A DNA stretch of 59,455 nucleotides from Desulfomonilia bacterium (lineage in GTDB: Bacteria > Desulfobacterota > Desulfomonilia > UBA1062), in NCBI GenBank assembly GCA_049975365.1, contig JBNGDS010000005.1, positions 17,541-76,995 of the forward strand. The letters run 5' to 3'. A program made the translations under genes and the position numbers. Below are positions 1-59,455 of this stretch, piece after piece (positions within the stretch are counted from its first letter, which is position 1; every line of letters starts with the position of its first letter). The notes under the pieces were generated by a model, which did no database searches, was not told the origin of the DNA, and saw only the letters and a program-made list of their open reading frames with translations.

Positions 1-62
1 AGGTTCTTTCAACGATCAGGCACACCAATATCAGACTCGGAGAACTCTCAGGAGAGGCCATC

Positions 63-1325
63 ATGGACAGGGTCCTCGATACGGCCAACGATCTGGGAGC
101 GAATGTCCTCCTCGCGTGCGTTGGGGATACGGCAAAAAAGGCGGATAGGATGTCCATGTGGCTGGATAAGATCCATGAAAAGAAGTATGCAATTGCCTAC
201 TTGGAGTCTGCGCCTGCGAAGGGGTGGGACAGTCGGCTCCTGTCACGACAGAACGAGATCAGCGTTCTGTGTTCACGGAATTACAGCCCCACAGGAACGC
301 TCTTTCGGACAGGGATAGCCCTGAAACAGCCGCTGTTCAGCTACAACACATTCGAACTCGGTAAAGCTTCAGACATGTTCAAGACATACTTTAAACGCAT
401 CGTTCAACAGATCATCTCAACAGGGGAGTTTCAGAATTTCGCACAGATCCTGCCCAAGCAGCCGTCCACCATCAGGGAAATCGATGGAGAAGAGATCATC
501 GTGAACTTTCCACCGAACTTCCTCACGGTAACATCTCCAACATACATCACCTTTTCCTTCTATGAAGACAACGAGTACGGGTTCATCTGCGCATCCCTAA
601 TCCCGAATCTCAAGGCACTTGGCCTGCTCTACAAGAACACCGAACTGGTGGACACAATCAGGAGCGATTCGATTCGGTACGAGGCGGTTACCAATATCCC
701 AGGACTATTTGGTGTTGACTGGATGATCAAGGCCCCGGACGAGATCATCAGGAGAGGCGGGGCAATGTCCACGAGCTCCTGTACCACCAATGGCAATATC
801 GTAGGCGATTTCATCATATTTCTCGCCTTGTACTGCTACTATGAGCACTTCTTCCCGGTCATGAAAGACTACTACACCTGCACGGAAGCAGCAGAGAAGA
901 TTGATCTGAAAGAGAAGATTGAGAAGAGATTTGCCGAATTCAATGGATTTTTAGGCGATCTCGTCGCACACAGGGCGAGGTTGATCAAGGCCGTGTTCAA
1001 CTTCTACTACGAGAACATCTCGTTCATCAACACAGACATGCAGCACGGTCTTACCCGATCCGAATCTCCGGATGTGGTGGAGTTTCTCAGAGAGACATCC
1101 TCCGGCTCACAGACTGAGGTACCCAAATTCCTATCTCTCCCAGAGAAAGAGCTCGATTATCTCATCGGACTCAAGGCATATCTCCAGGAGCAGATGGATC
1201 GGGAGAGCAGCGAGCAGGAAAAGGCTGCACTCTCTGAGCAGATTCAAAAGATCGATTCCAGTATCCACGCCATAGAGGAAAACATAAAAATCGTGAACAT
1301 CCTGGAGAATCTGTCGGGGAATTAA
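63..1325 (+). CDS. hypothetical protein, possibly 5'-truncated by the window edge
   Basis: Long ORF. The same frame has no stop from nt 3 to the ATG at 63, so the real start may lie upstream of the window. I recognise no family motif. The C-terminal ~70 aa are Glu/Lys/Gln-rich and coiled-coil-like. Confidence 0.55.
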   Translation: MDRVLDTANDLGANVLLACVGDTAKKADRMSMWLDKIHEKKYAIAYLESAPAKGWDSRLLSRQNEISVLCSRNYSPTGTLFRTGIALKQPLFSYNTFELGKASDMFKTYFKRIVQQIISTGEFQNFAQILPKQPSTIREIDGEEIIVNFPPNFLTVTSPTYITFSFYEDNEYGFICASLIPNLKALGLLYKNTELVDTIRSDSIRYEAVTNIPGLFGVDWMIKAPDEIIRRGGAMSTSSCTTNGNIVGDFIIFLALYCYYEHFFPVMKDYYTCTEAAEKIDLKEKIEKRFAEFNGFLGDLVAHRARLIKAVFNFYYENISFINTDMQHGLTRSESPDVVEFLRETSSGSQTEVPKFLSLPEKELDYLIGLKAYLQEQMDRESSEQEKAALSEQIQKIDSSIHAIEENIKIVNILENLSGN

Positions 1326-1370
1326 GAGCTTGACACTCTGTTTTTGTTTGGATTAAGAACCCTAAGGTAT

Positions 1371-1443
1371 GGGCCCATAGCTCAATTGGTAGAGCCACCG
1401 GCTCATAACCGGTAGGTCCCTGGTTCGATTCCAGGTGGGCCCA
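1371..1443 (+). tRNA. tRNA-Met (anticodon CAT), elongator type; tRNA-Ile2 (lysidine) not excluded
   Basis: 73-nt cloverleaf read by eye. Acceptor GGGCCCA/TGGGCCC, D-arm GCTC-AATTGGTA-GAGC, anticodon arm ACCGG-CTCATAA-CCGGT, T-arm CCTGG-TTCGATT-CCAGG, discriminator A, no encoded CCA. Positions 1 and 72 pair as G-C, so it is not initiator-like. Confidence 0.9.
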
Positions 1444-1525
1444 CATATTGGGGAAGAAGGCGTGAGTAAGGGATATATACATGAGACGCGTGCCACACTG
1501 AGAAAGGAGACAAAAGAGACAAGGG

Positions 1526-2323
1526 GTGCTAAATCTAGCATCCCTTTTTTTTATGCAGAAGATGGTGCTCAAGGATGTGCTGAAGATACTTGATGCGATT
1601 GCCCCGTTTGAGACCACCGAGGAATGGGATTCTACAGGTCTCATGGTGGGAGACCCTCAACAGGAGATCCGGTCGACACTGGTTGCCCTTGAGCCTTCAC
1701 TCGATGTCATCGATTCTGCGTGTGAACGCGGCATCGACCTTATCATCACCCACCATCCCCTGGTGTTTCAGCCGCTGCAGCGGATTGACCTTTCCCGAGT
1801 TGTTTCAAGGAAGATTGCTGAGCTCATTCGGCACGGGATTTCCCTGGTGAGCATGCACACGAACCTTGACAAGGCCCAGGGCGGGGTAGCCGATGAGCTT
1901 GCCAGGAGTCTATCTCTGCAGAATGTGAAACACTTCGGCATGCTGCGAGTGGGAACCACATCGGCTCCTGTTGGTCTCCATGCCTGGGTTCGAACACTCC
2001 CGTTTCGTCACGTGCGCATTGCCGACGCCTCCAGGGCAGTGCAGACCGTCGGATTCTGTCCCGGAAGTGGAATGGATTCCTGGATGCAGGCCCTTGATCT
2101 GGGCTGCGACACCTTCCTCACCGGGGATGTCCGGTACCATGCTGCGCTGGACGCGAAGGAGGCGGGCATGAACGTTGTAGATCCCGGCCATTTTGCCAGT
2201 GAAGAGATTATTGTGGAGCCGCTTTCCTCACGGCTCCGAGAAATGCTGCCCGGAATGGACATCAATGTTCACCACGGAGTGGATGTCTTTGAGTTCATAA
2301 CACAGAAGGAGAGAGAGGATTGA
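1526..2323 (+). CDS. Nif3-like dinuclear metal centre protein (YbgI/GTP cyclohydrolase I type 2 homologue family)
   Basis: Family-typical motifs: WDSTGLMVG, LIITHHP, SMHTNLD, GDVRYH. The start is uncertain: GTG 1526, or in-frame ATG at 1553 or 1562. Confidence 0.85.
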   Translation: MLNLASLFFMQKMVLKDVLKILDAIAPFETTEEWDSTGLMVGDPQQEIRSTLVALEPSLDVIDSACERGIDLIITHHPLVFQPLQRIDLSRVVSRKIAELIRHGISLVSMHTNLDKAQGGVADELARSLSLQNVKHFGMLRVGTTSAPVGLHAWVRTLPFRHVRIADASRAVQTVGFCPGSGMDSWMQALDLGCDTFLTGDVRYHAALDAKEAGMNVVDPGHFASEEIIVEPLSSRLREMLPGMDINVHHGVDVFEFITQKERED

Positions 2324-3039
2324 AAGATTTGTTAGCTGACCTGATAGCCCTGCAGAATGTAGAGATCGAGATCTACAAGGCTGAAGAAGGGCTGAAACAG
2401 ATCCCTAGTGAAATTGAAGAGATAGACAGTATCATCGCTGCTCGCAGAAAATCTTTTGATGCCATTGATGAAGAGATCGCGTCCCACGAGGAGCGGAAGA
2501 CTCAGCTCGAAACTGAGTTGAAGGAAAATCAGGCGATTCTCGATGCAGCAGACGCACGGATCAAACGGATCAAGACGAATAAGGAATACCTCGCCCTGCA
2601 GCGGGAGATAGACCTCGCGAAAAAGCGGAAGGCGGATCTCGAAGACCACGTGCTGGCCATTATGGAAAAGATCGACAAGAAAATCGTGGAACGTGACCGG
2701 ATTCAGCACTCGTTTGACGCGGACAGGGTGATCCTGGATGAGAAGAAAGAAAAGCTCCTCGAACAGATCAGACAGCTCGAGGCAGTGCGGGATGAATACA
2801 AGGGCCAGGACGATCACCTGAGAAAGACCGTGGACCCGCCACTCCTATCCAAGTACGACAGGATCAAACAGAGCAAAAAGGGCCTTGCCGTGGTGGAATG
2901 CATCGACGGGGTCTGCAGGGGATGTCACATGCACATTCCGCCCCAGCTGTTCAACGACCTTGTCAGGGGCGACAGGCTCATCAACTGTCCGGTGTGCCAG
3001 CGGATCCTGTTCGTGAAGGCAGATTCAGATGAAGGCTGA
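2320..3039 (+). CDS. zinc-ribbon/coiled-coil protein (DUF164, C4-type zinc ribbon family)
   Basis: Long coiled-coil followed by CxxC...CxxC (CRGCHM ... CPVCQRIL). It overlaps the Nif3 gene by 4 nt, which is the conserved Nif3-DUF164 pairing. Confidence 0.85.
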   Translation: MKDLLADLIALQNVEIEIYKAEEGLKQIPSEIEEIDSIIAARRKSFDAIDEEIASHEERKTQLETELKENQAILDAADARIKRIKTNKEYLALQREIDLAKKRKADLEDHVLAIMEKIDKKIVERDRIQHSFDADRVILDEKKEKLLEQIRQLEAVRDEYKGQDDHLRKTVDPPLLSKYDRIKQSKKGLAVVECIDGVCRGCHMHIPPQLFNDLVRGDRLINCPVCQRILFVKADSDEG

Positions 3040-3384
3040 AGATCACATTCACTCATAGTCTCTGATCGATGAGAATACCCTGTAATCAAGAGATCAGACA
3101 CACGGCTTAGAACATATACCTTGAACACGCTGTTCGGCCATGGTATGAGGAACACACTGAAGCACTGTAAGAGTTCTTTCAACAACCCTCCTTTCAAGGC
3201 GTGAGCGCACGGATTTTTCAGTGCATCAAGCCTGATATTTTTATCCCTAAAGTTTTTTTGAAAACATCCGTAAAGATAGAGAAATGCGAAAAGGACAAAA
3301 ACGGACTCCAGAGATGCAAATTTGTAACCGGCTTAATACATACCCTGTTAAGCGAATCATTCATACCTAAAGGAGGAGCAAAAA

Positions 3385-3852
3385 ATGGTGAGATCTGACA
3401 AGAAAGGTTTTACGTTGATCGAATTGATGATCGTCGTGGCGATCATCGGTGTTCTGGCTGCCGTAGCCATCCCCGCATACTCGGGCTATGTGAAGAGAGC
3501 GAGGATGAGTGAGGTCACCAACGCGATGGGTGCCCTGGGCAGCGCAGCGGTGGAGATCTATCAGGCAAGCGGGAACATGCCCGATCTGGTCACCACGATC
3601 GCGCAGATTGACAACTCGTTCGGTATCACGATCCCGCCCACCTATGTCAGCACGGTTCAGTTTGATGGTCAGGATGTCGATGCTGATCCGGCTGGCGATC
3701 TTGAGACCGGTGTGATCACAGTCACCTTCAATGACGTCATCGGCAGTGAATTCCTGGATAGGACCATCGAACTCACGGTGAGGCAGGGAACCAGGGGCTC
3801 CTGGTCCGGCGGCACCAATCCGGTCCCATCAGGCTACATCCCCAAGAACTAG
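3385..3852 (+). CDS. type IV pilin (prepilin with N-terminal methylation motif)
   Basis: [27 protein letters not shown] prepilin cleavage and hydrophobic helix motif. Strong SD AAAGGAGGAG lies 6 nt upstream. Confidence 0.9.
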
Positions 3853-3878
3853 CCTGAAAGAAGGTATCACGTAGCAAA

Positions 3879-3906
3879 AGCCCGGCTTTATGCCGGGCTT
3901 TTTTTA
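3879..3906 (+). terminator. rho-independent terminator after the pilin gene
   Basis: AGCCCGGC-TTTAT-GCCGGGCT followed by a T-run. Confidence 0.85.
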
Positions 3907-3980
3907 TGGCGTGTCATGGAGGGGATGCACGGGGAAGCGATCAGTTGCTAGACGAGCCCTGCCCGTGATAGAGGTCAGTC

Positions 3981-4862
3981 ATGGGGCTGGACAGCACAGT
4001 GCCCGGTGATGAGGGTGTTCCCCGCAGCATGATCTGCACCCCGGAAGCCATTTCGCCTGGCATGATCAGGGGATTCCGAGATCTCGTCTACCACTACTAC
4101 AGAGAGCAGGGGAGAACCTTTCCCTGGAGGGAAACCACAGACCCGTATCGCATCCTCGTCTCCGAGATCATGCTCCAGCAGACGCAGACCGAGCGGGTCA
4201 TTCCGAAGTACCTGGAATTCCTGGATGCCTACCCGGATTTTCCGACACTTGCACGGGCACAGAAGAGGTCAGTGCTTGCCCTGTGGAAAGGGCTCGGATA
4301 CAACCGAAGGGCCCTTGTGCTTCTGGAGATCGCGCAGAAGGTCATGGAAGACTGTTCCGGCAGGCTTCCCGCATCCAGAGAGGAACTTCTTTCGTTTCCC
4401 GGGATCGGACCATCCACTGCAGGGGCGATCATGGCCTTTGCCCACAATGTACCGGAGGTGTTCATCGAGACCAACATCCGCAGGGTGTACATCCACGTTT
4501 TCTTTCCGGGCCAGGAGGGGATCAGGGACAGGGAGATCCTGCCTCTAGTGGACGTTACCCTGGACAGGGACAACCCCCGCCAGTGGTATACCGCCCTCAT
4601 GGATTACGGCGTCATGCTCAGGAAACGTACGGACAACCCCAACAGGAGGAGCGCACACTACGCGCGGCAGGGGGCATTTGAACACTCTACCAGGCAGATC
4701 AGGGGAAGGATCCTTGCAGCTCTCCTCGAAAAATCTCCCAGGGAAGGTGATGACCTCGCCAGGGGAATAGGGGCAGATCCCCGCAGAGTGGGAGAGATCA
4801 TTACGGCACTGGAAACAGAGGGGTTCATCACCCGGAGAGGGAAAAAGATCGATCTGGCCTGA
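3981..4862 (+). CDS. HhH-GPD base-excision glycosylase (MutY/EndoIII-like) with a C-terminal winged-helix-like tail
   Basis: PWR...PYRILVSEIMLQQTQ, GLGYNRRA and FPGIGPSTAGAIMAFA (HhH-GPD) motifs. No 4-Cys Fe-S loop is visible. The start may be an internal Met. Confidence 0.75.
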   Translation: MGLDSTVPGDEGVPRSMICTPEAISPGMIRGFRDLVYHYYREQGRTFPWRETTDPYRILVSEIMLQQTQTERVIPKYLEFLDAYPDFPTLARAQKRSVLALWKGLGYNRRALVLLEIAQKVMEDCSGRLPASREELLSFPGIGPSTAGAIMAFAHNVPEVFIETNIRRVYIHVFFPGQEGIRDREILPLVDVTLDRDNPRQWYTALMDYGVMLRKRTDNPNRRSAHYARQGAFEHSTRQIRGRILAALLEKSPREGDDLARGIGADPRRVGEIITALETEGFITRRGKKIDLA

Positions 4863-4866
4863 ACCC

Positions 4867-5463
4867 TCAGATCTCTGACTCCTGAACGGGGGGAACAGGA
4901 GATAATGCTGCCTCGAGATCCTCCCAGAATCGCGCTCGTTTCTCCGATGTGGGATCGGACAGGGCAGGGAATTCCAGAAACGGCACGTCAATGCCCTCCC
5001 GGAGGAATTCCTCGGAGAGAATCTCTGCCATGATGCCCATGAGAACCGGATCATCCTTTCCCGGTCTGTCTTCGGGGTTGGGGGATTCGGTTCCATACTT
5101 GTTCACCTTGTGCTTCCCCCAGTGAATGCCGCAGGTCGGGCTGTTCTCAAGGCCGATGAAGCAGCTTAACGTGTAGCGGTTCTTGATGAATTCCTTGACC
5201 ATGAGCAGAGGAACCTTGAGGAGTTCCTTGCAGTGATCCCTGAAAAAGATGTTGTCGTACTGCTGACGTCCCTGAGGGTTGCGCATCAAGCCCATTGCCG
5301 TTGTCTCAGGACAGGAATACTGGATGATGCCGATATTCTTCCTCAACAGATAGTTCATCAGTTCCAAAGACAAGGGAAAATTCTGGCCAAGGATGTGAAC
5401 CCTGCAGTAGGGATTGACGAGACACTGGCAGATGAGGACGATTCGTTTGTTCTTTCTGCTCAT
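4867..5463 (-). CDS. Cys-rich hypothetical protein (possibly DUF523/TudS-related)
   Basis: Clean ORF, convergent with the glycosylase gene with a 4-nt gap. N-terminal VLICQCLVNPYCRV and later SCPE / SPTCG Cys motifs. The family assignment is tentative. Confidence 0.55.
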   Translation of the reverse strand: MSRKNKRIVLICQCLVNPYCRVHILGQNFPLSLELMNYLLRKNIGIIQYSCPETTAMGLMRNPQGRQQYDNIFFRDHCKELLKVPLLMVKEFIKNRYTLSCFIGLENSPTCGIHWGKHKVNKYGTESPNPEDRPGKDDPVLMGIMAEILSEEFLREGIDVPFLEFPALSDPTSEKRARFWEDLEAALSPVPPVQESEI

Positions 5464-5688
5464 ACGCTTGACCTTTCCAGCACTATGGATATCTGTCTGT
5501 TATACGCCGTGCATGAAAAAATGCAATGCCCCACTGACCATGGTAAACATGAGGGAGCTGTACGACGTCGGATACATGGCTCTGTGACAAACACCCCCGG
5601 CTGTGGTACACTGCCTATGAAATCAGTGGATACGCTTAAACCGAATGTGTATAGAGAGAGCCTGTATTGGGGAGGGAGAAGAATCAGG

Positions 5689-7083
5689 ATGAATCAGGAG
5701 ACAATACGAGCATTGATCAACCCTGAGTCCATTGCACTGGTGGGAATACCGAGGGGATTCAAACCGGGAAAAGTGTTTCTGCTGGGACTGCTCGATCAGG
5801 GGTATCAGGGCAGGATCCACCTGGTGCACCCTTGTGCCGGGGTCATCGATGGAATGACTGCGCATGCCTCCCTGATGGATGTGCCGGAATCTGTTGATAT
5901 GGTCATTGTTCTGTCCCCGAGGGAGAGTGTCTGGGATGTCCTTCACCAGTGCACACAGAAAAACGTGAAGGTCGTGGTGCTCTATACATCGGGATTCTCT
6001 GAATGGTCAGGGGAGCAGGGAAGCGAGGATGAAGCGAGTATGCGCAATATTGCGCACTCTGGAGGGTTCAGGATTATCGGCCCGAATTGCATGGGGATCT
6101 ACTGCCCGGAGGCTAGGCTTGCCCCGTTCCCGTTCATGCCGAAGCACTCAGGAAGAATCGGGTTTCTCACCCAGAGCGGATCCCTCATGACTCTCTTCAT
6201 CAATACGTGTTCTGCAAAAAAACTCTTCTTCCATTCGGTCATCAGCATCGGGAACAGTTGCGATATCGATCTGATCGATCTCATCGAGTGGATGTATTCC
6301 GAGGAGAAGGTAGGCATGATCTGCTCGTACTGCGAGGGGGTGGATGATCCCGGGGCCCTGCAGGCTGTGCTCCGGAAATTCTCCGGGAGAAAACCCCCCA
6401 TCATGTGGAAAGTGGGAAACACAGACGCAGGCAGAAAGGCGGCGGCGTCTCATACCGGATCCATTGCAGGACAGAGCCATCTTTGGGAAGGGATGTTCCG
6501 GCAGTTCGGCGTCATCCAGGTCTCGGATATCGAGGAGATGACGGATAGTGTCATGGCGTTCTCCCATCTCCCGCTGACTGGCTCCGGCAGGGTCGTCATT
6601 GTATCCGGGCCAGGTGGCCCCGCCGTTTCCGCGGCCGATGCAGTGGAACGGAATGCCTTGACGATGGCCTCTCTTTCTGGACCCACCAGACGAAGGCTGG
6701 AAAAGATTCTCCCCCCTACGGGGACATCTCTGGCCAATCCCGTAGACGTGGGGCTCGGGGCATCGTTTGAGCTGGGCTACTACCTGGATGCCCTCGAGAT
6801 CCTTGTCGAAGATCCGGGCATCGATGCCATCATGGTCCTGGGGGGAGGGGCGACCGACGAACTGAATCAGGCGTATGTGGAGGGAATCCTCAGGGTGAAA
6901 CAGACCTCGGACAAGCACATCATTGCCATCGCGTACCCGGGATTCATCCAGGATGAAGAGGTTCTCGTGCCCCTGTACGAGCAGGGAATCCCTGTGTACA
7001 CCACACCGGAGAGGGCAATGCGAGCCTATGCCCGACTCATGGCCTTTGCCAGGTTTCAGAAGGAACGGGCTGGTTACGGGTAG
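5689..7083 (+). CDS. CoA-binding / ADP-forming acyl-CoA synthetase alpha-type protein (no ATP-grasp domain)
   Basis: IALVG...GP, IIGPNCMG, GFLTQSG and PVDVG motifs of the succinyl-CoA-synthetase-like fold. The ATG at 5689 is preceded by GGAGGGAG. The 5233-5688 part of the tracked ORF overlaps the divergent gene and looks non-coding. Confidence 0.75.
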   Translation: MNQETIRALINPESIALVGIPRGFKPGKVFLLGLLDQGYQGRIHLVHPCAGVIDGMTAHASLMDVPESVDMVIVLSPRESVWDVLHQCTQKNVKVVVLYTSGFSEWSGEQGSEDEASMRNIAHSGGFRIIGPNCMGIYCPEARLAPFPFMPKHSGRIGFLTQSGSLMTLFINTCSAKKLFFHSVISIGNSCDIDLIDLIEWMYSEEKVGMICSYCEGVDDPGALQAVLRKFSGRKPPIMWKVGNTDAGRKAAASHTGSIAGQSHLWEGMFRQFGVIQVSDIEEMTDSVMAFSHLPLTGSGRVVIVSGPGGPAVSAADAVERNALTMASLSGPTRRRLEKILPPTGTSLANPVDVGLGASFELGYYLDALEILVEDPGIDAIMVLGGGATDELNQAYVEGILRVKQTSDKHIIAIAYPGFIQDEEVLVPLYEQGIPVYTTPERAMRAYARLMAFARFQKERAGYG

Positions 7084-7124
7084 TGAAGGAAATCAGGGTC
7101 GGTGTGCATTTTCTTTATTTCAAG

Positions 7125-7197
7125 TGCCCCCGGCAAGAATCGAACTTGCGACACCGGGATTAGGAATCCCGTGCTCTATCCCCTGAGCTACGGGGGC
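7125..7197 (-). tRNA. tRNA-Arg (anticodon CCT)
   Basis: Reverse complement folds as GCCCCCG-TA-GCTC-AGGGGATA-GAGC-A-CGGGA-TTCCTAA-TCCCG-GTGTC-GCAAG-TTCGATT-CTTGC-CGGGGGC-A (73 nt). Confidence 0.9.
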
Positions 7198-7469
7198 ATG
7201 CGGCTTTCTTAAACTCCCTGGCAGGAGGAGTCAAGGGGAAAATACCTCTTTGAGCTCTGTGCAGCAGAGGGCCTGCATGCGCTTCAGGAGCCGTTCTGCC
7301 GCACGTAAATGACCGAAGGGAAGCTAGCGTTCTCCCTAACATATCCCCAGCCCTTCGGGAAACTCGAGGTTCTTCTCAGGGGAGATGGGTGGGCAGTCTT
7401 TCCCAAACACTGGGACGGGTGATTTTACCTTGTGCTGGAAGGGACGGCTGCGGTATACCCAGCCTTGGT

Positions 7470-8711
7470 ATGAATACCCCCGAGATACTCGCCCCGGCAG
7501 GGAGTTTGGAGACCCTGGAGACCGCCTGTCTCTATGGTGCGGAGGCCGTCTATCTCGGACTCAAGGGGGAAACGAACCTTCGCTCGGCAGCGCGGAATTT
7601 CAGCATCGAGGAGCTTGCGCAGGCCGTCTCCTTTGCCCATGAAAGAGGGGTCAGGGTCTACCTTGCTCTCAATACCTATCCCCACGATGATCAGCTCTCG
7701 GGCTTCCCCGAAATCATACGTGCTGCAGCTGAGGCCGGAGTGGATGCCATGATCGTCTCGGATATCGGGGTGCTGACCATGGTGAGGGAGAATGCCCCGT
7801 CCATGCAGATTCACCTGAGCACCCAGGCCAATGCGGTCAACTCTTGTGCCGTCAACGCCTGGGCAGGGCTTGGGGTATCCCGCGTGATCCTGGCCCGGGA
7901 GCTCTCGTCCCGGGAAATTCAGCATATTCGTAAACAATGCCCGGTGGAAATCGAGATATTCGTTCACGGGAGTATCTGCATCTCGATGTCCGGGAGGTGC
8001 CTGATCAGCGCCTATCTGTGCAACCGGGACGCGAACCGGGGTTCATGCACCCAGCCATGCAGGTGGGATTATGCCCTCCTCGAACGGACACGACAGGGCC
8101 AGTACATGCCCGTGATGGAGGAAGACGGGTATACGTTTCTCTACAACTCGAAAGACCTTTGCCTCCTGCCGGTCATGGGAGAGGTGATGAGGCTCGGTGT
8201 TAATGGACTCAAGATCGAGGGGAGAAATAAGACCGCACTGTACGTTGCGACCGCAACCAGCGTCTACCGAACGGCGCGGGACACATATCTCAGGGATCCC
8301 GAGCGGTTTTGTGTCCGCAGACACTGGCTGGAGGAGATCGGGAAGATCAGCAACAGGGAGTATTTCACGGGGTTTTTCAGTCAGGAGCCAGATGAGAGCG
8401 GCGTACACTATCAGTTCCAAGGGTATACCCATACCCACCACCTCGCCGCAAAGGTTCTCTCCGTTCACGGTGATTCCGTCCTGTTCGAGGCGAGGAATCC
8501 CTTGATTGAAGGGATGGATCTGGAGTGGCTCTCATCAGGAGGGGAGAGGCAGAGTTTCGTGCTCACCGATGCCATCAGAGAGGGAACGCCTGTGAAGAGA
8601 ATCCGCCCCAATGAACTCTTCGAGATAAAAACCCCCTTTGTTCCAAAGCCCGGGGAACTCGTTCGGAAACCATTAAGTGAGGGGGACAAGATCCTGGAGG
8701 GGAGGGAGTAG
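7470..8711 (+). CDS. peptidase U32 family protein
   Basis: EILAPAGS, YLG, ELSS.EI and CxxxxxxCNRDANRGSCTQPCR motifs typical of U32. Start taken at MNTPEIL. Confidence 0.85.
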   Translation: MNTPEILAPAGSLETLETACLYGAEAVYLGLKGETNLRSAARNFSIEELAQAVSFAHERGVRVYLALNTYPHDDQLSGFPEIIRAAAEAGVDAMIVSDIGVLTMVRENAPSMQIHLSTQANAVNSCAVNAWAGLGVSRVILARELSSREIQHIRKQCPVEIEIFVHGSICISMSGRCLISAYLCNRDANRGSCTQPCRWDYALLERTRQGQYMPVMEEDGYTFLYNSKDLCLLPVMGEVMRLGVNGLKIEGRNKTALYVATATSVYRTARDTYLRDPERFCVRRHWLEEIGKISNREYFTGFFSQEPDESGVHYQFQGYTHTHHLAAKVLSVHGDSVLFEARNPLIEGMDLEWLSSGGERQSFVLTDAIREGTPVKRIRPNELFEIKTPFVPKPGELVRKPLSEGDKILEGRE

Positions 8712-10583
8712 GTGAGATCGCGTATCCTCGATGGACTGAATGACGAACAGAGGAGGGCGGTCTGTCATGAAAGAGGCCCTCTGCTCATATTCGCAGGGGC
8801 AGGATCAGGAAAGACCCGGGTCATCGTTCATCGGGCTGCATACCTTATCGAGCACGGGGTTCACCCTTCGGATATCCTGTGCCTGACATTCACCAACAAG
8901 GCAGCCCAGGAACTCAAACACAGGCTCCAGGGTATCCTCGGCAGGGAACCCATAGGGGTGTGGGCAGGCACGTTCCATGCGTTCGGGGCGTGGCTTCTCC
9001 GCCATGAGGCCCATCGTGTCGGGTATCCGGCTTCCTTCCAGATCTATGACGAGGCCGACCAGAGATCGCTCATCGGAAAGTGCCTGAAAGAACTGGGACT
9101 CAAGACAGAGCGGGGGCTCGATACCACGATGGCCTGGCTCATCAACATGAGCAAGGATACCCTTCGAGATATCAGCGAGATTCCACACCGTCTCCGGTTC
9201 GATCCAATGCCCGTGAGTTCCCTCTATGAACAGAAGAAGAAGCTCTCTGGGGTGTTCGATTTTGCCGATCTCCTCACAGTCCCGTGCGATCTTCTCTCAC
9301 GGATGCCTGACGTGCGGGCACGGTATCAGAACCGATTTCGTCACATCCTCGTGGATGAGTACCAGGACACGAACACCGCACAGTATACCCTGCTCATGCA
9401 GCTCATCTCACAGGAGGCGAACATCTGTGTGGTCGGAGACGATGACCAGTCCATCTATGGGTGGAGAGGGGCGGATGTTGGAAACATCCTGCGGTTCAGA
9501 CATGATTTTCCCCAGGCAGAGGTTGTCATCCTTGAGCAGAATTACCGGTCCACGGAAGATATTCTGAAGGCGGCATCCACGCTGATCGCCAACAACATCT
9601 ATCGCGAACCGAAGAGTCTCAGAAGCGCTCGTGGGAAAGGAAGGAACCTGGATATCCTCGAATATTCCGATGATGAACACGAGGCAGCGTCCCTCGCACA
9701 CGCCATCGACAGGGCGCTTCACGATGGGGTGAGCCCGTCTGAGATCGGTGTCTTCTATCGTATCAACGCCCTGTCGCGCCTCGTGGAAGAGGCCTTCGTG
9801 AGGAGAGGAATCCCGTATACAGTCTACGGGGGCATCAGGTTCTATGAACGCAGAGAGATCAAGGATGTCCTGGCATACCTGAGAGTCATAGCCAATCCTC
9901 ACGATGAGGAGGCATTTTCCCGGGTCGTCAACACGCCACCGAGGGGAATCGGGGAGAAGACCCTTGCGGAGCTGCAGCTCTTCGCCAGGAGCAGGGGAAC
10001 CGCAACATCTCTGGCGCTGAACCAAGCCCTTGAACATTCGGTGGTCAAGGGGGTCAGGGCACGGGGAGTGAGGGATGTTGCTGCGCTCATTGAAGACTTC
10101 AGAAGACAATCGGGGGAGATGGATATCGGGTTCATGATCGAGCGGATTGTTGAGAGATCGGGATTGAAGCAGGCGCTCGAGCAGGAGCTCGACGGCCCGG
10201 ACAGGCTCATGAATCTCCAGGAACTCATCGCGAGCGCCTCCGGACAGACCGATCTCGTTCACTACCTGGAAGAAAAGGCCCTCATGAACCACACGGATGT
10301 CGATCCAGGGGAGAGCGTCAGTGTCATGACCCTTCACATGTCCAAGGGCCTGGAATTCGACAGCGTGTTCATCATCGGGGTTGAGGAAGGCCTGCTGCCC
10401 CACTCCCGCTCCCTGGACACCACCCTGGACATCGAGGAGGAACGGCGGCTTCTCTATGTCGGGATTACCCGAGCCAGGAGCAATGTGATCCTGTCCTGGG
10501 CACGCGTTCGAGCCCTGTACGGGAGGGAATCGTTCCAGATCCCCTCTGGATTTCTCAGAGAGATTCGATCCGATCTCGGGTGA
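8712..10583 (+). CDS. UvrD/PcrA/Rep-family ATP-dependent DNA helicase
   Basis: Walker A GAGSGKT, DEYQDTN, VGDDDQSIYGWRGA, TLHMSKGLEFD and YVGITRA motifs. GTG start directly after the U32 stop, with GGGAGGGAG upstream. Confidence 0.9.
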   Translation: MRSRILDGLNDEQRRAVCHERGPLLIFAGAGSGKTRVIVHRAAYLIEHGVHPSDILCLTFTNKAAQELKHRLQGILGREPIGVWAGTFHAFGAWLLRHEAHRVGYPASFQIYDEADQRSLIGKCLKELGLKTERGLDTTMAWLINMSKDTLRDISEIPHRLRFDPMPVSSLYEQKKKLSGVFDFADLLTVPCDLLSRMPDVRARYQNRFRHILVDEYQDTNTAQYTLLMQLISQEANICVVGDDDQSIYGWRGADVGNILRFRHDFPQAEVVILEQNYRSTEDILKAASTLIANNIYREPKSLRSARGKGRNLDILEYSDDEHEAASLAHAIDRALHDGVSPSEIGVFYRINALSRLVEEAFVRRGIPYTVYGGIRFYERREIKDVLAYLRVIANPHDEEAFSRVVNTPPRGIGEKTLAELQLFARSRGTATSLALNQALEHSVVKGVRARGVRDVAALIEDFRRQSGEMDIGFMIERIVERSGLKQALEQELDGPDRLMNLQELIASASGQTDLVHYLEEKALMNHTDVDPGESVSVMTLHMSKGLEFDSVFIIGVEEGLLPHSRSLDTTLDIEEERRLLYVGITRARSNVILSWARVRALYGRESFQIPSGFLREIRSDLG

Positions 10584-10962
10584 TGAGCACCACGATCTGA
10601 CGTGCCTACTCCCTACAGGGCAAACCCGAGAATAAGAACGAATCCAATGCCCATCAAGGTGAAGGTTGTTGCCATCAGGTGATTTTTTCTGATGATTGCC
10701 ATGGTTGTGTACCTCCCGTATGCTCTGTCTTCTTCATCAGCATATGTACTCTACGGAAAACCATGGAAGATGTACATCAGGCCCACACCGTATTTTCTCA
10801 GGACAGACACTGTATTTCACCCAGGGGGAGGACCTAGCAGCACTGCGGTTGTCCTTAGGGTGGAGAATGGTGGATCCACGCCTGTGCTCCATTTACAATC
10901 CGGGTTTCCTCAGGTATAGTAACAAGCGAGAAAAGAGAGATCATGCACCAGTTGGAAGAGGT

Positions 10963-11616
10963 ATGGGAACCAGGAAGAGATTAGTTATTGCAGAGGATCA
11001 CACGATTCTTCGAGACGGGCTGAAGGCCCTCATTTCACTCAATACCGATCTTGAACTCGTCGGAGAGGCATCCGACGGACTCGAAGCGGTCCGGGTCATC
11101 AATGAAAAAAAGCCGGATCTTGTCCTTATGGACCTCTCCATGCCCAAACTCAGCGGGATCGATGCGATCCGGGAAGTGAAACGGACCTGTCCGGACACGA
11201 TGATCCTCGTCCTCACGGTGCACAAGACAGAGGAATACGTCCTCGCGAGCCTCAAGGCAGGTGCAAACGGCTACCTTCTCAAGGAATCCACGCACCAGGA
11301 ACTCCTCAATGCCATATCCCACGTTCTGGAGGGGAAGCCCTACCTCTCCCCCGGGGTTTCGGACAAGATCATCTCAGGCTATCTCGCCGGCAAGAAAGAC
11401 GAGGTCCGATCGGTGTACGACACCCTCACCCACCGGGAGAAAGAAATTCTCAAACTCATTGCAGAGGGGCACAAGAACAAGGAGATCGCGGAGTATCTCT
11501 TTATCAGCGTCAAGACCGTGGAGAAGCATCGGGACAACCTCATGAAAAAGCTCGATCTGCACAGTGCCTCGGCCCTTACTTCCTTTGCCATTGAGCACGG
11601 GCTCGTGGAGACATAG
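10963..11616 (+). CDS. LuxR/NarL-family response regulator
   Basis: REC domain (DLVLMDLSMP) plus LuxR HTH (LTHREKEILKLIAEGHKNKEIA). The ATG at 10963 follows GGAAGAGG. The upstream part of the tracked ORF looks non-coding. Confidence 0.9.
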   Translation: MGTRKRLVIAEDHTILRDGLKALISLNTDLELVGEASDGLEAVRVINEKKPDLVLMDLSMPKLSGIDAIREVKRTCPDTMILVLTVHKTEEYVLASLKAGANGYLLKESTHQELLNAISHVLEGKPYLSPGVSDKIISGYLAGKKDEVRSVYDTLTHREKEILKLIAEGHKNKEIAEYLFISVKTVEKHRDNLMKKLDLHSASALTSFAIEHGLVET

Positions 11617-11625
11617 CCCTGAGTC

Positions 11626-13764
11626 TTACTCCAGTCTCCAGGTTGTCATGATGAGTGTCCCCAGTCCTTTGACCGAATCGATGGAGAAGCATCCGTTTGA
11701 AAGCTCTGCGCGCTCCTCCATGCTTGCCAGACCGAGACCCTTGTTGTAGTCCTCGCTCATGAGTTTTTCCTGGACGTCAAATCCCTGTCCGTTGTCAGAG
11801 ATGCTGAGCTCGATACACCCGTCACGTTTCATCAGCGTGATATCAATGGTGTCTGCCCTGCTGTGTTTTGCAACATTATTGAGGGCCTCCTGAATGATCC
11901 TGAAGATGATGATCTTGAGGTGGTGAGGGACATCCTCCTCATCAAGGCCGATCTTTTGGGTCACCGTGATATCAGAATACACTGTCTGGAATTCCCTGCA
12001 GAACCAGGAAATAGTGGCGAGGATCCCCAGGTCATCAAGCGTTGATGGACGGAGGTCCATAGATATCCGACGCACCTCGTCGATGGTGGCCTGAATGACC
12101 GGGATACTGTCTTTCAACGCCTGAATGCTCAATTCCCGGGATCTCCTCTCCATCTGGCTGATGATGTTCTCCGTATTGAATTTGATGGAGGTGAGATACT
12201 GCCCGACACTGTCATGGAGCTCCTGGGAGATGCGTTTCCGTTCCTCCTCCTTCGCATTCATAAGCTGTGAGGAGAGGATGCGGAGATTCATTTCCGAGCG
12301 TTTCAGTTTCTCCTGGGCCAGCTTGCTCTCCGTGATATCCTCCATATGGACCAGAACCATGTCAGGGGGGACGAATGCGCACGACAGAGCGATGAATTTC
12401 TCTTCTTCCGTGGTGAACATTCGATACGAAATCTCCCTGCGGATAAACTTGTTCTGCTTCAGGCAGGTGTTGACGTCGGAGATGATATCCGGCCTGTCGT
12501 GGTAGAGTTCGCTTATGGTCCTCCCCACGAAGTTGGGGATGAGTCCGCGAGTGAAATCCTCTGTTGCCTTGTTGTAGTCCACGAGCACGAAATCATCTCC
12601 GGATCGTTTCCAGGTGAACGTGGGGACAGGGATCCCCCGGTACTGAGCCCTGAGCATTTCTTCGCTCTGCCTAAGGGCTGCCTCAACACGCGAACGCTCC
12701 TCGATTTCCCCGGTGAGCTTCACATTGGCCTTGAGCAGTTCCGATGTGCGTTTTTCCACGATCTTTTCCAGCTCTGAGTGGGCCTTGCGAAGTTCTTCCT
12801 GTGCGAGCTTGCGTTCGTTCTCTTCCCGGTTTCTCTGGAGGCGGGCATGGAGGATAGGGGCGATATGGTTCACGATGGGCTCGAGAAAAGAGCTGTCTTC
12901 ATCGGTGTAATCACGCTGGACGTTCCCCACCACGATGGTGGCGATCATATCCTGGTGGTACATGACAGGAGCAACCAGGATTCTAAGATCAGGGGCATGA
13001 TTCCCCGCCGGCCGGTTCATGAAGAAGATCTTCTTCAACAGGGTCGCCTTTTTCCTGATGTCATTCCACTGTTCCGGACTGAATTCCTTGATGGCATGTG
13101 AGATCCTACATTCGCCGGTCGGCCCCTTGCTCATGGACGTGATGGCGTTCCAGCCTTCGGAACCGATGTCCTCGAAAATCCCTACAGAGCTCTGCGTCCC
13201 CTCGAGCACCATGTTCAACAGCTCCGGATACATGTCTTGATCGGGGGCTGAGAGGAAGATCTGGTCGATCTGGTTTCTGATCATGAGGGCCTGAGTCGTT
13301 CTTTTAAGGGCTTCCTCAGCCTTTTTCCTCTTGGTGATATCCCGGGCAATCTGGGCAATCCCTGAAACTGTCCCATCCTCAGCGAAAAAGGGGTAAAAAT
13401 TCATGATCAGATACCGCCTCCCCCAGTTGGGATACTCGAACCAGTCCTCGAAATAGACTTCCTCTCCAGAGAGACACCTGTCGAGGTGTTTTCTGATCTG
13501 TGTGTCGAAGACCTCTTTTCCCACGAGTTCCTCTACCGGGTGCCCGACGATGTCCTCCCTGGTCCTGTCGAAGATCTTCAGGTAGACGTCATTGACCGCC
13601 TGATAGAGATAGGATGTATCAATGAACGACATGGGGTCCTGCACGGCAGACACGATAAGGTCATACTTCCTGATGGCCTCTTTGGCCCGTTTGCGGAGCA
13701 CGGCCTCCCGCTCAAGCTCCTTTACCCGGCTGTGAAGTTCCTCGTAGCTCGGTTTCTTTTTCAT
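11626..13764 (-). CDS. PAS/GAF-domain sensor histidine kinase (HisKA_3 type)
   Basis: H-box ELHDSVGQYLT, HATPase N/G boxes (EALNNVAKHS, DNGQGF) and multiple PAS-like segments. Convergent with the regulator with a 9-nt gap. Confidence 0.9.
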   Translation of the reverse strand: MKKKPSYEELHSRVKELEREAVLRKRAKEAIRKYDLIVSAVQDPMSFIDTSYLYQAVNDVYLKIFDRTREDIVGHPVEELVGKEVFDTQIRKHLDRCLSGEEVYFEDWFEYPNWGRRYLIMNFYPFFAEDGTVSGIAQIARDITKRKKAEEALKRTTQALMIRNQIDQIFLSAPDQDMYPELLNMVLEGTQSSVGIFEDIGSEGWNAITSMSKGPTGECRISHAIKEFSPEQWNDIRKKATLLKKIFFMNRPAGNHAPDLRILVAPVMYHQDMIATIVVGNVQRDYTDEDSSFLEPIVNHIAPILHARLQRNREENERKLAQEELRKAHSELEKIVEKRTSELLKANVKLTGEIEERSRVEAALRQSEEMLRAQYRGIPVPTFTWKRSGDDFVLVDYNKATEDFTRGLIPNFVGRTISELYHDRPDIISDVNTCLKQNKFIRREISYRMFTTEEEKFIALSCAFVPPDMVLVHMEDITESKLAQEKLKRSEMNLRILSSQLMNAKEEERKRISQELHDSVGQYLTSIKFNTENIISQMERRSRELSIQALKDSIPVIQATIDEVRRISMDLRPSTLDDLGILATISWFCREFQTVYSDITVTQKIGLDEEDVPHHLKIIIFRIIQEALNNVAKHSRADTIDITLMKRDGCIELSISDNGQGFDVQEKLMSEDYNKGLGLASMEERAELSNGCFSIDSVKGLGTLIMTTWRLE

Positions 13765-13985
13765 GTGATCTACCCCCGGTGCACTCCCACGGATCCTGTC
13801 CCAGGGACACAGCGTGAGGGAAGAGAACAGGCAGGCCCTGGGATGATCGTTCGGTCATGGTGTATCATGCTTCCTGCTTAATAATCACTCAGAGAATACA
13901 TGGCAACCTTTTCCTGTTCATTTCCTGTGGTTCTGAACATGCGGACGCTTTTCCCGGGAGAGCATTTGACCTGGAGGAGGAACCT

Positions 13986-14930
13986 GTGATAACAATGCAA
14001 CAAATTGATATGATAAAGAGTTTTTCTGATATTGATGCCATTGCCGAAGGAACACGCCCGCTGAGGCTTGCAGCCATGGCCGCGGACGAGAAGGAATTCC
14101 TGCTGACCGTCAAGATCGCTGCGGAGAAAGGCTATGTTCTTCCGCGGATCATCGGAGAGAGAGAAAAAATCCTGAGGGCAGCACAGGATATCGCATTTGA
14201 CCTTTCGGGAGTGGAAATCAGTGAAGTGAAGGATCCCCAGACAATCGCGGATACGGGCATCGGGCTCCTCTTTGGAGGACAGGTCGACATAGCAATGAAG
14301 GGGCATATACCCACCGCGTTCGTATACCGGTCCATCATACGAAACGAGCGAAAGATCGGTGGAAAAAAGACCATAAGCGTCAATACACTCTGGGATGTTC
14401 CCGATTCAGAGCACCTCATTACTATTACCGATACCGGGGTGAGCATTGCCCCTGGCTACGAAACCAAGAGAACAATCCTGGCCGATGCGGTCAATCTCAT
14501 GAGGCTCCTCGGGTATGAGCTCCCAAAGGTACTGGTCCTTTCTGCAACTGGGATACGAGAAGGCAGAGATGGACTCTCGGGTGATAGATCATCTCTCAAG
14601 GCTGACGCTGAGCACGGTGATTTCGGACCGTGCGAAGTGCTTGAAGCCACCTCGCTGTGGGATCTCTCCCTTCCACGGGAATCTCTTGCGCCTGCGATGA
14701 AAGATGCCTCTCCCGTTCCGGCCCCCCATGTCTTTCTCGTGCCTCACCTGGATGCCGGGAACATCCTTTCCAAACTCGATTTCATCCTGGATGTGATCAG
14801 GCGGTCTCTTGTGATGACCTCGCGGGGACCGGTGATCATTCCGTCGAGATCTGACACCCATCAGACCATCGTGGGGGAGATCGCCTTGGGTGTAGTCGTG
14901 GCACAGCGACTCCAGGAGGCGTCTCCATGA
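13986..14930 (+). CDS. phosphate acetyl/butyryltransferase family protein (PTA_PTB), paralogue 1
   Basis: PTA_PTB-like sequence (DIAMKGHI, ITDTGVSI). GTG 13986 lies 5 nt after GGAGGAGG. ATG 13995 is an alternative start. Confidence 0.8.
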   Translation: MITMQQIDMIKSFSDIDAIAEGTRPLRLAAMAADEKEFLLTVKIAAEKGYVLPRIIGEREKILRAAQDIAFDLSGVEISEVKDPQTIADTGIGLLFGGQVDIAMKGHIPTAFVYRSIIRNERKIGGKKTISVNTLWDVPDSEHLITITDTGVSIAPGYETKRTILADAVNLMRLLGYELPKVLVLSATGIREGRDGLSGDRSSLKADAEHGDFGPCEVLEATSLWDLSLPRESLAPAMKDASPVPAPHVFLVPHLDAGNILSKLDFILDVIRRSLVMTSRGPVIIPSRSDTHQTIVGEIALGVVVAQRLQEASP

Positions 14931-15832
14931 GGGCTCTTACAGAGTTCATCCACGATGCTGCCCACGCTGTCCGAAAACCCAGGCTGCTCTGTGTGCCTGC
15001 AGAGGAGAAGAGAATCCTCTCGGTGCTCCCCGATGTGTGTAACATGGTTCAGCCTGTTCTCGTGGGCAACAAAGACACCATCCACAAGGTCCTCGCGAGC
15101 TGTGGTGTTTCTCCCGGGGAATGGGAGATCATCCATGAGCCTGACAGAATCAAGGCATGTGAGAGGGCCCTTGAGCTATCCTGTCAGGACTCGGCGACAA
15201 TTGTCATGGAATCCGGAAAAGGAAGCCTGCTGCAGGAGATCCTCAAGGAAAAGCGCCACACACGATGGGGCATTCAGTGCCCTGCACATATCACCGTCGT
15301 TGATGATAGAGCGGGAGGGCAGGTATTCATGGTTGCAGACACGCTCATGCACCCGCGCCCAGACCTGAAAAACAAGGAAGCAATTCTCAACACGGCGCTC
15401 GCTGTTGCGAGGATTCTCGGCGCCCCCTATCCCAAGGTCGCCGCCCTTGCAGCACTGGAGTATGTGAATCACTCGATTCAATCAACCGTGGATGCTGCAG
15501 TGCTCTCAAAGATGGCCGAGAGGAATCAGTTCGGGGAGGCTTTTGTGGAGGGGCCGCTGGATATCGACTGCGCGGTGAGCAGAGACGCGTGCACACGGAA
15601 AAAGGTGAAGAGCATCATCACCGGTGAAGTGGATCTTTTCCTGGTCTCGGATGTGGAATCAGGGCAGTGTTTTCTCCAGTTCCTCTCTTTCTTCGGGAGG
15701 ATGGAACTCTGTGGGATTGTGGCAGGATACCCCTCGCCCCTGATCGTCACGATGCCATACGACACGGTCTTTGGGCGGATAGCCGCAGTAGCCCTCTCCT
15801 GCAGGCTCTGTGGGTACGCTGAATCAGCATGA
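14927..15832 (+). CDS. phosphate acetyl/butyryltransferase family protein (PTA_PTB), paralogue 2
   Basis: Second PTA_PTB-like ORF, with a 4-nt ATGA overlap with paralogue 1. Confidence 0.8.
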   Translation: MRALTEFIHDAAHAVRKPRLLCVPAEEKRILSVLPDVCNMVQPVLVGNKDTIHKVLASCGVSPGEWEIIHEPDRIKACERALELSCQDSATIVMESGKGSLLQEILKEKRHTRWGIQCPAHITVVDDRAGGQVFMVADTLMHPRPDLKNKEAILNTALAVARILGAPYPKVAALAALEYVNHSIQSTVDAAVLSKMAERNQFGEAFVEGPLDIDCAVSRDACTRKKVKSIITGEVDLFLVSDVESGQCFLQFLSFFGRMELCGIVAGYPSPLIVTMPYDTVFGRIAAVALSCRLCGYAESA

Positions 15833-16890
15833 CGATGCTTCTTGCCATCGACATAGGCTCCACCACGACACGCATCGCGGTGTCCCTGGAAAGAGAGAGA
15901 ATCATCAGAGGAGTGTTCAGGCACGAATCTCTTCCAGGGAAAACCCCCATGCATGAACTCCCCGCGAGAAAGCAGGCCATCGAGGACTTTCTCGCAAGGA
16001 ATGAGGTGAACACGGAAGAAGTAGATCTCATTGTCAGCAGGGGGGGGCTGCTCAAACCCGGCCCTTCGGGCATCTACCGGGTCAATGAAATCATGTGCAA
16101 CGATCTGGAGCATGGACGCTTCGGCTCACATTCGTCTGCCCTTGGTCCTCTGATTGCCTTTGAGATGGCTCGAAACATTGGAATAGACGCAGTGATCGTC
16201 GATCCTCCGAGTACTGACGAGTTCTCAGATCTTGCCCGCATGTCCGGGATGCCGGATATACCGCGCAGGAGCGCTTTTCATGCCCTGAATCAGAAAGCGG
16301 CAGCCAGACGGGCATGCCGAGAGATGGGAATGGCATACGAGGATGCACATCTCATTGTTGCACACATGGGAGGCGGCATCACCGTGGGCGCACACGTTCT
16401 GGGATCCGTTGTCGATGCAACCCACGGGTTGGCCGAGGGGCCATTCACACCAGAGCGGGCAGGATCACTGCCCACCCTTGCGCTCATCGAGCATGTGCTT
16501 GAATCTGGTCTCACGATGGAAGAGGCGAGGACACTCCTTGTGGGTGGCTCCGGCATGTACGCGTACCTTGGGACGCGGGACGCCAGAGCAGTAGAGAACT
16601 GGATCAGGAACGGAGATGAACAGGCTCGAGCCGTCTACCAGGCAATGGCCTATCAGGTGGCAAAAGAGATCGGGGCTATGGCAGTTGTCCTCACTCGTTA
16701 TCCTGACACCATCATCCTTACAGGCGGCCTCGCCGAGTCTGAGATGTTCACGGGGTGGATCTGCGAGATGGTTGGTTTTCTGGGTGATATCAGGATATAT
16801 CCCGGGGAAGACGAGATCGAGGCCCTCATCGAGGCCGGGTTCCTGGCCCTGAATTCTCCCCAGCTGATCAGGGAATACCCTCCATCCTGA
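15829..16890 (+). CDS. buk: butyrate kinase-like (acetate/propionate/butyrate kinase family)
   Basis: LAIDIGSTTT N-terminal ASKHA motif, ~353 aa, HMGGGITV. 4-nt overlap with the preceding gene. Confidence 0.85.
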   Translation: MTMLLAIDIGSTTTRIAVSLERERIIRGVFRHESLPGKTPMHELPARKQAIEDFLARNEVNTEEVDLIVSRGGLLKPGPSGIYRVNEIMCNDLEHGRFGSHSSALGPLIAFEMARNIGIDAVIVDPPSTDEFSDLARMSGMPDIPRRSAFHALNQKAAARRACREMGMAYEDAHLIVAHMGGGITVGAHVLGSVVDATHGLAEGPFTPERAGSLPTLALIEHVLESGLTMEEARTLLVGGSGMYAYLGTRDARAVENWIRNGDEQARAVYQAMAYQVAKEIGAMAVVLTRYPDTIILTGGLAESEMFTGWICEMVGFLGDIRIYPGEDEIEALIEAGFLALNSPQLIREYPPS

Positions 16891-16967
16891 AGACAGCAGG
16901 GATCATCATCGCTGCTGTCATGGTAACGGATACCGGACCTTCAGGAAAAGCCTCATGGATTGCGGAC

Positions 16968-17032
16968 AAAAAAAGCCAGAAGAAGTTAAGGTGTAAGGAC
17001 AAAGCACGAGAGGACTTGTCCCCTCTTCTGGC
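16968..17032 (-). terminator. long-stem intrinsic terminator (minus strand)
   Basis: In minus-strand RNA, GCCAGAAGA ... UCUUCUGGC encloses an inner GAGGGGAC/GUCCUCUC helix and is followed by U7. Confidence 0.6.
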
Positions 17033-17306
17033 GTAAAGGAGGTCAGAACAACACTTGTTGTTGTTAGCATAGAACCACACACATGTCACGGAGAAAATAG
17101 GAGGACGGCTGTGTTTCATGTAAGAAAATTCTTATGGCCGGCTCTTCTGTTCTTTCTGAAGCCGTGTTTCCAGTTTAAAAAAGGATTGACTGTGCTGGGT
17201 ATATCACTTTCTGCAGTGCGGTTTTCTCGACACGGCTGACCACAAGAAGGTCGTGCATGTGCAAATGTTCAAGGATGGAAAGCAGTGCGGTTCACATCAA
17301 TGTGTT

Positions 17307-17939
17307 TCAGTCCTGCAGTTTGTGCTGCACAGCGTACAGGACGATTGCTGCTGTGTTTTTGAGATTGAGCTTCTCGAGGATCCTCGACCGGTAGGTGCTC
17401 ACCGTCTTGACGCTCAGGAATAATTCTTGGGCGATTTCCGTGATGGTCTTCCCGGACGCGATCATTCGAAACACTTGATACTCCCGGTCAGAGAGTATCT
17501 CGTGCAGGGGACGATCAGAATCCTTATCGAGTTCAAATGCCAGGCGTTCTGCCACTGAGGGGGAGATATACTTGCTTCCTGAGGCTGATTTCCGGATGGC
17601 TGATATCAATTCATCCGGGGCGCTCGATTTCGTCAGGTATCCGGAGGCACCGCTTTTGAGGACACGGATGGCGTACTGTTCCTCCGGGTACATGCTCAGA
17701 ACGAGTACCGGGAGTTTCGGGGAATGTGCTTTCAGCTCACGGAGGATTTCCAGTCCATCCCGGCCGGGCATGGAAATATCCAGCAGGATGACATCGAAGG
17801 TATTCTTCCAGACAGCATCTAGGACCTGTTGCCCATTTGCAGCCTCGGCCGCTACCGTGATATCGTCTGTGTCTGCGAGGATCTGCTTGATCCCTTGTCT
17901 GACAATGGGATGATCATCAGCTACCAGTACTCGTATCAT
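17307..17939 (-). CDS. LuxR/NarL-family response regulator
   Basis: MIRVLVADDHPIVRQG REC domain plus LuxR HTH (LSDREYQVFRMIASGKTITEIA). Confidence 0.9.
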   Translation of the reverse strand: MIRVLVADDHPIVRQGIKQILADTDDITVAAEAANGQQVLDAVWKNTFDVILLDISMPGRDGLEILRELKAHSPKLPVLVLSMYPEEQYAIRVLKSGASGYLTKSSAPDELISAIRKSASGSKYISPSVAERLAFELDKDSDRPLHEILSDREYQVFRMIASGKTITEIAQELFLSVKTVSTYRSRILEKLNLKNTAAIVLYAVQHKLQD

Positions 17940-19269
17940 CGCACTCCCTCTCGTTGGTGTTGGGTATCGAAATGGTCAGTGTCGTTCCCCTGCCTTTTTC
18001 GCCTGTAATGGAAAAGCTTCCTCCACAGAAATAGATACGCTCCCGTATCCCCATTAACCCATAGGAATGGGGATTATCAATCTGTTTCTTGTGAATCCCT
18101 CTGCCATTGTCCCTGACTGTCATACTCAGGGAATCTCCTTCTTCCCGAATGGTGATATCCACTGCTGTTGCCCCTGAGTGACGTGCAATGTTCGTGAGAG
18201 CCTCCTGGAAGATGCGGAATATTGATGTTGAAACTTCAGGTTCGAGAGTAATTTCATCCGTGCCCGCAGTGAGGGAACACACGATTCCTGTCCTGTTCTG
18301 AAAATCCTGCGCCTGCCATTCTATAGCAGCAATGAGCCCGAGGTGATCCAGGAGACTTGGCCTGAGGTCCATGATAATTCTCCTGACCGATTCAATGGAG
18401 GTTTCGATGGATGTAAGCATGCTCGATATTTTCCCTCGTAAGACGGTCTGCTCCGGGGGGATCTTCTTTACAAGAAAGGAGAGATCCATCTTCAGCACGG
18501 TCAGAACCTGGCCGAGTTCATCGTGGATCTCCCTGGCAACCCTGGTTCGCTCCCTCTCTCTGAGGTCCTGTGCATGTTTATGAAGGTTTCTCAACTGTTC
18601 TCGGGACCTTTTGAGTGCTTCCTCTGCGTGTTTTCGATTGGTGATATCAGTGCCCACTCCGAAGATGAAGTAGAGCTCCCCATTCTCCTTGAAGAAAGGT
18701 CTTCCGTGCCATTCCACCAGGAGCTCTCTCCCGTCCTTTGTCAGGACATGATTCTCCGAGACGGTGCCGATCTTTTTTCGTGCGAGCGTTTCGAAAATGG
18801 AAACGACAGCCTCACGCTCTGAAGGGGGAATGACAGTTGCCAGGTAGTCCCTTCCGATAATCTCATCCCGCGTGTATCCAAGTTCTCTTATCATTTCATC
18901 GTTCATCATGAGCGAGCGCCCATCGGGATCGATGGCGACGAAGAAAGTCGGAGATGCCTGCAGGAGGGTGTGTGAGAATGCCTTTTCACGGGTGAATCGT
19001 TCCGTGGCCTGTTCATGGTGCTTGATGGAACGGTAGAGGAGAAGAATGGAGATGGTCCCGATCGTGATGATGATACAGGTCTCCATAAGGGCCTCGTGCC
19101 AGTTGAACGGGGTCTTTTGGGCTCCGAGGAAGAGATTCGGTATGTCAAAGAATTCACTGACCCATACCAGAATGCAGAGAAATACAAAGGCAATCAGGAC
19201 AATGAGCACATACCGCTTCTTTGCGCCGTGTACCCTGTCGATATGTCTCTCAGGCGATTGCACTGTCAT
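17917..19269 (-). CDS. membrane PAS sensor histidine kinase (HisKA_3 type)
   Basis: Two N-terminal hydrophobic helices, a PAS domain, H-box EIHDELGQVLT and an HATPase domain. Overlaps the regulator gene by 23 nt. Confidence 0.9.
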   Translation of the reverse strand: MTVQSPERHIDRVHGAKKRYVLIVLIAFVFLCILVWVSEFFDIPNLFLGAQKTPFNWHEALMETCIIITIGTISILLLYRSIKHHEQATERFTREKAFSHTLLQASPTFFVAIDPDGRSLMMNDEMIRELGYTRDEIIGRDYLATVIPPSEREAVVSIFETLARKKIGTVSENHVLTKDGRELLVEWHGRPFFKENGELYFIFGVGTDITNRKHAEEALKRSREQLRNLHKHAQDLRERERTRVAREIHDELGQVLTVLKMDLSFLVKKIPPEQTVLRGKISSMLTSIETSIESVRRIIMDLRPSLLDHLGLIAAIEWQAQDFQNRTGIVCSLTAGTDEITLEPEVSTSIFRIFQEALTNIARHSGATAVDITIREEGDSLSMTVRDNGRGIHKKQIDNPHSYGLMGIRERIYFCGGSFSITGEKGRGTTLTISIPNTNERECDDTSTGS

Positions 19270-19375
19270 GGACTCCTTTCAGACTACGTACATCTCGTGC
19301 ACGCTCCCTGGTGTATCGTCAGGGTGTCCCTCACGTATAGTAATACGTATCTGCTGCACGCGCCAGAGACATCTT

Positions 19376-21841
19376 TCACTCGATCCTGAGCGCCCTCAGG
19401 CGGAGAGAGTTTACAATCACGGATACCGAACTGAAACTCATGGCTGCTGCAGCGATCATGGGGCTCAACAGGAGTCCGAACACGGGGTAGAGAACACCTG
19501 CAGCCAGCGGCACACACAGGGCGTTGTAAAAGAATGCGAAGAACAGATTCTGCTTGATATTGCGCATGGCAGCCATGCTGAGGACGCGTGCGTTCACGAT
19601 ACCCCTGAGATCACCTTTGACCAGGGTAACCCGGGCACTCTCCATGGCCACATCGGTACCAGTCCCCATCGCGATTCCCACGTGTGCCTGGGCAAGTGCA
19701 GGAGCATCGTTGATGCCGTCTCCCGCCATCGCTACAATTTTTCCCGAGTCCTGCAGGGTTTTCACCTCAAAGGCCTTGTCCTGTGGCAGGATTTCTGCCT
19801 TTACTTCGTCAATCCCAAGCTGTTCAGCCACAAAGCGGGCAGCCGCGGCATTGTCCCCAGTCAGCATCACGATCCTGATACCTGCCTGATGAAGGCGATC
19901 GATTGCGGCAGGGGAAGTCTTCTTGATGGGGTCCGAGACGCTGATGGCACCGGAGACGATGCCGTCTACAGCAATGTACAGGACGCTCTGACCGGAATCC
20001 CGAAGATGCCGTGTGCGTTCTTCAAGATCATCTGGATTCATGTCGAGTTCAGAGAGGAATCGGGCAGTTCCAACAGCGACATGACGTCCATTCACCGTCC
20101 CCGTGACTCCCTTACCTGGGTGTGAGGTAAAATCCTCTGAAGTTGCCAGAGAAACACCACGTGATTCTGCCCCTTGTATGATGGCGCTGGCAAGCGGGTG
20201 TTCACTCCCGCGTTCCAGACTCGCGGCAAGCCCCAGGAGTGTCCGCTCATCCCAATCCGGTGATGAGACGATTTCCGTCAGCTGCGGTTTTCCCTCAGTC
20301 AGCGTCCCGGTCTTGTCGAGAACGAGGGTATCGACTTTCCGCATGGTCTCAATGGCTTCTGCATCCCTGAACAGGACCCCGAGTGTCGCACCCTTCCCTG
20401 TGGCTACCATGATGGACATGGGGGTAGCCAGTCCAAGAGCACACGGGCAGGCAATGATGAGAACGGATACCGCCGCTATGACTGCATAGGCCAACCGCGG
20501 TTCAGGTCCGATCAGTGACCATATAAGAAACGCGATCCCCGAGACCAGGATCACTGCGGGAACAAAATACCCGGAGACTACATCGGCGAGCCTCTGTATA
20601 GGAGCCCTGCTCCTCTGCGCCTCGGAGACCATCTGGACGATCTGGGCGAGGACTGTGTCTGATCCGACCTTTTCGGCCCTCATCAAAAGAGATCCGGTTG
20701 TGTTTACCGTGGCGCCCACCAGCGAAGCGCCGGATGACTTTTCCACAGGGATGGGCTCTCCTGTAATCATTGACTCATCAACGCTGCTTGTCCCTTCCAC
20801 CACGACTCCATCCACCGGGATCTTTTCACCCGGACGTATCCTCAACAGATCACCAGGGCGTACATCCTGGAGAGGCACATCCTCTTCTGATCCATCGGGG
20901 TTTACGTTCCTCGCGTATTTCGGAGCGAGTCCGAGCAGGGATCTGATGGCTTCACCGGTCTTGCTCCTGGCTCTCAGTTCCATGACCTGCCCCAGGAGCA
21001 CAAGGGTTACGATGACGGATGCGGCTTCAAAGTATACCCCTACCAGGCCCTCCGGGTTTCTGAAAGATTCGGGGAAGGCCCAGGGGAAGAGCAGGGCGAT
21101 GGTACTGTAGGTGAAGGAGACTAGGACCCCGAGCCCGATGAGGGTGAACATGTTCAAGCTTCGATGGAGCAGGGACTGCCATGCACGCTCGAGAAGAGGC
21201 CATCCTGCCCAGATCACAACCGGCGTTGCGAGAACCCCTTCAAGGAGAGAAAGAATCCTTCCCGAGAGCAGAGATTCGAGCATTGCGAGCCCGAGCATGT
21301 CCCGCATGGCGATGACAAACACGGGGATGGTGAACACAAGCCCGAACCAGAAGCGTTTCTTCATGTCTTCGTATTCGGGGGAGATCTCCTCTCCGGCGGA
21401 TGGAGAAATCTGCTCCAGGGCCATGCCGCACTTCGGACACGATCCCGGAGTGTCCTGCACGATCTCCGGGTGCATTGGGCATGTCCAGCGAGAACCTCCC
21501 AGGAACAGACCCGGAGATTCACGCTCCAGGGTCATCCCGCACTTTGGGCACGAACCGGATGAGGGGGCATGGACTTCTGGATGCATGGGACAGGTATATG
21601 CTCCAGCGGCGTGGTCTCCAGAGGATGATCCATGCATTCGGCCAAGATAGCGTTCCGGGTGCTTGCGGAATGCCTCCATGCACTGCATGCTGCAGAAATA
21701 ATAGGTCTTTCCCTTGTACTCCAGGGGGTGAAATGCAGTGCTGTCATGTGTTCTCATCGAGCACACCGGATCCACAAATTCAGATCTTTCCTCGGCTGTA
21801 TGACTCTGACAGCACTGATTGGTCTTCTCGGTATCCTCCAT
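19376..21841 (-). CDS. copA: heavy-metal (Cu/Ag-type) translocating P1B-type ATPase with a YHS-like plus 2x CPMHPE...CPKCGM N-terminus
   Basis: CPC motif ([13 protein letters not shown]), [15 protein letters not shown]. Start chosen at the ATG (MEDTEK) preceded by AAGGGAG. The tracked ORF extends to a TTG at 21955. Confidence 0.85.
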
Positions 21842-22011
21842 GGCCGCTCCCTTCATCGAGCGTGCGGGTTCTTGGTCCTCTGTTTTGCTGCGTGTGTCAT
21901 GCTCTCTGCCAGAATCCGCGTTCTGTCTTACCGTGATACATAATGTCAGGTGCAAGAGATATCAAGGAACCAGGAGGTTCCCGTCCCATCCAGGGGAGTG
22001 GAGAACGCGGA

Positions 22012-24426
22012 TCAGGAGGGTGAAAAGATGGTTTCCACCTTGATGAGGTCCTCTGGGCCAAAAATTCCGTCTGAACACTGGTTCAGGATCAACAGCGGTG
22101 ATACAGTCCTGCCCTGGCAGAACGCAATGGTGAGAGACCTCTCATCCCAGGAAACCAGAAAATCTGACGCCTTTAGAGGCATTCCCTCTTTCAGGATCGT
22201 GGTGTCGGGTTCAACGACAAGACGAAAGGGCTTCTTCACGACATACACGTATGCCTTCACCGGCTTCAAAGATTCCTGTCTGCAGGAAAAGACCTGTGCG
22301 CCGTTCGGGAGGTGGGCATTCAGCCTCTTCATGAGGGGATCGGGATCGTATTCCTGTCTGAATTCAACCTGGAAGTATTCGCTCTTCGAGGGGATTCCAA
22401 ATGTCGTCGGGGGGGTAAGGCTGAGCTTCATGATAGGGCTGAACCCCTTTGAATACACTACGTCGAGCTCTGCCCGACGGAGTGAGCGTTTGATCATTTC
22501 AGAGAATTCCCTCGGGGAGATGAATCGTATCTCATCCTGCTTGGTAATTCCTAGAACATACGAAACCGCACACTGCCCAGGGTGCTCGGTGAAGAGCAGA
22601 ACAGGTTCTTGATCACCGCGGATGATGTTTTTCAGGTCATTGCCACACACCCCGCATCCTGTACACCCTGCATCCCTGCAGTCCTGTGTGGACTGGCCGG
22701 CGTATGCACGAGATCGCTCGCTCAGGAGGAACTCCCTGTCGAGAGTCATGTCTATGAATTCCCAGGGCAATTCTTGCCCGGTGTCCCGTGGAGCGAGGTA
22801 TGATGCCGGGTCTATACCCCGTGCTTCGAAGGCCTTTTCCCATGCGTGGCTATCGAAGCTGTCACCCCACCCATCGAGGTAGGCACCGAGTGTCTCTGCT
22901 GCCTCGATCACTTCTGAGAGCCTGCTGTCACCACGGGCAAAGACCCCCTCCAGGAATGACAGCTTGGGTTCATGCCACTTGAGGGAAAGATTCCTCTGTC
23001 TGAGATGCTTCTGGAGGAAAGAAAGGATCTGGCGGTGTCGGTCCATGGATATCTGCCCTTCCCACTGAAACGGGGTGAACGGCTTCGGGATAAAGGCCGA
23101 GATGCTGATGGTGATCTTCCCCCGGAAAATCTTCTGGAGAGCTCGTGACAGGGAGTCGATGGCGGCCACGTCTGTGTCCGTCTCCAGTGGCAGGCCCACC
23201 ATGAAATACAGTTTCATGGATCTCCAGCCGAGATCCCTGATGATCTCCGCACTTCTGAACAGGTCCTCCTCGGTGTTTCCCTTGTTGATGACAGTCCGGA
23301 GATGTTCAGTTGCAGCTTCCGGTGCCATTGTGAAGCCGGGCTTCCGTACAGAGGCGACGATTTTCGCCACCTTCTGGGTAATCCCTTCCACCCGGAGCGA
23401 GGGGATTCCCACGGAAACCTCTCTGCTCGGACAGTGGATGGATTCAATCAGACTGTTGAGATAGGACAAGTCCGTCATGGACAATGCAAGCATGGCAAGG
23501 GTGTCATATCCTGTCGACGTGAGGCCGTCCCGGTACGATTCCACCACAGAAGAGAAAGAACGCTCCCTGTACGGGCGGTAGATCATTCCGGCCTGGCAGA
23601 ACCTGCACCCCCTCGTGCACCCCCGTGCAACTTCAACGCCTACACGGTCGTGGATAATGGAAATGTTGGGAACTACCGGGCTCCGGGGAAAGGGGTACCT
23701 GTCTAGATCATCGAGGATTCGCCGAACGGGCTGGGTTGTGCCCCCTGGTCTGTAGACCCCCTCAATCCTGCTCATGGCTGCGATACGCTCGTTCCTGTCA
23801 GGTGTCTCCAGGCAGATGCTGGCCATTTCCCGGACCACGTCCTCCCCATCACCGATGACAACGAAGTCAATGAAGTCGAGTACAGGCAAGGGATTGACAC
23901 AGCAGGTTCCGCCGGCGATCACGATGGGGTCTTTTTCGCTCCGTTCGTTCGCATGGACAGGGATACCGGAGAGCTTGAGCATCCGCACCAGTGATGTGTA
24001 GGAGAGTTCATAGAGAAGCGAAAAACCCAGAACATCGAAGTCCCTGACAGGACGTTTCTCTTCGAGGCTGAACAGCGGAATCTTTCGCAACTGCATCTCT
24101 CGAGCCATATCATGCCAGGGGGCAAACACCCTCTGCGCCCACACGGACGGAATTGTGTTCAAAATGTTGTAGAGGATCTTGATGCCCGCATGGGACATGC
24201 CGATTTCATAGACATCAGGAAACGCGAGGGCAAAACGAACCCTCACGTCAGAGGGATTCTTGACGACCTGATTGACTTCACCACCGATGTATCTGCCAGG
24301 CCTGATAACAGAACTGAAGAGCCGAACATCATCCTCTGTCAAGATTTCTTCTTCCCCTTTTCCTGTTTCTGTGAGGGGCCATTTCCCAGGATACACGGCA
24401 CCTTTCCTCTGTAGGATGCGCCGCAC
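22012..24426 (-). CDS. B12-binding-type radical SAM protein fused to a DUF2344-like C-terminal domain (TIGR03960/TIGR03936-like)
   Basis: CTRGCRFCQAG (CxxxCxxC). N-terminal RPGRYIGGE motif. ~800 aa with a long C-terminal extension. Confidence 0.8.
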   Translation of the reverse strand: MRRILQRKGAVYPGKWPLTETGKGEEEILTEDDVRLFSSVIRPGRYIGGEVNQVVKNPSDVRVRFALAFPDVYEIGMSHAGIKILYNILNTIPSVWAQRVFAPWHDMAREMQLRKIPLFSLEEKRPVRDFDVLGFSLLYELSYTSLVRMLKLSGIPVHANERSEKDPIVIAGGTCCVNPLPVLDFIDFVVIGDGEDVVREMASICLETPDRNERIAAMSRIEGVYRPGGTTQPVRRILDDLDRYPFPRSPVVPNISIIHDRVGVEVARGCTRGCRFCQAGMIYRPYRERSFSSVVESYRDGLTSTGYDTLAMLALSMTDLSYLNSLIESIHCPSREVSVGIPSLRVEGITQKVAKIVASVRKPGFTMAPEAATEHLRTVINKGNTEEDLFRSAEIIRDLGWRSMKLYFMVGLPLETDTDVAAIDSLSRALQKIFRGKITISISAFIPKPFTPFQWEGQISMDRHRQILSFLQKHLRQRNLSLKWHEPKLSFLEGVFARGDSRLSEVIEAAETLGAYLDGWGDSFDSHAWEKAFEARGIDPASYLAPRDTGQELPWEFIDMTLDREFLLSERSRAYAGQSTQDCRDAGCTGCGVCGNDLKNIIRGDQEPVLLFTEHPGQCAVSYVLGITKQDEIRFISPREFSEMIKRSLRRAELDVVYSKGFSPIMKLSLTPPTTFGIPSKSEYFQVEFRQEYDPDPLMKRLNAHLPNGAQVFSCRQESLKPVKAYVYVVKKPFRLVVEPDTTILKEGMPLKASDFLVSWDERSLTIAFCQGRTVSPLLILNQCSDGIFGPEDLIKVETIFSPS

Positions 24427-24567
24427 CCTCTGAACGGTTCACGTCCCGCCGGCCCATGGGTAGAAGAGGCTACCTTTTCCAGGCAGGTTCGTCAATTCCA
24501 TCATTGCAGGTTCTTCCTCCTTGCCACTGCCAGAATGTCATGCTAAGTGGATGAAAGAGGAGGGGAT

Positions 24568-25038
24568 ATGTCTGAAGACAAGCTCACCTTGGGGGAATAT
24601 TTCAGGAGAGAGAGAGAAGAGAAGGGTCTCGACCTGAAGGAAATCGAAGAGCGGACAAAGATCCCTGCCCAGACACTGCGCTTTCTGGAAGACGATCAGA
24701 TAGACATGCTCCCCCCGAAGGTGTTTCTCAGGGGATTCCTCCAGGTGATCAGCAGGGAGTTCGACTTCAATGAGGAAGAACTGCTGACTCGTCTTGAAGA
24801 GGTGATCGCTGTAAAGACGGCCTCTGCAAAGCCTTTCCACGATCTGACATATCCACGGGGAAAAAACCTGACTGCACTCATCACCGGCGCGGTGGTGATT
24901 CTGATCCTCGCAATCATAGTCGGCATCACCATGAAACAGTGCAAAGATCCTCAGGAACAGGGAAGCCTTGAGACATACGCCTCCTTCTCTGTGGATGAAG
25001 AGCCTCGATTTTTCAACCAGACCACATTTTTCCTGTAA
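24568..25038 (+). CDS. RodZ-like helix-turn-helix membrane protein
   Basis: N-terminal HTH (LGEYFRREREEKGLDLKEIEERTKIPAQTLRFLE) plus one TM helix. The ATG at 24568 follows AGAGGAGGGG. Confidence 0.7.
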   Translation: MSEDKLTLGEYFRREREEKGLDLKEIEERTKIPAQTLRFLEDDQIDMLPPKVFLRGFLQVISREFDFNEEELLTRLEEVIAVKTASAKPFHDLTYPRGKNLTALITGAVVILILAIIVGITMKQCKDPQEQGSLETYASFSVDEEPRFFNQTTFFL

Positions 25039-25073
25039 AACCTCTGAAAGAGCTATCTGCCAAGGGGGGCGGC

Positions 25074-26414
25074 ATGCCGGTCAAGCCATCCGATGTTAAG
25101 CTACTGAAAGAGTACATCGAAAAGGGATGGGAATTCCATATCATCGATATGCTCTATGATCTCGAGCCGGTGGAGATCGCGGAGCTTATCGAGGCACTGG
25201 ACGAGGAATCCAGAGGCAAGTTCTTTCTGCTCCTTGACGTTGACACCGCTTCAGAGGTCATTGCAGAACTCTCGAGCGAGTCTGTTGAGGATGTCCTCGA
25301 TGATATAACGGACACAGAGCTCGCTAGAATCATAGAAGATATGGATTCGGATGATGCTGCAGATCTTCTGGGAGGTCTTCACACAGAACGGGCAGAACGG
25401 GTTCTTGCAGCCTTGGGCCCCAAGGAATCATCAGAAATCAAGGCGCTGCTCGGTTATCCCGAGGATACAGCGGGCGGGATCATGCAGCGGGAGCTTCTCT
25501 CCGTGCACCCCAACACGACCGTGGATGAAGTGATCGCACAGATCAGACAGCTTCACGAAGAGATCGACAACATCCATTTGGTCTATGTCGTGGACAGCAA
25601 GGGCATCCTCGTGGGGACTGTCCCTTTAGTGAACCTCATCCTCTCGAAACCGGACACTGCAGTTTCCCAGATCATGGATGTGGACCCACTCACCGTCCCT
25701 GTGGCCATGGACCAGGAGGATGCTGCCCGGCTCTTCAAAAAGTACGACAAGGTCGTCATGCCGGTTGTGGATGATGAAGGGGCACTGCTCGGCAGGATCA
25801 CGGTGGATGATATCGTGGACATCATGGACGAGGAGGCCACCGAGGACATGTTCATGATGGCAGGTGCCGAGGAGGACATCCTGAGTTCCTCTATCATGAA
25901 GAACGCGTCCACCAGGATACCATGGCTTTTTGTCTGTTGGCTAGGAGGAGTGCTCACCACGTTCCTCATCAAGGGCTTTGAGTCGACACTTACTCAGCTC
26001 GTGGGTCTTGCCGCGTTCATGCCCATCATCCTGGGAATGGGGGGAAACGTGGCCGCTCAGTCGGTAGCGTTGATCGTGAGGGGGATAGCCACCGGTGTGT
26101 CCACCTCCACGCACTTCTTGGATATCGTGTTCAAGCAGATCGGAGTCGGTATTCTGCTGGGAGCACTATATGGTATCATGCTGGGGGGTATCGCCTTTGT
26201 GCTCTACCCCGGGGATATGAAGATGAGCATCGTCGTTGGGCTTGCGATCCTGAACTCCATGACCTTGGCGGCTTTCCTTGGGACAGCGCTGCCTATCCTC
26301 TTTTACAAATTCGGCAAAGATCCTGCGGTCGCCTCTGCCCCATTTGTCACCACGGCAATGGATCTACTGGGAGTTTTCGCCTATTTTCTCATTGCAGCGG
26401 CCCTTCTCTTCTAA
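25074..26414 (+). CDS. mgtE: magnesium transporter MgtE
   Basis: MgtE N-domain, CBS pair, and a C-terminal 5-TM domain with GGNVAAQS. Confidence 0.9.
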   Translation: MPVKPSDVKLLKEYIEKGWEFHIIDMLYDLEPVEIAELIEALDEESRGKFFLLLDVDTASEVIAELSSESVEDVLDDITDTELARIIEDMDSDDAADLLGGLHTERAERVLAALGPKESSEIKALLGYPEDTAGGIMQRELLSVHPNTTVDEVIAQIRQLHEEIDNIHLVYVVDSKGILVGTVPLVNLILSKPDTAVSQIMDVDPLTVPVAMDQEDAARLFKKYDKVVMPVVDDEGALLGRITVDDIVDIMDEEATEDMFMMAGAEEDILSSSIMKNASTRIPWLFVCWLGGVLTTFLIKGFESTLTQLVGLAAFMPIILGMGGNVAAQSVALIVRGIATGVSTSTHFLDIVFKQIGVGILLGALYGIMLGGIAFVLYPGDMKMSIVVGLAILNSMTLAAFLGTALPILFYKFGKDPAVASAPFVTTAMDLLGVFAYFLIAAALLF

Positions 26415-26421
26415 GGAGCAC

Positions 26422-27123
26422 ATGCCGAGAGTTACCACGGACGCCATCATTATCGGACACATCGACTACCTAGAATCTGACAAGATTATCTGTGCACTCA
26501 CTCGAGATCACGGGATCATCAACGCCATCGCGAGGGGGGCAAAGCGGAGCAAGAAACGCTTTCCGGGAACCCTCGAGCCTTTCTGTGAAGTCGTACTCGA
26601 GCTCTTTTCCCGCAGGGGGATGGATCTCTACCGGATTGAATCTGCCACGTTGCGAACTGCGAACCTCGGCATCCGGGAGGATCTCGCGCTGTTCGCCCAT
26701 GCATCCATCCTGCTGGAGGTGATTCGGGAGCATCTCGGCCCACAGGATCCGAGCCCAGAAGCCTTTGAGTGTCTCAAGGGGGCCCTCACATCCATGGAGA
26801 GCGCCCGGCACTGGTTTTCCGTATGGAGCATTGCCCTCCTCAGCATCCTCAGAACCCTCGGGTATGGAATAGATCTTACAGGACCCATAAAGGAATGTGG
26901 GGACACGCTGTCCCCCTTTTCCAGGCTTTCTCCTGAGGCCTTCGTGTGTCTGGAGAAAGGCATGGCGCTCGATCCCGGGGTGCTCACCAAGCTCTCTGTT
27001 GGCCATTCAGCTCAACGGGAGATCACGAGGTGTCTTCTTCAGGTGTGCACGACAATCTCCGAGAAACCTCTCAAGACCGCGGCCTTCTTGGCAAAGCTGC
27101 TTGACCTCGATATGAACCAGTGA
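26422..27123 (+). CDS. recO: DNA repair protein RecO
   Basis: N-terminal OB-fold-like [16 protein letters not shown]...[14 protein letters not shown] 26422 after AAGGAG. Conserved position upstream of glyQS. Confidence 0.85.
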
Positions 27124-27998
27124 TACATGAGGGAGCCATGGAATTTCAGGACGTCATCCTCAAATTGCAGGACTATTGGTCACGATACGGGTGCCTGATC
27201 GCTCAGCCATATGACCTCGAAGTGGGGGCCGGGACCTTCAACCCCGCCACCTTTTTGAGGGCGCTGGGGCCTGACCCATGGAACGTGGCATATGTTGAGC
27301 CATCCCGACGGCCTACAGACGGACGGTACGGCGAAAACCCCAACCGGCTGCAGCACTACTACCAATATCAGGTAATCCTGAAGCCCTCTCCCCTTGAAGT
27401 CCAGGAGATTTACCTGGACAGTCTCAGGCATCTGGGAATCAACACCCTGGAGCACGACATCCGTTTCGTGGAGGACGATTGGGAGTCCCCGACCCTTGGG
27501 GCATGGGGCCTGGGTTGGGAGGTATGGCTTGACGGTATGGAGATCACCCAGTTCACGTACTTCCAGCAGGTGGGCGGGTTCGACCTCGATCCGGTGTGCA
27601 CCGAGATCACCTACGGACTCGAACGCATCGCAATGTTTCTTCAGAACGCGAGCTCTGTCTATGACATCCTTTGGAAGGGAGAGGTCACATACGGGTATGT
27701 TCACCATGCAGGAGAGGTCCAGTGGTCGAAGTACAATTTCGAGCACGCCAGTGTCCCGATGCTGCTTGATCTTTTCCGGCTCTATGAGGACGAAGGCAAG
27801 CGTACGGCTCAGATCGGCCTGTGCCTTCCGACTTATGACATGTGCCTCAAGTGCTCCCATCTGTTCAACCTGCTGGATGCGCGCAACGCCATCAGCACGA
27901 CCGAGCGTCAGTCCTATGTCCTGCGAGTGAGGGAACTGGCGAGGCTGTCGGCCAAGCTGTACCTCGATGATATCCAGACAAGGAATCAGGACCCATGA
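27120..27998 (+). CDS. glyQ: glycine--tRNA ligase alpha subunit
   Basis: [48 protein letters not shown]. Start at GTG 27120, or ATG 27138. Confidence 0.95.
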
Positions 27999-30073
27999 GC
28001 ACGAAAGACCTGCTTTTCGAGATCGGCACCGAGGAGATTCCTTCCGGGTTCATTCCACCAGCGCTCAGGTTCATGAAGACCTTTGTAGAAGGGAGACTTT
28101 CCGCCATCAAGATCGAGGGAGGCCCTGTAGAGGTCTTCGGTACCCCGAGGAGACTTGCATTGAGGGTCAGAGGCCTCTCTGAGACGCTCCCTGACACAGT
28201 GGAAACACGGATGGGCCCTCCCAAGAACATCTCCTTCGACACGGAGGGAAATCCCACCAAGGCAGGAATCGGATTTGCTGCCTCAGCGGGGGTGGATATC
28301 TCCGAAGTCGTAATCCAGACAACGCCGAAGGGGGAGTATTTAAGTGTCACCAGGACCATCCCAGGCAAGCCGGCAGTGGACGTTCTCCCGGCCCTTCTGG
28401 AAGAGATGGTCTCTGCCATGCCCTTTCCCAAGACCATGAGGTGGTCGAATCCCGGGGTCCGGTTCGCCCGTCCCGTGCACTGGCTCCTGGCCCTGTTCGG
28501 GGACACGGTCCTCCCGGTGAAATTCGGATCCATCGTTGCATCTGATACGACCTATGGGAACCGGTTCATGTCGCCATCTCCGTTTTCCCTGAACAGCCCA
28601 CAGCAGTATGAGGACCTTCTTGCTGAACACGCTGTGATTGCAGACATTGACACGAGAAAGGCGATGATCTGGAAAGAGATAGAAGACCAGGCACAGGCAA
28701 TCGGCGCTGTGGTGAAGGACAAAGACCTCCTTGACGAAGTTGCGGGATTGCTCGAATTTCCCCACGTGATCGTTGGGTCCTTCAGCGAAGATTTTCTCGC
28801 CCTCCCGCCAGAGGTGCTCGTGACCGTGATGAAGCATCATCAGAGATACTTCCCCCTGTATTCAAATACTGAGAACAATCGTCTCGTTCCGTACTTCTGC
28901 GCTGTGAGCAACGTCGTGCCCACGAACGACAGCACTGTGAGAACAGGATATGAACGAGTGCTCAAGGCCAGGCTCGACGATGCCAGATATTTCTTCACCG
29001 AGGATCTCAAGACCCCCCTTGAGACGTATGCACAGAGACTCGAGAATGTAATCTTTCACAAGGACCTCGGGACATCCGCGGACAAGGTCGCGCGGTTCAC
29101 CGCGGTGGCCATCAGCCTTGCGGAAAAACTTGATCCTGAAAAAAAAGAGATCGTGAAAAAGGTCGCCTCCCTGTGCAAAGGCGATCTCAACAGCCTCATG
29201 GTCTATGAACTACCCGAGCTTCAGGGGATCATGGGGAGGGAATACGCCCTCCGCCAAGGCCACGACAGGGAAACCGCAATAGCCATCCATGAGCACTACC
29301 TGCCGGCCTCTGCTGAAGATGCACTTCCCTCAGGGGTTGTGGGTGACATCGTGGGTATTGCCGACAGGATCGATACCATCTGCGGCTTTTTCGGCATCGG
29401 TATGGTCCCGAGTGGTACCTCAGACCCCTACGCCCTCAGGAGGCAGGCGATTGCCATCGAGAACATCCTCCTGGAGAAGGGGTACCGTATCTCGATCCCG
29501 TGGCTCATCGGCGAGTCCCTCACACACCTCAAACATTCACTGAAGAGACCTGAGGGCGAGGTGAAACAGGATGTGCTCACCTTTTTTGCGAACCGGTTCG
29601 TTTCAATTCTTCAGGCGCGGGGGATCCCTGGAGATACGATCGAGTCCGTAATTGCATCCTTCGATGATCCCCTCGACACGTTCAAGCGCGCTGAGGCAAT
29701 AGAACTGGTGAGAAGGGAGCAGTGGTTCCCCGCCATCTGTGCGGCGAGCAAGCGCGTGGAAAATATCCTCAAGAAAACCGAGGCCGGCAATGAGGTGAAC
29801 CAGGAGCTGTTCTCTCAGGACGAGGAACGGGATCTCTTCCGGGCTTTCCAAGACATAGAAAACTCCTTCATTGTTCGTGCCGGAAAGGGAGACTATGCCT
29901 CTGCCTTGAAGCTGCTCTCAAGCCTCAAGGATCCCATAGACAGGTTTTTCGAGGGGGTTCTGGTTATGAGCGATGACCCAAACGTCAGGAACAACAGAAT
30001 TGCACTCCTGAAATCCCTCATCCAACTGTTCGACAGGGTTGCGAAGTTCTCAAAGATAACACCCCAGCAATGA
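27995..30073 (+). CDS. glyS: glycine--tRNA ligase beta subunit
   Basis: [12 protein letters not shown]-terminus, ~690 aa. 4-nt overlap with glyQ. Confidence 0.95.
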
Positions 30074-31149
30074 AAAAGGTCTTGCCTGCACACGGAATCA
30101 GAAGGAGACGGGACGAATCCAGCAGGAGAGACATGAGGGATGCCTTCTCCATTGACGTGGATCGCATCCTGCACTCCCAGGCGTACACATCCTACATCGA
30201 CAAGACCCAGGTATTCTATCTCGTGGGTCACCAGGGGATCTCACACCGGGTCATTCATGTCCAGCTGCTCTCCCGCATCGCGCGGACCATTGGGAGAAAG
30301 CTGGGTCTCAACGACGACCTGATCGAAGCGATTGCCATCGGGCATGATATCGGGCATCCTCCCTTCGGCCATGATGGGGAACAGTATTTGAGCGAGCTCT
30401 GCACAGGGGCTGGGATAGGTCCGTTCAAACACAACCTCCAGGCCGTTCAGGCCCTGGAAAAGATAGAAAAAGCAGGATCTGGACTGAACCTGACCCTCCA
30501 GGTGCTCGACGGGATACTCTGTCACAACGGTGAGATGACCGAGCAGTCGATCTCCCCGGAGGAGGGCGCGAGCTTTGACGATCTGGACAGAAAGATCGGG
30601 ATAATCCGGGAAGGCGGCAATCCCGTCCCCATGACCATGGAAGGATGCCTGGTGAGGGTCGCAGACACCATCAGCTATATCGGGAGAGATATCGAGGATG
30701 CCATATCTCTGAAGATCATTGAGAGGGAGGAGATCCCTCAGGACGTGACCGCCGTTCTCGGAGATACCAATGGAAAGATCGTCTATGCACTGGTGGAGGA
30801 TCTGATCGGCCATTCAAATGACGAGGCCATCGTGTATTCCAAGAGAGTATTCTTTGCCCTGAAGAGGCTGAAGACATTCAACTACGAAAAAATCTACCTC
30901 GACACCAGGGTCAAGGCAGAGTCGTCAAAGATCAGGACCATGTACAGACTCGTGTTCGGGAGGCTCGTGGAAGACCACATAGCCTCGAGAAAAGAATCTC
31001 CGGTATACACAGAATTTATCAGCCGGCTTGGCCCCCGGTATGTCCAGGAACATGGCCCATATGAGACTGTGCGGGACTACATCGCAAGCCTGACTGATTC
31101 AGGGTTTCTCCGCCTTTTTCATACCCTGTTCGTGCCCAGGGTCGACTGA
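30070..31149 (+). CDS. HD-domain dGTP-triphosphohydrolase-like protein
   Basis: FSIDVDRILHS, SHRVIHVQLLS, IGHDIGHPPFGHDGE motifs. Confidence 0.85.
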   Translation: MKKVLPAHGIRRRRDESSRRDMRDAFSIDVDRILHSQAYTSYIDKTQVFYLVGHQGISHRVIHVQLLSRIARTIGRKLGLNDDLIEAIAIGHDIGHPPFGHDGEQYLSELCTGAGIGPFKHNLQAVQALEKIEKAGSGLNLTLQVLDGILCHNGEMTEQSISPEEGASFDDLDRKIGIIREGGNPVPMTMEGCLVRVADTISYIGRDIEDAISLKIIEREEIPQDVTAVLGDTNGKIVYALVEDLIGHSNDEAIVYSKRVFFALKRLKTFNYEKIYLDTRVKAESSKIRTMYRLVFGRLVEDHIASRKESPVYTEFISRLGPRYVQEHGPYETVRDYIASLTDSGFLRLFHTLFVPRVD

Positions 31150-31162
31150 ACTGATTGTTTTT

Positions 31163-31179
31163 GCCCATCACCGATGAGC
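31163..31179 (-). promoter_or_regulatory. candidate SECIS-like hairpin 2 (for the C-terminal TGA of the glutaredoxin-like gene)
   Basis: In minus-strand RNA, GCUCAUC-GGU-GAUGGGC starts 11 nt after TGA 31193-31191. One pair is G-U on this strand and would be a C-A mismatch on the other strand. No U-run follows. Confidence 0.45.
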
Positions 31180-31181
31180 CG

Positions 31182-31394
31182 TCACACTCCTCAAGAACCG
31201 CCGTACCCGACCTGTACGGTTCCTCCCTCCACAATGACCGGAACAACACGTCTCCCGCCCGAGAGCTTGAGCATCTCTTGAAGCTTGGAATTGTCTTTCT
31301 TCACATCGTAGTACGCAGCTTTTGACCCATAGGCCGACCTGGCCTGGTCTGTATACGGTCAACCTGCCTTTCCGTAGATGATGATGTCAGACAT
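31182..31394 (-). CDS. glutaredoxin-like selenoprotein candidate (Sec at codon 12; possible second Sec at codon 68)
   Basis: GGAGG-N7-ATG. Translation: MSDIIIYGKAG-TGA-PYTDQARSAYGSKAAYYDVKKDNSKLQEMLKLSGGRRVVPVIVEGGTVQVGYGGS-TGA-GV-TGA. The first TGA (31361-31359) sits where glutaredoxins carry the CPYC active-site Cys. If the second TGA is a true stop, the CDS is 31191..31394. Confidence 0.7.
31324..31349 (-). promoter_or_regulatory. candidate SECIS hairpin 1
   Basis: In minus-strand RNA, 9 nt after UGA: GACC-AGGCC-[AGGUC]-GGCCU-(AUG bulge)-GGUC. The apical loop contains GGUC, as in the E. coli fdhF SECIS. Confidence 0.6.
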
Positions 31395-31424
31395 ACAACG
31401 ACCTCCAGAATATGGGTACTGATG

Positions 31425-31453
31425 GACTATAGCGTGAGAGAAACGAGAGGGCA
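31425..31453 (-). promoter_or_regulatory. sigma70-like promoter candidate for the glutaredoxin-like gene
   Basis: On the minus strand, TTGCCC-N17-TATAGT lies ~30 nt upstream of the ATG. Confidence 0.45.
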
Positions 31454-31495
31454 AGGGTATTCAATGCCGGAACAGCTCAGGAGAAGATTCTTCTC

Positions 31496-32752
31496 CTATG
31501 TCCATTCACGCTTGTCCACAAGTGGCTTTGCATCCCCCGCGATGCTTCCCGGCGCAACAAACTCCACCCGGTCAACCTTGACCGTACAGATTTCCTGGAA
31601 CATCCGTTCAAAGTGCTCAGGAAAACCGATTCTGTCGATCTGGGTGTCCCGCGGATCGATTCGTGCAGTCAGGATATCCCGGTGACCTTCCCGTTCTATG
31701 ACAAGCTGCATGGAGGTGCCGGGAAACGTTTCTGCGAGATGTTTCACCTGGCTCGGGGCCACGAACATACCGCGTACTTTCACCGCATCCCCCACGCGTC
31801 CCGCGATGCCGGCAAGCCGGAGACTCGTCCTGCCACAGGGGCATGGTTCTACGATCAGCCGTGAAAGATCCCCGGTCCCGAACCGAAACAGGAAGAACTG
31901 TGAATTCAGGCGGGTCACCACCACCTCGCCCAACTCTCCCTGACCGACATGTCTCCCAGTTGCCGGATCAACGAGCTCAACGATCACCTCCTCGCAGATA
32001 TGCCATCCATTTTTTTCTGGACATTCATAGGCGACATCGCCCACTTCGGTGGCCCCGTACATCTGATAGGTATCGATCCCGAACTCTGTATCAAATCGCT
32101 TCCGCAGCGATGGTTGGAGAGGCTCTGCAGCAAAACACGCCCGTTTCACGGAAAAGTCTGTCGCGAAGGAGTAGCCCATCTCGTGGGCCTTTTCGATGAT
32201 GGCAATGAGGAAACTCGGCGTACCGGTATATCCGGTAATGCCGAGGTCTTTGATGAGCTGAACCTGCTGCTGGGATGACGATGTGCCCGAAGGAACAACA
32301 GTAGCGCCCACACGGGCGAGGCCGCCATGAAAGGTAAGTCCGGCCGCTACCATATGGTAGGAGAAGGCATTGAGCACCACGTCGCCTGGTTTGAAACCAG
32401 CTGCCGCGTAGGCACGAGCCCACAGAGGATCATGAGATCCCAGATGTGGTTCATACACCGGACCTGGTGACGTGAATATTCTCTCGATGGGGGCTCCAGG
32501 GTCCGTAAGCCCTCCAAAGGGGGGATCCTGTGCCTCGAGTTCCACAAGCTGTTCCCTGGTTATGACCGGCAGGCGTACAAGGTCTTGTATTCCCTGAATA
32601 TCTGATGGGGTCACTCCCTGCTCGTCCATCATCTTTCTGACCCGTGGAGAGCGCTCATACCCAAGGCGAACCATTTCAGCAATCCTGGAGTTCATGTATG
32701 CATCGCGTTCATCTCGTGGCAGGGTTTCTTTTTCATCAAAATAGGTTGACAT
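31496..32752 (-). CDS. PaaK / coenzyme F390 synthetase-like adenylate-forming enzyme (phenylacetate--CoA ligase family, divergent)
   Basis: ~420 aa with YGATE, FGTGD and GRVGDAVKVRG motifs. Start at the ATG (MSTYFDEKE) preceded by GAGGAGG-N6. The tracked ORF extends to 32782. Confidence 0.7.
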   Translation of the reverse strand: MSTYFDEKETLPRDERDAYMNSRIAEMVRLGYERSPRVRKMMDEQGVTPSDIQGIQDLVRLPVITREQLVELEAQDPPFGGLTDPGAPIERIFTSPGPVYEPHLGSHDPLWARAYAAAGFKPGDVVLNAFSYHMVAAGLTFHGGLARVGATVVPSGTSSSQQQVQLIKDLGITGYTGTPSFLIAIIEKAHEMGYSFATDFSVKRACFAAEPLQPSLRKRFDTEFGIDTYQMYGATEVGDVAYECPEKNGWHICEEVIVELVDPATGRHVGQGELGEVVVTRLNSQFFLFRFGTGDLSRLIVEPCPCGRTSLRLAGIAGRVGDAVKVRGMFVAPSQVKHLAETFPGTSMQLVIEREGHRDILTARIDPRDTQIDRIGFPEHFERMFQEICTVKVDRVEFVAPGSIAGDAKPLVDKREWT

Positions 32753-32854
32753 ACCGTTCCTCCTCACAAGGTAGTTGTACAATGCCCCGGGTACGTGGTC
32801 AATGGAGGAAGAATTCTACCTGTACACCGCACCGAGAGACAATCACCACACTCC

Positions 32855-33658
32855 CTATAACCACCTCTTGCGCCGTTTGTAGGATTTTACGTCGCGATAT
32901 GACCTGGCGGTGCCCCCTGCCCCTACGCCGAGGTAGAATTCCTTCACGTCCGGGTTTTCCCGCAGTTCATGGGAGGCGCCTTCCATGACGATCTTGCCGT
33001 TTTCCATGACGTAGCCGTAATGGGCGATCTGCAGTGCCATGTTCGCATTCTGCTCCACAAGGATGATGGTGGAGCCCTGTTCCTCGTTGATCCTGGAGAT
33101 GATCCGGAAGATCTCTTTGACCACCAGCGGAGCAAGACCGAGAGACGGTTCATCCAGCAGCAGGAGTTTCGGATGGGCCATCAAGGCCCTGCCCATGACG
33201 AGCATCTGCAACTCACCCCCGCTGCAGTATCCTGCCAATGTTTTCCGTCGTTTCACCAGAGACGGAAAGTAGTGGTAGACCATCTCGAGATCTCGCTTGT
33301 ATGGTTTTGTCCATCTGGTGGCGGTGCCGACCCTCAGGTTTTCCTCCATGGTCAGGTACTTGAACGGCTGTCTCCCCTCGAGGACCTGGATGATACCCAG
33401 TCTGGTGATCTCTTCAGGGGAAGAATTCTGGACAGGGACACCATCGTAAATAATCGAGCCTTCGGTCACTTTCCCGTTCTCGGGTTTGAGGAGGCCTGAT
33501 ATGGCCTTGAGGGTCGTCGTCTTTCCGGCTCCGTTACTCCCCAGGAGCGATACGATTCGATGTTTCTCAACAGACAGCGACACCCCCTTGAGCACCTGGA
33601 TCACGTCCGAGTACACCACGCTGATATTATTGAGTTGTAGAACCGTTGTATCCTTCAC
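32855..33658 (-). CDS. branched-chain-amino-acid-type ABC transporter ATP-binding protein (LivF-like) with a basic C-terminal tail
   Basis: GSNGAGKTT Walker A, LSGGE signature, LLLDEPS. GTG 33658 follows AAGGGGGTGG just after the livM-like stop. ORF-track start is 33694. Confidence 0.85.
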   Translation of the reverse strand: MKDTTVLQLNNISVVYSDVIQVLKGVSLSVEKHRIVSLLGSNGAGKTTTLKAISGLLKPENGKVTEGSIIYDGVPVQNSSPEEITRLGIIQVLEGRQPFKYLTMEENLRVGTATRWTKPYKRDLEMVYHYFPSLVKRRKTLAGYCSGGELQMLVMGRALMAHPKLLLLDEPSLGLAPLVVKEIFRIISRINEEQGSTIILVEQNANMALQIAHYGYVMENGKIVMEGASHELRENPDVKEFYLGVGAGGTARSYRDVKSYKRRKRWL

Positions 33659-33675
33659 TCGACCACCCCCTTGCC

Positions 33676-34746
33676 TCAGTACGAGAACGGCCACAACCTG
33701 AAGTTCGAGCGTACAATGCGCCAGAGTTCAGCCAGTCCCTTCGGTTCGAAGAGGATGAACAGGACAATGGCAAGCCCGAAGGCAAATTCCCTCAGGGAGG
33801 CCAGGTTGAGTCCGAACCCCTTGAGGATACCCATGTTCATGAATGTATCAGTTATCCCCCGGAGGACCTCGTTCAGACCGGTGATGAAGATTGCCCCGAA
33901 GATAGCGCCCGGGACACTTCCAAGGCCTCCAATGATGACCATGGCGATATATTCCACTGACAGCGAGAGCGTGAACGGCTCCGTGGTGATGCTGATCATG
34001 TAGTATGCCCAGACAGACCCCGCAATACCTGCATAGAATGAGCTGATGGCGAATGAGAGCAGCTTGTAGGGAAAGATCGGAATCCCCATGCCCTCTGCGG
34101 CACGATCGTTGTCCCGAATGGCTATGAACGCCCTGCCATAGCGTGTGCGCATCAGGTTTACCGTTAAAAAGGTAACCATCACGAGAATGGCATAGATCAC
34201 ATAAAAAAAATGCCTGTCTTCACTCATTTCGATACCCAGGAGAGATGCTGTGGGCAGCGTTATCCCCATCGTCCCTCGAGTGAGACTCTCCCAGTGGAGG
34301 AGTACGTATTCGATGATGAACTGGCCGGCCAGCGTTGCGATGGTCAAGTAGAGCCCCTTGAGTCTGCCTGAGGGGATTCCGAAGATCATGCCGATGCCAG
34401 CTGTGATCAGTCCTGCAGTTGGGACGGAAAGCCAGAAGGGAAACCCAAGTCGCGTGGCCAGTATTGCACCCGCATATGCCCCTACGCCGAAGAAAGCACC
34501 GTGGCCAAGGGATATCTGCCCTGTGAATCCGATGAGGATGTTGAGCCCCATAGCTCCGATAGCAGCGATCCCCGTCATGTTGATGACATAGAGCAGGTAT
34601 GGACTGCTGGCAAAGGGAATGATCCCGAACAGGACGAGGAGCCCTATGAAGAGCCAGAACCGACCGAAATCGGTCTCAAAGATTCTCAGCTCCTCAGCGT
34701 AGCGTTCCCGGTAGTTTCCGCAGGGATGAAAGCGCAGCCTTTTCAT
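33676..34746 (-). CDS. branched-chain-amino-acid-type ABC transporter permease (LivM-like)
   Basis: Polytopic membrane protein with GQISLGHGAFFGVGAY motif. Confidence 0.9.
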   Translation of the reverse strand: MKRLRFHPCGNYRERYAEELRIFETDFGRFWLFIGLLVLFGIIPFASSPYLLYVINMTGIAAIGAMGLNILIGFTGQISLGHGAFFGVGAYAGAILATRLGFPFWLSVPTAGLITAGIGMIFGIPSGRLKGLYLTIATLAGQFIIEYVLLHWESLTRGTMGITLPTASLLGIEMSEDRHFFYVIYAILVMVTFLTVNLMRTRYGRAFIAIRDNDRAAEGMGIPIFPYKLLSFAISSFYAGIAGSVWAYYMISITTEPFTLSLSVEYIAMVIIGGLGSVPGAIFGAIFITGLNEVLRGITDTFMNMGILKGFGLNLASLREFAFGLAIVLFILFEPKGLAELWRIVRSNFRLWPFSY

Positions 34747-34761
34747 ATCGGCATCTCGTGG

Positions 34762-35640
34762 TTATACCCGCTCGATCTCAACAAGACCGAAGAGCCCATA
34801 GGGTTTGATGAGCAGGATGAAGACCAGGATCACATAGGGCACGACATCCCGAAGAGACGGAGAAATGTACCCGCAGGTAAAGGTTTCCAGGAGCCCGATG
34901 ATGATGCCACCGATGATGGCGCCACCGATGCTGTCGAGACCCCCCAGGATGACAACGGGAAAGACCTTCAACCCGATGGAGGTGATCTCGTGGACATTGG
35001 TTCCATTGATGATGCCCAGCACGATCCCGCTCATGCCCGCGACAAGTGCAGCGATTGCCCAGGAGAGCGCAAATACCCGTTTGACGTGAACGCCTAACGA
35101 GAGAGAAGCCGTCTGGTTGTCTGCAACGGATCTCATGAAGATCCCCTGTGAAGAAAATTTGAAAAAGAGCCCGAAAAGGACAAGGAAAAGGATCCCGATC
35201 GCAGAAGAAGCAACGTAGACCGGTGGGATGAACAGAGTTCCAAGAGTGATCCCGATGCCTGCGGGAAGGAATTCTGGGTAGGTGTGGAGGTTCCCTCCGA
35301 AGACGAACAAGAGGAGTCCCTTGAACATTGACGCCAGTCCCACTGTGAGCATGATGACGAAGATGAGCGATTCTCCGATAAGGGGGCGGAGGAACACCCG
35401 TTCAACCACGAAACCGAGGACAAAGCTGCCTGCCAGGGTGATGAGGAAGGCTACGAGGATCGGCACGTGAGCCCAGGAGACCAGCACGAGAAAGACAAAG
35501 GCGCCGATGGCCATGAGTTCACCATGGGCAAAGTTCAAGACGCTTGATGACTTGAAAATCATGACAAATCCCATGGCGGAAAGCCCGTAGAGCAGGCCGA
35601 TACTCAGCCCGTTTATCAAAAGCTGGAAAAAGAATTCCAT
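34762..35640 (-). CDS. branched-chain-amino-acid-type ABC transporter permease (LivH-like)
   Basis: MEFFFQLLINGLSIGLLYGL...NFAHGE motif. Confidence 0.9.
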   Translation of the reverse strand: MEFFFQLLINGLSIGLLYGLSAMGFVMIFKSSSVLNFAHGELMAIGAFVFLVLVSWAHVPILVAFLITLAGSFVLGFVVERVFLRPLIGESLIFVIMLTVGLASMFKGLLLFVFGGNLHTYPEFLPAGIGITLGTLFIPPVYVASSAIGILFLVLFGLFFKFSSQGIFMRSVADNQTASLSLGVHVKRVFALSWAIAALVAGMSGIVLGIINGTNVHEITSIGLKVFPVVILGGLDSIGGAIIGGIIIGLLETFTCGYISPSLRDVVPYVILVFILLIKPYGLFGLVEIERV

Positions 35641-35680
35641 TCCCGTCCTCCGTTTGTGTCGTATCCAGTGTGTCTGAGAT

Positions 35681-37630
35681 TCATGACAGATGTATCACCC
35701 TCACCCTGGTTTCGATCATGCCGATCTGTCCATCCCGATAGCGGATCTTCCCCCTCACATTCACTTCGTCCTCCCCGGTGTACATGGCTTCAATCAGCTG
35801 GATATAGAGCCCGTACACAAAACGGCGTCGTACTTTTCCGGTTCTGGTGAGTTCTTCGTCATCTGCATCAAGCAGCTTGTACAGGAGGATGAATTTCCTG
35901 ATCCGCATGACCTCAGGGAGCTGATCATTCACCTTGATCACTTCGCCGAGGATCAGGTCCTCCACTTCCGGCCTCTGGGAGAGATCCGTGTAGGTGGTAT
36001 ATGGGATCATGCGATCTTCCGCCCAGTTGCCCACGTTTCCCATGTCGATATTGATGAGTGCAGTCAGGAATGGTCGTCCTTCACCGAAGATGACCGCTTC
36101 CTTGATGAACAGAGAGAATTTGAGACGGGTTTCGATGAAGTCGGGAGAGAAGGCATTCCCTTCCTTATCCCGTATGATATCCTGTTTCCTCCCGATGATG
36201 ACAAGATGACCGTCATCATCGAAGTACCCGGCATCTCCCGTGAGCAGCCAGCCGTTTTCATAGGCAGCTTCCGTGGCCTCGAAATCGTTGTGGTACCCGG
36301 TGAAGACGATGTCACTGGATACAAGGACCTCCTGTTCCGGGGAGATCTTCACGTCAATCCCCGGAAGTGCTTTCCCGACTGTCTCCGGCTTTACGTCTCC
36401 ATTCTCCTGAATCTGGAAGACACCGCAGGTCTCTGTCATGCCGTAGCACTGTTTGAGGTTCAGGCCAACCGCCCTGAAGAATCTGATGACATCAGGGCTT
36501 ATGGGGTGACCTCCCGTGTAGGCGCTTTTGAACTGGGAGCACCCCACACGATCGAGCAGTGGCCGAAACACCAGCTGTGATGCGAGCATATTGAGCGTTT
36601 TAAAGAAAAGCGGAATGGATTCCTTTCTTGAGATGCGTTCTTCGCAGGCCCTGCCGACCTTTTCCGCCAGGGAAAAGAGGGTCTTCTTGATGAAGCCTGC
36701 GTCGTCTATTTTCACGCGGATCGACGAAGCGAGATCCTCCCAGAATCTGGAGGAGGTGATGATGGTGTTAGGGCCGATTTCCCGGAAATCTCCGGAGATC
36801 GTTTCTCCGGTCTCGGGAAAGTTCATGGTGAGGCCCCCCAGGAGCGAAACGCCTGCCCCCCACATCTGATCCACGATCCACGCGGGGGGACTCATCGATA
36901 GCCAATTTGAGCCGATGGAAAGAGACTCCGCGTCGATCCATTTACAGGCCATTGACGAGAAGTTCCGGTGTGTAAGCATTGCGAGCTTGGAGATTCCGGT
37001 CGTGCCGGACGTCAAGATCATGAGGGCGACATCGTCAATCCTTCCCAGGGCGAGTTCCTGCTCGAAGAGATCCGGCCTCTTCGTGTCCAGGGTTTTCCCG
37101 AGCTCGAGGAGATCCCTGAAGCTGATCAGCCAGTCATTGTCCGCATAGGACCTCATGCCTGTGGGATCAACGTACACGACTTTGCTGACAGTGTTCAGCC
37201 GGTGCTTTTCCTCGATGAGTTTGTCCACCTGCTCCTGATCCTGCACGATGACAATGCGGGCCTGGATTCGGTTCAAGGCAGTGCTGAGCTCGGTAGAGAC
37301 CGCCGAGGTGAAAAGGCACAGGGTCACCGAACCTATGCACTGAGCTCCCAACTGGCTGAACAGCCACTCAGGGTGATTGTCCATGACAATTCCTGTGTTG
37401 TCCCCGCGGTTCACCCCAAGAGACTGGAGGCCGAGTGCCGTGTATTTTACATAGGAGAGATACTCCTCCCAGGAATAGGTCTGCCAGATGCCGTATGCCT
37501 TTTCCCTGAGGGCAGTCTCATGCCGTCCCAGGTAGTTTGCCTGACTGGTGAGTATCTGGGGAAGGGTGGATTGCAGATACGAATCCATGATGTCCCGTGG
37601 TATACGTCTGTGAGGGGATGTGTTGTTCAT
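35681..37630 (-). CDS. AMP-binding acyl-CoA ligase (long-chain-fatty-acid--CoA ligase-like)
   Basis: ILTSGTTGISK, YGMTE and GDAGYFDDDGHLVIIGRKQD motifs. The first 57 codons of the tracked ORF (to 37801) have implausible composition. Start more likely at ATG 37630 or 37588. Confidence 0.85.
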   Translation of the reverse strand: MNNTSPHRRIPRDIMDSYLQSTLPQILTSQANYLGRHETALREKAYGIWQTYSWEEYLSYVKYTALGLQSLGVNRGDNTGIVMDNHPEWLFSQLGAQCIGSVTLCLFTSAVSTELSTALNRIQARIVIVQDQEQVDKLIEEKHRLNTVSKVVYVDPTGMRSYADNDWLISFRDLLELGKTLDTKRPDLFEQELALGRIDDVALMILTSGTTGISKLAMLTHRNFSSMACKWIDAESLSIGSNWLSMSPPAWIVDQMWGAGVSLLGGLTMNFPETGETISGDFREIGPNTIITSSRFWEDLASSIRVKIDDAGFIKKTLFSLAEKVGRACEERISRKESIPLFFKTLNMLASQLVFRPLLDRVGCSQFKSAYTGGHPISPDVIRFFRAVGLNLKQCYGMTETCGVFQIQENGDVKPETVGKALPGIDVKISPEQEVLVSSDIVFTGYHNDFEATEAAYENGWLLTGDAGYFDDDGHLVIIGRKQDIIRDKEGNAFSPDFIETRLKFSLFIKEAVIFGEGRPFLTALINIDMGNVGNWAEDRMIPYTTYTDLSQRPEVEDLILGEVIKVNDQLPEVMRIRKFILLYKLLDADDEELTRTGKVRRRFVYGLYIQLIEAMYTGEDEVNVRGKIRYRDGQIGMIETRVRVIHLS

Positions 37631-37793
37631 TGGCGGTGTCCGAAGAAGGGTATCCCGTGTGCGACACATCTCCCACCAGCGAGGGACGAGGAAGGCTTGA
37701 ATTGAACGGGGACAGCAGTGTTCAGAGGAATGCATGCGGGAAATCCCCGGGATACCCCCTGCACAGATGCACATTCCATGGTGGAGTAACTCG

Positions 37794-38636
37794 TCATACA
37801 CTGGCCTCTATGCCCACATCGGCTGTCTCGCCGAGGTACGCTTTGATCACATCCGGGTGATCCTGGATTTCTTCCGGAAGACCTTCTGCCAGTTTCTCTC
37901 CGAAATTCAATACAACGATCCTCTCGGAAATGCTCATAACGATAGACATGTCGTGCTCTACCAAGATCATGGTCTGGCCCCAACCGCCGTGGAGTTCCAT
38001 GAGGAATCTGACCATATCCTCCTTTTCTTCAAGAGTCATCCCGGCAAACGGCTCGTCGAGGACCAGCAGACTGGGCTCCAGGGCAAGCGCCCTACCCAGT
38101 TCAACGCGTTTCCTCATGCCATAGGGGAGAGATCCAACCAGCTCCTTTCTGACGGATTGGATCTCGAGGAAATCTATGATCTCCTCGAGGATCTCACGGT
38201 GGCGTATTTCCTCCTTTCGTACAGACGGCAGGAAGAGCCCTGCACCGGGAAGGGTATACCTGCAGTGGATGTGACGGGCCAGCTGCATGTTCTGGAGCAC
38301 AGTCATCCCGGGGAAGAGCTCGATGTTTTGAAAGGTCCGACCAATCCCAAGCCGGGTAAGCTTGTGGGGATGGAGAGTCGAGATTGGAACCCCGTTAAAG
38401 GTGATTTCCCCCCCACTGGCACGATAGAATCCGGTGATACAGTTGAGCAGACTTGTCTTCCCTGCACCGTTCGGGCCGATCAAGGCGAACAACTCGCCGG
38501 TGTGGACCTGGAGATCGATGTCACTCAGGGCCTGTATCCCCCCAAAGGAGAGATACAGGCCGCTGATGACGAGCTCTGCCGTCTTTTTCCCGGCCTCACC
38601 GGTAAATATTCTCGGTTGCCCCCTGAATGCCCTCAC
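37794..38636 (-). CDS. branched-chain-amino-acid-type ABC transporter ATP-binding protein (LivG-like)
   Basis: GPNGAGKTS Walker A, LPYGMRKRVELGRAL, LVLDEP. Confidence 0.9.
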   Translation of the reverse strand: MRAFRGQPRIFTGEAGKKTAELVISGLYLSFGGIQALSDIDLQVHTGELFALIGPNGAGKTSLLNCITGFYRASGGEITFNGVPISTLHPHKLTRLGIGRTFQNIELFPGMTVLQNMQLARHIHCRYTLPGAGLFLPSVRKEEIRHREILEEIIDFLEIQSVRKELVGSLPYGMRKRVELGRALALEPSLLVLDEPFAGMTLEEKEDMVRFLMELHGGWGQTMILVEHDMSIVMSISERIVVLNFGEKLAEGLPEEIQDHPDVIKAYLGETADVGIEASV

Positions 38637-38650
38637 AGAGAAATCTCCCG

Positions 38651-39859
38651 TTACTTCACCAGCTCGATCGTGTCTTTGCCGGGGACAAAGAAGTTGGTCA
38701 GCGGAGTGAAACTTCCATCTTCGTGAATCTGCACGATCCGAGCCGTGAAGGATGCACCGTGATCTTCCGGGGTATAGGTGACAGGGGGGACAATTCCTCC
38801 GAAATCCTCTCCGGTGAAGGTTTCGAGGGCCTTATTGACAGTCTCGGGCGTAATCTCACCGAATTTCTCCTGCGCCCTCAGGAACGCACGCTCCATGATC
38901 ATGCCGACAACCACCCCCTCCCAGTAAGCGGCATCGAAGGACTCGACTGTCTTGTATCTCTGCCACAGCTCTTTCAGGACCTGGATGCCGGGGGTGTCGT
39001 CAGAGGGGAGCCCTCCCGGGAACTGCATCTTCACCCGATCACGGAGGAGGTCTTTCCCCATCTTGAAGAAGTCGGGATCAGTGGAGGTCCAGGTGCCCAT
39101 GAACACTGGATCGTAGCCGATACGATCGGCGCTTTTCAGTGCACTGATGATTGCTGCGGGAAGCATCTGCATGAAGACGTACTCAGCCCCACTCGCCTTG
39201 AGACGGAGCATCTCGGTCGTGAGATCTACGGTCTGGGGAGGGAATTCCTCGACAGCGACGATTTCAATGTTTTTCTGCTTCGCATACTCCATACTGGGCT
39301 TGTGGATGGATCGGCCGTAGGCATTGTTCCAGGTGAGCAGCCCCACCTTTGGAGGCGTGCCACCGGTATGGATTGCCGAGATGTACTCCAGAACTGCAGA
39401 ACAGTCGAGCTTGTAGCTGCCGAACGGGAGGTACATGTAGTCGATGGGTGGTTCCAGGATCTCCCACCCCGTGGAATAGTTGATGGTGGGGATCTTGTAC
39501 TTCTGAATCAGGGGTTTAACTGCGATACCCGCCCCTGTGCTCCAGGTGGCGATCATGTCAACCTTGTCCTGAACAGCGAATTTTTTCACTGCAGCAACCG
39601 CCTCGGGTATCTTGTACCCGGTATCTACAAGGATCAGATCCAGGGTTTGGCCATTGACCCCTCCCTTGACCTCATTCACGTACCTGAAGTAGTCCTGGTG
39701 TCCCTTTGCATGGAACTGACCCCACGTGGATGCAGGACCAGTCAGGTTGATAGCTGCCCCAACCTTGATGCTCTCTGCATGGACAGTCACTGATATCAGC
39801 AAGCAGAGCATCACCGCCAGTAGCCCGATAGATACATCCTGTCTCACACACCTGCTCAT
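38651..39859 (-). CDS. ABC transporter periplasmic substrate-binding protein (LivK/type 1 PBP family)
   Basis: Signal peptide MSRCVRQDVSIGLLAVMLCLLISVTVHA, then IKVGAAINLTGP. The ATG at 39859 follows AGGAGGGGAAAG. The tracked ORF extends to 39898. Confidence 0.85.
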   Translation of the reverse strand: MSRCVRQDVSIGLLAVMLCLLISVTVHAESIKVGAAINLTGPASTWGQFHAKGHQDYFRYVNEVKGGVNGQTLDLILVDTGYKIPEAVAAVKKFAVQDKVDMIATWSTGAGIAVKPLIQKYKIPTINYSTGWEILEPPIDYMYLPFGSYKLDCSAVLEYISAIHTGGTPPKVGLLTWNNAYGRSIHKPSMEYAKQKNIEIVAVEEFPPQTVDLTTEMLRLKASGAEYVFMQMLPAAIISALKSADRIGYDPVFMGTWTSTDPDFFKMGKDLLRDRVKMQFPGGLPSDDTPGIQVLKELWQRYKTVESFDAAYWEGVVVGMIMERAFLRAQEKFGEITPETVNKALETFTGEDFGGIVPPVTYTPEDHGASFTARIVQIHEDGSFTPLTNFFVPGKDTIELVK

Positions 39860-39927
39860 CTTTCCCCTCCTGTAACGCGTTTTTTCACTGCTTCCCATGT
39901 TCTTCTCCCTTCCGATGCAACGTGCAT

Positions 39928-39969
39928 AAAAAAAAAGCCGTAGGTAGACGCCATCGGTCTACCTACGGC
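39928..39969 (-). terminator. intrinsic terminator (attenuator terminator) upstream of the transporter operon
   Basis: In minus-strand RNA, a perfect 13-bp stem GCCGUAGGUAGAC / GUCUACCUACGGC with a 7-nt loop, followed by U9. Confidence 0.85.
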
Positions 39970-40008
39970 TTTTTCTCTCGAATTAGATCTCAGCCCGGCA
40001 GGTAGACC
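39956..40008 (-). promoter_or_regulatory. candidate antiterminator helix competing with the terminator
   Basis: GGUCUACCUGC (40008->39998, starting at the last base of the leader stop codon) pairs with GUAGGUAGACC (39966->39956), which is the terminator 5' arm. That is 11 bp including one G-U. Confidence 0.6.
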
Positions 40009-40076
40009 TATTCGAAAAAGAAAAAGCTAAAGAAACCCTGTACGGGTGTATCTACATTCTTTTCTGCCATAGACAT
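40008..40076 (-). CDS. putative Phe-rich leader peptide (22 aa; 20 aa from the second ATG)
   Basis: MSMAEKNVDTPVQGFFSFFFFE*. The SD-like AAGGGA lies 8 nt before the second ATG. The codons are TTC TTT AGC TTT TTC TTT TTC GAA TAG. Confidence 0.55.
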   Translation of the reverse strand: MSMAEKNVDTPVQGFFSFFFFE

Positions 40077-40251
40077 GATCCCTTAAAGAATTCAGTACGA
40101 GAAGTCAAGTGAAATCTAGACCACAGATATTCTCCTGGTACTGGTGCACGGGCTGAGAACTGAGGGCTCCTCGTGGAGCAGACGCATCCATATGGTCTTT
40201 ATGTAGAATCAAATGTGATTCCGCACATGTTTGCCGTGGCCTCTTGATCTG

Positions 40252-41184
40252 TCAGATGACGGACGGGACAGACCGGTAGTGAGCCTCCCGCTTGTGAGAA
40301 GACAGAGCGAGGAACGAGTTGATCACCTGAAGCATAGTCTCCCTCTCCGTTCCCAGACGCCCTGCCACCTGCAGGTAATTGTTGGCGTGATCGCAGGTAA
40401 AGTATGTCCTGTCCGCTCTCAGGAGCGAGAGGAGATCTCTCAGTTCGATGACGGTTCCCTCTGGAGTCTGCTCGGTGAATTCCCCTGCGTGGACCTTTTC
40501 CATGAGGCGGGAGGCAGGGTGAATCCAGAGTCTCCTGACTCGAACAAAGTGCGGGGCCACCAGATTGATGACCTGTGCAGAGCCTTCCACATGGTCCTTC
40601 CACATCTCCTGTCCACCGAGGCCTAAAAGGAAGTAGTAGCTCAGTTCGAGACCGGATTCCATGGTCTTCTGCCCCGCTTCAATGAGTTGTGTTGAGCGTG
40701 TTCCTTTCTTGTGGAACCGCAGGACCATGTCGGAACCGCTCTCCATCCCGACGTGAACCCTGTCAAGCCCGGAGGAGTGAATATCTATGAGTTCCTGAGG
40801 AGATTTCTTCCACAGGCTGGACGCCCTACCATAGGAGGTCACCCGTTTGAGGGAGGGAAATGTTTTTCGCAGATGGGTCAGAACCGTGACCAAAAACTCT
40901 GTGGAGAGATCGAATGGATTTGCATCACCCAGAAACGCAGTGGTGAACACATCGCCGTACATGTCCCTGAATGCATCGATATCCGCGATCACATCGCCGA
41001 GTGCACGCTCGGAATGCTGGACCCCGAAGAGGTCGTAGATGCCGCAGAAGAGGCAGCGGTTCCAGTTGCACCCCCGTACGGTGCGAATCAGAAGACTGCC
41101 TGCCTCACTCGGTGGACGAATGACCAGCTGTTCAGGAATATGCATTGTCTTGTTATAGGGTGCAGACATTTTTTGGTCAAGCAA
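40252..41184 (-). CDS. radical SAM-like protein with Cx4Cx2C motif, paralogue A
   Basis: RPPSEAGSLLIRTVRGCNWNRCLFC. Elp3/TIM-barrel-like remainder (GMESGSD, LLGLGG). Start uncertain: TTG 41184, ATG 41169 or ATG 41145. Confidence 0.7.
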   Translation of the reverse strand: MLDQKMSAPYNKTMHIPEQLVIRPPSEAGSLLIRTVRGCNWNRCLFCGIYDLFGVQHSERALGDVIADIDAFRDMYGDVFTTAFLGDANPFDLSTEFLVTVLTHLRKTFPSLKRVTSYGRASSLWKKSPQELIDIHSSGLDRVHVGMESGSDMVLRFHKKGTRSTQLIEAGQKTMESGLELSYYFLLGLGGQEMWKDHVEGSAQVINLVAPHFVRVRRLWIHPASRLMEKVHAGEFTEQTPEGTVIELRDLLSLLRADRTYFTCDHANNYLQVAGRLGTERETMLQVINSFLALSSHKREAHYRSVPSVI

Positions 41185-41334
41185 TGATCCGGGAGCGGAT
41201 CAATTGAGCAGATACGTGCCTTGGAAAAGGCCTGGTCAGTGGCATCGAAGTGAAAATAAGAGGAGACACACCTGCATGAAGCTGAAGTTCCCTGAAAAGG
41301 CCGGTACGATCATTTTGTTCACATATGATGGAAG

Positions 41335-41745
41335 ATGGTGTACAGGAAATACGTGAAGATCTGCTACGAGCCCATCGGCATTCTGCACACAGGACTCACG
41401 GGGCTCGCCGATGCCCCAAAGTTCTACACGGAGTCACACTACTCCGGGGTTATCGAGGTCTATCCAGCATTCGAGCAGGGCCTTACAGGTCTTGGTTCCC
41501 GTGATCAGATCGTCGTGCTCTTCCACTTTCACCTCTCACAGGGCTATGAACTCCTGCAGCGACGCAGGGGAGCGGGAGAGATCACGGGGGTATTCAATCT
41601 CTGTTCCCCGATGCGCCCCAATCCCATCGGCATGTCCATTCTGAAGCTTGTTTCCATTCAGGGATGCAAGGTATTCGTTGAAGGAGTGGACATGGTGGAT
41701 GGAACCCCGATCCTGGATATCAAACCGTACACCCCGTTCCAATGA
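41335..41745 (+). CDS. TsaA/YaeB (TrmO-like) SAM-binding domain protein
   Basis: PIGILHT..., RPNPIGMSILKL, DMVDGTPILDIKPY motifs of the UPF0066/TsaA-like family. Short, core domain only. Confidence 0.75.
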   Translation: MVYRKYVKICYEPIGILHTGLTGLADAPKFYTESHYSGVIEVYPAFEQGLTGLGSRDQIVVLFHFHLSQGYELLQRRRGAGEITGVFNLCSPMRPNPIGMSILKLVSIQGCKVFVEGVDMVDGTPILDIKPYTPFQ

Positions 41746-41843
41746 GCTCTTTCCACGCCGTGCCATGGTGCAGTGCTCGAATATGGATTGAATTTTTCAG
41801 CCTGATGTGGTTTTAAGCTTGTGATGATTCCTGGCAGCTGGGG

Positions 41844-43496
41844 GTGTACTTGATCTATACGATGCTACTCGCTACGCTCGGCGGCCTGGGGCTGTTCCTC
41901 TTCGGCATGCATATCATGTCCGATTCTCTCCAAAAGATTGCGGGCCTCAGGTTGCGGAGAATCCTAGAAAAACTCACGACGAACCGTATTGTTGCAGTGC
42001 TTGCGGGGGCGGCCATTACATCCATTATTCAGAGCTCCTCTGCCACGACGGTCATGTCCGTAGGTCTCGTCAACGCCGGGCTGATGACCTTGAAGCAGGC
42101 AATCGGTGTCGTGATCGGTGCGAACATCGGCACGACGATCACGGCACAGATCATTGCCTTCAAGCTCACCGATATTGCACTGCCCCTCATCGGAGTGGGC
42201 ATGTTCATGAAACTCCTGAGCAAGCGGGAAAAGGTGAAATACTGGGGGGATTTCTTCCTCGGTTTCGGGCTGCTTTTCTATGGCCTGCTGGTCATGAAGG
42301 AGGGTGTACAACCGCTCCAGGCAGCTCCCTGGGTGAGTGATTTCTTTATCCATTTTTCCAAGAATCCTCTGTGGGGAGTTCTCGTGGGCACGCTTATCAC
42401 GATGCTTTTCCAGAGCAGTTCTGCCACCGTGGGGCTCGTAATCGCCCTTGCCTCCAGCGGAGTCCTCGAGTTTACGGGAGCAGCCGCTCTCGTGCTGGGG
42501 GATAACATCGGGACAACGATCACGGCCCAGCTCTCCTCCATCGGCACCAATGTTCCCGCAAAGCGGGTGGCCAGGTCGCACCTGCTCTTCAACCTCTTCG
42601 GCGTCTGCATCATTCTGCTCATATTCCCGGCCTATGTCCGGTTTGTTGATTTCATCACGCCGGGTGATCCCATGCAGGTGATCAACGGCAATCTTCCCTA
42701 CAGCGCTCGTCATATTGCGAACTTTCACACCCTGTTCAATGTCACGAACAGTTTCATCTTTATTCCGCTCATGGGCGTGCTCGCCAGGCTGTCGACATAT
42801 CTTGCCCCCGGAGAGATCATCTCGAGGGTCTTCCGCCTGGAATCGCTCGACGAACGGATATTCGAAACCCCATCCATCGCCCTCGACGAGGCTCGACAGG
42901 AAATCGAGTATATGGGAAAAGAAGTTTTTTCCATGCTGGAAATTACGGAAAAGCCCCTGATCGAGAACACCGGAACAGACAAGATCCTCTCAGAAGTCAT
43001 GGAAAAGGAGGACCTGGTAGATGCCCTCCAGAAGGAGATCAATACCTACCTCACCGAGCTTTCGAGACAGTACATCACCGAAGACCAGTCCAAAGAAATC
43101 TTTTCCATGATGCACATGGTCAGCAATCTCGAGAGGATCGCTGATCACTGCGAGAGCATTGCCAAGCTCTGCAAGAAGAGAAACGAATTCGGGATCGTGT
43201 TCTCTGAAGACGGGAACAAGGACATGTACCAGATCTACCACCATACCCTTGAGTACCTCAGGACTATCATGAAGGCCCTCAAGAAATCCCCAGAAAACCT
43301 CATGGATCTTGTCAGGAGCTTCGAGCCCAAGCTCAATACCATGCGGTGGGAGATGCGGGTGAACCACATGGAGCGCCTCAAAACTTCGGTGTGCAATGCA
43401 GACGCCGGTCTGGTATATGTCGATATGCTCACCAGCTTTGAAAAGATAGGAGATCACGCATACAACATCGCGGAATCCCTGTCGGGGATAAAGTAA
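41844..43496 (+). CDS. Na/Pi cotransporter family protein with C-terminal PhoU-like repeats
   Basis: GLGLFLFGM, duplicated QSSSATT motifs, C-terminal ERIADH/EKIGDH PhoU-type repeats. Start at GTG 41844 or ATG 41862. Confidence 0.85.
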   Translation: MYLIYTMLLATLGGLGLFLFGMHIMSDSLQKIAGLRLRRILEKLTTNRIVAVLAGAAITSIIQSSSATTVMSVGLVNAGLMTLKQAIGVVIGANIGTTITAQIIAFKLTDIALPLIGVGMFMKLLSKREKVKYWGDFFLGFGLLFYGLLVMKEGVQPLQAAPWVSDFFIHFSKNPLWGVLVGTLITMLFQSSSATVGLVIALASSGVLEFTGAAALVLGDNIGTTITAQLSSIGTNVPAKRVARSHLLFNLFGVCIILLIFPAYVRFVDFITPGDPMQVINGNLPYSARHIANFHTLFNVTNSFIFIPLMGVLARLSTYLAPGEIISRVFRLESLDERIFETPSIALDEARQEIEYMGKEVFSMLEITEKPLIENTGTDKILSEVMEKEDLVDALQKEINTYLTELSRQYITEDQSKEIFSMMHMVSNLERIADHCESIAKLCKKRNEFGIVFSEDGNKDMYQIYHHTLEYLRTIMKALKKSPENLMDLVRSFEPKLNTMRWEMRVNHMERLKTSVCNADAGLVYVDMLTSFEKIGDHAYNIAESLSGIK

Positions 43497-43506
43497 GGAG
43501 AATCCT

Positions 43507-44385
43507 ATGCAGTACGACATGCCATTGTTCAGGCCCCCTTCGGAAGCGCGGTCACTCATCTTCCAGGTCACACTGGGCTGTTCCTGGAACAAGTGCCTGT
43601 TCTGTGCCATGTACAAGACGAAACAGTACGTTGTCAGGCCATGGGAGGAAGTCGAGAAGGATATTATCGAGATGTCATGGCTCTATCCCGGCACCAGGAA
43701 GGTCTTCCTCGCCGACGGAGATCCACTGAATGCCCCTACAGACTTTCTCATCAAGGTGCTCGACCTCCTGAACGAACGGTTTCCCTCCCTTGAGCGGGTG
43801 AGCACCTATGCCGGGCCCACGAACCTCAAGGAAAAGAGCCTTGAAGAACTCAAGGAGTTGAGAAAACGGAAACTTGACGTTGTTTACCTCGGAATCGAGA
43901 CCGGAAACGACGCCCTGCTCAAGAAGATCAAAAAAGGAGCGACGTCCTCGCACATCATCGAGGGATCAAGAAAAGCCATTGATGCGGGCCTTCGCATGTC
44001 CACGTTCATCATTCTGGGTCTGGGGGGTGTTGACGGGAGCTATGAGCACGCGAAGGATTCTGCCCGGGTGGCGAACGCCATAGATCCTCACTTCCTGGCA
44101 ACGCTCACCCTCATGCTCGGTCCCTACGAGGATATCTATGAGAAAAAGATCATGGGCGGTGGCTTCAAGCTTATCGACATGAGGCAGAGCCTTCAGGAAC
44201 TGAGGTGGTTTGTTGAAGACCTCGAACTGACTGGCTGCAAATTCGGATCAGAGCATGCATCGAACTACCTGCCGATCAGCGGGTATCTTCCTGGCGACAA
44301 GGAAGAGATCCTCAGGCTCATAGATCAGGCCCTTGCCCAACAGGATTCGGATCTGCTGAGGCCCGAGTGGGCACGGGGACTCTGA
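43507..44385 (+). CDS. radical SAM-like protein with Cx4Cx2C motif, paralogue B
   Basis: RPPSEARSLIFQVTLGCSWNKCLFC. Collinear similarity to paralogue A (FPSL.RV, G.E.G.D, LGLGG, H..NYL). Confidence 0.7.
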   Translation: MQYDMPLFRPPSEARSLIFQVTLGCSWNKCLFCAMYKTKQYVVRPWEEVEKDIIEMSWLYPGTRKVFLADGDPLNAPTDFLIKVLDLLNERFPSLERVSTYAGPTNLKEKSLEELKELRKRKLDVVYLGIETGNDALLKKIKKGATSSHIIEGSRKAIDAGLRMSTFIILGLGGVDGSYEHAKDSARVANAIDPHFLATLTLMLGPYEDIYEKKIMGGGFKLIDMRQSLQELRWFVEDLELTGCKFGSEHASNYLPISGYLPGDKEEILRLIDQALAQQDSDLLRPEWARGL

Positions 44386-44435
44386 CGACGGATGTTCGAA
44401 TGACTGAGCTGATAGGACCCTTCGGGAGGTGAGCT

Positions 44436-45704
44436 GTGGAGATTAAGGCGATACGCGGGATGAACGACATTCTTCCCGAAGATATACCCAAGTGGCATCA
44501 GGTGGAGGAGATCACACGAACGATCTTTTCCCGCTACGGGTTTTCCGAGGTGAGGCCCCCGATTCTGGAGAGGACCGATCTCTTTTTCAGGGGAATCGGG
44601 GACGAGACCGACGTCGTCGAAAAACAGATGTACACCTTCACGGACAAATCCGGGACATCGATCACCCTCCGTCCCGAGGCCACAGCGAGTGTTCTCCGGG
44701 CAGTCATTGAACACGGGCTGCTGAATAAAGACCCCATTCAGAAGCTCTATACAATCGGCCCCATGTTCCGCTATGAGCGGCCACAGAAGGGCAGGTACCG
44801 ACAGTTCCACCAGATCAATGCCGAACGCCTGGGAGAAGATAGCCCCCTCGCCGATGCAGAGACACTTGCACTGGCGTATGATCTCGCTGCATCACTCCTC
44901 GGCAGAGATTCCCTTCTCATGGAGGTGAACTCCTTGGGGTGTAAAGGCTGCAGGCCTGCATTCAAGAGTGCTCTGATTACATTTCTCGTTTCGCAGCAGG
45001 ACCGGCTCTGCGAGGATTGCAGGCGGAGAATGAACAGCAATCCGTTACGGGTGCTGGATTGCAAGGTGATCTCCTGCAAGGATGCCGTGAAGGATGCGCC
45101 GGTGATGGAAGCGTTTCTCTGCACTGACTGCAGGACACATCACGATGCTGTCCTGGCTTCTCTGGATGCATTTGGGGTCAGCTATACGAAAAATGTCAGG
45201 CTCGTTCGGGGCCTTGATTACTACACCAGGACAACCTTCGAAATCAGTGCATCGGGCCTGGGGTCGCAGAATGCGGTCGCCGGCGGCGGCAGATATGATG
45301 ATCTGCTGGCCATCCTGGGAGGACCGGAGGTGGGAGGCATCGGGTTTGCCTTCGGCATTGAGCGTCTTCTCCTGCTCATGGAGAGACAGACGGAGAAGGT
45401 GAACGGCTGTTTTGTCGTGATTCAGGCCATCCCAGAGATACAGAGTAAGGCCCTCTCGCTCATCGCTGAGCTGAGAGCAGGCGGCATCAGGGCAGAAGCC
45501 GCGTTCGGCAGGAGCTTCAAGGCCCAGATGCGCAGGGCGGACAAGGCGAACTACCCGCTGTGCATCATTCTCGGTGAGAATGAGGTTGCCACACACACCC
45601 TCACCATAAAAGACATGGATACAGCCACGCAGCGCACGATCGATCGCAGGAATGCCATTGGGGAGATACACGCACTGCTTTCTGGAAAGGATGATGAAGC
45701 GTGA
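44436..45704 (+). CDS. hisS: histidine--tRNA ligase
   Basis: [36 protein letters not shown] motifs. GTG start after GGGAGG. Confidence 0.95.
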
Positions 45705-47485
45705 ATACACATCAGATACCGAAACGGACACACTACTGCGGTGAAGTCCACCACGCTGCCCCGGGCTCCCGTGTAGGGCTCCTGGGATGGGTGCAGAGGA
45801 GGAGGGACCTTGGAGGACTCATCTTCATCGATATCCGCGACCGAACAGGAATTGCCCAGGTCGTGTTCAACCCTGAAACCCAGCCTGAGGCTCATGCCAA
45901 GGGACATATCCTGAAGCCGGAATTCTGTATCGCCATAGAGGGTGAACTCCAGAAGAGACCGGAAGAGATGAGAAATCCCAGCATGGTCACCGGTGACGTG
46001 GAGATCATTGCCGATGGAGTCCGGGTACTCAACGAATCTCAGACCCCGCCCTTCGTGGTGGAGGATGGTGTTGAGGTGAGCGACACCCTCAGGCTCAAGT
46101 ACAGGTACCTCGATCTCCGCAGGCCGAGTCTCCAGAGGAATATTCTCCTCAGACACTCAGCTGCCTCGAGCATTCGGAGATACCTGGATTCGAAGGGCTT
46201 CATCGACGTGGAAACACCGATGCTGACGAAAAGCACTCCTGAAGGAGCACGGGATTACCTCGTTCCCAGCAGGATCTATCCCGGCAGGTGCTATGCCCTT
46301 CCCCAGTCCCCCCAGCTCTTCAAACAGCTCCTTATGGTCTCAGGCTTTGACCGGTACTACCAGATCGTGAAGTGTTTCCGTGATGAAGATCTTAGGGCAG
46401 ATCGTCAGCCTGAGTTCACCCAGATCGATATTGAGATGTCCTTCATCACGATGGACGATATCCTCGATGTCACAGAAGAGATGATCGCGACGCTGTTCAG
46501 GGAAACCATCGGGGCTGAGCTTGAAAGACCATTTCCAAGGCTCACCTATGAGCAGGCCATGGATAAGTATGGTACGGACAGGCCTGATACCCGCTTTTCC
46601 ATGGTGCTCAGGGATGTCACTGACATCCTTGCCTCCAGCAGCTTTCGGGTGTTTACGTCTGTCGCCTCGGCAGGAGGCGTAATCAAGGCCCTGACCGTCA
46701 AGGCGCCCCATGCCTTGAGCAGAAAAGACCTGGATTCCCTGCAGGACATTGTTGGGGATTTTGGGGCAAAAGGCGTGCTCTGGGCCCGTCTGGATGATGA
46801 TGGATGGAAGTCCACCTTGACAAAGTTTCTGGGTCCCGAACAGTTCTCAGCCCTCCAGGATCGTCTCCAGATGCAGCCGGGAGATGTTGCCCTCTTTGTT
46901 GCAGACGCTGTCGCTATAGTCAACCAGAGCCTTTCGGCACTCCGTATCCACCTCGGTCAGAGACTGAACCTGATACCTCCCGACACCTACAGCGCACTCT
47001 GGATCACCTCGTTCCCTCTCCTGGAGTTCAGCGAAGAGGCTGGGAGACTTGTCGCAGTGCACCATCCCTTCACCGCACCACTCTATGAAGATATTCCCCT
47101 TCTCCAGAAAGACCCGGCCAGGGTCAAGTCACAGGCCTATGACATGGTCATCAATGGGTACGAAGTGGGGGGCGGCAGTATCCGTATCCACTCGCGGCAT
47201 ATCCAGCAGGAGGTCTTCACGGCAATTGGGCTCACTGAAGAAGAGGCGAGTGTCAAGTTCGGGTTCCTCCTGGAGGCCCTTCAATACGGCGCACCCCCCC
47301 ATGGTGGAATCGCCTTTGGGTTCGATCGGCTGGTAATGCTTTTGGCAGGAACAACGAGCATCAGGGATGTGATTGCATTCCCAAAGACGCAGAAGGCATA
47401 CTGCATCATGACGGATGCGCCGTCTGATATGGATCCGGCGCAGCTTGCAGACCTCGGCCTAACCGTGCTAAAGGATAAGGCATGA
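45701..47485 (+). CDS. aspS: aspartate--tRNA ligase (bacterial type)
   Basis: [49 protein letters not shown] motifs. 4-nt overlap with hisS. Confidence 0.95.
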
Positions 47486-48213
47486 TGAGGATACTGATCC
47501 TTATCCTCGCGGCGGTGTTACTGTCAGGGTGTGCACCGACAGAGTCGGTCACAGTTCATACCGCCCCCGTCCCGGAGCAGCCACCGAAGATTGAGGAGCC
47601 TGCCACCGGAGATATCCCTCAGGGCATTCAATCCCATGAAGAGGGTAAGGCAATCATGAATACGGCATCTGTCCAGCTCAGGAAGATCGTGGACATCTCT
47701 GGATTCGAGTATGCGAAGAAGGAGTCCTTCGATCTCCTGGTCACCTACCTCGAGATGCAGAGATACTACATGGATGACGACATCGATTCACTGAGAGCCC
47801 TCATGGAGCGATTCCAGAAGAATATCCAACTCGCCCAGGAAAAGACCGTTTCAGAGAAGCAGAAGCGGCTCGAGGAACTCGGTATCGAGATTGCCCAGAA
47901 ACAGGAGGAGATCAAGAAACAGGGTGATGCACAGATCTTTGAGGTCTACACCACCATCTATGTCGTCAAAAAGGGAGACACCTTGCCCAGTATCGCAGCA
48001 CGGCATGATATCTACAACGATTCGTTCATGTGGCCGCTGATTTATAAGGCGAATAGGGACCAGATCAAGGACCCGAAGATCATCTACGTTGGGCAGGACT
48101 TGAAGATCCCCAGAGAGATAACCATTGAGGAGATCATCGAGGCAAGAAGGGAGGCGGGCGCACCGGAGCCGGAGAAGATCCCCAAGGATGCCTACACACC
48201 GAAGAAGAAATAG
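47482..48213 (+). CDS. LysM-domain lipoprotein
   Basis: Lipobox LLSGC after the signal peptide. C-terminal LysM ([16 protein letters not shown]...VGQDLKIP). Confidence 0.8.
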
Positions 48214-48290
48214 CCCCAGTTCATCGGGAGATGTGAAAACGCGGCTCCGCGTGGAGAGTGTCAGTGTGCATGAACCATGAGGAGAGAAGA

Positions 48291-49517
48291 ATGGCTGAAA
48301 TGACAGGGAGAAAGATCCAGTTTTCAGACAATCGGCTTGTTGTCCCGAATGACCCGATTATCCCGTTCATCGAGGGAGACGGTGTAGGCCCCGATATCTG
48401 GAAGACCGCTCAAAGGGTTCTTGATGCTGCTGTGGAGAAGGCCTTTGGGGGGAACAACCGGATCGTCTGGAAAGAAATCTATGCCGGACAGAAGGCCTTC
48501 GACCTGTTCAATACCTGGTTGCCGGATGAGACCGTGGAAGCATTCAGGACCTACATTGTCGGGATCAAGGGACCGCTCACCACTCCGGTTGGAGGGGGGA
48601 TCAGGAGCCTGAACGTGGCACTGAGGCAGATCCTCGACCTGTTCGCCTGCGTACGGCCGGTGCAGTACTTCACAGGGACCCCAGCGCCGGTGAGAAAACC
48701 GGAGCTCGTGGACATCACTGTGTTCCGGGAAAATACCGAAGATGTCTATGCCGGGATCGAATGGAAGGAGGGGAGCCCTGATGTCGGGAAGGTCATTTCT
48801 TTCCTGAACGCTGAGATGGGAACACACATCAGGGAGGATTCCGGCATCGGGATCAAGCCCATTTCGATCTCAGGGACCAAGCGCCTGGTACGCATGGCGT
48901 TCGAGTATGCCCTGGCCCACGGCAAGAAGACCGTGACGCTGGTCCACAAGGGAAATATCATGAAGTTTACCGAGGGGGCCTTCAGGGACTGGGGCTACGA
49001 GCTCGTGAAAGAGGAATTCGGAGACGTCGCCACCACTGAAGATGAGGTGTGGAAGACCTGGGGGGGACACCTCCCGGAAGGGAAGATCCTGGTGAACGAC
49101 AGGATCGCCGACTCCATGTTCCAGCAGGTGCTCCTGAGGCCGGACGAGTACGATGTGCTCGCAGTGCCGAATCTCATCGGCGATTTCATATCCGATGCCC
49201 TGGCAGCGCAGGTTGGCGGACTCGGTATGGCGCCGGGTGCGAATATCGGGATTCCCACGGCTGTATTCGAGGCCACCCACGGTACTGCTCCCAAGTATGC
49301 GGGACAGGACAAGGTAAACCCGGGGTCCCTGATCCTCTCCGGAGCAATGATGCTCGATTACCTCGGCTGGACCGACGCTGCCGATCTCATCAGAAACGGT
49401 CTCGAAAAGGCCATTTCTGACAAACAGGTCACCTATGACCTGGAGCGTCAGATGGAGGGCGCAACACTGCTGAAGTGCTCCGAGTTCGGCCGGGCCATCA
49501 TCGACCGCATGGAATAA
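48291..49517 (+). CDS. icd: isocitrate dehydrogenase (NADP-dependent, homodimeric type)
   Basis: [21 protein letters not shown] and NLIGDFISD motifs. The ATG at 48291 follows GAGGAGAG. Confidence 0.9.
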
Positions 49518-49700
49518 GAACAGATTCTCACTGATGTGTGACGGCGGGCGGGTACATGCAAAGGATGTCCGGGGCCTCATTCCACGGGACATAGTGAAAA
49601 ATCACGAACGCGCGGGAGACATGGGTGATCAGTACCCTGGACACGGATACAGCTTTACAGTGATGGGACAAAGACACTTCAAGTGGATGTGGTGGGCGGT

Positions 49701-49943
49701 CTATGCCTTCTTCTTGGCCAGGAGGTACCCGAATGCAAGCCCGATGAGGAAGAAGAAGCTGATCACGATCCACTTGGGACCGGTAAAGAGCGTCCAGATG
49801 AGGAACTGGAATGAGGTCTGCTCGAAGTTCTGAAGGATGAAGATAAATCCGAGAGCAACCGCGACACCGATGATGATGAGCTTGGTTGTACCATCGAGAT
49901 CCTTGAACACAATCTTCCCTCTCCATGCGGAACTGTCAGCCAC
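49701..49943 (-). CDS. small two-TM membrane protein (LapA/DUF1049-like)
   Basis: 80 aa, two hydrophobic helices and a basic C-terminus (LLAKKKA). Confidence 0.55.
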   Translation of the reverse strand: MADSSAWRGKIVFKDLDGTTKLIIIGVAVALGFIFILQNFEQTSFQFLIWTLFTGPKWIVISFFFLIGLAFGYLLAKKKA

Positions 49944-50400
49944 GAATATTGCATGCCCTGCGCAGGTGTGTCAACAGCTGAGTGGACGTCTGGGGCATGG
50001 GGATGGTTTTTCTTCCCAGAAGAATTGAATTTAATGTATGTCTTCGTCTCCAGGGCGTGGAAACGTGAACGCCTCGTTGGTTGCCCCTCATGGAGTGAAT
50101 GCGATAATTTGGAGGACAGGGAGGGGAGATGAACAATACGGTCTGGAGCATGAGAACCACGAAGGATGCCAGGTTCCCCGACCGAGTGTGCACCTTCCAG
50201 TCAGGAAGAAGTATACTCCACCTCCTTCTCCCATGCCACCTTCACGGTAAAAAATGAAGTTCGGGTTCACACAACTTGTTTTTTCTGGATGACGCCATCA
50301 TCCCGCTGTGCTGAAGGAAAATCAAGGGAACTTCCCTATCATGGAGTAGACTTTTTGATTTGAAGATGGCATGAGTTGTTATTGACGCGAAGGAGGGTAT

Positions 50401-50994
50401 ATGGGTGATTGCTTTCGAAAGCGGGTATATGATCTGGGCAGTTTCTTTCGTGATGTTGGTTCATTGGGGAAGGATAGTATCGCGTTGATAGTCGCTTTTT
50501 ATTCCGGTAGGGTCAACAAGGCCTTTCGTGAAAAATTGAGTATGGCTGTAACTGGTGTCCTTGGTTGCCGGTATTGCTCATGGCTGCACTCAGAGATGGC
50601 ACTTTCACATGGTGTCAAATCTGAAGAACTCCAGAAGATCCTTTCAAATGAACTTGGTGATTTCCCGCAGGAACAAGCGGTTGCTCTCGCCTTTGCTCAG
50701 CATTACAGTGAAACAGGTGGAAAACCTCAAATACAGACAGAACAACGGTTTTATGAATTCTATGGCCCTGAAATTTCTAGGGACATACTGCTCAACATAA
50801 AGATTATTTATTTTGGCAATCTGTCAGGAAACACCATCGATGCCTTTTTCAGTCGAGTGAAAGGTGCGCCACACGAAGAAAGCAGCCTATGGAGCGAATT
50901 GGTCATCCTTTTTCTGCTCGGACCGTATTTCTTTATCGTACTTCCACTGCTTGCCTTTGCTTTTCATTACAGAACTCAACTGAAAAGAAGCTGA
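50401..50994 (+). CDS. carboxymuconolactone decarboxylase/AhpD-like protein with a C-terminal membrane anchor
   Basis: CRYCSWLH (CxxCxxxH) motif and a hydrophobic C-terminal ~30 aa. SD GAAGGAGGG upstream. Markedly lower GC and A/T-ending codons compared with neighbouring genes. Confidence 0.7.
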   Translation: MGDCFRKRVYDLGSFFRDVGSLGKDSIALIVAFYSGRVNKAFREKLSMAVTGVLGCRYCSWLHSEMALSHGVKSEELQKILSNELGDFPQEQAVALAFAQHYSETGGKPQIQTEQRFYEFYGPEISRDILLNIKIIYFGNLSGNTIDAFFSRVKGAPHEESSLWSELVILFLLGPYFFIVLPLLAFAFHYRTQLKRS

Positions 50995-51362
50995 GCAAAT
51001 AGTATGGACAATAGTATAGAAATGCCAATCCCGTGCCTGATGGGACCACTTCCTCTCCATAGCCATATCCCAGGTGAACTACCGACGGCAAGGCCTGTGT
51101 GGTATCGAAACCTGCCTCCTGGCTATCCTGAGCGAGCCTTATGGCATGAGTGTCGGGAGTAGGAATCAGCACGTTTTTTCTTGGGATATGTCTGTGAACC
51201 ATGGAAAGGTGAATGAACTTTTCTCAGAAATCGTGACTTCCCTATTGCTTTTTGCATCAAAGATATCCGAGATAGAAACACATACAATGGATAAAAGATC
51301 AGTGGTGATGGTACATCGACATCAAGTGAGAAGCGTATGACATCACCGTGAAGGGAGGAGCG

Positions 51363-52322
51363 ATGAGTAATCCTTTTGCATGGGGAGTGCGGGGGAGTTT
51401 TTTTCTCCTCAAAGACCTGAATTGAGCGCTTGCGTCCCTGGAGGTCATCCAGGACATGAACACTCACAAGGAAAACACCGTGCTCAAGGCGGCAACAGGA
51501 CTGGAAGGCGGTCTTGTGGCACGCGGTTCAACATGCGGGGTGGTAAGCGGGGGTTCTCTCGGCATTGCACTCATGCACGTTGACGAGGTGAGAGCGCGGG
51601 GTGTCGCTGCCCAGAAAGACGTGCTGAAACGGGCAGGAGAATACATCGACTGGTTTCAGGATAGATTCGGGACCACGCTGTGCAGGGAGCGCACCGGGGT
51701 TGATTTCTATGAGCCGAAAGGGCAGCTCAGCTACTTCCTGCCCGGTGAGCGGGTGATTCGATGCATGTGGCACATCAGCCAGGCCATGCAGTACATCTAC
51801 GTGAGGGAAAGAGTAGATCCTGATCCGTTTCCCGAGAGCCTCGAATCCGGAGATGGTGAGCCTGTACACTGTGCCACCACCGTGCTGAAGGGTATCCGTG
51901 AGCACAGCGGGATTGGATATGGTCTCCTTGAAGACATTGCGTTTGTGCTGGATGGCGGGGTCGGGCTCAGGGGAGGAATATGCGGGGCTATGGCCGGTGC
52001 TGTGATGGCCGTCAATCTTGTCTTCGGGTGGGATATCCGGTCCATGCTGCCGCCGGTGACGATAAAGAAGTTCGTGGATGGTCACCTCAATCTCCTCCGC
52101 AGACATCCAAAAGGAATGCCGGAGACATTTGCCATTGGCAGAGAGGTGGTGAACGCCTGCAGGGAAAAAGCTCTCAGCATGGAATGCCGGGAAATCACCG
52201 GGAAAACTTTTGCAGATTTCGACGATTTCCAGGAGCACGTGCGAACATCCGAGACCTGCAGGGAGATCATCGAACGCTCGATTGAAGCAGGAACTCGGGC
52301 TCTCGAGAACTGGGCTCACTAG
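51363..52322 (+). CDS. tandem C_GCAxxG_C_C family selenoprotein candidate (Sec at codon 21)
   Basis: GGAGG-N4-ATG at 51363. MSNPFAWGVRGSFFLLKDLN-TGA-ALASLEVIQDMNTHKENTVLKAATGLEGGL...STCGVVSGG. The TGA (51423-51425) aligns with the first Cys of the family signature (NCAQAVL). The second half repeats the domain with Cys (VHCATTVL ... GICGAMAGA). The ORF track starts at 51456. Confidence 0.75.
51434..51455 (+). promoter_or_regulatory. candidate SECIS hairpin 3
   Basis: 8 nt after UGA: GU(C)CCUGGA-[GGUCA]-UCCAGGAC. This gives 6 bp, a bulged C and 2 more bp, with GGUC in the loop. Confidence 0.65.
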
Positions 52323-52368
52323 GAACCCTCTTCTCTGAATCCTTCCAACAGCTCCCAGGGAAGGCATC

Positions 52369-52399
52369 CATGCTGCAGGGATGGCTCTCCTGCAGCATG
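52369..52399 (+). terminator. perfect 11-bp hairpin downstream of the C_GCAxxG_C_C gene (weak terminator candidate)
   Basis: CATGCTGCAGG-N9-CCTGCAGCATG, followed only by AACCATATTTTA (a poor U-run). Confidence 0.4.
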
Positions 52400-52502
52400 A
52401 ACCATATTTTACCCTTCACTTTTTGCACATATTTAGGTAATACAACGGTTTTCCTGCACGTGAGAAATACCGCAGGGAACGAGGAGGTTGAACAAAACCC
52501 CT

Positions 52503-53414
52503 ATGAAAAGAGAAGACACTGCAATCCAGCAGGCCATTCATCGATCGAAGATCCTCGTGGAGGCGCTTCCGTACATACGCGACTTTCGCGGCAAGCGGAT
52601 CGTGGTGAAGTACGGCGGTCATGCCATGGTCGATACCGAGTTGAAGCGGCTGTTTGCACAGCAGATCATCCTGTTCCAGTACATCGGGATCCAGGTAGTG
52701 GTGGTCCACGGGGGCGGTCCCCAGATCAGTACGATGCTGGATCAGATGGGGATCAAGTCGAGCTTCATCGACGGCAGGAGAATCACGGACGCAAAGACCA
52801 TGGATGTAGTCGAGATGGTGCTTGCAGGGGGGATCAACAAGGAGATCGTGAATCTCATCAACACAGAAGGTGGACGGGCGGTCGGTCTCTCGGGAAAGGA
52901 CGGTGGGCTCATCAAGGCACGTAAGCTCTTCTACTCCAGGAAGGGGCCCGATGGTGTCACAATGACCGATATCGACATGGGTCATGTGGGTGAGGTGACC
53001 GAGATCAACACCGAAATCATCGATGCTGTGGAGAAGGCGGGTTTTGTGGCCGTGATCGCCCCATCGGGGGTGGGTGCCGACGGACTCACCTACAATATCA
53101 ATGCCGATACAGTGGCCTCTGAGATTGCAGGTCACCTCAAGGTGGAAAAGATCATCATCCTCACGGATGAACAGGGTGTACTCAATGCCACCGGGGAGCT
53201 CATCTCGAGCATCAGGTATTCCGATATCCCCCGCCTCATCTCCTCAGGAGTCATCACAGGGGGAATGATCCCCAAGGTCGAGTGCTGCATGAAGGCCCTG
53301 GACAGCGGCGTGAAGAAGGCGCACATCGTGGATGGCAGGATCCCATACTCCGTGTTGCTGGAGCTGTTCACGGATTCTGGGATCGGGACGCAGATCGTCA
53401 AGGAGGACCAGTGA
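52503..53414 (+). CDS. argB: acetylglutamate kinase
   Basis: LPYIRDFRGKRIVVKYGGHAM, VVVHGGGPQI and INADT motifs. The tracked ORF starts at TTG 52488, which abuts the SD with no spacing, so ATG 52503 is preferred. Confidence 0.9.
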   Translation: MKREDTAIQQAIHRSKILVEALPYIRDFRGKRIVVKYGGHAMVDTELKRLFAQQIILFQYIGIQVVVVHGGGPQISTMLDQMGIKSSFIDGRRITDAKTMDVVEMVLAGGINKEIVNLINTEGGRAVGLSGKDGGLIKARKLFYSRKGPDGVTMTDIDMGHVGEVTEINTEIIDAVEKAGFVAVIAPSGVGADGLTYNINADTVASEIAGHLKVEKIIILTDEQGVLNATGELISSIRYSDIPRLISSGVITGGMIPKVECCMKALDSGVKKAHIVDGRIPYSVLLELFTDSGIGTQIVKEDQ

Positions 53415-54577
53415 CAGGGCACGTGATGCATACCTATGCGCGGCTTCCTGTCAGAATTGTTCGGGGAGAATCGTGCACGCTCTTTGATGAGTCTGGAAAG
53501 ACCTACCTCGATATGGTCGCAGGGATCGCTGTGTGCAATCTTGGCCATGCCCATGCCGCGGTGGTTGCCGCTCTCAGAGAACAGGCGGGGAGGTTGTTCC
53601 ATTGTTCCAACCTCTATGGTATTCCCCAGCAGGAGACCCTTGCCGCCCTGGTTGTAGAGAACAGCTTTGATGCTGATGTATTCTTTTGCAATTCCGGGGC
53701 CGAAGCGAATGAGGCAGCTATCAAACTTGCTCGGAAGTTCTGCAACTCCCAGGGCAGCCGGGGGCCGAACATCATCACCTGTGAGGGTTCGTTTCACGGT
53801 CGAACACTGGCTACGGTGGCAGCCACCGGCCAGGATAAATTCAGGCAGGGATTCGATCCCATACCCCAGGGATTTTCCTGTGTCCCCTATGGCGATATCG
53901 AAGCCCTGAAGGCATCTGTCACTGATGACGTGGGGGCTGTTATGCTGGAGCCGATCCAGGGAGAAGGGGGCGTACGGGTTCCTCCTGAAGGCTATCTTCG
54001 GCAAGTCCGTGAACTCTGCGACAGTCTCGGGCTCCTGATGATCCTCGACGAGGTGCAAACCGGCCTCGCACGGACAGGCAGGCTCTTCGGCTACATGCAC
54101 GAGGGGATCGAGCCGGATATCATGACCCTTGCAAAGGCGCTGGGGAACGGATTCCCCGTGGGTGCCATGAGTGCACAAAAGCATGTGTCCAGGGCATTCA
54201 GTCCCGGCGCACATGCATCCACCTTCGGGGGAAACCCGCTCGCCATGGCATGTTCCATTGCAACGATGAACGTCATTCTTGATCAGGATATGGCTGGAAC
54301 GGCTGCGGAAAAGGGAGACTATCTGAAGGAGAGGCTCGAGGGCATGAAGTCTGCCCACCAGGGCATCCGTGAGATCAGAGGCCGGGGGCTCATGGTAGGT
54401 GTAGAGTTCGACCACGATGTATCGTTCCTGCCGATTGCCGGTATTGAACAGGGGATTCTCCTCAACGTGATCCAGGGGCATATTCTCAGGATGGTTCCCC
54501 CGCTGGTCATCTCCTATGAGGAGCTTGATCGTGCAGTTGAGATCATCCATTCACTGCTGGGAGAAAAAGGGTTGTGA
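53411..54577 (+). CDS. argD: acetylornithine aminotransferase (class III PLP)
   Basis: YARLPV, FCNSGAEANEAAIKLAR, ILDEVQTGLARTG, TFGGNPLA. GTG 53411 lies 4 nt after AGGAGG and overlaps the argB stop. ATG 53426 is an alternative. Confidence 0.9.
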   Translation: MTGHVMHTYARLPVRIVRGESCTLFDESGKTYLDMVAGIAVCNLGHAHAAVVAALREQAGRLFHCSNLYGIPQQETLAALVVENSFDADVFFCNSGAEANEAAIKLARKFCNSQGSRGPNIITCEGSFHGRTLATVAATGQDKFRQGFDPIPQGFSCVPYGDIEALKASVTDDVGAVMLEPIQGEGGVRVPPEGYLRQVRELCDSLGLLMILDEVQTGLARTGRLFGYMHEGIEPDIMTLAKALGNGFPVGAMSAQKHVSRAFSPGAHASTFGGNPLAMACSIATMNVILDQDMAGTAAEKGDYLKERLEGMKSAHQGIREIRGRGLMVGVEFDHDVSFLPIAGIEQGILLNVIQGHILRMVPPLVISYEELDRAVEIIHSLLGEKGL

Positions 54578-55488
54578 TGAAGAAAAAAGATTTTCTTTCC
54601 ATACGAGACCTTACGCGTGATGAGATCGCTCTCATCTTTGAACGCGCCCGGGAAAACAGACTCGGTCTGCCTGCCAGAAGCCTGGCAGGAAAATCTGTTG
54701 TACTCGTGTTCGAGAAGGCGTCTACCAGGACTCGAATCTCCTTTGAGGTCGGCATCGCCCGTCTGGGTGGACATCCTGTCGTGCTCTCGACGGAAGGTTC
54801 TCAGATGGGTCGGGGAGAACCCCTGAAGGACACGGCAAGGATCCTCGCAGGCTACTGTGATGCACTCGTCATGAGGACATTCGGGCACGAGAGGATCGAG
54901 GAAATGGCACAGTTCGCACACATTCCCGTCATCAACGCTCTGACGGATTTGCTGCACCCCTGTCAGGTTCTCTCTGACTGCTTCACCCTCTCCTTGCGGT
55001 TCAAAGATCTCCCCAACAGGAAGATCGCCTGGATCGGGGATGGAAACAACATGGCCAACTCATGGATCAATGCGGCCGCTCTGATGGGATTTGAACTCGT
55101 GCTTGCATGCCCGAAGGGATACGAGCCCGATGAGTCCATCCTGAACGCAGCCCTCAGAGACGGTGCGCGGGTGAAGGTAGTCCGGGAGCCGAAAGAAGCC
55201 ATCCGGGACGCGGTTGCTGTGAATACCGATGTCTGGGCGAGCATGGGACAGGAGAACGAGGCCTCATCACGCGCCAAGGCATTTTCCGTCTACCAGGTAA
55301 ATGAAGGCATCATGGATTTCGCTGCTCCTGATGCGGTGTTCATGCACTGTCTGCCGGCACACCGGGGTGAGGAAGTCACGGAAGATGTTCTGGAAGGACC
55401 CCGATCCATCGTGTGGGAACAGGCGCAGAATAGACTCTACATTCAGGAAGCCATCTTGGATTTTTTACTACGAGAGAAAAAGGAGTAG
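54574..55488 (+). CDS. argF: ornithine carbamoyltransferase
   Basis: [13 protein letters not shown] and [11 protein letters not shown] motifs. Confidence 0.95.
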
Positions 55489-55490
55489 CT

Positions 55491-56693
55491 ATGGCATCGG
55501 AAAAGGTAGTCTTGGCATATTCTGGCGGACTTGACACATCCGTGATTCTGAAGTGGCTCCAGGATGAGTTCAACTACGAGGTCATCTGCTGCGTGGCGGA
55601 TGTCGGGCAGGCAGAGGAGCTCGATGGCCTGGAGGAGAAGGCGAAACAGACCGGGGCATCCAAGATCTACATCGAGGATCTGAAGGAAGAGTTCGTGAGG
55701 GACTACGTGTTCCCCGCATACCGTGCTGACATCGCCTATGAAGGACACTATCTCCTGGGAACCTCTCTCGCCAGGCCCCTGATCGCCAAGCGGATCATTG
55801 AGATTGCCAGGAGAGAAGGAGCCAATGCCGTCTCACATGGGGCAACCGGAAAGGGGAACGACCAGGTGAGATTTGAGCTGACCTTCTGGGCACTCAATCC
55901 CGGGATCAAGGTAATCGCTCCGTGGAAAATGGACGAGTGGACCCTGAGGTCTCGGGAGAAGATGATCGACTATGCCCAGACGCACGGCATACCGGTCCCC
56001 GTCACGAAGAAGAAGCCCTACAGCATGGACAGGAATCTCCTCCATATCAGTTTTGAAGGGGGAATACTGGAAGATCTCTGGAACGAACCGGACGAAGAGA
56101 TGTTTGTGCTTTCCTGCTCACCGGAGCAGGCTCCGGACACTCCGAAAAACGTGGTCATCTCCTTTCTCGATGGTGATCCCGTTGCCGTTGACGGCACAGA
56201 GATGAGTCCTGCAACACTCCTTGCCGAGCTCAACAAGCTCGGGGGAGAAAACGGTATCGGGCGGGTGGACATCGTTGAAAACCGCTATGTGGGGATGAAA
56301 TCTCGTGGAGTGTACGAGACTCCTGGGGGCAGCATCCTGAAGATTGCCCACAGGGGAATCGAGCAGATCACCATGGACAGAGAGGTCATGCACCTGCGGG
56401 ATGAACTCATGCCGCGGTATGCATCCCTTGTGTACAATGGGTACTGGTTCGCTCCGGAACGGGAGGTGCTCCAGAAACTCATAGACGAGTCGCAGAAGGG
56501 CGTCACCGGAGACGTCAGGGTAAAACTCTACAAAGGGAATTGCATGATTACCGGCAGGAGGGCGGAAAAATCGCTCTACAACCCCGAGATCGCCACGTTT
56601 GGCGAAGATGAGGTATACGATCAGAAGGATGCCTCTGGGTTCATTCGGCTCAATGCACTTCGCCTCAAGATGAGGGCACATGTGAAATCATGA
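55491..56693 (+). CDS. argG: argininosuccinate synthase
   Basis: [44 protein letters not shown]. Confidence 0.95.
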
Positions 56694-58084
56694 CGGACAA
56701 ACCCTGGTCAGGAAGGTTTCATTCACAGACACACCCTGAGGTGGAGGACTTCACGGAATCGGTGAGCATCGATTCCCGGTTCGCGCTGGAGGATATCGAG
56801 GGGAGCATGGCCCACGCACGCATGCTGGGGGCCACCGGGATTATCGCGCCCGAAGAGGCTCAGGCCATCCGTGACGGACTCACGGAGATCAGGGACGACA
56901 TTGTCTCGGGAAAATTCCGGTTCGATCCTTCCCTGGAAGATGTCCACATGAACATCGAGACAGCATTGATTGAGAAGATTGGAGAAACTGGCAAGAAGCT
57001 CCACACGGCCAGGAGCAGGAATGACCAGGTCGCGACCGACCTCAGGCTTTTCGTCCGAAAGGAGCTGAAAACCCTGAAACGAGAGCTCGGATCATTCATG
57101 GAGGCACTTCTCGCAAAGGCTGAAGACCACATCGATACCGTCATCCCAGGCATGACTCACCTCCAGCACGCACAACCGCTCTCTTTTGCCCATCACATGC
57201 TCGCCTATTTCGAGATGTTCCGAAGAGACCTGGAGCGTATATCGGATATGGAGAAACGGGTGAATGTGAGCCCCTTGGGCAGTGCCGCCCTTGCAGGAAC
57301 AGCGCACCCCATAGACCGGGCAATGGCCGCCCGCGAGCTCGATTTTTCCGGACCGAGCAGGAATTCCGTTGATGCGGTGAGCGATCGCGATTTTGCCATC
57401 GAGACGGTCTTTGTCTGTGCGGTCATCATGATGCATGTAAGCCGTCTCGCAGAAGAGATCATCATCTGGAATTCCCAGCCATTCTCTTTTGTTGAACTGT
57501 CTGATGCGCACTGTACCGGGAGTTCCATCATGCCTCAGAAGAAGAATCCTGATGTGGCAGAGCTCGTCAGGGGAAAGGTGGGATCTGTCTACGGCAATCT
57601 CATGGCACTCCTCACCATGATGAAGGCTCTTCCCCTTGCCTATAACCGGGATCTCCAGGAAGACAAGCACCCGCTTCTGGATTCCCTGGACACGCTTCAT
57701 GCATGCCTGACTGTCTTTACCGGGCTGCTCACCGGTATGGAGCTCAACAGGGACGCCATCGATCACTCGCTGGCCGGAGGCTTCATCACTGCAACCGATG
57801 TTGCTGACTACTTGACGGCAAAGGGGCTGCCGTTCAGGGATGCCCACCGCATCACTGGAGAGCTTGTGTCTGCACTCATCCTTGAAGGAAGGACATTTGC
57901 GGACCTCGGAATTGAGGATTTCAAAGTGTACAGCCCGTTCTTTGAATCCGACATTCTCACGATCGTCACCCCGTCGGTCTCCATGAACCGAAGAACGAGC
58001 CAAGGGGGAACCTCCAGACAGCGTGTGCGGGAAGCCCTGGAAGAGGCGAGGTCATTTCTCGATGATCAGGCCCGTGAGACCTAG
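56690..58084 (+). CDS. argH: argininosuccinate lyase
   Basis: [17 protein letters not shown] and [12 protein letters not shown] motifs. Confidence 0.95.
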
Positions 58085-58457
58085 ATATGTCCTGGCCGTG
58101 GGCATTCTCCTCCTCGCAATCCTGTGCTGCGGGAGAAAACTCCCCCCGCTCCCCCCTTCAGAGCCGGATCCTGTTGAGATCGTGTCCATTGGTTTCACCG
58201 AGGGCGAGGTTACTGTCCGGGTTCGGTGTGCTGTCCAGAGCAGAACGGTGACTCTTCTGGGGAAGCCAAAAGGCATCTGTCCCGCATGTATTGAAGACCT
58301 CGTTTCCAGGGATGAAGTTCAGATACAGGAACCAGGGACACTACTTCTGAAAGACCGCAACCCGGACGCGGAGTACATGGTGTACCGGGTTTCGATCAGG
58401 GACAACTCGTTCTCCTGGCGTACAGGCCCGAGGATTGTACGGAGGACAGAGAAGTGA
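58062..58457 (+). CDS. small lipoprotein (LptM/LppL-like position between argH and lysA)
   Basis: Signal peptide plus lipobox-like LAILCCGRKLPPLPP. Start at ATG 58062 or GTG 58074, overlapping the argH 3' end. Confidence 0.6.
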   Translation: MIRPVRPRYVLAVGILLLAILCCGRKLPPLPPSEPDPVEIVSIGFTEGEVTVRVRCAVQSRTVTLLGKPKGICPACIEDLVSRDEVQIQEPGTLLLKDRNPDAEYMVYRVSIRDNSFSWRTGPRIVRRTEK

Positions 58458-58484
58458 AACAATTCATGCAAGGGGGAGACGGAC

Positions 58485-59455
58485 ATGCATGATTTTACCT
58501 ATCTGGACGGGAGACTCGCCTGTGGAGAGGTTCCTCTGGAAAAGATTGCAGAGGAGCTGGGCACTCCTTTTTATTGCTACAGTCTCCCCACCCTCAGGAG
58601 ACATATCAAGGCATTTGAGGACCCCCTGAAAGATATCGATCACCAGACATGTTTTGCCATGAAGGCAAACTCCAGTCTTGCCATCCTCACCCTCATGGCA
58701 CGCTCCGGACTCGGTGCTGATGTGGTCTCCGGAGGGGAACTGTTCCGGGCCATGAAGGCAGGCATCCCTGCGGACAAGATCGTCTATTCCGGTGTCGGCA
58801 AGACAACCGACGAGATCGATACGGCCATACAGGCCGGAATCATGATGTTCAACATCGAGAGCCGGGAAGAACTCGAGGTCATCAACTCCCGGGCGGGCGA
58901 GTTGGGGACACGGGCGCCCATATCAATCCGGGTGAATCCTGACGTCGATCCGCAGACTCACCCGTACATTTCCACCGGTCTCAAGTCCCACAAGTTCGGC
59001 ATTGATATCGAGGCATCCACGGCCCAATACCTCAGGGCGCAAGAGATGGAGAATATTGAGATCGTGGGGATCGATTGCCACATTGGAAGCCAGCTTACGG
59101 AGGTCAAGCCATTCATCGATGCCGTGGAGAGGCTCAAGGTGCTCGTCACGAATCTGAGGGCCCTGGGAATAGAATTCAGGTACCTTGACCTCGGGGGTGG
59201 CCTCGGCATCACCTATTCCGACGAACAGCCACCGCACCCGCGGGAGTACGGGAAGGCGATCATCGATGCGGTAAGCGGCCTCGGGTTGAAGCTGATATTC
59301 GAGCCGGGCAGGGTGATCGTGGGAAATGCCGGGATTCTGGTGACCAGGGTTCTGTACCGGAAGGAGACCCCGAACAAGACATTCATCATCGTGGATGCAG
59401 GCATGAACGATCTCATCCGACCGGCCCTGTACGGTGCGTTTCACGAGGTACGGCC
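58485..59455 (+). CDS. lysA: diaminopimelate decarboxylase (3'-truncated by window end)
   Basis: Not in the ORF track because there is no stop before the window end. My translation from ATG 58485 (after AGGGGGAG) gives MHDFTYLDG...TPFYCYS...CFAMKANS...GGELF...DLGGGLGI...EPGR...DAGMNDLIRPALYGA. Confidence 0.9.
   Translation, partial: MHDFTYLDGRLACGEVPLEKIAEELGTPFYCYSLPTLRRHIKAFEDPLKDIDHQTCFAMKANSSLAILTLMARSGLGADVVSGGELFRAMKAGIPADKIVYSGVGKTTDEIDTAIQAGIMMFNIESREELEVINSRAGELGTRAPISIRVNPDVDPQTHPYISTGLKSHKFGIDIEASTAQYLRAQEMENIEIVGIDCHIGSQLTEVKPFIDAVERLKVLVTNLRALGIEFRYLDLGGGLGITYSDEQPPHPREYGKAIIDAVSGLGLKLIFEPGRVIVGNAGILVTRVLYRKETPNKTFIIVDAGMNDLIRPALYGAFHEVR

Follow-up and report, generated by a model that had tools for sequence, protein, structure and literature searches.

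An unannotated frame with two internal TGA codons

Does a short minus-strand frame that is broken twice by TGA represent an intact selenoprotein gene, and if so, what might its two selenocysteines (Sec, U) do? At this place in the analysed stretch of DNA (59,455 nt, hereafter the window), the mechanical ORF list holds a single entry, an out-of-frame ORF of 64 aa (31168..31362, minus strand), as the original prediction had it. A base-for-base reading of the same strand upheld each of its sequence statements about a different frame: a Shine-Dalgarno motif GGAGG (31402..31406), read directly from the sequence, is followed after a 7-nt spacer by an ATG (31394..31392), and positions 31394..31182 read MSDIIIYGKAG-TGA-PYTDQ…VGYGGS-TGA-GV-TGA. 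In full, the conceptual translation is MSDIIIYGKAG-TGA(31361..31359)-PYTDQARSAYGSKAAYYDVKKDNSKLQEMLKLSGGRRVVPVIVEGGTVQVGYGGS-TGA(31193..31191)-GV-TGA(31184..31182).

The coding sequence (31182..31394, minus strand) comprises 70 codons and a terminal TGA, and its assignment draws on the translation, on profile matches (NCBIfam NF041114 and Pfam) and on homologues. TGA1 (31359..31361) is codon 12; aligned with the TGA or Cys codons of homologues, it provides the predicted Sec of an active-site U-P-Y-T motif (codons 12-15, TGA-CCG-TAT-ACA). TGA2 (31191..31193) is codon 68 and, judged by its conservation among homologues, the predicted Sec of a C-terminal GGS-U-GV-stop; the corresponding Sec-x-x-stop pattern reads TGA-GGA-GTG-TGA at 31193..31182. 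The last TGA (31182..31184), two codons past Sec68, is taken as the true stop from the mixture of TAG, TGA and TAA that homologues have there. Because two of its codons are UGA, the gene is invisible to ORF callers.

From the sequence comparisons described below, we infer Sec insertion at both UGA codons. Our main reading is that the locus holds a genuine, intact and unannotated 70-codon gene of UXX-star family 1 with two Sec, to which we assign a probability of roughly 0.85, recoding of both codons and a U12-U68 couple included.

The product belongs to UXX-star selenoprotein family 1

Profile searches were run with U written as C. The product matched NCBIfam NF041114, "UXX-star selenoprotein family 1" (an equivalog model), at 110.5 bits (cutoff 72), with residues 4-70 aligned to profile positions 1-70 of 70, and matched the parent model NF041212, "Uxx-star family glutaredoxin-like (seleno)protein", over its full length at 86.1 bits (cutoff 66). 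The RefSeq family proposed under the latter name exists, and the gene fits it. In contrast, UXX-star families 2 and 3 (NF041211, NF047338) and the HUGP/GUXX-star fusion (NF045501), which share with the window protein a glutaredoxin-like domain ending in G-U-x-x-stop, scored 56-61 bits, far under their cutoffs of 97, 100 and 325. The Pfam Glutaredoxin model PF00462 was matched at 32.4 bits (threshold 22.9), and the classical Grx3 model TIGR02181 at 33.2 bits, far under its cutoff of 90, which places the product outside the dithiol glutaredoxins. Database searches returned 77 homologues, and the RefSeq name of one of them, the Pelotomaculum protein P0012, is "UXX-star selenoprotein family 1"; it has Cys at the first position.

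Structural evidence comes from the AlphaFold model (pLDDT 89.6) of P0001, a homologue with 79 % identity. This model has the glutaredoxin core b1-a1-b2-a2-b3-b4, without the C-terminal helix and with an extended Gly-rich tail. Its best PDB matches are all glutaredoxins (TM 0.7-0.77), including cGrx1 and cGrx2 of Clostridium oremlandii. Together with the Pfam match, this bears out the glutaredoxin-like nature proposed for the product. Sec12 falls where helix 1 begins, at the position of the nucleophile, and the second CxxC position is a Thr (Thr15) that is invariant across 45 aligned homologues.

The two-Sec architecture is already on record. The family appears in a 2026 review as "Distant Grx-like protein 1", with UxxT as its motif and two Sec (PMC13188914), in keeping with the predicted pair of Sec codons within 70 residues. 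The same review credits the family to Zhang & Gladyshev 2008, where, however, the "Grx-like" family is given as UxxC, not UxxT (PMC2398784). UXX-star families 2 and 3 and the HUGP/GUXX-star fusion are attributed by the review to Haft & Tolstoy 2025, family 2 being listed with one Sec and the motif GxGU (PMC13188914). The gene is an unannotated instance of a curated, published family and therefore a correct catch rather than a discovery. With family 1 (NF041114) the window protein shares the full-length HMM match, the glutaredoxin-like fold, U-x-x-T, Sec-x-x-stop and two Sec; many members, P0012 among them, have Cys at the first position where the window protein has Sec at both, and otherwise there is no difference of substance. 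For annotation, the case illustrates a real gene that standard ORF calling does not see and that one HMM search of the U-to-C translation recovers. Many public entries of the family end early at GYGG[ST] or carry Trp at both sites.

Among better-known glutaredoxins, the nearest likeness is to C. oremlandii cGrx1 (Kim et al. 2011, cited in PMC13188914), likewise a small bacterial glutaredoxin with Sec as its N-terminal nucleophile; PDB entries 7c10 and 4tr0 are structural neighbours of the P0001 model, with TM-scores of 0.73-0.77. However, cGrx1 has U-x-x-C with the resolving Cys inside the motif, a single Sec and a normal C-terminal helix, whereas in the window protein the motif is U-x-x-T, a C-terminal tail bears a second Sec and, going by the P0001 model, the last helix is missing. 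Classical dithiol glutaredoxins (E. coli Grx3, PDB 3grx/1fov) share with it the fold, the cis-Pro segment VVPVI, the GG motif after strand 4 and the C-P-Y-type position. They differ in their second Cys, replaced here by Thr, and in the helix completing the glutathione site, which is absent from the P0001 model.

A tail Sec as the possible partner of the active site

The comparison covered 21 related loci taken from one genome per species and 80 from metagenomes. Metagenomes were scanned with the pattern [CW]PYT, which collected Cys-type genes almost exclusively, so that set is no guide to the frequency of the two-Sec form. Of the 16 close genome loci, 12 have TGA at codon 12 and the other 4 have TGT or TGC (Cys); about 80 metagenome loci found with the [CW]PYT scan have Cys there. 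This agrees with the proposal that the first TGA stands in place of the active-site Cys. Hosts with TGA at codon 12 include delta-proteobacterial/Syntrophales-type, beta-proteobacterial, Nitrospirota, Desulfobacterales and myxobacterial (Myxococcota) MAGs.

The state of the active site goes together with that of the C-terminus. All 95 loci with [C/U]-P-x-T have a C-terminal TGA-x-x-stop, whereas four more distant CxxC relatives (L017-L020) end in GGSxF-stop with no C-terminal TGA. We infer from this complementarity that U68 is the resolving partner of U12; taken with general knowledge of the glutaredoxin fold, the four CxxC outgroup loci suggest that Sec68 took over the resolving role. The pattern points to a diselenide or selenenylsulfide couple, and in this it may go beyond the accessible literature, as may the contrast between near-absolute retention of the tail Sec and free Cys/Sec switching at the active site.

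In the mechanism that we propose, Sec12, at the N-terminal end of helix 1, would take the part of the nucleophilic Cys of a glutaredoxin. With an invariant Thr in place of the second Cys of CxxC, the role of resolving partner would fall to Sec68, carried on the Gly-rich tail that stands where glutaredoxins have their last helix. Reduced, the protein would be a diselenol, and oxidised, an intramolecular U12-U68 diselenide, with the redox cycle running between the two; orthologues with Cys12 would form a selenenylsulfide on oxidation. In glutaredoxins, the loop after strand 4, which bears the GG motif, abuts the active site. The specific claim that the two-Sec form cycles via a Sec12-Sec68 diselenide, with the tail Sec as the indispensable catalytic residue and the classical position as its partner, is one that we put forward tentatively, as possible rather than probable. 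If true, the protein would be a natural bacterial diselenide oxidoreductase of very low redox potential that relies on a natural bacterial SECIS in the 3'-UTR. We found no report of diselenide chemistry in the family in the accessible literature, which excluded Haft & Tolstoy 2025, and no experimental work on any UXX-star family 1 member in the literature searched. The pattern nonetheless lends itself to a testable mechanism, combining an essentially invariant tail Sec, a Cys/Sec switch at the N-terminal site, CxxC relatives that lack the tail Sec, and a covarying SECIS outside the frame.

A Sec near the C-terminus has a mammalian counterpart. Thioredoxin reductase of mammals carries a Gly-Cys-Sec-Gly tail, and an engineered 3' SECIS has served to express it in E. 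coli. By this likeness, the flexible Gly-rich Sec tail of the window protein could shuttle redox equivalents, although the folds differ, and although the Sec of thioredoxin reductase pairs with an adjacent Cys while its presumed partner in the window protein is 56 residues away in sequence. Being compact and natural, the gene may also be of use as a template for bringing Sec close to a C-terminus in bacteria.

With the identity of the protein unchanged, both Sec could instead be ligands for a metal or metalloid (Hg, As, Cu) rather than a catalytic couple. Metal binding has indeed been proposed as the role of Sec in UXX-star proteins in the review cited above (PMC13188914); a CopA-type P-type ATPase is encoded in the window (19376..21955, minus strand), and an ArsR-type HTH gene adjoins the Pelotomaculum orthologue. 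Yet the CopA gene lies about 10 kb off in an unrelated unit, and no metal-resistance gene was found as a conserved neighbour across lineages. The split between CxxC relatives without the tail Sec and C/UxxT proteins with it is what a relocated resolving residue predicts, though a chelating pair could match it too. We regard metal ligation as unlikely, but as an explanation to be kept in mind beside the catalytic couple.

A hairpin follows each internal TGA codon

At each UGA, a small G-loop hairpin with its apical loop 18 nt further downstream would recruit SelB and Sec-tRNA(Sec), by which the codon would be read as Sec. The first hairpin would act from within the coding region; the second lies wholly beyond the stop codon, as Sec68 is followed by just two codons. 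Inserting Sec twice in succession should be inefficient, and much of the translation may therefore end as an 11-residue peptide. The bacterial SECIS model describes an upper stem of 4-16 bp capped by an apical loop of 3-9 nt, a G in loop position 1 or 2 that is usually followed by G or U, a distance of 16-37 nt from UGA to loop, and a minimum free energy (MFE) of -7.5 kcal/mol or lower (PMC13188914, Fig. 2A). Both hairpins at this locus have 18 nt between UGA and loop, and their loops, A-G-G-U-C and G-G-U, have the G where the model places it.

The first candidate, SECIS1 (31324..31349, minus strand), is a bulged hairpin inside the coding sequence with the apical loop AGGUC. It had been proposed to begin 9 nt past TGA1, and was indeed found there as GACCAGGCC-AGGUC-GGCCU(AUG)GGUC (31349..31324). 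Its predicted folding energy of -12.1 kcal/mol (z = -2.5) is below the model's limit, and its 5-nt loop on a 5-bp upper stem, with a 4-bp lower stem, conforms to the loop and stem ranges. The stem is partly dictated by the Ala-Arg-Ser-Ala codons that it spans. As SECIS1 sits in coding sequence, we compared its occurrence by gene class: a hairpin of this type (GC-rich stem, GG or GU in the loop, right distance) is present in 13/13 TGA-type but only 13/69 Cys-type genes, a contrast with a Fisher p of 2e-8 for genes that are not phylogenetically independent. Compensatory variants of the stem (AGGCC/GGCCU, ACGCC/GGCGU and AAGGCC/GGCCUU) occur as well.

The second candidate, SECIS2 (31163..31179, minus strand), is a 7-bp hairpin with loop GGU, located wholly in the 3'-UTR; folding, geometry and covariance all bear on it. 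Its sequence, GCUCAUC-GGU-GAUGGGC (31179..31163), starts 11 nt past TGA2, exactly as first described, and its 3-nt loop and 7-bp stem again fall within the ranges of the model. The bare 17-mer folds at -7.2 kcal/mol (z = -3.6), and 0/200 shuffles did as well. In a 44-nt context the value is -12.2 kcal/mol on the minus strand and -5.9 kcal/mol on the other, in agreement with the strand specificity that had been ascribed to a G-U pair. Whether SECIS2 passes the -7.5 kcal/mol limit hence depends on the length of sequence taken (-7.2 for the bare 17-mer, -12.2 in context).

As SECIS2 lies wholly outside the frame, protein coding cannot account for its conservation. Across loci, MFE z-scores were weak (mean -0.7), since GC-rich shuffles fold too, and tests of geometry and covariation were used instead. 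A perfect stem of >=6 bp with a G-containing loop of 3-5 nt, starting 9-16 nt past the UGA, is present in 61 of 79 unique loci, as against 3.5 +/- 1.8 (maximum 11) in dinucleotide shuffles. With a covariance model derived from 17 sequences, the hairpin was located at the expected place in 72/78 loci. In the resulting alignment 92.6 % of cells are paired, compared with 56.5 % for shuffled partners and 35-41 % for slid partners; the alignment was fitted to the model, which favours pairing, and the slid controls share that bias. Its double-sided changes number 143, with covariation at each of the six pairs, which answers in the affirmative the covariance check suggested for this hairpin. Loops in homologues are mostly GGU, GUU, GGUC or GUC. 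Such quantified covariation of a bacterial 3'-UTR SECIS may exceed what the accessible literature holds.

A SECIS past the stop codon also has a precedent in bacteria. SaoC (Cys-Sec-COOH; Haft & Gwadz, bioRxiv 10.1101/2022.07.06.499078) shares with the window gene a Sec near the C-terminus and a SECIS beyond the stop, and the hairpin of the SaoC example likewise has a 7-bp stem with a GGU loop; the protein fold is different.

Searches with the Rfam SECIS families gave no match to the locus, even when the limit was relaxed from the gathering threshold to E = 10. As bacterial SECIS elements have little sequence in common (PMC13188914), this null result is weakly informative.

Conservation of the second TGA argues against a plain stop

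It could be argued that only TGA1 encodes Sec, and that TGA2 is a real stop closing a 67-residue product, with the hairpin behind it an mRNA-stabilising or terminator element at a convergent junction. The hairpin does lie in a gap of 32 nt between convergent genes, TGA2 is where gene callers and several database entries stop the protein, and the bare hairpin is 0.3 kcal/mol short of the SECIS energy limit. The homologues, however, tell otherwise. Codon 68 is TGA in 83/83 unique homologous coding sequences, whereas the stop that follows two codons on is drawn from all three triplets (TAG 30, TGA 29, TAA 24), as expected of a true stop. This second in-frame stop is always exactly +3 codons from the TGA2 position, and the two intervening residues are GV in 67 of the 83 genes.

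One further locus, L111, has TGT (Cys) at codon 68 and keeps the N-terminal TGA. It is the one such case among 84 unique genes and supplies a Cys/Sec pair for the second site. The proposed check on whether homologues align Cys or Sec at the two positions thus gave a mixture of Cys and TGA at codon 12 and, apart from this one Cys, TGA at codon 68. In nearly all loci a hairpin starts 9-16 nt past the TGA, with a loop that begins with G and with no U-run. In the window itself, SECIS2 lacks a downstream U-run and was not called by a terminator scan, as befits the poor terminator it had been said to be. In addition, the U-x-x tail is part of the curated NCBI model, to which the window protein aligns as far as position 70. 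A stop at TGA2 is accordingly very improbable, and we retain the reading of codon 68 as Sec.

Both TGAs are also kept in two syntenic loci, L006 and L008, whose neighbouring genes are 70-95 % identical to those of the window and stand in the same order (LivM-LivF-PaaK-like, the selenoprotein gene, then convergent dGTPase-like and glyS). More widely, the in-frame TGA pair and the hairpins recur in homologues of several phyla.

Code usage and Sec machinery

Neither selA, selB, selD nor tRNA-Sec was detected within the window (NCBIfam on about 47 ORFs, ARAGORN and Rfam), which is uninformative given that it spans only 59 kb. Likewise, NCBIfam annotation and a read-through scan of all intergenic gaps revealed no second selenoprotein gene in the window. 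The nearest relatives of the gene are found in delta-proteobacterial/Syntrophales MAGs, a group among the richest in selenoproteins (PMC13188914).

That the gene is a decayed glutaredoxin pseudogene, or that its TGAs are read without Sec (by a reassigned code or by near-cognate Trp/Cys readthrough), is scarcely credible: some metagenome pipelines do put W at both sites (e.g. P0001, GWPYT…GGSWGV), and the window is without visible Sec machinery, but conservation across phyla and in the syntenic orthologues extends to the frame, to the residues flanking the TGAs and to both hairpins, and TGA terminates 28 of the 47 long ORFs of the window, so that the code is standard and TGA is not reassigned. 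Being confined to exactly these two positions, the W calls of several metagenome gene sets are best taken as a translation-table artefact, and so as independent confirmation that both TGAs are in frame.

Genomic surroundings and a candidate promoter

The two-Sec gene stands at the tail of a minus-strand unit encoding a Liv-type ABC transporter, an acyl-CoA ligase and a PaaK-like protein, and is convergent with plus-strand recO-glyQ-glyS-dGTPase-like genes, SECIS2 occupying the 32-nt gap between them. No conserved partner gene was found across lineages in the contexts considered (annotated contexts, Pelotomaculum/Firmicutes, Brocadiae and the syntenic loci), and the annotated contexts of the Pelotomaculum/Firmicutes homologues are wholly different from those of the Brocadiae homologues. 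A downstream gene in Firmicutes and a rubrerythrin-like downstream gene in Syntrophales were considered as a shared partner and rejected, being unrelated to each other. Crude clustering of ORFs across loci gave no usable partner signal, as it was swamped by spurious GC-rich ORFs.

Upstream of the gene, a 100-nt gap holds a sigma-70-like promoter candidate, TTGCCC-N17-TATAGT (31426..31454, minus strand), which a consensus scan recovered with 9/12 matches. The promoter-like sequence reported in the original prediction is therefore present; the independent expression derived from it is a consensus match and nothing further, and transcription of the gene from this site is plausible but unproven. 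The scan gave one site in the region where 0.3 were expected from shuffles, and so lends the candidate weak support. In the syntenic locus L008 the -35 hexamer is kept and the -10 is not, and in L006 the gene is preceded by an unrelated spacer of 600 nt.

Database annotation of the family

In public databases, metagenome gene calls of UXX-star selenoprotein family 1 either end at …GYGG[ST] or show Trp at both TGA positions, the latter apparently because a TGA=Trp translation table was applied. Such calls include the homologous database proteins P0001, P0007, P0013, P0017, P0018, P0027, P0037, P0057 and P0060, among others; genes of the Sec form are therefore systematically mis-annotated in a large protein collection.

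Codon variants at the two Sec positions

One homologous locus on the metagenome contig LAZR01020152.1 (L044, positions 266-311) carries TGG (Trp) at the active-site codon 12, i.e., neither TGA nor a Cys codon. Despite this substitution, a SECIS1-type hairpin is retained, as is the C-terminal TGA-GV-stop. If it is not a sequencing error, the TGG arose by a recent TGA>TGG mutation. A variant at the other end of the gene was seen on a 1-kb contig of assembly GCA_037931745.1 (L111, positions 526-831), where codon 12 is TGA and TGT (Cys) occupies the position expected for the C-terminal Sec. Here, TGG replaces the stop after the tail Cys, resulting in a 26-residue extension, and a SECIS2-like hairpin, GCCGGCA-GGG-UGCCGGU, remains. 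Among the homologues seen, this locus is the sole case of Cys for Sec in the tail.

Genomic surroundings of the gene

Upstream of the selenoprotein gene, a 7-bp inverted repeat (AGGAGAA-GAATC-TTCTCCT; 31479-31497, minus strand) overlaps the TAG stop of the PaaK-like gene and is not followed by a U-run. It could represent a weak terminator or a processing site dividing the PaaK-like operon from the selenoprotein gene. The covariance model of SECIS2 had a second, weak match in the window (29493-29531, minus strand; 13.5 bits, E = 0.34), which lies within glyS and is taken as a chance occurrence.

In three homologous loci from Syntrophales MAGs carrying the Cys12 form (L001, L005 and L007), a rubrerythrin-family gene (Pfam PF02915; e.g., L005:3249-3740) follows ~50 nt downstream on the same strand, a neighbour found neither in the window nor in the other lineages examined. 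This adjacency hints at an oxidative-stress context in the Syntrophales Cys12 lineage.

Other genes in the window

Downstream of an 883-nt stretch with no convincing ORF (49518-50400), the plus strand encodes a 197-aa carboxymuconolactone-decarboxylase/AhpD-like protein (50401-50994; Pfam CMD). The protein carries a C-R-Y-C motif and represents the Cys form; Sec-containing members of its family are listed in a review (PMC13188914). Also on the plus strand are two tandem phosphate butyryltransferase-like genes with a butyrate kinase gene (13857-16890) and an ADP-forming acetate-CoA ligase gene (5233-7083). Together with the Liv/acyl-CoA-ligase/PaaK-like cluster, the phosphate butyryltransferase-like, butyrate kinase and acetate-CoA ligase genes fit a Syntrophales-type anaerobe that degrades fatty acids or aromatic acids.
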